Part shown: positions 1 to 64,000 of the stretch, piece by piece
Numbering within the stretch: position 1 is the first letter of the stretch
Layout: each line of letters starts with the position of its first letter
Assembly: GCA_030324005.1 (NCBI GenBank)
Contig: JARDVH010000132.1
Span: 81,331,437-81,395,436 of the forward strand
Length of the DNA: 64,000 nucleotides
From: Negaprion brevirostris
Lineage: Eukaryota
Reading direction: 5' to 3'
Notes under the pieces: generated by a model
Seen by the model: the letters and a program-made list of their open reading frames with translations, nothing else
What the model was told of the DNA's origin: nothing
The model's database searches: none
Made by a program: the position numbers and the translations under genes

Positions 1-159
1 CGCAAAAATGCTTTTAAATGATTTAAACAGTTCTACTAGGTAAGTTCTTACTACAAAAGTGCTTTAAACTTATTTAAACAGGTTTTTAACAGGTAATTTC
101 TTATCTGTCTCTCTGCTCCTTCATTCGTCTGCTCCAGCAAACAATGGGACCAACTCGCA

Positions 160-510
160 CCATAAAATATGGGAACAGAATTAAGCCTTGCAGCCCATCA
201 AGTCTGCTCTGCCATTCAATCATGGCTGATAAGTTTCTCAATCCCATTCTCCCACCTTTTCTCTGTAACATTCAATCCCCTAACCAATCAAGAATCTCTC
301 TCTCAAATATACACAATGACCTGACCTCCACAGCCTTCTGTGGCAATGAATTCCATAGATTCTCCACACTCTGGCTGAAGAAATTCCTCTTCATCTCAGT
401 TCTAAAGGCTCCTCCCTTTACTCAGCAGCTGTGTCCTCAAATCCTAGTCTCTATTAATGGAAACATCTTCCCTAATTCCACTCTATCCAGGTCTTTCAGT
501 ATTCTGTAAA
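160..510 (-). mobile_element. CR1-like LINE 3' fragment
   Basis: Typical shark CR1 3' end (ccattcaatcatggctgat; ggcaatgaattccatagatt; gaagaaattcctcttcatctc). Confidence 0.7.
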
Positions 511-639
511 TTTCTCCCTCTGCAAACTGGAAACAAACCAATCAGAAAATGCTGGAAAAATCTAAATGGGTCTGACAGCATCTGTGGAGAGAGAATAGAG
601 CCAACATTGACTGATTTTTTTTGTCCTCGTCTCCATACT

Positions 640-1020
640 CTGCTGCTTGTATTCTAACCTGCACCAAATGCCACTCACATATCACCCCTCTGCTCATTAC
701 GTTGTTAATTGGACACCAATGTATATATTTTAAATTCACTTTTTGTTCAAATCCCTCTAAGTTTTGCCCCACTTTATCTATAACTGTCTTTGGGCCTACA
801 ACCAGAGATACCTGCACTCCATATACTCCAATTTTAAATTGCTCCATTGGCATTCAAGACTTCAAAACTTGAAATCCTCTCTATTAATCTTTCATGATCC
901 TCCTTTAAAATGCTCTCTAAAAAAAATAAATTCCTTTCTGCCTCAATGCTTCCTTATGTGACTTGGTGCAAAACTTTGTTTTGACGACATCCCTGTGAAG
1001 CTGCTTTAGCCATTATTTGT
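640..1020 (+). mobile_element. L2-like LINE 3' fragment, degraded
   Basis: HITPLL..L.W..V...I.FK-like remnant (catatcacccctctgctc...tttaaattc) followed by an L2-like tail. Confidence 0.5.
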
Positions 1021-1039
1021 CACCTTTTAAATGCGAGTT

Positions 1040-2165
1040 ACATTGAGATAAAAAGGGAGGCGATATTGGAGGCTTTGAAAAGCATTAAGGTGGACAAGTC
1101 CCGAGGGCCAAATAGGGTCTATACCAAGAATACTTAGAGGTGTGAGGGAAGAAACTGTTGAGGCCTTGGCCAAATTCTTTGCACCCTCTAACTTGGGGCG
1201 AGGTACTAGAGGATTGGGGAATAGCTAATGTTGCTCCTCGGTTGAGAAGGACAGAAGAGACAATTCAGGAAATTACAAGCCTGTGGACCTTAGTAGTGAT
1301 GTAGAAATTATTGGAGAAGATTCATGGGACAGGATGTACTCACATCCAGAAGAGAATAGGGTTATTAGTGATAGGCAGCATGGTTTTGTAAAAGAAAGGT
1401 TTGGTCTCACAAACTTGATTAAGTTCTTTGAGCTGGTGACCAGAGTAGGGCAGAGGATGTCATATGGACTTTACTAAAGCCTTTGATAAGGTTAGTCATG
1501 GCAGGCTGATACAGAAGGTGAAGTCATATGGGATCCAAGGTGAGCTGATAAAATGTAGGTGATCTGATCAGTAAATTTGCAGATGATACAAAAATTGGGA
1601 GAGTAGCAAATAGTGAAGAGGTTGTCAGAGGATACAACAGGATATAAATCAGCTGGAGACTTAGGCCAAACACCCTTAGAAATATTAGCATAGAGAGATC
1701 AAGGTGTGCAGATCCACAGTCTCCTGAAGGTGGCAACTCAGGAGGACAAGGTGATCAAGGAGGCATAGGGCATGCTGGCCTTCAATCAGGGTGTTGAGTA
1801 TAGGAATTAGAAAATTATGTCGCAGCTGTATAAGACTTTGGTTAGGCCACATTTGGAGTAATGTGTACAATTCTGATCACCATAGTACCAGAAGGATGTT
1901 GATGTATTGGAAAAAGGTGAAGAGGAGATTTATCAGGATGCTGCTGGTTTGGAGGATATGGACTACGAAGTAAGTTTGAAGAAACTTGGATTGCTTTCAT
2001 CGGAGCTTTGGAGAATGAGGGGGGACCTGACAGGGGTTTTACAAGATTATGACAGGCTTAGAGAGAGTGGATAGCCAGAGAGGCAATATTAGTCAGGCAT
2101 CTGTGTTGGCACAGACTTGGTTAAGCTGAAGGTCCTGTCCCTGTGCTGTAATGTTCTTTATTCTA
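1040..2165 (+). mobile_element. CR1 (HER1-like) LINE, degraded RT region and 3' end
   Basis: Broken frames contain DKS.GP, GNY.PV.L.S, RQHGF, LTNLI.FF, KAFDKV, SKFADDTK, LVRPHLE.CVQF.SP. Confidence 0.9.
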
Positions 2166-2419
2166 TATTTCCTGATTTTCAATCCACATATTCCAGTACG
2201 GATACCTCAAACTGATTGGAAGAAGAGCCTTGCTCATCATGCTCACAGATACCATAAAAAAAGAGCACACCACACCACACTGGAATATTCCCCAATTAAT
2301 GCAAGTCACACTGAACAGCACTAAATGCATCATGGACAATTGTACAAGAGATTAACAGCAAAAGGAGTTTTTGATACTGAAAACTAAATCATTGTCTATT
2401 TTCTTCTATTCCTTCAGAG

Positions 2420-2830
2420 TGCAGGCATCTCTGGCTTGGCCAACATTTATTGTCCATCTCCAACTGCCCTTGAAAATGTGTTAGTGAGCTGACTTCTTGA
2501 ATCCCACTCCATGTGATACAGCTTCACCCACAGCTGTTAGGCAGCAAGTTCCAGGATTTTGAAACAACGACAGCGAAGCACCAGCAAAGCAATTTGAAGT
2601 AAGTGTCACATGGATCGAAAGGGGAATTCTAAGTGGTGCCCCCATGCATCACTGCCCTTATCCTTTAGGTGGTAGTGGTCTCCAATTTGGCAGATGCTGT
2701 CTAAGGAGCCTTGGCAAGTTGCAGCAGTGACTGTGTAGAGATACACACTGCTACCACTGTGCAGTGGTGAACAGGCTACCATTCTTATTGGCTGCGTTGC
2801 CCTGCATGGTGTTGAGCTTCATTCATCCAA
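2420..2830 (-). mobile_element. Non-LTR retrotransposon 3' fragment (family also at ~13815-14280, ~23170-23600, ~29835-30370)
   Basis: Shared sequence 'cagcatttattgcccatc...ttgccct...ggtgagctg...ttcttgaa...ttccaggattttg' among the copies. Confidence 0.6.
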
Positions 2831-4850
2831 TCAAGTATCCAAAAAAACATCTTGGGCTCAAAATCGATCTCTAGGGAACTCCATCGTATTGCGTTTTGTC
2901 TAAAAGCAACCCTCAACTATTTTCTGCTTCGTGTCCCTCAGTCTACACTGTCACTGTCTTTCGATCCCATGGATTTCCATTTTGCTAACAAGTGCATGAT
3001 GTGGTGTTTTGTCAGATGCCTTTTTAAAATTCCATATAAAAAAGCTCAATACTCACCACTCCTCACTATCACTTTCAAATTAGTTAAGTGTGATTTGCTT
3101 AAGAAATCTTTGCTGACTTCTGTTTATTAACTCATACTTTGCTAAATACCAGATCATTTCATCCCAATCTATTGTTCAAGTGTCCTACCACTAAAATCAG
3201 GTTAACTGACCTGTTGTTGCTGAACTAAGACTTCAAAACAAAAAAAAAATGCAATATTTGCAATCATCCATTCCACTGGCATCATCACTATACCCAAGGA
3301 AGAAGAGAAGACTGTGACCCAAGTCTCCTGCAACTTCCATCTTACTTCGCTCAGTATCAAAAGGCATCCATTCTGGACTTGCATGGTGGCACAGTGGTAA
3401 GCACTGCTGCTTGCAGCGCCAGGGACTCAAGTTCAATTTCTAGCTTGGACTTTCCACTGAAATCTGTCAACCTTTTAGGTACTTGCTCTCAATCTTACCC
3501 AATATCATTACTCCTCCATTAACAAGGGTACACTAATAATGAAGACAGATGCAAAGTACCCATTTTAGCACCTTAGCTATGCCTTCGGCCTCCACAAAAT
3601 GATATCCGACTGTGCTTTTGCGTGTTTATACAAGACCTTTCGATTTGTTCTAATCCAGTAATCCGTTCTCATACTGTCCCTTTGTCCCCATTTTTATTTT
3701 ATAAAGATTTCCCCCAATTTCTACATTGCCTGATATGAACCAATTAACAGATTTCTTTTTTGCATCTCATTTCAATCTCAACTTTAATAATGCAGGGAAT
3801 TCTAGCTTCTTTCTCCATTTATGGTGTCCACTTTTCTCTTTGGAAGCTTCCCACTTCTCAATTTGATTTCTCCATCAACATTTTCCTTTCTGGTTTTATC
3901 AGGTCATTTTCCCCTCATCCCTATTTTGATATTTTGAAGGGCCAGCACCAAAAAAATGATAAGTATCAGGTATCTCATTTTATCCAAGTGTTTTTGGTTC
4001 AACATTTAAAACCCCAATAGCATGATCTACAGATGAACCCGATACTGCAGGTGAACGTAGACACAATTTACAAATAGAGCAAATTGATCACAGTCATTAC
4101 AGTGCAAGAAGAGATCATTACCCCATCATGTCTGCACAGGCACTGCAAATGAGCAACTCCTTTGATGCTATTCTCCCATCTTCTCCCTGTACCCCTGCAT
4201 AGTTTAATTCTCTTGAGTAATTTGATTAAACCTGCATCAACCACATTCTTGGATCTTAACCACTCATTGCATTCTCTCATGTAACTTTTACTTTCTTTTC
4301 TAATTACTTTAAATCTGTGCCCCGTCATTGATTCTTTCACAAATGGGAAAAGTTTCTCCCCATGGATAGTTCAAACTATCTTCATTACTTAAATTCCACA
4401 TCCCTGGAATCATTCTCATTGTAAATCTTTTCTGGTGCCTTCACATCCTTCCAAGTGCCCAGAACTTGGTGCAATGCATCAGTTGACACTGAACTCATGT
4501 TTTCTAAGTTTATCATGACTTCTTTGTCATCTTTATGCCCATGTTGATAAAGCCCACAATACTACACGTATTATCATCTTTTCTGTCTGTCCTGCCACAT
4601 TCAATGGCTCATACAGACAGGCACCCAGGTTCCTTCTCTCCCACAATACCTTCAGAATTGTATCTTTTCTATGGTATCTCTGCATTCTTATAACCAAAAT
4701 GAAATATTTCAAATTTCTGTGCATTAACTTTCAGTTGCCAATCTGCACATTCTAGTGTCTGTTTTTGAAGTTCTACATTATCCTCCTCTCAGCTTACAAT
4801 GCTTCCAAGTTTTGTACCATTCACAAATTTTGAAATTATGATCTGTACGC
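2830..4850 (-). mobile_element. Old CR1-like LINE fragments, with a short SINE head at ~3383-3450
   Basis: Reverse-strand RT remnants (DF.KA.DK, MIANI...F, LGACL, FKVI). Confidence 0.55.
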
Positions 4851-5289
4851 AAAGTTAAAACTTGCGCTGAAGTTTGGGATCAACATTAAAAACAGAAACA
4901 GTGCCACAGGAAAATCAAAGGAACTGATAAGATCTCGATTCAGCCAATGCCTCACTCCCAACTCTCAATTACCTAGAGACATTGAGCACCCACAGCGCCT
5001 GGTCTGCTCTCAGGCCTCCATAATCAGCACCTGTGAAGAGACACTAGGAAACACCAAAATTCGTTTGATGAGTTCAACCAGGAGATCCAGAAACAAAACA
5101 AGCTGCCAGTGCAAGGCTTTTCTGAATCTGAAACAGCAACCCAACTCAAGAGCAAGAAAACAGCTGTAGACAGCTGAAGACAAAACAAAAATCCTGTGAC
5201 CTAAAGATGGAGAAAGTGCAATTAGTCGACAACCATGACACACAATGTTTATTTATCTATCTAGGTTAAGACCCATGGCTCGAACACCA

Positions 5290-6370
5290 AAGGCCCACCC
5301 CAATCCTAATTAAGATTAGAGGAGTATTCATCAAGAACAGCGGCGCACAGTCTGCTGGAAGGAGAACTTCAAGAATCTCTATAACAGAGACTGTGTCTTC
5401 AATACAAGCGTCTTTGACTGCATCCCACAACGTTAGAAGTGACCATCTCAGCACCATGCTAACCTAGTGAGGTAGAAGAGGCCATCTCACAGCTAAAGAA
5501 CAAGGCATTTAGGAGCAGATGGAGTCTCCAAAGCACTAAAGCATGGTGGAGAAGCACTATTTGACGCCAATAAACAACCTTAATTCCCTTATCTGGAAAG
5601 AGAAAAGCCAGGAAATTTCAAATGCTGTAATCATGCCCGGCTGCAGCAATTAGAGATTTCTCTACTGTAGGCCGCAGCAAAAGGTAATCACAAGAGGCCT
5701 CCTTTAATCATGGGGGTGATTTAAGAGCTCTTCCAAAAGTCAAAATATAGGGTCTGCCTAATTGGACACAAATGGACATGATCTTCACCACTCAACACGA
5801 GAATTGCATGAAACACCACCAACCTTCATACCCAGCCTTTGATGCCCGTCAGCCATGAGGGAGTATGGTGCTGCCCCCACAAAAATCTGCAAATCCATGG
5901 ACAAGACAGATGCACCAGTGTTCTTATTCAGACCAACCTCTTCGCACTGAAGCATTGACCCTGCACAAAGAGCTCCACTGGACAGGCTACACTGTCCATA
6001 TGACGGTCCTGAAACAAGTGCTCTACTCAGCTTCGACATGGCAAGCGAACCTCAGGCGAGCAGAGGAAATGCTTCAAGGAAGCCCTCAAAAGCTTCCTTG
6101 CAAAAATTCAACATCTTTACTGACAACTTGGAATACCTGGCCCAAGACCACCCAAAGTGGGGGGAAAGCAGCTGAACATAAAAGTTTCATCACAGAGTAA
6201 GCTGAAGCCAAGCATCGAAAGAGAGAAGTCCGAGGGGCAAACCAGGCACCTCATCCACCCACTCCTCCAATAAGCATCTGCCCCAGCTAACAGACGTTCT
6301 GAGAATCGCCTAAGAACTCGTTTAGTAAGGAAACAAGTTATCCTTAACTCAGGAACTGTGTAAGAAGAGA
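5290..6370 (+). mobile_element. RTE-clade LINE, degraded RT and 3' end
   Basis: Remnants of W.E.F..L, EV..AISQLKN.A.G.DG, C.N.R.SLL..A.K, LP.SQ, G..DMIF, L.WTG....M...KQVLY, and G.QRK.FK..LK. Confidence 0.75.
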
Positions 6371-6742
6371 ATGATTAATATATAATTGGGAAGAGGTTTG
6401 TCCCAATGCTGAACTCTTCCACCAGTTCAAAATACCATTGGCCACAACCAATTTAGTATCATGTTGTTGCTGCATCTCTTATTCCATGTTGCACAAGACT
6501 GTTTTGCAGCACTCAGCAAATGCCTTTTGAAACCCCACATACACAACATCAACCCTCTTACCACGAAAGACTCAAAAAAAAATTGGATAGGACAATCTGC
6601 CCAGAAGTCAATGCTGACTTTCTTTCCTTAATTAACCCACACTTGCACAAGTGACTGTTAATTTTGACCTGTATCATTTTTAGAAGCTTCCTCATCACAC
6701 GGGTTCAACTAACTGCCACCAATCCTAAATTTTCTGAAGGTC

Positions 6743-7568
6743 TGTTATACTGTCATTGGTTTGACATATGAGCTTTTTGCTAATATGGCCTACAGCAGTG
6801 ACTATGCAACATTTGCAAAGAACAAGGTGCTTTATGGAGACACTGATTCTATGGAATCCAAGAGAGCATGGCTAAGATAAGCCCAGACTGAAAGAGTGGT
6901 CATGTGATCCCACTAGCATATTACAATGACTGGATGTGAACCAAATTGGGGAGACAGCCACACAGAAAGAGCAAAAGCCTCTTCCCTCTCCCCCTTTTCA
7001 CCAAAAACACTCAGAAGCTGAGTAGTTTGCAACTTGAAATGCCACCAGAAGACTGCATTTCTATAAACCAAGAGCTCCAAGATAAGATTTTGATAATCAA
7101 GCACGATTGCAGAATGAATGTTCCAGCGAAAACCAGCAACTTCTGAGAAAATTGGCCCTTTAGCTCTAAGCAAGCATTCAGGCACTCAGCACATATATAT
7201 TTTTGTTGCTTTATTTTTAATTTGACCAAGTTTTAAAATCCGATAAGCTGCAGAGCTTTATTTCTTTTCTCCATGCTTGGGGGAGGGTGGGGGCGTGGGT
7301 GCTGTTTATGCATTAGTGGGTATTTGAACTTCTTTGCACATTTTAAACCTCTTGTTAATTTCAAGATCTTTACCCAAATTAGTTTAGCAAGTAAAGAGCT
7401 TGGTTATTGCTAAAAGAAAACTGGCTGGCTTATTTCTTTCACCAAGCTACACAGTTATGTGTATATACTGAATTGGCAAGGCCAGCAAATTAAATTCAAA
7501 TTGGGTTAAACCAACCCAGGAGTGAGACAGAAGTGAATTGGTTCATGCCTCCTAACCTGTTTGTAACA
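6743..7568. mobile_element. Probable solo LTR (Gypsy-like)
   Basis: About 825 bp bounded by TGTTA...TAACA inverted termini, with an ending resembling shark LTR ends. No clear target-site duplication. Confidence 0.4.
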
Positions 7569-8389
7569 TCTTTATAGAAAGGGGTGACTGCACCAGAGTC
7601 AAATACTTAACCAACCTCCACAAGTCAACGAAATCTTAGTGTACAAAGAAGTTGTCGTCTGCTCTCGTACTACAGTAGGAACTGAACTTTGTATTAGTGA
7701 CAGAACTGTGCTAGAGAAACAGCAGTAGCAGTGTCTCTGCCACTTCCTGTAAACCAACAAGACTTTCAAACAAATGGTAATGCCCTTGAAGCCAGGTCCA
7801 CTAAGTTCACAAAACTGGACATAGTCTTCACTATCATGTCCTGACATTCAAGGTCTTCCTGAAGACCAGCAGCATTGACACAGAGAGAGGAGTTTGCTAC
7901 CAATCACTCAATGAAGACAGCTTGTTCATTTAAGCTTGGTCATGCCAACATTTTAATGAGGCAGAATATCAAAGGAAAGAAATGGAAGCGAATCTTGAAC
8001 TCTGGATCCCAATACCTTATGGAATGTCTTGCCCCATCTACCCAAAGCTTTACATAATTGCCTGCTTCATCAAAAGGTTACCCAGTCGGCCTAAGGCGTC
8101 CACCAAAATGTACAACTTCCACCCTCCAAATAATGGACCACACAACTGTCCCAACAGTGGTGTTAATGTTTTATATACATTTATTTTTTACTCCTCTATT
8201 TAACACAAGGGAATATATCATTTGTATCTGTCCATTCATTAATAATTGTCTAAAATTTAGGATTTGCACTTAGCCAAAGTAAATTTGCAGCCGCCATCTA
8301 TACCACTCAAAAGTCTTTTTACAATCATATCTCTCCTCCTTTTCATACTTCCTCTCACACTCCATCATATATCTCACTTTTCCGAACAA

Positions 8390-9170
8390 GTCCCTTACAA
8401 GACCATAGATGTGGGAGCATATGTAGGCCTTTCAGCCCATCAAGTCTGCTCTGCCATTCAATGAGATCACAACTGATCTGACATTATAATCCTCAACTCC
8501 ACTCTGCTGCTTTATCCCCACAACACTTGATTCCCTGATGATTGAAAATCTGTTTATTGCAGAGGCTGGGTTGTTAACTATGTCCAAAACTGAGATAGAG
8601 AATTCCATAGATTCACTAACCCCAAGAGAAGAAAGCTCTCATCTCTGTATTAAATGGCAACCCCTTAATCCAAGATTATGCCATTTGATCCTAGACTATC
8701 CCACAGGGGAAACAACCTCTCAACATCTACTCCGTCAAGCCCTCTGAGAATTCTCTGTCTCTACAAGGTTCTCTCATTTCTTTAAAGTCCAATGAGTACT
8801 GGCCCACTGAATCTCTCCAAGAAAATCCCTCCATACCCAGAGTCAACCTACTGAACCTGTGCCTCCAATGGCAGTATACCTTTCCTTAAAAGGAGACCAA
8901 AATAGTATTCAGGTCTGATCTAATTAGCGCCTTGTACAGTTTTAGCAAGATCTTCCTATTTTTATACTCCATTCCCTTTGCCTTCCTTATTACCTGTGAA
9001 ATTTGCATGGTAGCTTTTTATGACTTGCACAGGAGGATTCCAATTCCCTCGAGTTGCAGCTTTTCTGTCTACATTTAAATACTCAATTCTTAATCTTCCC
9101 AAAGTACTTAACTTCACACTTTCCTACATTATATTTCATCTGCCAAGTTTACCCACTCACTTTGCCATCC
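8390..9170 (-). mobile_element. CR1-like LINE 3' fragment
   Basis: Same 3' motif as 160-510, plus reverse-strand LY.ALIR..LNT and VKLS.FG remnants. Confidence 0.75.
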
Positions 9171-9499
9171 GAGGCAATCCTATAGTAAAGGATGACTAGC
9201 ATGACATTTACTGCATCTTTAGTTATTACATTAAAATATATTTACCCAACATAAATTGTCTATAATAAATGTAAACAATCATTTTATCTCTCAAGTTACA
9301 GATTTCAAGCATTTGTCCAATGCTTAGACTAATTGTTTATGGTGAGATGGTTCATTGTTTTTCCATTCTTGAGTCAACGGGTTATTTTAGCTATTCTCCA
9401 ATTCTATGGAATAATTGATATATTGAATGTGGATTGAATTGTAGCTAGAGTCCCTGCTTCCTTAAATGCTCTAAAGTCAATATCATGCAAGTTCAGCAA

Positions 9500-9835
9500 G
9501 ACTTGAATTTATTTCACACCTTGAGGATTTCCCAAAGCACTTTACAACAGTAGCTTTATTTCAGAGTTATGGCTGTAAAGGTAGAATCACAGCAGCTGAT
9601 TTGTATGCAGTAAAACTCCCTAAAATCAAGAATGACCATTTTAATGATGGTTGACTAAGGAATAGATATTGACCAGGACATCGTTGTATCTCTCCTGTAC
9701 CTCTGATATAATGGATCCTTTATGCTCATCTGAAAGCACAGAAAGGGCTGCTGTTTAACATCTACAAGTTGCCATCTCTGACAGCACAGCACTCCCTCAG
9801 TAAGGCACTGGAAAGCAGTCTAGGTTTTTGAGAGG
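9500..9835 (-). mobile_element. Deu-domain SINE (SacSINE1/AmnSINE-like)
   Basis: Reverse complement of the Deu core (ctctgacagcacagcactccctcagta...cactgg; ggatcctttatgctcatctga) plus an L2-like tail. Confidence 0.6.
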
Positions 9836-10129
9836 TGCCTGGACTGATGTTGCCACAGATCTCCAAGGCAAGAAAACCCCCAAATGAATCATTTGTTTTC
9901 TATTGCTCTCATTCTCCCATATCTCATCATTTATAATTACTGTAAAAATGCCAGAGATGCTGTATCTTCACCCACCACAACCAATGCCTTTCTTTATCCC
10001 TTGTTAATCAGATCCCATTTTCACCTCTTCATACATGTGAAGCAGTTATTATTTTTTCCTCCACATTATTCAGTTTATTTTCCTGTTTTGTTTTACGTCA
10101 TTTGATCTCTTTCGCCCCCATCTCTTTAC

Positions 10130-10790
10130 TGCATTGCCTTCATAGGTCTGACAATAGCTTTTGACTCCAACCACATCTTTGATAAATCCTCTCAAATTTT
10201 GCATGTCCAGCAAAATTTATTAATCTGAAGCCCCTGCATGATAGTATTATAGCAACCATCTTTTGAAATGGATAGGAGACCATGCCTTTTCATATCCAGA
10301 TAGACTTTATGCAACGTTCCTCATTCTTGCTAACTTAGCCTAGTCATGGAACTTATCCACAACTAATTTCAGTAAGATATAATAATTGAGTTGCTTCAAC
10401 AGGAAGATTTTCAACGTCAATGGGCTGAAAGCCGAGACTAAGGTGACCTGCCAGCAAATCCATGACTTACAATGTGCTAACGACTGCACAAGTGTGGCCC
10501 ACAGAACAAGCTTCCAGACCAGCTCAACTTTTTCTCAATATCGGCAATACCAAAATCGTCTATCAGCCCTCCTATGACAAGCACAAACAACTCCAGCTAT
10601 TCTTATTGATGGGGAGACTTTGGAAATTATCGAACACTTCCCTAACTAAAAAGCTCCCTTTCTCAAAAGGTCATCATTGAAGAAGTCATCCAGCACAGGA
10701 TCNNNNNNNNNNCAGGATCAGCTGTGCCAAAGCAGCCTTCCAAAAATTGGACAACTATGTATTAAGCAACAAAGATCTTCATTTGAGGTC
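10130..10790 (+). mobile_element. RTE-clade LINE fragment, spanning a 10-N gap
   Basis: KIFN...LKA.TKV, LQ.A.DC..VAH, F...R...A..AF.KL remnants. Confidence 0.6.
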
Positions 10791-11317
10791 AGAGGCTTTA
10801 GCCTACAATGTCAAGAATGTGATTTAACTTCCACAAGGTGAAAAAACAGTAATTCTTGTAATATGGGAATTAGCTACAGTTGAAGCAGAGGCAAACCAAA
10901 ATGCTGAGACACAGTTTATCATAAGGAAACCAATTTATAAAGCAGAGTGAGACATCACATTGCACACCTTCGACAAGCAAAACGTAGCATTGATATTCAG
11001 CTGGAAGAAGACTGCCTGCTCTTCAAACAAATGAGTGCTAGTATTTCTTCAAATATAAATTGGAGAATGGGAGTGGTAGAAATAATGTCACAGAAGTATG
11101 GGAAAGGGATTTCTTCTCTTCAGACAAGTCCACACTAGTAAAAATGAGCAACCAATGTGTCAATACACAGGCTAATTGATCAACAAATTCTTTCATTTGG
11201 GAAGCAGCTGACACCAGAATAATCCAGCTTTGACAAGGACTCCACCACAACTGTACAACCTGCAATCAATTTATGTTAATACACAGAATATTGTGGGAAA
11301 CACCGTTTCTAACCCTC

Positions 11318-11410
11318 TTCAGTTCTGTCAAAGGGACGTATGGGCTCGAAACGTTAACGGTGTTTCTCTCCACAGATGCTGCCGAACCTGCTGGGTTTTT
11401 ATTTCTGTAA
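11318..11410 (+). mobile_element. Penelope-like terminal repeat fragment with a degenerate hammerhead motif (related copies at ~530-612, ~15800-15860, ~16113-16210, ~33515-33610)
   Basis: agtt-ctgtcaa-agggacgtatgggctc-gaaa-cg-tt-aac followed by tctctccacagatgctgcc..acctgctg. Confidence 0.55.
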
Positions 11411-12574
11411 TTAAATGCACTATGTTTTAGCCATTCATAACCAGGTAACTGCATCTTTCAATTTGTCACATAACTGTACACAGCATACCAGAATATTTAG
11501 ATTCTTGATAAAATGGGAAAAAAGCAATACTGAGATACATTGTGGTAACTCACGTTTAGTTGTGCTCACCAGTTAACAAGTGCCACATTTGCACATGTTC
11601 GAAGTACAAATCAACTGGATTGCTTAAAAGTTTGTATCTCAGGAACAAAGCAACCAATGAAAATATTTAATCTAAAGTTTAGAGAATTGATTGCTTCCCA
11701 AGTATAAAGGCCTGCTGCAGAGGAAATAGCCCTTAAACCTTTTATTTTCAAATCTTTGAAACGTTTGCAACTCACGTTTAGGGCAAATCCTAGAGCCAAA
11801 GCGCCAGGCCAAAAAGTAAACGCTGTCCCAAGAAACTAAATTTATCCTTTATAAATTTACCATCAAAGTTTAAATATTCAAATTTTCATAATGTGGCTTC
11901 TTGTAGCACTAACTTAAAAATTAGGTTTAAGAATTTTACTGAATCATTGGTAAATGCAAGTTATTGGGTGTTTCTTTCTTTACCCATGGGAAAATTGTAT
12001 GTCGACATTAACACCCTCTGATTTTCTACTTTTATCTAAATATAAACAGTATAAAGTTAAGACTCATCATATCACCATAGTAAATGGAATGGGCAGCAAG
12101 AGAGGAGAATTAACTAGAAAGATTGCTTTAGTTGGAGAAGGAGGGGGAGGCTGGGAGGCAGAATGGGAAGGATAGGCAAGTACAGAATGAGTGAAAACAT
12201 AACCGTGCCAAGGTTCTTGAGATGCAAGCAGAAAACAAATGGCCAAAATGCTTGGGTAAAGTGGCTGTTAAGCAGGGCCTAAAGGGGAAATAGAAGGGTT
12301 TAGAGAGGAAACTCCAGAGCACAGGATCTCAAAGATTGCCAATGGCAGACAAAGAGTGGGATGTGCAAGTGATTAAAAGAAAAACCAGGGAAAAATTAAT
12401 TTTCAGGGGGGAGTTAAAGAGGTAGGGATGGGCAAAATGATGAATGGCTTTTGGAGGGGGAATGTGAAAGGGGAGGAATAGGTTGGGACAAATGTTAAGG
12501 AAAACCTCTATAAATCACAATCTCTAAGTGCTATGGATAAATAGCCTTCTTAACAACTCTTTACATTACAATAT

Positions 12575-12907
12575 GGCAGAGAAACTAAACAAATTCTATG
12601 TCTATCTTCACAAGGAAGGCACAAAAAAACCCTCCCAGAAATCCTAGAGAACCAAGAGGCTAGTGAGAATGAGGAACTAAAAGGACGTTAGTATTGGTTT
12701 AAAAAAGTATCGGAGAAATTAATGGCACTGAAAGTTGATAAATCCCCTAGACCTAATGATCTACATCTCAGAGTTGGGGACAGGTGGTTTCAGAGATAAT
12801 GGAAGCGTTGGTTGTCACCTGCCCAAATTCAACACATTCTGGAACAGTTCATGAAGATTAGGAGGGAGCAAGTGCAAACTCACTACTTAAGGAGAGTGAA
12901 AACAGGA
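12575..12907 (+). mobile_element. CR1-like LINE fragment running into a gap
   Basis: MAEKLN.F...FT.E, LMALKVDKSP.PNDLH.RVL motifs. Confidence 0.8.
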
Positions 12908-14369
12908 NNNNNNNNNNNNNNNNNNNNNNNNNNNNNNNNNNNNNNNNNNNNNNNNNNNNNNNNNNNNNNNNNNNNNNNNNNNNNNNNNNNNNNNNNNNNN
13001 NNNNNNNGTTTTCAAAGCCCTCTGTGCCTCACCCCTTCCTATCTCTAACCCCACAACAGGATAAACTGCAAGTTTGGAGCAAGGCACATTATTGAAATAG
13101 CTTAAGTTTGGGAACTGTCCTGATTTTTTGGGGAAGGTTAGTTTTTAAAAAACACGATAAATCTGCTTTTAGTCACACCGTTTAACCATTGAAAACACAA
13201 TATGTTGCGGTAAAATGAATCTAATGCCTTGTTAGACAAATGGCATCATTCTACAACACACTAATCAAAATAGGCACTTGCGTTATCAGCTGCTTTGAAA
13301 ACAAAAGTAAATGCAAAAATTTTTTAGTTTCACATTTCACATACCTACATTAACCATATTATGGTACTTGCCCAATTTTATATTTACCATATATGGTACT
13401 TCCCCAATTTGTTTTTGCACGTCAACATCAAATCTCAAAAGCTGTCAAGGTGCTAGGGTGACCATCAGATTATGTAATCAGAGTAACTGTAAATACTCTA
13501 GGTAGACACATAACTGGCTTGTAAAGTGTAAAGGTTGGACAAATGCCAACACAAGTACCGGACACAGCTGTTACAGTAGCCTCTGTTGCCAAGCAAGCCC
13601 AGTACTTCTCTTCCTCAGCCCCACTGTTTCAAAACTAAAATTAGGAGAAAATTCACTAAAAAATAATCAGAGCTGGCAGTACTTAAATGCCACTTTACTG
13701 TAACATTACTATATCAGGGCTTATAATAAATGATGCGCCACTGGAATAGTGAAGCCCAATTACTTCCACAGATACCCATAAAAGCCCTTTGGGAATCAAA
13801 AAGATACATTCATTTACAGGACTTGGGTGCTACTGGCCAGGGCAGCATTAATTGCCCATCTCCAGTTGCCCTGAGATGGTGAGCTGCATTCCTAAACTAC
13901 TTCAGTCCCTCATGTGTAGATATACTCAGTACTGTTATGGAAGGAGTTCAAGAACTTTTGACCCAGCAACTGTGAAAAAATTATAATATATTTTGAAATC
14001 AGGATGAGTGTGGCTTGGAGGGAAACTTGCAAAAAGTGCTGTTTCCTTGTATCTGCTGCCCTTGTCCTTCTAGATGGTAGTGGTCGCACATTTGGAAGGA
14101 GCCTTGGTGACATCCTGCAGTGCATCTTCAAAATGGTACACACTGCTGCCACTTTTCTTCAGTGAAGAGAGTGAACATTTGTGGAAGGGATGCTGATCAA
14201 GTAGGCTGCTGTGTCCTGGATGGTGTTGAACTTCAATTGCACTCATCCAGGCAAAATGGAGAATATTCCATCACACTAAAGCATATTTTACCAGCACAAC
14301 TGAAAGACATGCAAATACTGAAGGCTAGGGATTCAAACAACTCTCCAAGATCTATGATGACAAGTACTA

Positions 14370-14660
14370 GATAAGTGAATGTTGCCCCACTGAAGCTGCT
14401 GCCTTTCAAGTGAAAAATTAGATAGGCATAAAGGATCTCATTCTACTACATGAGAAATACGGGAGTTCTTCCTGTTCAATTTTTATTCCTAAATATCAGT
14501 GAAAAACAAGTAGATAATATGGTCAATATATTGTTCTTTGAGAGATAGTGATGTGTACAAAATGGTATCCACATTTCTTATACTGCAAAAGTAATTCACT
14601 GGCTAGAAAGTGCTTTGGGACATGAAGTCATGAAACATGTTCAATATATTAAAGTCCGTT
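14370..14660 (+). mobile_element. Degraded Deu-domain SINE
   Basis: gctgcctttcaagtga..., aaaggatctcat, gggagttctt, aagtaattcactggct..aaagtgctttgggaca. Confidence 0.45.
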
Positions 14661-17600
14661 TTCCTTTAAAACTTTTCAGAAGCAGCAACTTCCCAACACA
14701 ACATTGTACTAAACATTTCACAAAAATAGTGCAAACATAACTTGCGTCAATAAACTAACCATTTTTGTGTTTTTAATTTTTATAGGTCCAATGATGTGTA
14801 AGAAATGGCATCTACAGTTTAAAATTTTTGTTTCTATTAATTTTTGTATGTTTTAAATTTCTAGCCTCAAGTCCTGATTTAGGACATAGTACAGTTTCGG
14901 TGACTATGGTGAATCCTTCACAGAAGGAAAATTAAAACAGGAAAACTTACAAAAATAAGCACAAAAAAGGGACCAAGTTGTCTGGGTTAAGGGATTATCA
15001 TGACATAACATTACTACACATGTGGCACAGAGCCCCTAGGTTCAAACAGCACTGCAGAGACTAGAGTATTAAAAAACACTTCCATCTGTACCAGACATCT
15101 TAGGAACCCAGAACTTAGCATAAAACTTTTGGCAATTCATACAGTATCTATTTATAGCCTTAATCCTGGAACAAGGGGAAATCCTCTCTGATGTGAGGAG
15201 GATAACTGCTTCCATCCCCCAAATAATGAATTGGCAACAGCATAAAAGCATTCTTTTAGAACTTCAGATTGGCACTTAACTGGGACAAAATTGTGATTTA
15301 ATTGGTGGGAGGAAGGGGAAGGAAGGAAGAAAGAAAGGAAGAGAGAAAATTCAAATGGAGCCATTAGGTCAGTTTACTTTTTGGTGGCTTTACACCACCC
15401 AACTACATTGAATGACTGGTTTCCAGATGCGCTATATTACAGAAAGGAATATTCTCCCCGGCCTCAAAATTGGTTCCACTCTTCTCACCAAGACAACTTT
15501 AGAAAAATTGCCTTGATACTAAACATTTGGTCACATCACGTACTGATGCAAGTAAACAGGCACATTCTGAAATCTAACAATTAAGCATATTGTATATCTA
15601 AAATTCCATCAAAGACTTACTGAATATCTTCCTCCAGTTATAAGAAACTGTACTTAAATTTCAAGCTACATTTATCAATGCTTTGGGTATAACTGCTCAA
15701 TAGTGGTATCAAATAAACCGTGTCAGAATAAACGAGCTAGTCTAGATGTAGGCATGCAGCAGCCATCACCAAACGAAGCATCAAACAGACTTGAATTGTT
15801 TTCAGATGCTGCCAGATCACCTGAGTTTCGTTTCAGATTCCAGCATCTATGGTATTTTGATGTTTTTGTACCAATATCTGATGATCATGGACAAAATCAT
15901 GGTTAATAGACCAATCTGTGAAGGCTTTTGCCATTTAGGGGCTAGGCAGATATGCAGAGTGATTTGAAAGTATAAAGAAAATACGACAACGGTGGATAAC
16001 TCTGGGATTTATGTTGTTTCATCTTATAGTGTGAAGACTAACGTTAAATATTTAACTAGAACATTAGAGGACAAATGATGCAAGAGCAAAGGACAAGGAG
16101 TATGTGGAGATAAAAGCAAAATACTGCAGATGTAACAAAACAAAATGCTGGAAAATCTCAGCAGGTCTGACAGCATACAGCTGTTGAGTCTCGATGACCC
16201 TTTGTCAGAGCATGCGGAGACATTGTGTGTGAAGCTTAATGCTAAGCCTTGTACAATTCATGGTTAAAATAACTTTTAAAGGAAGTTAAAAGTTTACCAA
16301 ATGCTTTGTTTCTGCAGTCTCTTGCCAATCATAACCAAGGACAATCAAAATTGAGATCAAAATGGTAACAGAAACATTAGTTCGTCTCCTGCTTCTTTTT
16401 CAATGTTGATACATCCACTTGACTGCTTAATTTCTTAACTGCTTTCAGAATGGTTTGGTTTATCTCACTGCACAGGTTGTTGACTTGCATAGCCTTGTTG
16501 ATCAGATCCATGACCTCAGCAGCCTTTTTTTGGGGATCACAGATTATCCTGCTTTTTTTGCTTATTTGGTATTTCTTCAAGTTCACATGTTAACACATTG
16601 TGGGTATATCTTTATGAAAAGTAACAGAGGTAAAGCAACGTTACCACCATCTGGCCTCTCCTTGACTCAGTTCCTTTCTTACCATCACTGCCTGGGCAGC
16701 TCTCCCACTCCACCTTGATTCAAGTATTAAAACCACTGGCATGGCTTCCATTTCTATGGGGGGAGCAGAGGTGGAGTAAGTGAAGTTACTGGCTTTAGCT
16801 CAGCAGAGGGGAGCAGTGTCCTGGATCTTGGTGAGTAAATAATTTCAGTGTCAGATTTAGGGATCCATTACCTGGAAAATTCTAAATCAGAAAAAGGTGC
16901 AAAGCTGATCACAAACCCACTTGACGAAGAGGTGCAGGTTGAACCTGCTCATCTCCAGAAACTTTGTCCACAGCTAAGGTTCAGAAGGAGGGAATGGCAA
17001 GCAGGAGAAATCAGGGAGAGGGAGGTTCAGTGCGAGGGTGGATCAACATGAGGATGGGATACANNNNNNNNNNNNNNNNNNNNNNNNNNNNNNNNNNNNC
17101 ATAATGACCAAAAGCAGCAGAGAGCAGGATGTATGCTGAATGGCAGGAAAGAGGCTGAGAGAGCAGGATCAGCTGCAAGTGGGAGCCAAGTCACAATATT
17201 TCTTTTTAAAGTTTAAAAATATTTAATATAGGAGTTTAGCAATGTGAAGCACTCCAACTTGAGGAGTGAACCTTTTTCCCGACGAGCAAGATTGTACAGA
17301 ACCTAACTACAGCTCTTATATTCTTGGGAAAATGTGATTTGCTTAGTTGCAATTTTCAGGAATGTGACCTCGCCTTCTAAGCGAGGACTTGCTGCACAAG
17401 CAATTAACTCTGACTTGAAGAAAGTCCATTGCTAGAGAAAATCCCAAAAATGACTTTGGCTGCGGAATTTATGCAAACTAATTAGGAGTGAAGTGGTCTT
17501 CATCAGGTCTGTCACATTTGCTAGAGCAAGACAACCATGTGAATTATGAACTATTCTTTTGCTTATAACATGTAAAAGTGAATATTCTCTCCAGTTCAAC

Positions 17601-18235
17601 TTTCCCAAGTAAGCCTTGAGGGTGCATATCATGGAATATGAATAAATAGGAAAATGGGTGCCCGATTCATGCACAGCATGCTTACTGATTATGAAAGTTG
17701 GGAAAGGGGGGTTTTAGCTGCTCTGACACCAGTCTCTAACATGTTCTCAATTCTGTTTCCAGACTTCAAAACCCTTTGCCATAGCCAAAGATCTTTAACA
17801 GCTAGCGTCATATTCTCACTTTTCTTCACAACTGAAGTCAAATTTATTTTTCCCCCTCATCTAGTAAAGCCATGCTGTCTTTACTTGCTTTTTACATCCA
17901 CAAAAGCATTTTACACTTTTTTCAAATTTTTAAAGAAATTTCTAGTCACTTGAAGACAGTGGAGCTTGGAATACTTTCCATTTTAATACTTTATCAACAC
18001 CAATTCAGCTCATCATTACTAGGATTATTTACATTCCCACTTATTCAAAAGGAGCTTATATTCACGTAGCATCTTTAATAATAATTCCCAAGTGCTTCAA
18101 AGGAATATTGTAAAATAAAATGACACCAATTCACTGAGGAGATAACAGATCCAAAGATTTGATTAAACAGGTAGGTTTTAAAGGGTATCTTATTGGAGGA
18201 AAGAAGGGGCAGAGAGATCGAGAGAGAATTCCAGA

Positions 18236-18575
18236 GAACATAAGAAATCAGAGCAGGAGTAGGCCATCTAGCCCTTCGAGCCTGCCCCGCCATTCAATAA
18301 GATCATGGCTCAGCTGAAGTGGATCAGTTCCACTTTCCCGCTTTCTCCCCATAACCCTCAATTCCCTTGTCTATCAAAAACCTATCTACCCGTGACTTAA
18401 ATATATTTNNNNNNNNNNNNNNNNNNNNNNNNNNNNNNNNNNNNNNNNNNNNNNNNNNNNNNNNNNNNNNNNNNNNNNNNNNNNNNNNNNNNNNNNNNNN
18501 NNNNNNNNTCCTACTATTATTTCTGCCAAAGTGGATAACCTCACACTTGCTAACATTATTAACATTATACTCCAC
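18236..18575 (-). mobile_element. Young CR1 3' fragment containing a 100-N gap
   Basis: MEYNV.KCEVIHFGRNN and NIFKSRVDRFLIDKGIEGYGEKAGKW, plus the typical tail. Confidence 0.85.
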
Positions 18576-19107
18576 CTGCCTAGATTCTAGAGCTTAGAGA
18601 CTAGGCAACTGAGGTGCAGCTACCAAAGTTAGGGAAGCTCAACAGGCTAAATGTAGATGAACATATATGGGAGGGTTGAGGCTAGAAGAGATTACAGAGA
18701 TAGATCATAGAGGGATACGAAAACAAAGATCAGAATTTTAAAAACTGAGAAGTTGTTTGACTGGGAGCCAATGTAGGTTAGTGAGCACAGCGTGCTCGGT
18801 GAATGGGAGGGTATGAGTTAGAACATGAACAAGTGTTTTGGTTGGCCTCAAATTTAGAGGGTATAATGTTGGAGACCAGCCAGGAGTGCACTTGAATAGG
18901 CGAGTACTGAGGTAACAACAGGCATGCTTTTTGTGATGTTTACGGAGGTGGAACTAGGCAGTCTTACTGATGTCATGAACACGGAAGCAGAAATTCACCT
19001 CATGTTGAAATATGACAAAGTTTCAAACTGACTAGCTTAGAGATTGTTGCCACCAAGTGGCATAAAGTTAGTCAATGGAACAGAGTTTAGCGTGTTTCTG
19101 AAACAAA

Positions 19108-19420
19108 GGGTGGCATGGGGGCACAAGGTTAGTGCTGCTGCCTCTCAGCACCAGGGACCTGGGTTCAATTCCAACCTCAGGTGAATGTGTATTTCACATT
19201 TGCCCCGTGTCTGTGTGGGTTACCTCCAGGCGCTCCAATTTCCTCCCACAGTCCAAAGATGTGCAGGTTAAATTGAACGGCCGTGCTAAGTTGATCCTTT
19301 GTGTCAGAGGGATTAGCAGGGTAAATACATGGAGTTATAGGGAAAGGGCCAGGGTGGGATTGTCGTCAGTGCTGGCTCGACTGGCCGAACGACGACCTTC
19401 TGCACTGTAGGGATTCTATA
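19108..19420 (+). mobile_element. HE1-type tRNA-derived V-SINE
   Basis: tRNA-like head (ggttagtgctgctgcctctcagcaccagggacctgggttcaattcc), V-domain (ttcctcccacagtccaaagatgtgcaggtta) and a CR1-like tail. Confidence 0.85.
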
Positions 19421-21273
19421 GGTTTCAGTCTAACCAATATTTAAATTGGGTGTTGGCCGAGTAATCTGATAATTTAGGAGTAGTAGAGGTGTTGAGAGAA
19501 ATGGTGGGGAGATGGAACTGGGTATCACCAGTTTACACATGAAAGCTAATGCTGTGCTGTTGGTTTCACTGCAGAGCAACATATAGATGAGAAAAAGATG
19601 ACAAAGATAGATCCTTGGAGTACTCCAGAGATAATAGGTGAAGGAGCAGGATGAGAAGCCATTGAAGGTGATTTTCTGGCTACAATTCGATAGATACAAT
19701 AGAATCGTGCAAGAGAGATCCCAACCAGCTAGAAGAAAAGATAAGATGTTGGAGGAGGGTGGTGTGGTTACCTGTGACAAAGTTTCCTGCAGGTCAAGGT
19801 GAGAAAGTTTCTCTTTTTCATAGCCACACAGGATGTCACTTGTGACTTTTAAAATAGCCAGTATAATACTGTGGCAGGGGCACAAACCCCAGAGCTCCAG
19901 AAAAGATGGGAATGGATAACACATTCTAGGACTTGAAGAAAGAGTAATGTTTAGGAGAAAGGTGGGGTTGAGGATAACAGAGGTTATGTTAATCAGCAAT
20001 CATGAGATTTTCATCTTCATGCAGATTGGATGAATCAAATATGCAAAAATAGCATGGAGTGTGATTTCATAACAGCATGTTCAAGACAGTTTCTTATAGC
20101 AATGTGTCCTGGAGTCAACCAGCAAACCAACTATATTAGACCTGGCAATACAAAATGAGGCAGGATTAATAATTTCATAGTAAAGAATCCTTTAAGGATG
20201 AGAAATTTGGATCTGAAACTAGCATCTTAAACTTAAATAAAGCTAATTACAATGGCATGAGGACAGAGACAAAGACAAGTGGGTTAAATGATAGTAAAGA
20301 AACAGAAACAACAGATGCAACAACTCATCTAAATTAAGCCTACAATCTCCTCAAAAGAACATACCTCAAAATTAAACAGGAGGGTGGAATAAGGAGCTAA
20401 CAACATACACTTTGTTAACTATTTGTACATCCATGCAGTCTCGAGACAAACTTGTCAAGAATCACGTTCGTGAGTTCTCTAGCCTCAACCTTGTTGGACA
20501 TGTGGGCAAAAGAAACAAGAAAAAAAAAGTGTTCTGTACTTTTCAGAATCTCTGTTCAAAATTCAGGTGGTGTTCCATATTTATAAGTGAATAAATAATT
20601 CCATGGTGAACGTTTATGGAAATGGAATGGTTCAAATACCAAAAAAGCTCAAGTCAAAATGAAGCTATGATGGTATAGGAAGAAGAAAACCTAATTTCTC
20701 CAGCACAATTGACTGTACAAATATTTTCCATCTCTCTACCAAACACATCTGCATCTTCAGATTTTTCACAGATGTGTCTTAGCTCTTATTTTCACCAAGG
20801 TAGTCTGGATATCAAGCTAGGTTTCACAAAACAACCTTATGAAGGAAATAAAACAGAAGTAATACAGAAAGAGAGCAGATAAATGTGAAGACTATTCACT
20901 CATGGATGCATGGGTGATCAAATCATTAAACATGATAGAGCAGGTTGGGATTAATAAGGCAATGAGATCTTAGATTTTGTAAACAGCGGCAGAGAGTACA
21001 AAAGCAAACAAATGATGAAGAACTTACGTAAAACACTGGTTTGACCACAACTTAATGCCGGTTTCAATTGAGTGCCACCCTTTAGGAACGCTGCAAAGGC
21101 TTCAGAGAGGATGCAGAGAAAATTTACTAGAATTATTCCAGGATGAAAACAATGTTTTCATCAATCTCATGCCTGTCATGGCCCACCTGCTCCATCATAG
21201 TTATGCATCATACATCAATGCAGTATGGAAGGATCATTGCTTTGTTAAATGTTATCCTATGCGCCCATCCACA

Positions 21274-21920
21274 TTGGTGGCACAAAGGTTAGCACTGCCT
21301 TTCAGTGCCAAGGACTACATGAAACAACTGCAATTGAATTGGTTTGCCAGAACACTATCACAAGTAGACATGCAACTAAATAGTAACTCTGGTCAGGTAG
21401 GTCTTACCCTGGTTTATCCAAATTATAATTCAATTGGCTAAATTACATGTTTAAATCTCAAGACAAAGATCCAGCAATGACTCTCGTTGCTCAATTTTTC
21501 ATATGCAGGAAAAAAATGTCTGAGGTAGTGAACTTAAAATGACTATAGAATGAGTAAGGGATAACCTAGCACAACTCAGGTTAATAGGGTTCAAGGGAAA
21601 AACCTCAAGTGGCTGAAGTCACGTCCAAACAAAACGTTAGTTCTGATTTGAACTCCAGTGGCCAATCCATTAATCAGCAGTTGCAAATTGCAACATCTTT
21701 AGCTACTTCAATGACTTGATTGCCACTTGGATCACTGTCTGTGTGGAGTGTGCACATTCTGTGCATCTGCGTGGGTCTCCTCTGGTTTCCTCCCACAATC
21801 TGAAAGACACGGTTAGATGCATTGACCTGAATAGGCGCCAGTGTGGGGCAACAAAGGGAGTTTCATAGTAACTTCATTGCAGTGTTAATGCAAGCCTTAC
21901 TTGTGACTAATAAATAAAAC
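21274..21920 (+). mobile_element. HE1-like SINE split by a ~400 bp insertion
   Basis: Head at 21274-21315 (tggtggcacaaaggttagcactgcc...cagtgccaaggac); the body resumes at ~21716 (ttgattgccacttggatcactgtctgtgtggag...taataaataaa). Confidence 0.75.
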
Positions 21921-22778
21921 AAACACTATCCTCAAGCGGACATGAGATCTATAGGCTGTATTTGAAATAAAGCAGGATGCTTGCTTAACGTTATGCCTAA
22001 TATTCATTCTTCAAACTACACAAGCAAAAAACAAAGGGTTTTGTTCCTGGGTTCTTGTGCTCAAATTAGAATAATGGAATTGTACAACTCAGGAGGGGGT
22101 CTTTGAAAGAGTTGTTCAATTTGGTGCCATACTTGCGCTTTTCCTCTAATCATGGCAGATTAATCCTCTGTAGGTAAATGTCCAATTGCTTTTTGAAAGC
22201 AAATTAGCAAAAGTTGTTGTATCATTGATTTATTGGGAATCAAAGCATAGTTAAAGAAAAGAGACATATGACCGAAGTGGAGAAAACAAAAAAAAAAGGA
22301 CCTAATGCCTGCTTTTGAGGAAAGAAAGACCACTATGCTTTCAGGTGAAGAAGTTTCATACAAAATCAGTGCTACATGAAGCAATTGCAATTGAATTGGT
22401 TTGCCAGAACACTACCAACACAAGCAGACACACAACAGATCATTATCTCTGGTCAGGTAGTCTTACCCTAGTTTATACAAATTATAATTCAATTGGCTAA
22501 ATTACATGTTTAAATCTCAAGGCAAAAGATCCAGCAATGATACCTGTTGCTCAATTCTTCAAATGCAGAAAGGGAAAAGAAAATGAGGTAGTGAAATTAA
22601 ATGACAACCACAGAATGAGTAAGGGATAACCTAGCACAACTGAGGTTAATAGAGTTCAAGGGGAAAACCTTGTGTGGCTGAAGTCGTGCCCAAAATGTTA
22701 GTTCTGGCCACTGGAGTTCAAATCAATCTATTAATCAACAGTTGTAAAATGCAACATCTTTAACTACTTCAATGACTT
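21315..22778 (+). repeat. Direct duplication of ~400 bp (21315-21717 and 22372-22778)
   Basis: Both copies run ctacatgaa...ctacttcaatgactt, with long identical blocks such as aattataattcaattggctaaattacatgtttaaatctcaag. Confidence 0.95.
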
Positions 22779-24794
22779 CCCTCCTCTCTTTTATTTACAC
22801 TGATAATTCCAGTGTTTAGTTCTATTTATTCAATAATAAATGTTGAAAGTTGCCTAGGTCCTGCTGTAGGTAGACATTGATTGCTTTATGCTACAGAAAT
22901 ACTAAACATTAATGACTTTACAAAAGACTTAAAAGATGGGGAAGGGCTTTTATCCAACTTCAGGACAGAATCATAATTAGCTAAGGGCTCTCTGCATCAG
23001 CACTGTGAAAGGCAGAGTAACTACAATGTCAGCTAGTCATATCAAGGAAGGAAAACAGAATTTTCTAGCACTTTTCACAACTTGTACTTAAATAGAACCT
23101 TTTAAAGATAATAAAACTTCAAGGCACTTCAACTACAGGATATTTCAAATTAATTTACAGCCAATGAAGTACCAGTGCTCAGTTCAAGGTACATCAGCTG
23201 CATAATGGAACACTCACCACTCGCACGGATCATTTAGCCACTATGGGATTTGAGAGCTTGACACTGTCCAGGAATAGAGCAGCTCACTAGTGGGCACAGC
23301 ATTCATCCCTCCAGCAGGGGTACACTGCAGCTGCATCATACAATCTTTATAGGGGGCACTACAAAAATTTACCAAGTTTACTTCAACATCTCCAAGTTTC
23401 CAACAATCAGGAAACAACAAATGTCAAAATGCCATTCCAGACACTATTTTCATTTCACATGTGCTCACTATCCTTACATAACTTCTGGAATCCTAGAATT
23501 CACCACCCAACAAAAAGCACTATAATTCAAAGAGACAGGCTGCCACCATCTTTGCTCTATAACTAGAGATGGATACTAAATGTGACCTTGCCAACATACT
23601 TCAAACATACGTAAAAAGGATAATTTTTAAATAGATTTAGAGAGAATAACCATGGGAATAATGTTGTATCAAGACAACGTTTTACAGTCTTCAAAATTTT
23701 CTGTCAATGAATTATGTAGAAGATATACACAGACCACAGGGCAGTTAGCTAAAAAGAAACTTCCACTCAGATGCATAAAAAAAAAGGGGTAAAGCCACCA
23801 GTGAGAGGCAGATGCATACGAATCCACAAAAAGACAAGAAACATGCACACACAAAAAACCTTATTTTTCAATTTGGGTTCACTAACAAGATAGGGAAAGT
23901 TTCCAACAGGCTGGCTGTGATCTTACCACTAGGACACTACTAACATCTGTCAGAGCAATCCAAACTTGAGGATACCCATTTCTAAATCATGTGACAAGTA
24001 ATTGGTGCTTGATTTAATACAAGCCACTGAAACAAATACACTTCCATTGAATTTCATCAGTGAAAAGGAAGAAACTTGCATTTGAGTGCCTCCCTCACAT
24101 ACAGCAGGACATTCTTAAGTACTGCAAGAGAAATTAAGTATATAAATGCAACTGCCTTTTATTTCACAAACCAATATCAGAACAACTATTAAATAACCAA
24201 AATACAAAAGTACGAAAATATCCCCTTGCAGGATATTGCACTTCTGCTCACTCCAATAAAAACATTGTGGTGTTTTGCAGACCTTCACAATGTAACACTA
24301 TTTTTTGAGTGACAGATTACAGATGCTGAGAACTCATTCACTTTGATTTCAAATCCAACTAGATACGTTGCAAAAAGAGTTAAGTTACTGCATGGTAAGC
24401 TGTTTTACATGCTTGTACATTTTGAATTTCTCTCATCTCTGCCTAATGGTCAAATGATGCTGACAGCTTTCCCATAGGTAGGCCGATCAGTTGACATTTG
24501 AAAATCTGAAAATTTTTGAACTCTACAGGTATTTTGTTATTTTCCTCTTCACAAGACTAAAATGTTGCATTCATCATAGAAAGTAAGTGTTAGGGTGGAT
24601 TGCAACATTTTGATCTTTTAATGAATTTTGTTTGAAATCAAAATCTTTTATACCATAATACTTTTCACATCTTCATGTTCAATGATTAGTACAGAGAATG
24701 GCCATAATACTCAATAACGCTATTATGCCAATCACACCAACCTCTTTTCCATTAATAATCCCATTTATCATATACATGCCCCCAAACTCAATTA

Positions 24795-25005
24795 AGTTTA
24801 TTTACTAGTCACAAAGCAGGCTTACATTAACATTGCAGTGAAGTTACTGTGAAATTCTCTTAGTTGCTGCACTGACACCTGTTCAGGTCAATGCAACTAA
24901 TCTAACCAGCGTATCCGTGGGAGGAAACCTGCAGAGATATGGGGAGAACATGCAAACTCCATACAGACAGTGACCCAAGCTGGGAATCAAATCCAGGTCC
25001 CTGGG
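24795..25005 (-). mobile_element. HE1-like SINE (same subfamily as 21716-21920), followed by a plus-strand SINE head at ~25005-25050
   Basis: tttatttactagtcaca...ttaacattgcagtgaagttact...tgcaaactccatacagacagtgacccaagc. Confidence 0.8.
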
Positions 25006-25584
25006 AGTGGCACGGTGGCAGTAATTAGCACTGCTGCCTCACAGCACCATTCTATCAACTTTCCTTGCAAGTAATTTCATAATTTCTAACTTGTGCCCTC
25101 AGGTATTTCAAAGTTTTTGATAGGGATAAATCTTTCGACAAGTTCAAATACTAACTTTTCCCTCATTGCTCATCATTTAAATTCCTCATTATTGAAATTT
25201 GCTTTCTGAAATCATATTATTGATTCTTCTCAAGAGCAATGCAATTTTCCTATGAGTAGGTAACAAAAGCAGCATCAAGTACTCTATACAGAGACCATCC
25301 ATTATGATTTGTGCACTGCTTCTAATAATGCAAGTCATTTCACTTTTTAAAAAAAATGTAATTAGTTTTGGAAGTTGCAGGTTTATCCACAATAGCCTGA
25401 AGCACCTTTTTTCTGAAATCAAGAGGCAGGCAATGAACTGGTTATGTTATTTGACTAACATAACACTGAGGCATGGATTAATAAACCAGGATCCATTACA
25501 TTTTTAAACTCCACCATGACAGTTTGAGAATTTGAACGAGTGAAGAAGAAATCTGAAAATATCTTTTAGTAATCCTGTCCCCAT

Positions 25585-25685
25585 AGGGCAGGATTCTCTG
25601 GCCTCACTCACCCCCAAAACTGGAAAATCCTGCCCAAGGTCAACCTCAATTCCCATGGCGGGCGAGACAGTAAAATTTGCCTCAA
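25585..25685. mobile_element. Short MITE-like remnant
   Basis: Inverted repeat gggcaggatt...aatcctgccc. Confidence 0.35.
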
Positions 25686-26691
25686 TCTTCACCTAGTTCA
25701 ACACGTGACACACATCTTTCTTTTTAACTGCCTTCTGAAGTAGTCTAGCAAGTCACTCACTCAGTTATATCAGCCAAATCAGAATTACTAAGTTTAGGTA
25801 TAAATACCAAAATTGTCCAAAATTTCTTTTAATGACATTAAGATGGAAATGTCCCATACTTGTTTTGGTTCCTTGTTCTCAGAATAATTTCACTCTTAAA
25901 TCGAATAGAATGTGATCATTGTTATTCAATGTGATTCCCATGACCTTAAAGCCTTTGGAATCTGGCTGTATCATTTACACTAACTCCTACCTTGGCATCT
26001 TTGGCATAGGTGGAAACTTAACTCACTATATTTTTACTCACGACATTATTAAAAAAGCAAAACCATCCTCAGGGTACATCACTTGGAAATCATAGGATTT
26101 CTCATTTTTAAAATCAAATTGCATCCTCTGCCATACTCCACTTCCGAATAAGTTTACTGAGGATCCAGGTACAGAATAATTGTGCTGATCAACTCACCGG
26201 GGAGTATGCCATTCTCAACAACACCCAGTTCAAAGTGCTGAAGAGAAAAGGGGCTTGCACCTTCCATGATGGTCACCTTGCACCAATTTAAGCTGCCCTG
26301 AAATCTGGCAAGGATAGGCTGATTGACTGCCCCAGGGCACTGTTTCAAATGCTCCTCCTGGCCCATGAATTAAGTGCCTTGGGCTTACTTCAGACTTTCC
26401 TTACAACATCCTCAAGCTTGGTTTGACTCTACATCAGCCATTTCCAAGACAATACAATACACCTGCCACCCCTCACCCAACATTGCGACTGTCACCTCAC
26501 TATTTGAAAAGCTGAAACCAGTGTTACCACCTCACTTCAAAGCTAAAATATTCTAATGCGTGCAACACAACTTCCCGTTTATATCCACAAGTTTTCATTT
26601 TGTTTAAATCTCATATTTACTAAGACTGACAGCATAGAAAGGAATTTAAATACCCATTGTAACTCTGTACTAAACATTAAGGCACACTTAC

Positions 26692-26740
26692 CTCCCACTG
26701 CAAGTGAGGGGGTATGTTCCTAATCTGAAGTTTCCGACTC
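26692..26740 (-). CDS. IGF2BP3: IGF2BP3 coding exon 3 (start of RRM2)
   Basis: tctttctttctgcag|GAGTCGGAAA...CAGTGGGAG|gtaagt; 49 bp; encodes (R)SRKLQIRNIPPHLQWE, in frame after exon 2. Intron 2 is about 30.8 kb as assembled. Confidence 0.95.
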
Positions 26741-29700
26741 CTGCAGAAAGAAAGATAATTTGTAAAATAAAAGGTTTTTTTTCCTTTAAGTTAAACATCA
26801 ATGTTTAAATACTTCAAATAGTTTCCCAACACACACCCCCCCCGCCCCATGACATTAATACTGCACATCACTGTTCAAGATGGCACTTTATTCAATGGAT
26901 AAGCCCAAGGTAACCAGCACCACCAGGATCCAAGCCTCTAAACATTTGTCACTGATGTTCCAGTAGCCCAAAACCCATAAAACCCAGTACGTAAACAGCC
27001 AATCTGTAGTCTTAGCTAGAGATCCATACAAGCAAAATAGTCATTAATGAAGATTTTAAAAGTCCAAAAGGAAAAGATGAAGTCGTTCCGAATAGAAATC
27101 AGAAAATCAAGTACGAGTTCAGATGGCTGCGAAACTCAACTGCTTACTCCAAACCAAAACACAAACTATTATTTGCATCAATGGTTCTGCACAACTACAG
27201 AAATCAATTCACACTATTTACTCCTGGACCAAGAACAGTTTGATTAATATAAGTAAGGGAGGGTGGGGAAGCTCAATTACTGATTCTAAAAATGTTCGAA
27301 GAGTCATTACTCTAATAGGAGTATGCACATCATTACTTAAAATTTTGTAGACCATTTCTTTGCATTAGATTTACTTTTTTTTGCGAAGTATTTCTGCCCT
27401 ATCATGCAATTTATTTTTTGAACCAAACTATTTCCAAACCCCCTCTATACTTCTCCAGAATTGCAACTCCCGCCATAAAAATCTGGACTAGTATCAGTGG
27501 CAAATGATATAATCCTATCTGTTGCACACCAATGCACCTTTCATGCTACTTTTGACAACTGAAAGGACATATTTTGTATGTAAAAGGGTTACAATACTAA
27601 TATTGCTATTTAAAAAATGATTCTTACCTAATATAATCCTGCAGAAATTTGTTTTATAAACTATCCTCCATTTCATGATTCATCTGCAACTGATCGGCTC
27701 AATGTGCACACTTTGGTGAAACCAGTTGGGGGCAGGATTGGGAACCTCCACAATGACAGCATGTGAATGCATAAAGCAACACAAAATACATTTTTAGCTA
27801 TCAAATCATTTAGCAATTTTCCCAACTCTAAATACCATGAAAAGCTTATTGAATTTTTGCCTTATTCTGCAACAAGCAGGCTTAAAATTTTAAATTTCTA
27901 ACTGGAATCTGATATGGTGCTTCATTCTAAGAAAGCCTTATTGAAGCCAATTAAACCATTTTCAATACAGTTTAAAAACCAGCCTCAGTCTGGGCTAACA
28001 GTCAATTGAAATTTCTCTTGTGGAAGTTGCAGGGAAAAGAGAGAGAGAGAGTAAAAGGAAAAAGAGAGAGTGTTTCATTGGAAGCAGGAGAGGGGATAAA
28101 ATGGTTTTAGTGATATGCAATATTATCTCATCTTAAAAACATTTAAACAACTCACATACACTAATAGTAGAACTTGAAACTCAATAATGGATGTTAATAT
28201 CTTAAAATATTTCAATTAACCAGCAATAAATTACAACTTCCTGAAAAATTCTAATTTTCCCCAAATAAATTTGGTTAACAGCAAACCCAAATGAATATCA
28301 ACTGTTGAGAAATTATGGTTCCAATTTCAAAAAAAGCACTGAAAGTATTACAAATGTTTAAATGAACCTATTGCACAAACAAAATGTCTTTAAGAGCAAA
28401 AAAATTAAAAATTTCACATTAGGTTGTGGAAGGATCAATATTAGAAACTCATCACAGTCAAGTGTCAAAGCATGTAAAGGTGACAGAGACCTTCGTTATT
28501 TTGAAACAAGAAAAAGGTGACAACAACTCACCATTTAAACATTGCTGTCTTCAAAATGTTTGATACAATTCAGGACAATTAAGCATTTTACTGATAGCCA
28601 TTGTCTAGGTAGGATTTTTCAATAGTTCAATGGTATCATAAAATCAAGTGTCATTAATGAAAAGTTGGTCAGCATTTGAAGGAGAAACTAACTTTTTTTT
28701 AAAAAAAGGGAGATCTTTGCTCAGAACTAGAAAACATTGAAGCATTAGAAATGCCTCTATCCTTAACATTCCAAAAGATGCTACCCAAAATATAAAATTG
28801 CAAAGGGATGGATACATTCTCCACCATGTGCTTTGACGTTTTCCACAATCATGAACCTGACAACAAAAGACATTAAATGGATGGGAAGCTGCTTAGTGAG
28901 TTGAGAATACTGGGAATATAAAAGGCAGCAGAAGAAAACAGATCAGTGAATCATGCACCTTCTCAGTTCAGTGTTTGTCTCTGCTGCATTTGCTGCAGAT
29001 AAAATCATGCCAAAGTTGATAGTCTCAATACAGAGGCACTGGAGTTGGCCAGAAGGGTGCAAACCATCATCTCATGAAAAGGCTGCCAAATAGCAAGGAA
29101 ATGGTGGAAACACAACTGACAAATGCCCCACATGGTATTTCTATCTTTTATCATCTTTATTATAGGAATGGAAAAGGCTACAATCTATCATTTCCCCCAA
29201 TTTGGGAATTTAAATTTATCCAAGCAGTTGAAGAAAACCAAAACATCTAGCTAATTTTGCTGTGCAATTAGTTGAATCTCTCAGATAACAAGATTTGATT
29301 TTCTGAATATCAGCGACACTTCATATTGTTCAGATCAAACATCAAAAGTGAGAAAAGCAACTAAGTTCTGGTAATAATATTCAATTGTTTTCCAACATAT
29401 CTGGGGTTTACCAAAGCTTCCAACATGTCAATCTAAAGTACTAGAGTACATAAACCAAGACATCAATTTCTTACAACTTTTAGAAATTACATTAGTAAAG
29501 GAGGCTTTCTTAAGTCAGCTTTCAACTGGATCACCAGAAAGCTAAAAGCCCACCCGTAATGTTTTGCCTCTTATAAAAGGACAGCTTTACACCATGCATT
29601 TTAAAAACAAACTGCACTAAAAAGTGGATAAACCAAATTCTTTTGTGCAAAGTAGATGTAAACTAAGTTTAAAAAAGGTTGGCACCTAGCATTACAAAGG

Positions 29701-30397
29701 TCAACTTCATTTGCAATAGTCAAAATCAAAAGTGAATCAGTTCCTGAACCTGCAAACTGTAGGACAACCTGATATTGATAGCTTTTCAAGGCTGTGAATA
29801 AACCGTCAACATGAGATCATTTGTTTTTGAAAAGTTCATGCTTGGGTATGGGCATCACTAAAGCAGCCAGCAGTTATTGATGATTACCTGAAGCTTTCGG
29901 TGAGGTAGTAGTGAGCTTTCTTGGGCAACTACAGGCAAGTGCTGAAGGTATTCCCCCATCGTACTCCATGATTTTGGCCCAGGAACAAAGGAGGAATATT
30001 GATAATTGGGTGATGTTGCCCCTGTGCATTGTGCACACTACAGTCACAGTGCAGTGGTGGAGGGATTGAGTATGCAAAGTGATGGTCAAACTGCCCAATC
30101 AAGCAGATTGTGCTGCTTCATCACGGTTGGTACCAAACTGGAATATTGTTGAAGCAGCACTGATCCAGGCAAAGTGAAGAATATTCTATTAAGCCCTTGT
30201 CTCTGGATGGTGGGAAGTCTTTGCAGAGCCAAGAGGTCAATTTCCCCTCTCAGAATACCCAGGCTATGATCTGGTATTGACTTACGCAGCTGATTCAATT
30301 TCTGATTCATGGCATCCTCCAAGATGCTGATAATGGCAATACTACTGCATCAAAGGGAGGTGGTTCAACTCAGAATTGGCACTCAAGCAGCCATCAT

Positions 30398-30700
30398 AGA
30401 ACATAGAACAGTACAGGCCCTTTGGCCCTTGATGTTGTGCCAAGTTATGTCCGAACCCAAGATCAAGCTATCCCACTCCCCATCATTCTGGTGTGTTCCA
30501 TGTGCCTATCCAATAACTACTTTCAAGTTCCAAAAGTGTTCAACCCCACTATCACAGCAGGCAGTGCATTCCATACCCCAACCACCGAGTAAAGACATCT
30601 ACCACAGACATCCCTCCTATATTTCTCACTATGAACCTTAAAGTTACACCTCCTAGTAACAGCTACATACACCCAAGGAAATAGTCTCTGCAAGTCCAGG
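30398..30700 (-). mobile_element. CR1-like LINE 3' end
   Basis: atagaacatagaacagtac tail; reverse-strand TR..NFKV, YRRDV.G, VVGVWNALP. Confidence 0.8.
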
Positions 30701-32927
30701 TCTTGCAACAAGCAGGCTTTTCTGACAGTGAGAAAGTGCACTGCAAATCATTAGCAAACACCCTCACTTATTTTCTTAACCATACAGGATAGATTGTTTT
30801 AGTGTCAGTTATGACTTTTGTAAAATCAATCTGTACAAATGCCTACAATGATACAAAATTTCTTTAAAAATTTGATTATATTAGCATTAGAAGACAACCA
30901 TTCAATGCCAAAATCTTCTTCCACAAGTACAACTTGGGCTACCTCCAGAAAACAGATAAAAACCAACTACAATCACAAACCACAGCACTTGTATGTGGTA
31001 TCACATGTATTGTCTCAGAAACAATGCATACACAATAACAGGTACACAACTTGAAAATACGTTAGCAGATTTTGTCAAGGGTTGACTTGTTTCCAAAAAG
31101 TACCGTCAGTCAAGCACCTGATATCTGCTGTGGGAAAATACAGCACTACGGAACTATTCATCAAGACACTCAGGAAGCTTCCAATTTCCCACATGGTCAG
31201 CCCATCCCTAGATCAACATGTGTTATTATAAATTGTTTAGAAGCTTATTAAAGCCATTAAACCCAAAATGATCCATTATTTCCTATCAGAAGTGTTCAGA
31301 GAATTTATTTTGTTAGGAATACACATCTCCAAGAACTCTTTTTAAAGTCGGATGGACATGGAATTAACTTGGACTTTTTTTTATAAAAAGGTTACAAGTT
31401 CACCTTGGACCGAGAGCAAGTTCCTTCTTTGAAGAAATCACATGACTAACTAAATGACCAGCAATTCCTGACTAATTGCTTACTTGACTTAATTGCTGGT
31501 TTACACAAAAAAAAGCTGTTTTCAGGCTGTAAACCCTTTTTCTGGAAAAACACCTGACCAGACTTCTGTTTAAACAGGTTTTTTGTAGTCGAGTTTTGGG
31601 AACAAACCAGAAATCTCTCTCCCTTTGTTTTGCATGGAGTTCAGCAATGGTGTCCATCTCCAGAAAACCTCTCACCTCAGTGTGGCTCATCTGTATTCAG
31701 AAGCCTGAATAGTCACAATAAAAGAACATTCCCAAGAACAGGGATATCCTGAAAGTCCCTTGGAAAGAACTTTCAGACAGCACCGTGATCAATGAGCCAG
31801 CAGATGCAGGAGCATCAGATTGACCATATCCAAACCCTTCACATTTTATCCTTTTTCATCAATTACTCCACCAGGAAAAGCTCTTCCTCATACCAACTTC
31901 TGCAGAGGCCCCTTTTGTTTGTCCTTTGTTCATGTGTGCACATGCATCTGTGCGCATGCATGTTGGGATTTAAAGAGGTACATAGTTACACTTCTGGATT
32001 ACAGATTGCATGTTCACCAGTTTTTGCAACTTGTTTCAAAAAAAAGTTCACTACATCCTAAAATCATTGAGTTTTTGTTGGAAGAAGCATACTTAATGTC
32101 TTTTACTCTGGGTCACACTGTGGCCAAGGCAAACAATTAGCCATTTTGATGAGTGAATTTAACATTTACCCTAATGGTGCGACCTGTGGATTAGTAAAAA
32201 CTGCACACTTCTCCCATTCCAGCTTTTACGTATACATTTTGTAATTGGCATATAAACTGCTTCCAACTAAAAGTAATCAAGAACTTTTATTATATAACCA
32301 ACACTGAATTAGCAATTCCAGGCAAATAAAGACAAAAATCAAGAAACATGGCAATAGCTTATACACAAAAAAAAATCACACAAGAGCAATCTGCAGCTGA
32401 TATTTTCCATCTCAGAATCAGTTCTTTAACCACATTTACAGAACTAAAAAACCTCTTTAATCCCAACAGTTTAGAACATTTAAAAGTTGAAACACAAGTT
32501 TGGCTAAATTAGAAAATATTGAAGGCAAAAAACAGGATTCAAGACTTGTAAAATATTCTGTCATGCTGAACAGAAAACCTTCAATATACATTGTAAATAA
32601 CAAGAAATGTAAATATAGGTCACATTATTTGAAGAGTTCAAGTCTAGGTGGTATAAAGCATTGCAGCATATAAACAATGATTAAAAATGTTCAAAATACA
32701 AATACGACTATCTCTGACTGTCACATGACTCTGAACACCAAGTCATTTATTTCTCCAACCCACCACCATTTCCTCAGTTTCAGGTTTTTTTTTCTTACAC
32801 TATTCCCAGAAAGATCAAAACAAGTTTGGGCAACAGCACTTTCTTTCCAATTAGAAACCTTGCAATCTTCTGGTGATGGTACTGATTTTTGGACTAAACC
32901 TATTACTTTCTATTCAGAAATTTTGAC

Positions 32928-33240
32928 AATGTACAGGGCACTGATGAGGCCGCAGCTGGAGTACTGCGTGCAGTTTTGGTCGCCGCACTTACGCAAGGAT
33001 ATTTTGGCATTGGAGGGAGTGCAGAGGAGGTTTACTAGGCTGATNNNNNNNNNNNNNNNNNNNNNNNNNNNNNNNNNNNNNNNNNNNNNNNNNNNNNNNN
33101 NNNNNNNNNNNNNNNNNNNNNNNNNNNNNNNNNNNNNNNNNNNNATCAGCCATGATCTTATTGAATGGCGGGGCAGGCTCGAAGGGCTAGATGGCCTACT
33201 CCTGCTCCTACTTCTTATGTTATTTCTTATGTTCTTATGT
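32928..33240 (+). mobile_element. Young CR1 fragment containing a 100-N gap
   Basis: [38 protein letters not shown], then the 3' tail with (ttcttatg)n. Confidence 0.9.
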
Positions 33241-34439
33241 TCAATGTAAATGGGAAAGGGAAAATATGTTTGGTTGGTGCTTTACCTTGAGGATTCAGAG
33301 CACTGCTCTGGTGAGCTGCTCGCCATCCTTGGCATTGATTTATATTCTTCTACCAGGTTCCAGGGCCATTGGAGCTTTCTCTGCCAGTTTACCCGTATCC
33401 ACCTATATACCGAGTGTTCCTTTTAGCTACTAATATGCTGTTCTGTTTCCTACTAAACATGTTACAGCCAAGCGCACGTGTGATTTCTCTTCAATGTTAC
33501 TCATTTGGAATATTCTTCAGCTCTGATGGAGTTATACCTGAAATATTAATTTGACGTTCTCTCCAAAGATGCTATCCACTAAGTGCTTCCAGAGTTTCCT
33601 ACTTCTTTTCATATACTTAGAATATGAAGTACTTTGCCTTTTCTTCTGAGTATACAAAGGAACCCTGTTCTACAGCCATCCTTGTTTTGATTGCATCAAT
33701 TTCAAATACAACATTCAAGTAAGCCAAGAATGCTCAGTGATGTAGCAAATTCTTTGCAACAGTTAACTTACAAAATGCATTATATCTTCAGTTTGCAAAT
33801 TGTTCAAGTTAGAAAAGCTGTAATTGGAAGTTTGGAGCTAACCGATTACCAATATGTATTTCCCATTAACCGAAATTTCTTTTTAAAAGAAATTCAAAAC
33901 GCAAAAATCATAGAAATCTGCTGCACAGGAGGAGACCACTCTGCCCATGGGGCTGTGATGGCTCCCTGAAAGAGCAGTCATGTTTAGCCCCACATCCGGA
34001 CTTTTGGTCCAACACCCTGCAAGGTCCTCGTTGTCAAGCACCTACCAAATTTCCTTTTCAAATTATTTATGGAATCAGCTGCTGCAATCTTTTCAGGTAC
34101 AGCATTTCATAGCATGTGCTATGTCTGTCTTTATAAACCCAGGTAACGCACGCTATCAAGGTCTCCCTACTCATCTAAGCTTTAGAAAGTTGTGTCAATT
34201 ATATTGTATTGTCTTCCCATTGTTACAGCTGAACAAGTCAGATCCCAGAACAAAACCTGGTTTGGCAGATCCCAATTTCTTTCTTTTTAGAAAGAATGGA
34301 GGGCAGTTACTGAACACTGTCACAGGAGTATGCTCATGCACTTTCAAGACAAAATGTTTATTAAAGGAAAACTATATTATTCTAGATAAAAGGTTGGAAA
34401 GACACCAGTAGTCCTTCGCCAAACTATATACTTTTACAG

Positions 34440-35505
34440 ATGCATACGAACAAGCAGCTGGAGGCAGACATTCAGGCACCCCCCCCCCCAACCCCCAAGG
34501 CAATGGCTGATCTGATAAGTTATTTGGAATAGGAGATTACTATTACCCCCTTACTTTCAAAAGGTTCTTGCTTAATAATATTCAAAGATTCAACTTACAC
34601 TTTCCACCCCCATCCCCAAAGTTCCAAAGACTCAACCCTCAAAAAATTTTCATCTGTTGTAAATGGCTGACCCGCTTAATACTGGATTCTCCCACAAGAG
34701 GAAATAACCTTTCCACGTCCATCCTGTCACCCTGACACGACCTTTCAGGAAAGGTTTTGATTAAGTTGCATCTAACTCTACTAAACGCCAGTGGGTACAA
34801 GTCTAGCTGGTTCTTCACTTTCTTCATAAGTGAATACACTCATTCCAGATATTAGTCAGGTAAACCTTCCCTGAACCGCTTCCAATGCATTTACATCCTT
34901 CCTTAAAATAAGGTGACCAATATTTTACACAGTACTCCATGTGGTCTTGCTGGTGCTCTGTACAACTTAAACAATCTTGCTACTTTTATAATTAATTCCC
35001 CTCACAATAGCATTCTATTAGCTTTCCTATTTACTTGCTGAACCTGCATACAAGCCTTTTGCAATTCATACACTAAGACAACCAGGTCCCACTGCATCTT
35101 CGAGCTCTGCAATCTCTCATTTAGATGACACTTTTTATTCTTCTTCCCAAAATGAACAATTTCACATTCTCCCATATTCCACTCGTGTCTTTTTATAGCC
35201 CCATGTCTCATTCACAACATGCTTTCCTACTAATCTTTGTGCCATCAGCAAATTTTGCAACCATCCCATCTATTCTTTCATCAAAGTTAATTATACAAGT
35301 TGTAAACAGCTGAGGTCCCTGTGGCACACCATTTGGTATATCTTGCCAACCTGATAAAGACATTTATGCCTACTCTACTTCCTGTTAGCCAGCCAATCCT
35401 CATGAGCTTTTATCTTCCACAATAGTTGTGTAGCTTTTGATGTGGCACTTTACCAAACGCCTGTGGGAAATCTGAGTTAATACATCCATTAGTTCCCCTT
35501 TATGT
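34440..35505 (-). mobile_element. CR1-like LINE fragment
   Basis: Reverse-strand AKFADGTK, CEIVHFG.KN, QVQQV.RKANRML, LEY.V..WSP, DVERLFPLVGES. Confidence 0.85.
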
Positions 35506-35509
35506 TGTT

Positions 35510-38300
35510 TTTTCAAACCTTCGTTTATTGGTTTTTACAGAAAGGTACATCATAAGATACAGGCAAAGAAAAAGTTCAAACAAACAACAGGTGAAGACAG
35601 AAACAGAAATAAACTGAATTATTCAACTCAGGAAACAACTGCCAAAATGACAACAGATTGCTAGATGGAATTAAATTTTTTAAACTGATCTGCGCAGTGT
35701 ATTTAATCTTTTCAATTTCAAGAAATATCTTCTTGACCCATTGCAAGTGGGGAGCCACTGACTTATGTGCAAACAATGAAGCAAAAGGCCAAGACATCTG
35801 ACTGGTGATGATTTACAGGCATCTCATCAGGGATTATCCCAGAAGTATGAATAATAGGGTTAATCTCAATGGATGTGCCACATATATGAAAATGTTGAAA
35901 ATCAAGGTTGGAGTGTCAAGTTTGTTAAAAAATGAAAGAAAGCAAGAATTGTCTGCAGCCTCTGAGGGATACATGGTAGAATAGAATGTTTTAAATTGAC
36001 TGTTTATATATGCGTGATCTCGGGCAGAAGTACCAGATTCTGAGCAAACTTCCATGGTCAGATCAAAGGCCAATGACTTGAAGTTGTTGGGAAAGTAGTT
36101 TGCTGGCTTTTTCCACCATGCTCACAATACTGTTGTCTTGATTTCAGAATAATTTGCTCAGCTTAGTTTGTGGATAAAAGATTATAAGGAAAGATTCGAT
36201 TTACAGAAAGAATTTCAGAAGTTCAGAAGTTGGAGCAGTAGTGTACGCCAAACTGGTCAATTTGGAGTACAAGGTCAACAAGTTCAGTTAGGCGATTTGA
36301 GTGCTGCGCGTTGACTCTTGCAGTGTATGAAATAATCTGACCACTATATAAATCTTAAATGCTTCCCAAATAATGGATACAGTTACATCAGGGGTCATAT
36401 TGACATCCAAGAACAAATCAAATGAGGAGATAAGATTAATAAATTCTTCAGAGTGAAGAACAGACTAAAATACTGAGGGGGGGTACACTTTCAGGAAACA
36501 TTAATCGATAGGAGGCATGGTCAGATATAACAATGCTGTAATAGTCACTGCAGTCTAGAGGTAAAGGTTTAACTATCCAAAATTAAAAACGTCTATTCTC
36601 GATTAAGAATGATGAACTGGTGAGAAAAAAATAAAACAATAATAATCTGTAACCTTCTAGAAAGGAGTTACCAAAAGCCGTCACAGAACAAAGCACGAGC
36701 CAGTTTTAGAACAGTCAAGAGAATGATTTAAAATGAAATTTAGGTCCCCGTTGAGAATCAGATGACAGTTGTGCAAAAGAGATAAAATTGCTGAATTACC
36801 AAGCATCATCCCAATTAAATGACTACCGGTTGACCAGAATTATTCATTTACTAAATAAACTACCAGATACAATCTGCTGTGTGAAGAGACAAATGGTATA
36901 TTAACGAATCAAAATTGTAGCCCTGTGATTTATAATGAAAGACTTGTCCCACGCATCCCTTCCTGAGTCTAAGAAGTGTTCTAAAAGTGTGCAAATGGGT
37001 TTCAAAAGCAATGTCAGCCTTAAGCTTTTGCATGAGAAAATGCCTTCCTGCATTTCACAGGGCAAATCAGCCTTTTTACATTTCAATTAACAACATTTGT
37101 AGAAACTTTGGACACATCGGATAAAATTTCTTTAGTGTCATCACACAAAAGGAAAATGAACTGACCAAACTGAGACAACCAAGTTGGAACAAATGACAAA
37201 CCAACAGCCTTCATTTAAAAAGAGCAACCACAGAAAGGAGAAAAGAACAAAAATAGAAAAAAAAAGTCCCCAACATCAGTCTCTCTCCCTACCCCCCACC
37301 AAAGGCTGCACCCAGTCCCTCTCTTCTAAAGAGGGATGTGAACATAGGGATAATTCAGAAGAACTTGTGTCCAAAACCCTACCAGAGTGAAATAAAACGC
37401 AAGAGTCATTTCCAGCTACAAATACCAAAGAGCCCAACTATACTTTGTGGCAATTTTAATTGTTATCACAAAAAAATCATAATCAAAGACCTTCAAACTT
37501 CGCAGTCACTATTAATATCGTACTACCATCAAGTGTTCAACATTAGTAATGCACAATGGGCAGCTGTAGAACAGAGAAAAGGTTTCTCAGCTGAAATCCA
37601 ATGGAATGTTGACATACATTGCAGCCCATTAAACTCAGACAGTCAACCAGTAACATGTTTCACATTATAGCCTTTTTCGGGATCAAGGAATATTTTCTGA
37701 ACATTGTTGCGATCAGCGACCTTTAACCTGGCAGGATAGAACAGGCCAAACTTTGCTCTTGGGCCTAGGCTTTGAGACTCCACAAAGGCAGCTCTTTTCT
37801 TGGCTACTGCTGCAGTGAAATCCAAAACAGTAACAATTCAGTTGCCTTTGCAGAGCAGGGTACCCGTCTCAACAGCTGCAGAATTCTTCCTTGAAGTGAT
37901 AGTAATGGAATTCAATAATGAAAGGCCATGGCCTCAGCATAGTTTTCAGCTTGGATTGCAGGCTGTGGCGAGAGCTGTCTAGCAGCAACATCTCAGGCAA
38001 GTCCAGCACATCCTTCAGTAGCTGTGCCACAAATTTAGTAGCGCAGAGGCCCTCAGTTCTCCGCACCCCAAAAATCCTCAAATTGAATTTCCTTGATCTT
38101 GCTTCAAGGTCTTTGGTCTAAGGTGTTAATTTGTTACTGCAGGTCTCAAGCTGCAGCACTCCGTCCAAATACTCATTCGGAGAGTACTCAAGACCAGAAA
38201 GGCACTCCCCATGTGCAACACAAACGGCATTGATCAAGTTGATGGCGGTCAGTAGCTTCTCTCGACATCCATCCCGTCATCGCTTCAGGATGTTATACAT
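35510..38300 (-). mobile_element. Degraded L1-clade LINE (ORF1 plus internally deleted ORF2)
   Basis: ORF1 (Transposase_22-type) motifs RSRKFNLRIFG..EG, FVAQLL, HSLQ...PWPFIIEFHYY..KE, DFTAAVAKKRAAF, FGLFYPARLKV (37640-38110); ORF2 remnants 35550-37050; minus-strand AATAAA and A-tract at ~35510-35530. Confidence 0.8.
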
Positions 38301-38870
38301 CTTAACCAAGTCACTGCTTACTCTTCAAAACTACAGCAGATACAAGTCTAGCCTGTCCAACCTTTCCTCAAAATAACTTGCCATTTCTAATATTGATCTT
38401 TACCAACTTTGTGATTCATGTTTAGGATACCAGATCTCTCTTCATTTAGATAATATGCTTTTATTCTTCATGCCAAAATGGTCAACTTCATATTTTCCCA
38501 CATTATACTCTATTTGCCAGAACCTTGCCCACTCACCTAACAAAATCCTTTTGTAGCCTTCGTGTAGCCTCTTCACAACTTACGTTCTTATCTTTGTCTC
38601 ATCAGCAAATTTGCAGCCGTCAGCCAAATCGTTTATACAAATTGTAAAAGGTTGAGGCCCTAGGATTGATCCCTGTGCCATGTCACTGGTCACATCCCTT
38701 CAACCAGAAAATGAACCATTTATGCCTGTTTCCTGTCAGCTAGCCCATCTTCTATTCATGCCGATGTTAACTGCTACATGATCTTTTATCTTCCACAATA
38801 AAATGTGTTGTGGCACCTCAAATGCCAGCATGTGACTTGGTTAAGCACGATTCCCCTTTTACAAAACCAT
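38300..38870 (-). mobile_element. CR1-like LINE fragment
   Basis: Reverse-strand QGSILGPQ.F, AKFADETK, WQI.YNVGK.EV.HFG. Confidence 0.75.
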
Positions 38871-39393
38871 CTTAGGCCACCCCAGCCCACCCATAATGTT
38901 TTAGAGTGGAGACGTTACCTGGCATTGCCACATTAGATGTGAGGGCAGATAGCCAAAGTTTAGTCAAAAACACAAGTTGAAGGAACGTCTTAAGACGAGA
39001 ACAATCAGAGNNNNNNNNNNACATAGGGCTTTGGATGCTGAGCTCTAAAGGATGCAATTTATATAAGAGTAGAACCCTACCATCATTTAATCAGAATTGA
39101 GCTGGGATTTATTCACAATGTGTATAAAATTGGTCCAAATGTCAGTGAGAGAGACTAGGTTGAAACAACTTGCACCGATACGTTGTTATATAATAATATT
39201 CTGCATTGCCCCCCACCGTTTCCCAGGAGCGTAATCTGACAATAGTAGACATTTAGATAAAGAAAATGGCATCCAGACCAAAAGCTTATTTAGGGTGTTA
39301 GGTTGTTTGAAGCTCCTTAAATAAAACAGAAGGGCAGAAATGGCAAGGCTTGCAGAGGAAATTTTAGAACTTAATGACTGCACTGATGAAGTG

Positions 39394-39493
39394 NNNNNNN
39401 NNNNNNNNNNNNNNNNNNNNNNNNNNNNNNNNNNNNNNNNNNNNNNNNNNNNNNNNNNNNNNNNNNNNNNNNNNNNNNNNNNNNNNNNNNNNN
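39394..39493. other. Assembly gap of 100 N, probably unsized (other gaps: 10703-10712, 12908-13007, 17064-17099, 18409-18508, 33045-33144, 39011-39020, 59595-59619)
   Basis: Runs of N in the sequence. Confidence 0.99.
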
Positions 39494-40611
39494 ACATAAA
39501 TTTAAAAAATTATTGATATTTTTTTAAAGTCTCCAACACTAGTTTCCTACTGAGGGAATGAAATTCTAGGTTGTAAATTTAATTTTTCACAGCAGAGCTT
39601 TAGTAATGAGTTTAAAACCTCACTCTGAATATACCTGCAGTAAATTTCAGTTGCTGCTGTAGGAGTAGTGGCCCTGTACAGGAAATTCTCACAGTTGCTA
39701 ATAGACTCAGATTGAAATAACTGCAGCATGACCAGGCAGCTTCTAGATTTCTATACTTAACTGGGGACATGTGCAGACTCCAGAAGTTGCTGTCAGAGTT
39801 TCTTCATTCTTGGAATGAGCGCTGACTGCTATTTGTCTTATGGTGGATTCCAATAATTAGTGTAGCTCAACTATCATGAACAAAATGAGGAGATTCCTTA
39901 CCTTTTTAACATGAGCCACATCAATAGTTTGAGCTGTTGCAATCACCTATTAAAACCATTCTTCCTGTTTTTGTATTCAGTGCCCCTAGTTACAAAAACA
40001 AGTGTCCCATATGCTTCTAAGTAGAATTGTTCTGCCATCTTCAAAGATTAGTGAATACACACCCCCAGATCCCCCCTTGCACAAAATTGTCCATTTAGAT
40101 TATACTGCGCACTCCCTGACATACACTATTTGCATAACCTTATTTGCTCGGTAGCTGCCTATCTCACCAGTGTATTTTTTTTGAAGTCTGTTACTGGCCT
40201 GCTTATTGCTGAGTGTATAGTCAGGTTTTGTATCATTTGGCAATTGCAGTTAAATAATTACTCATACTGACCTGCCCCATGGTGAGGGGTCATTCCCCTG
40301 CCCCTCTCCCAATCTGCACCATTAACTACTTTAAAGATTAAACAATTATAAACTCTTCAGACATGAAGAATGATTGGGTGATACACTGGGTTAAATGGCA
40401 TCTTTCAGCTCAAAATGTGGTTAAGGTTCAGCCATTAAATCTCATGTTTGCTCATAAGGGACCTGTATTTGGGCAGTCATAACACTGTCCCTGATGGGTG
40501 TAGCATTAACTGCCCCTAACTTAGCATCAAATACTCATTTCCAGAGACCGTGAGGTGGTTAATATGGAAATTGAAAAATATTGAGACTGGGTAGGGAGCT
40601 TAATTCTACTC

Positions 40612-40890
40612 AGTGGCATGGTGGCACAATAGTTAGCATTACTACCTCAGTGCCAGGAACCTGGGTTTAATTCCTGGCTTTGGTCACTGTGTGGAGCTTG
40701 CACATTCTCCCCTTTGGGTGATCAAGATTTCTTCCCACAGTCCAAAGATGTGTTAAATGGATTGGCCATGCTAAATTGACCCTTAGTATCAGGGGGATTA
40801 GCAGGGGTTATGGAGATGGTGCCTGGGTGGGATTGTGGTCAGTGCTGACTCAACGGTCTCCTTCTACACTGTAGGATTCTATGATTCTAC
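40612..40890 (+). mobile_element. HE1-type V-SINE
   Basis: gtggcatggtggcacaatagttagc...ttcttcccacagtccaaagatgtg...ctgtaggattctatgattcta. Confidence 0.85.
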
Positions 40891-41103
40891 TCTTAATTTG
40901 GACAGGATGAGGTTAGTTAATGGTATTTCAAAAACTCCCCCTTAGTTGGAATCAGTTTATAGAATTCTTAATTTGCTGATTTAATATTTAGATAAAGGTT
41001 GGTGATATAATTTGAACTGGTTACTTATTTCAAGTAAGTAACGCTCAGTAATTTTCTGCATTTTGAATTGAGTGGAATCTAACTGATTGTTTTTCCAATT
41101 CAG

Positions 41104-41423
41104 CTCTGACACAGCAGGGGACACCAGATTGGTTAGAATTCGTGGCCCTATGGTTACCTTGTGGAAATGGTTTCTTCAACTGCATTGTATACTTCTGGTT
41201 GAATAGGAGTTTCAGAAAAAAGTTTCAGGAAATGGGACAACGCCTCTGCTGGTCCAAGTGCCTTGTTGCCCAAGATGGTTCAACTTCACAAGTCCCTGAT
41301 GGAAAAGTTGTCATCAAGGTTTGGAAACACTATAGTGATACAGCAGCAAGAGCTTGTAGCATCTCTTTGTCCACTTGTGATCTGGTGTCCACCAGCAGTG
41401 AAACCATTTTATCCAATACATAG
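41104..41423 (+). CDS. Terminal coding exon of a class A (rhodopsin-like) orphan GPCR, nested antisense in IGF2BP3 intron 2
   Basis: Branch point CTAAC (41079-41083), pyrimidine tract and CAG acceptor (41101-41103), phase 1. Encodes (A)LTQQGTPDWLEFVALWLPCGNGFFNCIVYFWLNRSFRKKFQEMGQRLCWSKC...SETILSNT*: TM7 with NCxxY (NPxxY variant), helix 8 NxxFRxxF, post-helix cysteines and a Ser/Thr-rich tail. An in-frame TGA at 41064 shows it must be spliced. Confidence 0.8.
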
Positions 41424-43610
41424 ATTGCTAGGTATGGGGAGAAGAAACGTCAAATTGTAGAAAGATCCCTGCTGCTGTGAAACAAACACTATAGGAATGG
41501 CTCATTTGATGGTTGTGCTGTAGCAGGAAGTGTATTGGGTGAAGAAACCTGTCTTTGAAGCATTGTTTATGTGAATGTTCCCTTTAATATACTAGAAGCT
41601 AGAATTGAAGTGGAATTGGAAATTTATTTCAACTTGATCTTTTGCTCAGATGCAACTCAAGTGATAGATCTATGAAATGATTTGGTAGAATGTGTTTGTC
41701 TCAAGCAATGTTGGTTCATTTTCAGTGTTTGATCTTCTGAATTTATTAAAGTTAGCCTGTTATACTTTGCACCATCTTGGAGCTGTCAAATGCCAAAAAC
41801 CTGCTTATGATTTTTAGATTTGGTTGGTTCCTGATGATTTTTCACCCTGAAAAAATAATCTGGAATGTAGCAACTATCCTGGGGAGGGTTGGGGTGGGTT
41901 CTCAGTTGTGAGATTAGGTTGCAGATGAACTGGTGTGTTTCTAGTTGAGACATTAAATTGCACCAAATCAAAATGGCTGCCCCATGCTTTTATTTTCCAT
42001 AGCAAAATCTATTGTGAAATAACCATTGCAATTCTAAAATTATATTTTACTAACTGCAAATGAAGTGATTTAAAAAAAAAAGATAAATTTCTTCACCTTG
42101 CCCCTTGTCCATGACGTAAACATTTGATTTCGTGCACTGGGCAGAACTTGCATTTTGTTCAAATGTCCAGTGTTGAATTTAAAAAAACCCTCTTTAAACC
42201 AATTGCTAATTGTACAGAAAATATGGGCATTGGATCAACACTGGGAGCTTTATAGACCTTGCCTGCATTCAGTATATGGGTTTTAACAAATATCATTTAA
42301 TTTATAGCTTGTGTTTTTTAAAAAGATGATCTTGGAAGGCAATCCCCCAAAACATGGGTAAAAGTCCAATAATCCTGCCTAATAAAAGAAATAATTTATT
42401 CATGAATTGTAAACCAGTGGACCTTTTCACCTTGCTACTGTTTTCCTTTATTATATTTGACAGTGCTAGTATTCAAACTGTTCAGCTATCTAGTGAGTCT
42501 GACTGTGTCTAAGGAGCCTTGTGTCACTCAAAGAATAGATGTGCTTGGAGTTTCTCTGGTCAGAACCATTTGAGGTGTCACCATGAAATAGGTGATCATT
42601 TTGATGGAGCTCATATGTTTTGCTTTTTGACTTCACAATTTCAAAAGCTTGCAGTGTTTTCTTCCCTCACAGAAGCTCACTGAAATGAGACTGATATAGT
42701 TGCACTCTTCTTCTCCAACTAGCCATTCAGATTGGGTCCTGTTTCATCTTGGCTTTTCTTTGCTTTAGACCAGCCTGCATTAGCGAGTGGTAACTCTACA
42801 AAATCAATAGTCCCCATGACTGATATTAATACAGATTGTAACTAACTGAGCACAAACAATATTTGCAAGAAATTTTAATAGAAAAAAGAAACTTTTAAAA
42901 GAAATTTTAATGTATTATGTAGTGTTTGGAAATCAGTCTGCATGGTCACAAAGTGAATTTACCTTTTTAGAAAAGTGATTAAAATGTGACAATTAATTTC
43001 TTAACAATGACCCTTTTGTCTGACAAACTTTTGAATTCTTGGGATTATCAGTATTTTGCATTTGATTCAAGTGCCTTGTGTCAAATTTAAAATGTTAACT
43101 GTCAATAAGGTTGGCTTTTTGAGCAGATTCTTCAGTTTCCAATTAAAGGAACCAATCTAGCAAGTTAAAAATTAAGCTTTGAAATTGCATGTAATAATGT
43201 TGCCTGATTTGTACTAACCAAAATGTTGTAAGGAAATCAGCAAGTACAAGTTCCTGAGTAGTGAAGGAATACTATTGCCTCATACTGGAAAAGTTTGTAA
43301 GCAAGTCTTTTCAAATCTTGTTTTAAAATCTTTATTTTTGGAGGATTTGGGGGGGGGCAGCATTGCAGGGGAGGGCAATTTAGGGATTCTTAACTTTTGT
43401 GCAATGTGTCAACTTGTTGATGCTCACTTAGCCTTATGTCGTGTTGAATACTTTTAGTTTTGTCTGTACATTACACTCAGGATCTGTACATAAGAATTAA
43501 TAACCTAGAGTTGAATACGTTGTTTCTTTGGCTTGGATGATCTTGAAAATTTATCAGATTGTGACAATTAAACTGAATTAATATTTGAAAATAAAGCTAT
43601 TATGCCTTAA
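41424..43610 (+). other. Putative 3' UTR of the nested GPCR gene
   Basis: TE-free and T-rich on the plus strand after the stop codon; candidate poly(A) signals ATTAAA (~41745), AATAAA (42381-42386) and AATAAA (43590-43595). The true end is unknown. Confidence 0.45.
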
Positions 43611-43744
43611 GAGGATCCTTGTCATTCTCATACATTCAACACTTCTTCACAGCACAAGTGATTTGTTTTCTCCTACAGCTTCAGGGAAACATAATGCTGC
43701 AAATGGTCTCTGACTTTTGGTTCATATGGATTTAAATATTGAAA

Positions 43745-44013
43745 TCATAGAATCCCTACAGTGCAGAAGGAGGCCATTCAGCCCATTGAGCCTGCACCAA
43801 CAACAATTCCACCCAAGCCCTATCCCTGTAACCCCACATTTATCCTGCTGACACTGAGGGCAATTTAGCCTGGTCAATCTACCTAACCTTTACATCTTTA
43901 GACTCTGGGAAGAAACCAGAGCACCCAGAGGAAACCCACACAGACAAACCCCACAACCTGGGTCTCTGGCCACTGAGGCAGCAGTGCCTAACCACTGTGC
44001 CACCATGCCACCC
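43745..44013 (-). mobile_element. HE1-type V-SINE
   Basis: tcatagaatccctacagtgcagaaggaggcc...taaccactgtgccaccatgccaccc. Confidence 0.85.
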
Positions 44014-44630
44014 AATGGTTAATATTGGATGATGAACATGTACATAGGTTTGATTTGGTTAAGTTATCAGTTAATAAACTTTCTGTGACTATAGTGATTG
44101 TGATTTTCTCTATTTGTCATAAACTGGTCTAAGTTCAAAGTGGTAGTTGATTTCAATCTTCCATGTTTAAAGCCAAGCTGCCTAAACATGTACACAGTTT
44201 CAAAGCCAAAGGATTCTGATGAAGCAAAACCCAGACCAAACAACTGCAACTTTTTATGGCCATTAAACTGTGCTAAAAATGTTATTCTGTATACATGCAT
44301 TCCATCTGAAGAACAAATACAGTAGAAACTGAGTTTTATTAAAATAAATTTAATTGTAGACACAAGGTAAATTCTTGAACTCCTTCAGCATTGACTATAA
44401 CTTTTAGAAGCTTATTTATGCTGTCAGAAAATTGTTCCATGTTTAAAAATTGTAGCTTTTTTCCCATCATGAGATGCATAGTTGATTTAAATGTACATGT
44501 CACACTCCTTCCTATCTTTCCTTGTTCCTTCTGTGTTCCTTCTTTCACCACTGCCCTTCTCCACCCTACTCCCCATTTCTCTTCTCCCCAGATCCATTCT
44601 TTTCCCCTTAAACTGTACATACAATTATCA

Positions 44631-44915
44631 TGTGGAGATGCCAGTATTGGACTGGGGTAAACACAGTAAAAAGTGTCACAACACCAGGGTAAAGTCCAAC
44701 AGGTTTATTTGTTAGCACAAGCCACTAGTTTTCAGAGTGCTGCCCCTTCATCAGGTGAGTGGGTTCTCAATGGGCATAAACAGACAAACTCAATTTACAA
44801 AATGGTTGGACTGCGAGCTTTTACAGGTAAAGAAGTCTTAAAAAGGTACAGACAATGTGAGTGGAGAAGGAGTTAAGCACAAGTTAAAGATGTATATTGT
44901 CTCTAGCCAGGACAA
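44631..44915 (-). mobile_element. Penelope-like element terminal fragment carrying a minimal hammerhead ribozyme motif (44721-44760)
   Basis: Minus strand: ctcac-CTGATGA-aggggc-agc-actct-GAAA-ac-TA-gtgg, then aataaacctgttggact...ccccagtccaatactggcatctcca. Confidence 0.65.
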
Positions 44916-46924
44916 TTATTGTACAGAACACAAACCATTTAGCTCGAAGAGTCTAGTTCAGATGCGTACAATTCATGCAAACCTCCTCCTTCTCTAATTA
45001 TCTTTCCCACTAGCCCCTTTTCCTCTCTCCATCATGAATGCATCAGGCCTCTCCTTGTATCAATGCTATCTACTTCAATTATTTCATATGGCAACAAGTT
45101 TAATATACTTACTGCTCCAAAAATAAATTCCTCCTTAAATTCTTTATTTGATCTTTTTTCCCCATATTTTATTGGTGTGCTTTCAGTCTGGATTCATCTG
45201 GAAGTGGAAATTTTTTTTCAACTAGATGCCTTCATAAATTTGGAAGTGTCTTATCAGGTCTCCTCCAAATCTAGTCTTTGCCAGATAAGAGTCACTTTCT
45301 ACTCAGTTTTTCGAAAACTGAATTTCACAAATGGTGATAGCCAGTTAGACTACCATGAATGTACGAACTTTAAAAACTATCCACTTTACCCTGACTTATC
45401 AACTTTTAAACTTCACTTTCAAACTGCTGCGCTACCCCACTCCTTCCCACCAGCATGCCTGGGACATCAGGTCTTTGTAGCTCTCTCAATAAAAATATTT
45501 TCTCAATTCTTCTAATCACCTTAACCTTCTACCATCTGGTTACCAACATAATCAGAACAAGTAGTTCTGAGCAAATTACTGCTATCTAAACCCCAGGTTT
45601 TAAAACCAGATTGCCTCCTAAAACTTTGAGAAACAATGCTTTCTCCTTAATCACCAATATCATTTTGGTGAACCTCTGGTTTGCCTAAAAAGGCCTCAGC
45701 ATCCATCCTGAAGTAAATGGATCAGCCAAACATTTATTTCAATTGCTGGCTATTTTACATTCTCTATTTTCAAAGATCGCAAATCAGAGAGGCTAAATTA
45801 TGTAGTTTTTAGAAACAGGATCTTTCTAGTGCTTCATTTTGGTAATTAGGATGTGAAGTTGTAACCAATTTGATCAAGTTTTGCTCAGACACGTTCACCT
45901 GCTTCCATTTAAGTTTTGCTATTTGCCAAGATGCAGATCTACATTTGTTCAAATTCTCTGTACCGCAGGCTTCAGCAATACGTTTTTTTCTTGAATTTCA
46001 AAAGAAAGTTAAAAGTATTAATATTCAGTACAAGTGTTTTCAAATCTGAATTAAACAAATCAGATTACAATTGGACAATAAACTAAGATTTGATTTCAGG
46101 CTGGACTCAAAAGATTTCGATATAAATGGCATAAAACAGCATTCAAGACTTCTGATTACAAGATATTTAAATCAAATTTACAAGTTCATAAAACTCAGTC
46201 CATTCATTTAAAGTTTCAAATTTATACCAAACTCAAATAACAAATAAATGAAATTCAGAAAGTGCAGCATCTAAATTATTCACTGATTTGTTACAAGCCA
46301 TTTTACATTGCAACTTTTTCTTGTGAACTTACTAATCTGAATGAAAATCAAAGATCATACTCTGGTCTCGACTTGTCAAATTTTGCAAAAATTTACAATT
46401 TAATCATTTTAATCTGCAACATGCCAGGCAAGCCTATAAAAAGCGCAACACTTAAATACAAACCATCTTCAAGACAAACTGGAGGTAGATTTAGTTTTTG
46501 AAAAATCACATTTGTTCATGATCAATTTACTTTTAGATTTAAATCTGTCTTGAGATTTGACTGGAAATGCATCACAATTCAGAATTTTCTCCAAAATTTC
46601 TACAGGACAAGTTATTTACATTAAAAAGTACATATTGTCAAACGCAATTTTGAAAGTGCAACCACTGAAGAGGCAAACGATAGAAACCATTTTGGGATGG
46701 TGTATTCCATGTAGATGATCCCTGGAAATACAAGCCTTCTCCACAATAGCAAAATGTCTCAAGGGATTTCCTCAGAAAGATCTCTACTGTTTAGGGAAGT
46801 GACTAAAAACACACTTCTTGGTCCATTACTTCGGAGACACTTTTGAAAACAATGCAAAGGGATTTAAGTTTAGGGCAAAGAATCCTAGAGGTTCTGCCAC
46901 CTGTGCTGGTGAACAGAGGTCAGT

Positions 46925-48060
46925 TATAGCATAGAAACAGGAGCTGGCTATTCCACCCTTTGAGCCTTTTCCACTATTCAGATTAGACCATGGTTGATCT
47001 GAACTTCGTGTAATGGCTGCAGCACAGAATGCAGCGTGCTATGTGCATACCAGCTCTCTGCAATCACAACTCAGCTAGTCTAAACCCCACCTTTCAGGCA
47101 GTGTATTACAAATTCTAGCCCTTCCTTCTTTTGTCAATCATTTTAAATCTTTGTCCTTTGGTTCAGCTGCATGGCTTAAACCCATCATGATCCCCTCTCA
47201 AACTTTTCTGTTTTGAGAGTAGCTCCTAGCTTTTCAAATCTAGAGGTACCTGAAGTCTCTCATCCCTGGAACCACTCAAAATCCTTTTCAACACCCTTGT
47301 TTCTCTAGTCACAGAAGTATCAGAATTGGACACAATGTACTAGAGTGGAGGCCAGCCCAGTATTTTGTAAGGGATCATTGTACTATCCTTGTTTTTGTAG
47401 TCTTTGCCTCAATTTATAAAGCGTAGGATCTCCTTACCTTATTCACCACTCTCACATCTGTCCTGCCACTTTAAATTTGTGCACATATGCTCCAGGTATG
47501 TCCATTGCAGTATCTGTGAGGAATTGTGCCCTTTCTTATATTGCCTCTCCTTACAAAGTGCATCGCCTCACTTCTCTGCATTAAACTTAATCTATCGTGT
47601 CAGCCCATTATGTCCTTTTGAAGTCCATCATCATCATCATCTTCCTCTTCCAAATTATGAAGTGCTTCCTAATTTTGTTGCTCAATTTACCCAGCTCTTT
47701 GCCCTTATGCATTCATCTTCCAGAAGAAATAGTTTCTCTTATCTACTCTAATGAATCCTCACCATTTTAACTATTTCCATTAGGTCAGCCTCCAATCTAT
47801 TAAACAATAAAAATGAATTTTATGCAACACAGCTCATAACTGGAACACTGAACTTCAGTCTGATTAATCAACCCCATACCTCCCAAGATCAATATATTTT
47901 TCCTGAGATTCAGCACCCAAAACTGATCCCAATTTGAGTGAAATCTTCTCTGAACTGAAATAGCATCTACCCTTTGTATTTCATCCCTTGGGATAAGGCT
48001 AACATTTCATTAGACTCCTTAAATGATTTTCTTCTACTAGTGCACTAGCTCTAGCGATTT
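46925..48060 (-). mobile_element. Old CR1-like LINE fragments
   Basis: CR1 tail and reverse-strand VQF..L, FNAEK.EA.HF remnants. Confidence 0.55.
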
Positions 48061-49912
48061 GTGTTAATGGACACCAGGAACACAGGCTGGAGAGGGGTGT
48101 CAGGGCTGGACAGGTTGCAAAGCTATAAAGGAATTTGTAAATGATGATTGAGGGTATTGCTGAAGTGGTTGTGTTGCAAAGGTAGCATAGATTAATTTTC
48201 CACAACTACAGGCACTAAAGGATGCAAAAGACCAAGGATAAACATTTCATTTAATCAAATTCTGCTTAATACTATCCTTGTGAAGTACCCTGGCTTGTTT
48301 TACTATATTAAAAGACAAAAAAAAACGGTTGTCACAATCAGGATTCTGAGAGATAGAGCAGGGTAGCAAAAGCAAAGCCAGATGAGTTGTATTTTCAACT
48401 ATCCATCAGTCTCAAAGGCTTCAAGTGAACAATGCCCACTTAAACAAGTTGCTAAAGAGTCCTAGGCACTTGGTAAAATCTTACTCCATCAAGTAAGAAA
48501 TGGGATGGGAGGAACAAAAGAAATAAGGGAGACATTTAAAGAACAAAAACACACCCAAGGCTAAAGATGGGCCAGTTATTGAATGGTCAGTGTGTACACA
48601 ATTGTTCCTGCCAATTTTAATAGCAAATACAACAACTTGCATTTATATAGCCCATTTAACATCTCAAACCAATTCAAATTTGACAAAATGGAACCTAGAA
48701 ATTAAACCTTAATGCTACGTTTATATATTTTGTAGACAGTTCAGGAAAAAAATTGAACAAATGTATTATTAAATACTCTATAGCTAGTTTAAATACAACT
48801 TAATATCCTTCTATACAAAATCTTAAATTATAAATGAATTTCAGTCTTCATAAAGAGGTCATGGGTGCTGAAATTTTCTTTCTGGAAAGAACTTTACAAC
48901 CAGTACACAATTTTTAACCAGGTCCCAAGAAACTTAAATTTAAAAAGGAAGACTTCAAATTCAGCCATTTTAATGCAGAAATCATTCTGAACCAGTTTGA
49001 ATTTGAGAAATGTAGTTATTCTTGGGATGCCTTACCAGCATTTAATATCAAGATAACAAATTGTTAAAATGAATTGAATTTTAGAGCAAACATTTAAATA
49101 CAAGAAATCAATAAACCCATCCAACTTTTAAGGAAGTCTGAGGTACATCAGTAACTTGGGTTGATTTACCTAGCCTTAGCCACAGCAGCAGTCAAGTCTT
49201 ACAATTGATCTTGGTGCCCCTAGTTTACAGGAGAAAGCACAGCCAGTAAACTGGCTCCCAAACATGATCAGGTGACCCTTGCTGAAAGCATACGATAGGG
49301 ACAAGATCAAGTTCAGCTGAGATTTCCCCATTTGATTAGCCAGTCAGCACTTGCATCATGTTGAGGTACTCAAAACTGCTTAGTGCAATCACACCCTGGC
49401 ATTAAAAACAAGATCTTGCATTATATAGTATATTTAAAACATAGTACAAGGTGTATCAAAAAGAAAACTCATAAGGCACACAATAGGATAGATAATCCAA
49501 AGTTTGGGCAAAGAGGCAGGATTTATAGAACCTCTGATAAGAAGGAAGAGGAACAATGGTTTGGGGAGGGAATAAGCAAATGTTTTCAGTAGAGAAGGTG
49601 AAACTGAGTACAAAAACAAGCTTGATATCAAGTTAAATTTATTTTAATACTAACATTAATTTTTCTACATTAGTCTGTTTAATCAGGAATATATTAATCA
49701 TATTAGATGACCTTTCAATCTTTTGGAATAAAAGATCAAACTTGTGACTAGCAATTTGAAGTGCAACAGCAAATCCAATTTTATCTTGGGTTTTAGAAGT
49801 TACAACATGTAGATTAAAATTGCACAGAACTTCAAATTCAGGAAAGCAGCACATCAACTTTTGCCACTTGTATTTTAATATTTCAGCAGCTGTTATGATT
49901 GAACTATATAAG

Positions 49913-50012
49913 TGACTCATTCTTAAGAATAGATTTAAAGTGATTCATTTTTAAGAATAGGTTTAAGAATCACAGAACTATCTTATGACTCATTCTTCAG
50001 AACAGGTTAAAG
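49913..50012. repeat. Three degenerate ~28 bp direct repeats (tgactcattcttaagaatag)
   Basis: Copies start at 49913, 49941 and 49986. Confidence 0.75.
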
Positions 50013-53000
50013 ACATATCCTCCTTTACCTTCTCTACGGCCAGTGGCAAAATTTAATGTAGCATACAACTCTAGTGGCCAGTCACAGAAAAAGAAAACTG
50101 TGCCATTTTCACCTTACAATTTAAAATTTGTTCAAAGTGCACATCATTTCATTTCCAAAGTAGATAATTTTTAAATATTGCCACGATCTGCAGAGAGCAC
50201 ATTTAAAAAATCCCTTCAAATTAACTATTTTCTAAAACTGGTCACCATTTTATTGTGAGACATTTGGGTTGTAAATTTTATTGCAGTAAAACTGGTACAT
50301 TTTGCTGACTTAAGCCAATTTGCTTACAATAATGGATACAACTATTTCAAATTACATGCATTCTAAAAACACATTTACAAGTTACAGTACAGTTCATTTC
50401 AATTCATTGTGTACCGAGTGAAGTTTGACAAACACGAGAAACCTCAAAAATCACGTCAGGTATTTGGGCTTTTTGACAAGATTTTTAAATTCAATTAAAG
50501 ACTGAATGATTTGTAGGCTGCATTTTCATTCCATGTAATAAGTTATGCATGTCTAAAAGGCTGCAATTAGATCATCTTTGTATTGTAATGAAAGGATTCA
50601 TAAATCACTTTTTACAGATGGATTGTATAGATGACGAATATTATATAATTTTGCTGTCTTTTCAAAGCTAGAGCTCTAGTTTTGATTTCTTTCAAATTGC
50701 TGTGTCAAGTATTAATCTAAACATTTAAAATATTCTATTAGTCAGTTTACAGAAATGTGCGCAGATTCCCAGAGTTTGAAATTCTTAATATTAACAGTCA
50801 ACAAGAGGCTGAAGAGTTGAAGGTATTGATATTTATCAAATCAGTAAAAGGACAAATCACATTTCTGAATATAGATGAATGTTAACTGAAATTATATAGG
50901 TCATGATTCAGCTTTTTGTTAAACAATGTATTTGGTATCCAGAAATCCCAGCAGTCATGAAGAATGCCACTTAACCATGTAATTAAATGAATACAAAGTT
51001 TTAAGAGAGAGTATTTAAATCTTTAATATTAAATAGCTATGGCAATCATTTCAATATTAGTAAATACAAAACATCACATACAGTAACCTGTGCCACTTAT
51101 TTTAGAATTTTGATCTTGTTTGTACTGTGTGCGCAACATACAAGGGAAGAAGAAAAGGCAGGTAAACATAACCAATTTTCAGTGGTTAAGAGAATGTGAC
51201 TACGCTCCGAACTGTCAAGCTCAAGACTGTTATAAAATAAACTCAAGCAGAAGTTAGAACACCTTTGTTATATTGTGACTTTCAGTTTTATAATTGTTAA
51301 GCTACATTGTAATTACAATTGTATAGTGTCCTGTGGTGCACCATTAATTTCTGGACTGTTCTATTATGCATAACATTAGCAAAGAACACCAACACATGTT
51401 TTCATTGTCCAGTGTCACATCAGATATGGCTCATCAGTTCAATACACAGCTGCATATTGGAAGATTTCTAAATTAGATTTTAATACAACTTCAATACTGC
51501 TGAATTAAAAACCTGACACAAAGATTCAAAATATAAGCCATATTACGATGCATCTATCAAGTGACCGTCCACAGGTATTGTATTCTACAACTTCTGCTCT
51601 ATTGTTTTGTTTTATTACCACAGTGATTTTCAGAAATGTCAAACATGATCAAATCATGCAAAAACTAAATATATCAAAACGAATCAAACAGATTTAAGTT
51701 GTTACTAAACTGCACTTTACCTGAACCATAATCATGTACCTTTCTTAGATTAAGTTTACCAGTTCAGAATGGTAATATTCATTTGGAAACTTGTATAAAA
51801 ACTATACACCACATTTGCAACTGACAGTAACACCACATCCATAAGTGGCACTTTCCACATATTCTACACATCTAAGAACGGAACATGGTTATGCTCCAGG
51901 TGAAGTGTAGTAAGTAACAAATTAATCAAAATTGTTACCAAGATTAGCCACTCTCATGTTAACAGTTGGCCATTAAAAACCAACCCACACCAGTTATTAC
52001 TAGTAAGCAAAACTTTTCACTGTTATTTTAATTGCAGTCATTTGTTCATTCCTGCAATGTCTCAATGACTACCATGGGTACACTGTGAAACTCAAAATAG
52101 ACAGAAAAGATAGTTTGCATCTGCTTTTGCCAGATTTCTGGTACAAATGAAGAAATTGATTCCCTGTCACTCAAAAGATGTCCTCAATGTAAGAAACATT
52201 CTTAAAGCTTTCTTTGAGCCAAGAAATTTGTGCTCCATTCACAGTTTTAAAAAATCACCATGCACACTTTCCTGATTGAACCCAAAATTTACAAATTTAG
52301 CACAGTTAAATATTGAGTTAAAAAAATCCCAAAACATTGGACCAAGTATGTTAATAGTGGTGCAGGGAAAAATCAAAACTTTAGACCACACAAGAGCAAC
52401 TCTCCACAGAAATGTTATTGCAGTCAGCCTGGATCCAGGAATTTGATCCAATTTCTATTGCCCCATCCCCTAAAATAATTTTGATCAATTAGATCCAATA
52501 CACGGTTAAACACGAGTGCATAATGTTAGGTCTCATTGAATTTAAAGACAACACTAAAGTTAACTGTAGGAAATTTGTAACGGAAATAAGCCGCAGATTG
52601 AAATTAAATACATACAAGGTGAACAATTAAACCAGTTTCAAAATATAATGAAGAGTTGTTAAGCTGTTTGAGTCAATATACTGAATAAACGTGTCAGATT
52701 ATACTGGCCATCCTCTCTGCATTTAGCAAATTGTTGTTCTAAGGCTGCACCACAGCACGGACACTATCAGAATTAAGAGTTAAACATAACAGATTTATTA
52801 TATGCCATAAACAGCATTATGGAATGACATGGCATAAAACAAAGTATTTCCACATTTTTAATGCCAAAATATCTACAAAACAAGAAAAACGATATTTGTG
52901 GTAGGAAATCACCAGATACCCTAAACATGATTCAACAATCAAAAGCAGTTCAGCTGCCTAGTATGCAATGTCTGCCCTCTTTACCGATTGTAGTCAGAGG

Positions 53001-56000
53001 TCAAGGAGGAAGTAACCCTAGACAGAGGAAAGAACACCCACTACTTCACAGACATTTTTCATTACTTTACAGATACAGCAATCAATTTGGGCCTCAAGCT
53101 TCCCTTCTCCAAAATGCACATGAAGCAGGTTTTTTCTAAAAAAAGTGTTTACAATTTCATTCCAGGAAAATAAATGACACTGTTTAGAGAATGCTTTGTT
53201 CATAAAGTATTACTCATATAGCTACCAAAATTCTTAAGACAGATTTTAACCCCAGGTGCAAGTGTCAGATCTGTACCCATCCCCCCCCAATACTAAACTG
53301 CCCGTTGTACAAATGACAGCAGGCTGTTTGCATAATCAGATTGTGAGCATGTACATTGTCCACTGGACACCAGCTGCTGTGACATCAAGTAAAGACTACA
53401 GATCTCGGCTACAAACATCAAAATGGGAGAGACATACACACGCTTCCCATATCATTCAAACTTGTGTATGTGAATAGGATCTCAGCTGGGAATTCATTAA
53501 ATGATTTTACAATAACTGATTATAGATTTTCTCAATTTCTTTGTAATAATTTTGCCCTGCAAATACTAACGGAAAAAGAACCTGCGAAGCCAATAAATAT
53601 GCATAGTTTGGATGTGCATTTTGAAAATTTAAAGCATATATTCAAACATGAGGCATAAAAGACATCTTAAAAGGTTTAATCCTCCCCCATTACATACTCC
53701 CACCCTTCTATCAAGTAAGCTTTGACCATGCCCTCTCCAATAACAGTGTGCAGTCTTTCATCCTTTTAACGCTTCAGTAAGTGCTCTATGGCACCATATT
53801 CCCAACCTGCCTTTCACAGCAGGTACAAAGGTCACTTTTGCAATGGTGGGCGTACCCACGTCAGTTCTGAACGTTCCAACGCGAGCTGGAATGCAGTGAC
53901 TGCTGGGCCCAAGAATTTCACTTTGAATAACAAATTAAGCACACTTTATCCTGATTGGTCCTCTGGCCTCAACACAACTTTATGGAAACCCTTACTAACA
54001 CCACCTCTTGACCTTTCTTTACGTGATGAGGATGTGGATTAGCAGTACCACACTCACTTTGCCTCCAAACCTCGAGGCAAAATGAACAAACGAGGGAAAC
54101 TACTCGCTGCTCAACTATGCACATCAAGTCACAAGAGGAAAAAAACTAGATAATTCAAACTGAATTTCCCAATGAAACATGAAAAAAAATGCAGGACTCT
54201 GGCATTTGGATAAATATGCACATTGTGCATTGATGAAAACTGAGCAGGAAGACCACAGTGAAACAGTTGCATATATCAATTGTTGGTCTGTTATTAGTAA
54301 AGCAAGCATTTCTCCCCCCATTTGTAAATTCTGGCCCGATCCAATGAACCCCTACAAAGCAATATTTGAAAAAAATTACATAAAGCAAAGTAGGAGAATG
54401 CAAATACCAAAAGGTATGTTCACTAATTCAGTTCTTCAGACCAAAGTGAATATTTGTGTAGGAAAGGCTTTAAGTGCAGCTCACAGAATTCACATACCAG
54501 CTAACTGGGTGGGCTCCTGTACTGATACGTATGCAAGATTCCAAAAACTGCCATAGCAAAATGACTAAATAAAGTTAGCTGATCAATCCTATTTCACATC
54601 CATTGATTTACATATGAATTTATCAGTCATAATGGACACAAGGAAGTTATATTCAAATATTAAATTGATCTTTGGGCAACTTATCTAGAGCAATCCATTT
54701 TTTAAAAAATCCACATATGATTTTCAATATATACAACTTGTATTTATATAGCATAGTCACCATCAAGGCTTTGAATATTTTATACATATTTTCAAAGAAG
54801 TCAGAAAATGAAATGCTAATGTTTGGACTTACTAAAAGTGATACACATTACAAATATTCTAAACTTCAATTATGTTTGAATTATGTAAATGCACAGTGCA
54901 TACCTCAATTTGGTTGTGGTCACAATTGATGGAGCCAAGAATTTCTCCAAACCCATTACAAATGATTATTAGAATTTGATCTGACTTTGTTAACTTTTCC
55001 CCTTCCTTCACCCCACATCCACCCCAAAAAAATCAAGTCTTCTTTCCAAGAAGGCAACTGAATTTCATGCATTGACCTCAAACTCAAGATTGGTATTTGA
55101 TCTTAAGGCCTACAAAATAATACCCAAGTTATCAACTTACTGGGCCAGATTGCAAATAAGATTCTGGAAACCAAGCAACCTTTTGAAACACTTGATATTT
55201 CTCACTTGATATTTCACAAAACGTGTTAATGGTTGAGATATTTATTTTCAATTGTGATTCTTATGTCATACTACAGCACTGACGGGACACCAGCTGTAGA
55301 ATGCACAACGAGGCCAGACACGAGCTGTTGTGCAAACTACAAAAGCACACTACCTGCCAATAGAGCACAGCATGTCTTGGTTTATGTGTACCAAAGTTTC
55401 ACTTCTCAAGGTAAAGTCTCCATTAGGAAAGACATACTTTCAATTTCCTCTTGCGTCCAGTATTCGTGTGTTTCATTTATATATGAAATCTTAGAGATCC
55501 AATGGATGACAACAGCAGTTTTAAACCCTGCTTTTTACCCAGATTCAAGGTATCCTACTCAGAACTCAAGATGGCCTCTCGAGGAGACTGCATACTGCAG
55601 CATTTTAGTCTGCACACAAGTCACACTGGCAATTAATCCCAGGACTATGCTTCCACTTTCATATCTGTGCAAAGACATTTCAACTGCACACGAGCAATAA
55701 ATGGACACAACATCTTAAACTCAGGTTTCAGAAAATCCCACATGATAACTATGTTTTCAAATTAAGTGTGCAATATGACCTATATTTCAGAATGTATTTA
55801 CCAATATGAAGTCCAAAATAACTCAAACAATGACTTTCTAGATCAAAACAAAGAATGGGCAAAAGTTTTAAAAAAGTGATGCAAAAGCAAGAATCGAAAA
55901 GGTTGATACCACTCAGATTTTTTAAACTCTTGCTAATAACTAAGCCATTCATGTGATAAAATGGTTAAAAAGTACGAGGATGAACCGTATGTACTCTTGA

Positions 56001-57537
56001 AAATTTCAAGTTTTATCATGAAAGAACAGAATGGACAAATCAACTTGCTTCACAACTATTCAATCTTTGCTTATTAAATCAAGAACTGCAATGCAAAATT
56101 AGTAAAATTAACAGAACAGTTGTACGGTTTCTACCCTACCTAATCAATTTTGATCATTAGATTGAGTTACTTTAAAAAGTGTTAAGTTATACAAATCAGT
56201 CTCATAATACATGGTATTATTCATGAAGTTACATCATTTACATAAGTTTTGGATTCAAGTCTTCATGCTCCTCAATATTATCAATTCCTGGATTAGATTC
56301 AAAAATATTTTAAAAAACACTCAAAATTGATATTTTAGTCATGTTGCACTAATTAGCTACACAGACCATTGAATAAAAGTAGTGTGGACTGAGTTCAAAA
56401 AGTTATATGGAAGAATGGAAGAGAAAAAGAATGTCAAGATAGGAAGTTACCTAAAGCCCCTTCCTCCCATACTAAATTTTGCCCTTTCAACCATTTGTAT
56501 CTCTTAAATGTAGCAACCTCAAGGGGTAACCTCACAGGACTACAAAAAAGTCAAATTACATTAAGTAAAAGCTCCTGCAAACTTACTTTGAAGATGGGAT
56601 AAAATTGGTTTCATTTTAAATCATAAGTTCAAAATTTGTTGTGCATAAAATCCTGGGGGGTGGGGAGGGGAAAGCGGGGGCGATGAGGGCCACTAGAGAA
56701 AAAACATCACATCCTAGTCAAAAACAAAACCAGTAATTTGGCACAAGAAATGTAACCTATCACAAACCAATTCAACTTGTAGATCCATTTGAAACGCTTG
56801 AACCATTGGTGACTTTTTAAAAAATGCAACAGCTGACATTACTTTCTGAAGTAAGTGGTTTTAAGACAGCCTAAGACTCAAAAGGCTGAAAAATTAATAT
56901 TTAACTCCAACTCCTGAAAAAGATAGAATGAACCTAGGATATTATATCATGTGTGTTTGGGCAATAGCATTTTTGAATGGTCCTCGTGCATTTAATTTTA
57001 AACTCGATGGAATAATCGATTGCATATTAACGTTTAAGTGAAACGCCTCAAAACATTTAAATGCTTTCCTTTCACATCACATCTCACCTAGTATACAAGA
57101 GGAAACATTCGATAGCGATTTTCAGATTTTTTAAAGCTCAAATTGAGAACTTCTCACGTGTTTGTCGGTTAACATAATACAAGGCATCTCAGAGCATTTC
57201 CTGCTGACGCCCAAAACTTTTCAAAAATACTGCATCAAGGTCTTGGAGTTTGAGTTAAGAAGTTCTTTGGACTTCTCGAATCAAATGCAGTTTTAATCAA
57301 CTTCTCGCGCAATGGTAAAACAAAACAAGAAATTGATTATAAACAAAATACGAGCCCAAAAATAGATACAAAGTAGCAAGTTCAAACGGAAACTAGATGC
57401 TAAATTAAGCACATCATGTCCAGAAGCTCGTACGGTTTGCATAATATTTAATTCTAAACACATATCATTAATCAGACAGTTCTTGTATTTAATTCTACCT
57501 GTGCGGATAGAAACCTGATACGAATTAAACCTTTTAC

Positions 57538-57598
57538 CTTTGTCGTTTAGGGACGGAATGTTCCACTTCGATAGATTTCCCGTGCAGCTCCACTTTAC
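57538..57598 (-). CDS. IGF2BP3: IGF2BP3 coding exon 2
   Basis: cctcag|GTAAAGTGGAG...CGACAAAG|gtaaaa; 61 bp; encodes (G)KVELHGKSIEVEHSVPKRQ(R), in frame with exon 1. Missed by the ORF track. Confidence 0.95.
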
Positions 57599-58670
57599 CT
57601 GAGGCAATACATAAAATACAAGGGTGCGTGTTAAACACTTCAAACATCCAAAACTGACCGCTTTTAGTGCGTCGATCCTAAACGTTTAAGTTGATGCGTG
57701 TCTGACCAACAACTTGCAAGGACACACTAACGTTTAGAAATCTCGGGCTCCGACTGACAAGAAATTTCAGTGTAAATGTGAGGAAGCCAGTAAACCGCAA
57801 CCCCTCCTAAAATTGATGTGAATAGGTGTATTTTTAAAATAATTTTTAAAAACAAAATCAAGTCGTGTCTCAATTGTTCTATAACCCTAATTTTCAGCCA
57901 TGTTTCTAGTGGTCGAGTCCTAAAGGACACTTTTGGGGACTCAGTATGGCCGACTGGAAACGCATTCGCGCTTTCGGGACGAAACGAACGAAAATAAAAT
58001 TGATAGTGTCGAAGGTCTTTGGATAGGGAGCTTTTGCTTCTATTTGTATTTAGTGCAGTAGAAAATTTGAAGAACGCGTTCCTGTCTCAAGCAAACATTG
58101 ATTTGAATGGTGGCTCGGAGCTAAAGGCCTACAATTAAAGAGAAGGTGCAGCGACCCGGGCTGAATTCTCCCAATATCGTCACCACCACCCCCCCCCCCC
58201 CCCGGTAAACCGCTGCTCCAGTTTAAATAAGGAATGAGCAAATCATAAAAGCATCCCCATGCAGAATGTATCCTGGTTTAGTTACTGCTAAAAGCCACTG
58301 GGAGCTATAATCATTAAACAGAGGAGGAAGGGGGAAAAAAAAGACCGCGTGCAGAGGCGGCACAGACCGGGGTCCACTAAAAATGTGTACATTTAATCCA
58401 AATTAGATTATAGGATAGAAGGAAAATCCCCAATTCCTTCAGCGATCGTCTGAAGAAAGCGTGGCGGGAAGTAGGGAGTGTGGAAATGGATATTTATGAA
58501 ACACTCGGGAGTAAACAGCCTTCCCCCTCCTCCTCCTCCACCCACTCCCAGTTCAGTTTGTGCGAAAGTGGTGCGCAAGAAGCTGCTTTTAGGCCTCGCA
58601 CCAAACAAGGTTCACGGCTCTTTAGCCTCAAAACTTGAGATCACATTGGGGAGTGCACGGGATTGAGTTA

Positions 58671-58988
<318 letters not shown>

Positions 58989-59182
58989 TTAATTGCCAGA
59001 ACAAGTAGTGTTAGCAGTCTAGAATGGCGGGCTGTAGAGAGAAAAAAAACTATTTTTTTGTCTTTCCCCCAAAACCCCTTTCGCAAACAGGCTGTGAAAA
59101 TGTCACACCGCACGTTACTAGTAGCACCGCCTCTCAATAAAATGCAGCTTCAAAAAATCCCTGAATATTCCGGCTGAATGAG

Positions 59183-59219
59183 CCACGTGGTCAAACTACA
59201 CATCAACTTCTCACGTGAG
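59183..59219. promoter_or_regulatory. Tandem palindromic E-boxes (CCACGTGG and CTCACGTGAG)
   Basis: Exact motifs at 59183-59190 and 59210-59219, about 335-370 bp upstream of the ATG. Confidence 0.5.
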
Positions 59220-59333
59220 GAATGCCAGCTATTCAAAGATACTGGGGGAGAGGGGGAGGAGGGGCAAGCTTTACACCAACAATCGGAGAAACATACCGAT
59301 TGTGGAATAACAGTTGTTGGAGCGCTCTTTTTT

Positions 59334-59363
59334 CCCCCCCATCCCCCATCCCCCATCCCCCCC
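59334..59363 (-). promoter_or_regulatory. Canonical G-quadruplex motif G7-AT-G5-AT-G5-AT-G7
   Basis: Plus strand reads cccccccatcccccatcccccatccccccc. Confidence 0.55.
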
Positions 59364-62300
59364 TTTTCCTTCTGCTTTCCCATTCGCACACAGCCCGACT
59401 CTTAGACCCTATCAAGCGTCTTCAGCCTCGCTACCATTGACCAAGTTTTTTTCTCTCTGCTTGCGAATTTCATTCATTGGTTTAAATCAAGCTGCCATTT
59501 ACAAGGGCAATGGCGCGAAAATTCTCCTGACTGCTGCAGTTCCCCCAATGTCGTGGTTGCGCGAGTTGCTGATGATGGTGGCAGCGGGGGGGGGNNNNNN
59601 NNNNNNNNNNNNNNNNNNNTGGTTGGCTAGTGGAGGGGGGGGGGGAAGGGGAGGGTATTTTCTTAATGATCTACCCATCCTGTTCTTCTCCCCCCTCCCC
59701 CGTTGAAGCTGAATAATGTAGAAAGGACACCACGTTCAGATGTATATCGCGTCGCCACCACAAACTGAAACGTTGCAATGGCTGCTCCTTAATAAATAAG
59801 GCGTAATTTTTTTAAATGTCAAAATCTTCAAGCTACGTTTTTGTCCGTGTGTCTTCATCCCCAGATTTTGACTGGTGGTGGGACCCCACCAAAAAGGACA
59901 ATTCACACGATCGCATCGAAATTCTGGTCGAAAAAAAGATCTTGTGAAAGTTTTAGCAGTTTCGCCGCTTTCTTATTCAATTCGAGCTAAGAAGCCTACA
60001 TCACTGTTGTTCACACAAGACAACGTTGCCGTTTTAAAATATTGGAACTAAGGGTCTTTTGTCTTTGAAAGGTTGTTGGTTTTAACGTTTGCCCACAGAT
60101 GTACTGGAGTAAGTTTGTTAAAAGTAGTGAATCCGGTCTGTTTGTTATCAACGTGTGCCGAATCGCTTTCCGTGCAAATGTCTTTTTTTAAAATGGAGCG
60201 TTTTTGTTGCGAGGGGAGGAAAATTAGTGAACAAAATTCACATTACACAACTTCACTGGCGGAAGTGTTGAGAACGAACGAAAAATTTACATCCGAGATT
60301 CAAAGCCCGTTTCCTTTTCTTTGTTGGCAGGCGCGAATGTAAGAAATTTGGTATTGCCGATTTAAAATTGTTTAAAGCTAAAGCGCCCTTTAGCGACATG
60401 GCTAACGATACCCGGCGTGAGGGAGGAAGCCTCCCGATGAAAAGCAAATAATCGTTAATAAATTAATTTATATTTTGCGATCATTCCTCATGATTGGAGC
60501 TGTCTACTTTAATTGACTAGATAATATGCGGTGCTTTAGCGCATATCACGTTTTTATATATTTAAAATTGAGCTAAAACGTGCAATTAAAATACATTTCG
60601 TTCACGTTGACTCTTGCTAAATCTTCTGTTTCGATGGTATATTCCATTTGCCCAATAATATTTTTTTCTGGGAATTTGTAACAATCGTCGCAAAGTTTAA
60701 AATATATCGATTAGCCGTAAAGGATGTGTTTTTGTTTTGTTCCAAGCGTAATGGAGGTATGATTTATTGGTGTAATTTAAAAAGTGGGTTGTAAAATAAT
60801 TGCATTTGCTGCACACAATGTATTTGAGAATAGCCAAGAAAAACTATCCTTAATCTGGTGATCCAATTGAATATTTAATCTATGTAATTATTGTACTTGG
60901 AATTAGGGTCATTGTGCAAAATGACTGCCGTGGAGAGAGCAAATAACATGTTTCATATGTTTAGAAAGCACGCAAAAATATGAAAATATCGACTTAATTT
61001 GGTTACCATATTAAATGATCAATTCGAGCACCACTTTAAATAAAGGGCGATCCAAAATGGGGGAGGGGCAACTGGAAAGTAGGACCTTATAGGAGCTGCA
61101 TTGTTAAAAAATTGTTTCCAAAAATTGCCTGGTGCAAAGTTAATAAATACAGAGTGAACAGATCATAAATATCCAAACTCTGACACTTTGTAGAAGCTTA
61201 TTTTGTGGCAGAGAAGAGAAAAACTAGTTTGATATGTTTCATTGTAGCAGTGGTATCTATTTTCAATCTTTGTTCTACCAGTAGTTGGTTCAAACTCTAC
61301 AGTTCCTTAAGACTTTCTCTGCATTTCCCACAATCATCGACTCAACTTGAATCAGGTTTAAATACCAAAGGTGTCAATGTATCTCATTTGAAATGATCAA
61401 AAACTGATAGCAAATCTAAACTTTTAACAACATGTTACTTTTAAATTGTGATTATAGTTTATTATTTTCATTTAAAAATGAAAGATATTAACTAGGTCAG
61501 AAAAAGTCCTTATTTTCAACTTTCAATTATCTTAAACTAATACCAGAATGTTATAATGCCTCGATGTTGGAATATATAAAATGTGCATTCAATATAGTGA
61601 CAAACAAGTTGCAATCTTGTTTTCTATTTAAAAAATACATTCAAAATGGGGGAGCTACCCTCTAAGATTTTAATAAAAAATAGAAACCAAGAACTTGCGA
61701 TTAAAGCCATTATACAAATTTCTGAAAATCTTTGTTAGTACGGTTTGAATTTTATCCATAATCTTTTAAAATCAATACTTAAAATATTGAATTGACAAAC
61801 CGTTTTTTCACTAGAACACGTGTAATTTTGTTTTGAGAAATATATTAATTGAGTAGATATTGTAGTCTCTCCTAACAATAAAAAGTGCAATTCCTTAAAA
61901 TGCCCCACTGTTTAAACCAATATTGCATGAGGATAAATGAAATGGAAATTAATAAACCTGATTTTGGGGGGGGGGGGGGTGAAAATTGCACATTATAAGC
62001 AGTTATACTTGTGGTTAAAAGTCTAATTCTAATTTATTGTAGCTAAGGTATTTTTGATAATTGATTTACTCTTTAACATATAAATTAATCAGTTAATGTT
62101 CTAATGAATTTCAACAACTCCAAAATAAATTAATTTTATAATTTAAGGTGTTATAAGCACTGTACATCACAGCATATTTGCTTTCCCCACTTATGAAAAA
62201 GTGGTATTATAAATATATTGAGCGCATGATAAATAATTATAGATTATTGAAACTGTTTATCAAAGCTCCATGGTGTATTTAATACTGCATCATTAGGAAA

Positions 62301-63402
62301 TTCTCAAAATGTTTGATGGAAAAATAGTTTGAAATTATTTGGGATGTTTTTCATCAGGATAAAAATCAGATTTGTTCTCTTAGTTTTCTTTGTGCCTCCT
62401 CTGTAGAGACATGAAAAATCTTTTCATTTTAAGAAATAATACAACTAGATATTATGACGACATATTGATATCTGTAATACCAAATTCTGACTTATGATCT
62501 GGATGTATAATTGGTACATTGTTAACTGTATAAACTGGTTTAGGTCTAAACATCAAATTAGGTTTGATTAATCGAACTTGATTTTACTTTTGATTCTAAA
62601 GACAATTAGAAATTGATAAAATTAAGAGAGTGTCATGTTTGTATATAAGATTCATTAGAATTAAGGTTTTCTTTTAATGTTATCCAAAATTGGTACGCAT
62701 TTTGTTGTCCAATGGGGCTTTTGCTTTCCTTACTCATAACTTTTAAATCATGAATTATGAAGTTACCTAATTAACTTTACTGATCATTTTGTAATTGCTT
62801 TAATAATTATAGAACTATTGAATTGTTCATTGTAAACCAGATTCTGAAGTTTCTAGTGAAATGTTGAGCAAACAGACTGAGGTTGTGTGTGCACTGAGCA
62901 ATGTGAGTTTTGAGATCGGAATGCACGGTATAGATTGTAATAATCAATACCTTTATCCATCTGTTGCATTATACACCAAATAAAAGTATATTCATGTTTT
63001 GTAGTAAGATATTGGTATGTGAAATCAATGACTTCAAATAATTATTCAAAATACATGAAAATTATATGGTCCAAATCTATAATTAATATTGCAAGATAAG
63101 TTATCCTTGTATTCTCAAAAAAAAGAAAAAATTCAAGTTTCTCTTAATAAGAATATTATCTAGCTATTGTAAATGATCTTGATACTATTAAAATTTTTAG
63201 TGCTCATTTCAACATTTGAATTTAAGAATTCTTGAAATGAAATGTTAAATATAAAAGAATTGTATTCCTTTTTGGTAAAGTTTTCTGCAATTATCCCATT
63301 AATTAACATTTTCAATGCTTTCATTAAAAATGAAGCAAATGTAAAGTGTCAATGTTAATACTCCCCAAGATTGAATAAATCTTACTTGTTGTTTAGTATC
63401 TC

Positions 63403-63483
63403 ATTGGATATTACAATGTGATGCCTAGCCTGTTGACTTAGTACCTCAATGGACATTACAAGATGATGCCTAGCCTGTTGACT
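63403..63483. repeat. Tandem duplication, two copies about 45 bp apart
   Basis: ttacaa..tgatgcctagcctgttgact occurs twice. Confidence 0.85.
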
Positions 63484-64000
63484 CATCACCAAAAAAAAAT
63501 TGCAGGAAACTAAACTTGCATACTTGGTTTGTGTCACAATCCTGAAGGAAAAGAAATCACGTTTTAATTGATATGGTGAAAGAAAATTTAGTTTTTAAAA
63601 TCAACTTTTGAAATAAATCCAAAACATGTTTTCTGTCAAATTACATTTAATAGGTGTCTTTATTTATGAATTGTCCATTTTTAATGGCATTTCACTCCAC
63701 TCATTTATTTCTGTGTTTATGCATGTATTCCTTTTTGTGCATTTCCTATGTTTTCCTTCTTTGAATATTTCCTTTATTTGTGTTCTTTCCTACAACTGTT
63801 TGGGCTTTTTTTCTTCACCTTATTTTCTTTTTGTTAATTTCGCAATTTATTTATACTTTTCCTTTTCTTACTTTAATCTAATCACTTCTGCCATGTTAGC
63901 ATTTTTTGGATTCTTCGTTGTCTTTTACTGTTTTCATTTCTCAATTATTTTCGTTTGTAAAAAACTTAAATAGCTCATCACTAAGATATCTAACATCATT

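Follow-up and report, generated by a model that had tools for sequence, protein, structure and literature searches.

An orphan receptor family without bird or mammal members is listed in the supplement of Rinne et al. 2019 (PMC6504862), in which the row labelled 'GPR188' covers gar, fishes, coelacanth, amphibian and reptile, and in which a GPR21/52 subtype is proposed for the family. In the main text of PMC6504862, the set with matching taxa is GPR211, placed under GPR21/52, and GPR188 is a different set, so that this name denotes different gene sets in the two parts of the source. Main-text GPR211 likely corresponds to the family of zebrafish zgc:162592. The receptor family is already catalogued; a literature search of main texts yielded no study of zgc:162592.

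The locus analyzed here is a window of 64,000 nucleotides from the assembly of the shark Negaprion brevirostris (GCA_030324005.1), in which an exon of such a receptor is placed in intron 2 of IGF2BP3. The window carries, intact, the final exon of an orphan class A receptor. Exon 1 lies on another chromosome-scale scaffold, C193, beside a gap of 8.5 kb, and it is very probable that the placement in IGF2BP3 is an assembly error.

The receptor exon and its first-exon partner

The following features of the receptor exon were located in the window:

41079..41103, plus strand: splice acceptor (CTAAC, pyrimidine tract, CAG), phase 1, matching the first-exon donor ...TATCAG G/GTGAGT on scaffold C193
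41104..41423, plus strand: last coding exon of an orphan GPCR of the zgc:162592 family (ECL3, TM7 with NCxxY, helix 8, C-tail, TAG), 92% to residues 282-387 of the Mustelus orthologue P0001, single copy

The segment 41104-41423 (+) codes for the C-terminal part of a class A GPCR, with TM7, helix 8 and the tail. A branch point CTAAC (41079-41083) and a pyrimidine tract precede the CAG at 41101-41103, and the exon begins with CT in phase 1 and runs through 105 open codons to the TAG at 41421-41423. The letters from CTAAC to TAG thus bear out the complete acceptor and uninterrupted exon described in the earlier note. The encoded peptide, LTQQGTPDWLEFVALWLPCGNGFFNCIVYFWLNRSFRKKF..., is followed by C-x4-C and a Ser/Thr-rich tail.

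The best match of the exon peptide was a RefSeq model of Mustelus asterias, with 91% identity across the entire exon (E=7e-60), and 13 full-length 7tm_1 proteins were matched at E<=1e-3 among 33 candidates. The PDB matches at E<=0.01 were class A GPCRs without exception. Together, the Mustelus and PDB matches uphold the assignment to a class A GPCR C-terminus. Judged by these matches, the exon is not a chance sequence, and it occurred only once in the assembly (2.69 Gb).

With Pfam, the window exon alone gave no match to 7tm_1, because the piece is too short. The check by protein similarity that had been proposed was therefore positive for protein matches and negative for 7tm_1 on this exon, while the upstream exon on C193 reached 102.8 bits (E=3e-29) and full-length P0001 116.2 bits, at a cut-off of 30.5.

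The surroundings of the exon (40860-43767) were collinear in relatives, as seen in public contigs. The exon lies between two oppositely oriented SINE copies, at 40610-40892 and 43734-44014, and the public contigs break at both.

When eight full-length homologues were searched by tblastn, only their last ~106 residues (282-387) were found in the window. In the whole genome, homologue residues 18-282 matched C193:24814919-24815713 at 95%. C193 is a scaffold of 131.8 Mb, and C132, which carries the window, is one of 143.1 Mb. The first coding exon (TM1-TM6) starts on C193 with an ATG at 24814752 and ends with ...TATCAG G/GTGAGT, a phase-1 donor that fits the cag/CT of the window; joining G and CT yields the Ala codon present in the homologues. 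The donor is followed by 155 nt of intron and then by a gap of 8,504 N. It is supported that both exons belong to one intact class A orphan GPCR gene with two coding exons.

Two further observations were made around exon 1. A 100-N gap inside the first coding exon, at L002:1403-1502 (C193:24814821-24814920), is false, with sides that overlap by 16 nt, so that the receptor model is broken twice in the assembly. A cytosolic sulfotransferase gene on the minus strand lies 4.4 kb to the right of the 8,504-N gap (exons L015:8732-8995 and L016:542-892; Pfam Sulfotransfer_1).

The true locus would be an ordinary gene with two coding exons on the C193 chromosome, beside the sulfotransferase gene. Exon 1, which covers the ATG and everything through TM6, would be cis-spliced in phase 1 to the exon for TM7, helix 8 and tail, giving a rhodopsin-type receptor of ~387 aa. 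Split as it is across two scaffolds, the gene would be called broken by gene finders.

Position relative to IGF2BP3 in this and other species

The coding exons of IGF2BP3 in the window run against the receptor exon, with the later exons to the left of the window:

58676..58850, minus strand: IGF2BP3 coding exon 1
57538..57598, minus strand: IGF2BP3 exon 2
26692..26740, minus strand: IGF2BP3 exon 3

The earlier note had described the exon as lying on the strand opposite IGF2BP3, between its exons 2 and 3. This holds for the assembly but probably not for the chromosome, the segment being likely mis-scaffolded. The further claim of a receptor gene nested antisense in IGF2BP3 was not supported, since the ATG and the TM1-TM6 exon lie on another chromosome-scale scaffold and the whole transcription unit is consequently not contained in the host intron. 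Had the receptor been such a nested gene, this would matter for the regulation of IGF2BP3. Head-on transcription of the receptor against IGF2BP3 is likewise without grounds, as the rest of the gene is on C193. A literature search returned no publication on a GPCR nested in IGF2BP3.

Conservation of the position within igf2bp3 was checked by comparing the longest recorded contig for each gene, an indirect measure that assumes one assembly version per species. By this measure, the receptor and IGF2BP3 were on contigs of different size in 15/15 decidable cartilaginous fishes and in 17/17 bony vertebrates with rows for both genes. The conserved position that had been proposed was accordingly found in none of 32 decidable species. 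Contig sizes in the cartilaginous fishes were as follows (receptor/IGF2BP3, Mb):

Mustelus: 152.9/168.2
S. canicula: 198.8/233.9
S. torazame: 266.3/328.1
Stegostoma: 68.0/163.1
Hemiscyllium: 85.0/142.8
C. plagiosum: 73.2/124.1
Heterodontus: 99.7/227.1
Heptranchias: 66.5/172.4
Amblyraja: 51.0/151.6
Leucoraja: 43.8/139.7
Rhinoraja: 82.2/116.5
Mobula hypostoma: 80.6/70.9
Callorhinchus: 18.1/125.6
Hypanus: receptor 85.9, IGF2BP3 at most 73.8
Hemitrygon: receptor 91.7, IGF2BP3 at most 73.8

C193 and C132 (131.8/143.1 Mb) stand at about the Mustelus ratio. Carcharodon and Cetorhinus were dropped from the count (one shared IGF2BP3 protein, two contigs), as were Rhincodon, Chiloscyllium punctatum and Mobula birostris, which had no comparable row.

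These comparisons also bear on the reverse possibility, that the contig with exon 1 is misplaced on C193 and the whole gene moved recently into IGF2BP3 intron 2 in the shark lineage. Upstream of the window exon, the 100-N gap at 39394-39493, whose size is unknown, would leave room for this. However, in no decidable species, Mustelus included, does the receptor share a contig with IGF2BP3, and the 16-nt overlap across the false gap ties exon 1 to the upstream part of C193, while the sized gap that follows exon 1 fits the block around the window exon. Such a misplacement of exon 1 is considered very improbable.

A third reading takes both placements as true and derives the receptor mRNA from trans-splicing between two chromosomes. 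Both halves are indeed intact, matched in phase and each single-copy. Against this, the sized gap on C193 lies exactly where the missing exon would be expected, the gene models of all relatives are each on one contig, and to our knowledge vertebrate genes have no established route of expression by inter-chromosomal trans-splicing; this reading was given next to no weight. A last exon truly moved to IGF2BP3 intron 2 and trans-spliced to exon 1, or alternatively a whole gene nested antisense in this species only, is taken together also highly improbable. The assembly does place the exon inside IGF2BP3, and the nesting is with high probability an artefact of that assembly. The mis-scaffolding that had been named beforehand as fatal to the nested-gene claim thus likely occurred, with exon 1 on C193 beside the 8,504-N gap.

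The block carrying the exon in intron 2

Under the preferred explanation, an assembly error, the receptor exon would have been carried into intron 2 as part of a larger block:

39394..39493: 100-N scaffold gap, likely the left false join, unbridged among the contigs listed from 4 runs
39494..48000: likely misplaced block that would fill the C193 gap, as T-A skew and gap size suggest; it starts at the N gap and would end at an estimated 46,000-48,000

With repeats masked, the T-A skew was +0.08 to +0.10 over 39494-46000, neutral at 46-48 kb and negative beyond, while the remaining intron 2 gave -0.07 to -0.12. Across the body of the IGF2BP3 gene, A exceeded T on the plus strand, as is expected of a gene transcribed from the minus strand. 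The best T-rich block of intron 2 had an LLR of 33, a value reached by 0/200 block shuffles, and six control stretches gave 12-20. Its right end fell at ~47.8-48.0 kb, and masking of repeats gave 46-48 kb. This end is made less sharp by old LINE remnants near 47 kb. Measured from the N gap, its length comes to 6.5-8.5 kb, which fits the 8,504-N gap of C193, and the flank to the right of that gap has the same sign of skew as the block (+0.04). The block is depleted in CpG, with 0.10 compared with a window mean of 0.22, which is a weak hint only.

The profile of the left end had two near-equal peaks, at 37,750 and 39,500. Public contigs from 4 of 22 listed sequencing runs were compared with 36001-43900, and contigs of runs X1 and X11 cross 37.6-38.0 kb, which excludes 37,750 as the left end of the block. 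No RNA run was among those listed, and this says nothing about expression. A decayed reading frame at 37869-38117 (-) presumably resembles a piece of LINE-1 ORF1.

At the N gap itself (39394-39493), no bridging contig was present among the matches listed from the 4 runs. Record 17 of run X11 fits up to 39393 and continues with 732 letters that match nothing in 39494-43900 or in the rest of 36001-43900, and on the right side, contigs of X10 and X11 extend ~75 letters to the left of 39504 and then stop. The 100-N gap, being of unknown size, may hide more than 732 letters, and its unbridged state is thus not proof of a false join.

The right side is less straightforward, as 39494-59594 contains no N and joins the receptor exon to IGF2BP3 exons 1-2, so that a second false join must fall within gapless sequence. 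It likely sits in a repeat. Between the block ends or the window and the flanks of the C193 gap, no overlap was found. DNA searches of the shark's own genome with 39021-49500 and 45000-49000 returned repeat copies only, with no duplicate and no alternative neighbour.

The same N-free sequence would favor a lineage-specific move or duplication that brought the last exon to IGF2BP3 intron 2, with the working copy unassembled in the C193 gap. Near-identical copies may collapse into one in short-read assemblies, and such a collapse could conceal a second copy here. Contigs of X1, which is near-identical DNA (0-1 differing letters per contig), covered the block at a depth of 3-7 and its surroundings at 5-7; this equality speaks against a collapsed duplicate. 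For X9, depth rose from 3-4 on the left side of the gap to 7-8 within the block, a difference that heterozygosity can explain and that was not counted as evidence. The single copy of the exon in the assembly also argues against a duplication, as do the collinearity of the block in three relatives, at ~96-97% likeness, and the intact frame. A move or duplication of this kind was judged improbable.

In the preferred explanation, the block from 39494 to ~46-48 kb would belong in the 8,504-N gap of C193, with one false join at the left-hand N gap and another within a repeat on the right. For users of the assembly, this likely means a foreign block of 6.5-8.5 kb in IGF2BP3 intron 2.

Family, motifs and comparison with known receptors

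A search with the Mustelus protein, in which 8,000 candidates were scored, gave 119 proteins at E<=1e-20, all of them at 1e-60 or better; 104 carried a species name and 15 were unnamed. The named matches came from cartilaginous fishes, bichir, gar, bowfin, sturgeons, teleosts, coelacanth, lungfish, amphibians, squamates, turtles and crocodilians, and none of the 104 was from a bird or mammal. The earlier proposal of an intact, multi-exon orphan receptor is borne out by the two coding exons, and so is its absence from mammals among the named matches. The family is not restricted to cartilaginous fishes, being also present in bony fishes, amphibians and reptiles. The evidence for loss in birds and mammals comes from the 8,000-candidate search and from the table in PMC6504862. 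Since the receptor is present in crocodilians and turtles, its absence from birds and mammals would mean two separate losses.

RefSeq names for family members vary at random (histamine H2, melatonin 1A, adenosine A2b, D4, GPR21), and the UniRef name Zgc:162592 is attached to P0115, P0164, P0192, P0205 and P0211. The tree had 16 rows (nine family members, the shark exon 1 and six paralogues) and was rooted at its midpoint, without a true outgroup; two more candidate paralogue loci yielded no usable ORF and are not in it. In it, exon 1 of the shark grouped with Mustelus (96/99) inside a family clade supported at 100/99. The receptor falls within the clade named Zgc:162592 and thereby in the zgc:162592 / GPR188-GPR211 family; by sequence, it is an orthologue of zebrafish zgc:162592. 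In P0003, RefSeq isoform X1 of Scyliorhinus canicula, a 50-residue insert lies exactly at the exon junction (ECL3); it may be an alternative exon or an error of gene prediction.

Position numbers were checked against an alignment with beta1-AR. Class A motifs are kept in nearly all of the 135 aligned rows: N1.50, D2.50, C3.25/C45.50, E/DRY, W4.50, P5.50, CWxP, N7.49-Y7.53 and helix 8, with Cys at position 7.50 (NCxxY in TM7). The model of P0001 has a pLDDT of 73, with seven helices and helix 8, and all matches listed by Foldseek were class A GPCRs, with no subfamily singled out. Class A membership is thus supported by 7tm_1 scores above the cut-off, by the motifs and by the seven-helix model. 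From ERY, CWxP and helix 8, the receptor would signal via G proteins, with a small ligand.

At position 3.32 (P0001 residue 127; L002:1504-2292), which we take to be the amine anchor of aminergic receptors, Asp was present in 22/22 shark and ray rows. The other 113/113 rows, Callorhinchus (chimaera) included, have Asn, Ser or Thr. The Asp rows are related and hence count as one change rather than 22; the alignment makes it likely that elasmobranchs gained the amine-anchor residue once. It offers a testable hint that the ligand changed in sharks and rays and may there be an amine.

The histamine H2 receptor and other aminergic receptors, from which the automatic RefSeq names derive, gave the best PDB profile match (E=4e-36) and share with this receptor the elasmobranch Asp3.32, W7.40, ERY and CWxP. 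They differ from it in that its position 7.43 is Cys and not Tyr, its 7.50 is Cys and not Pro, and its identity is only ~30% to L004, which we take to be the H2-like gene of this shark. An HRH2 orthologue or aminergic receptor was considered and rejected: Asp3.32 is confined to the 22 elasmobranch rows, 7.43 is Cys/Ser/Thr/Ile, and the clade is separate from the H2-like gene.

GPR21/GPR52 are alike in having NCxxY and not NPxxY in TM7, and GPR21 was the best PDB match of the exon. They are unlike it in their ~27% identity and in being separate genes in the shark genome, where the intronless L005 and L008 are presumably GPR21-like and GPR52-like genes (labelled by inspection). In the 16-row tree, which has no true outgroup, the family formed one long-branched clade that was not joined to GPR21/52, the branch at the midpoint root being near zero, and no sister group was supported.

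The closest described system remains the zgc:162592 family itself, for which the table in PMC6504862 has no cartilaginous-fish column. Outside elasmobranchs its members have Asn, Ser or Thr at 3.32, whereas sharks and rays have Asp, and in the present shark assembly the two exons lie on different scaffolds. The receptor is a little-studied, conserved orphan of non-avian, non-mammalian jawed vertebrates that is misnamed in databases.
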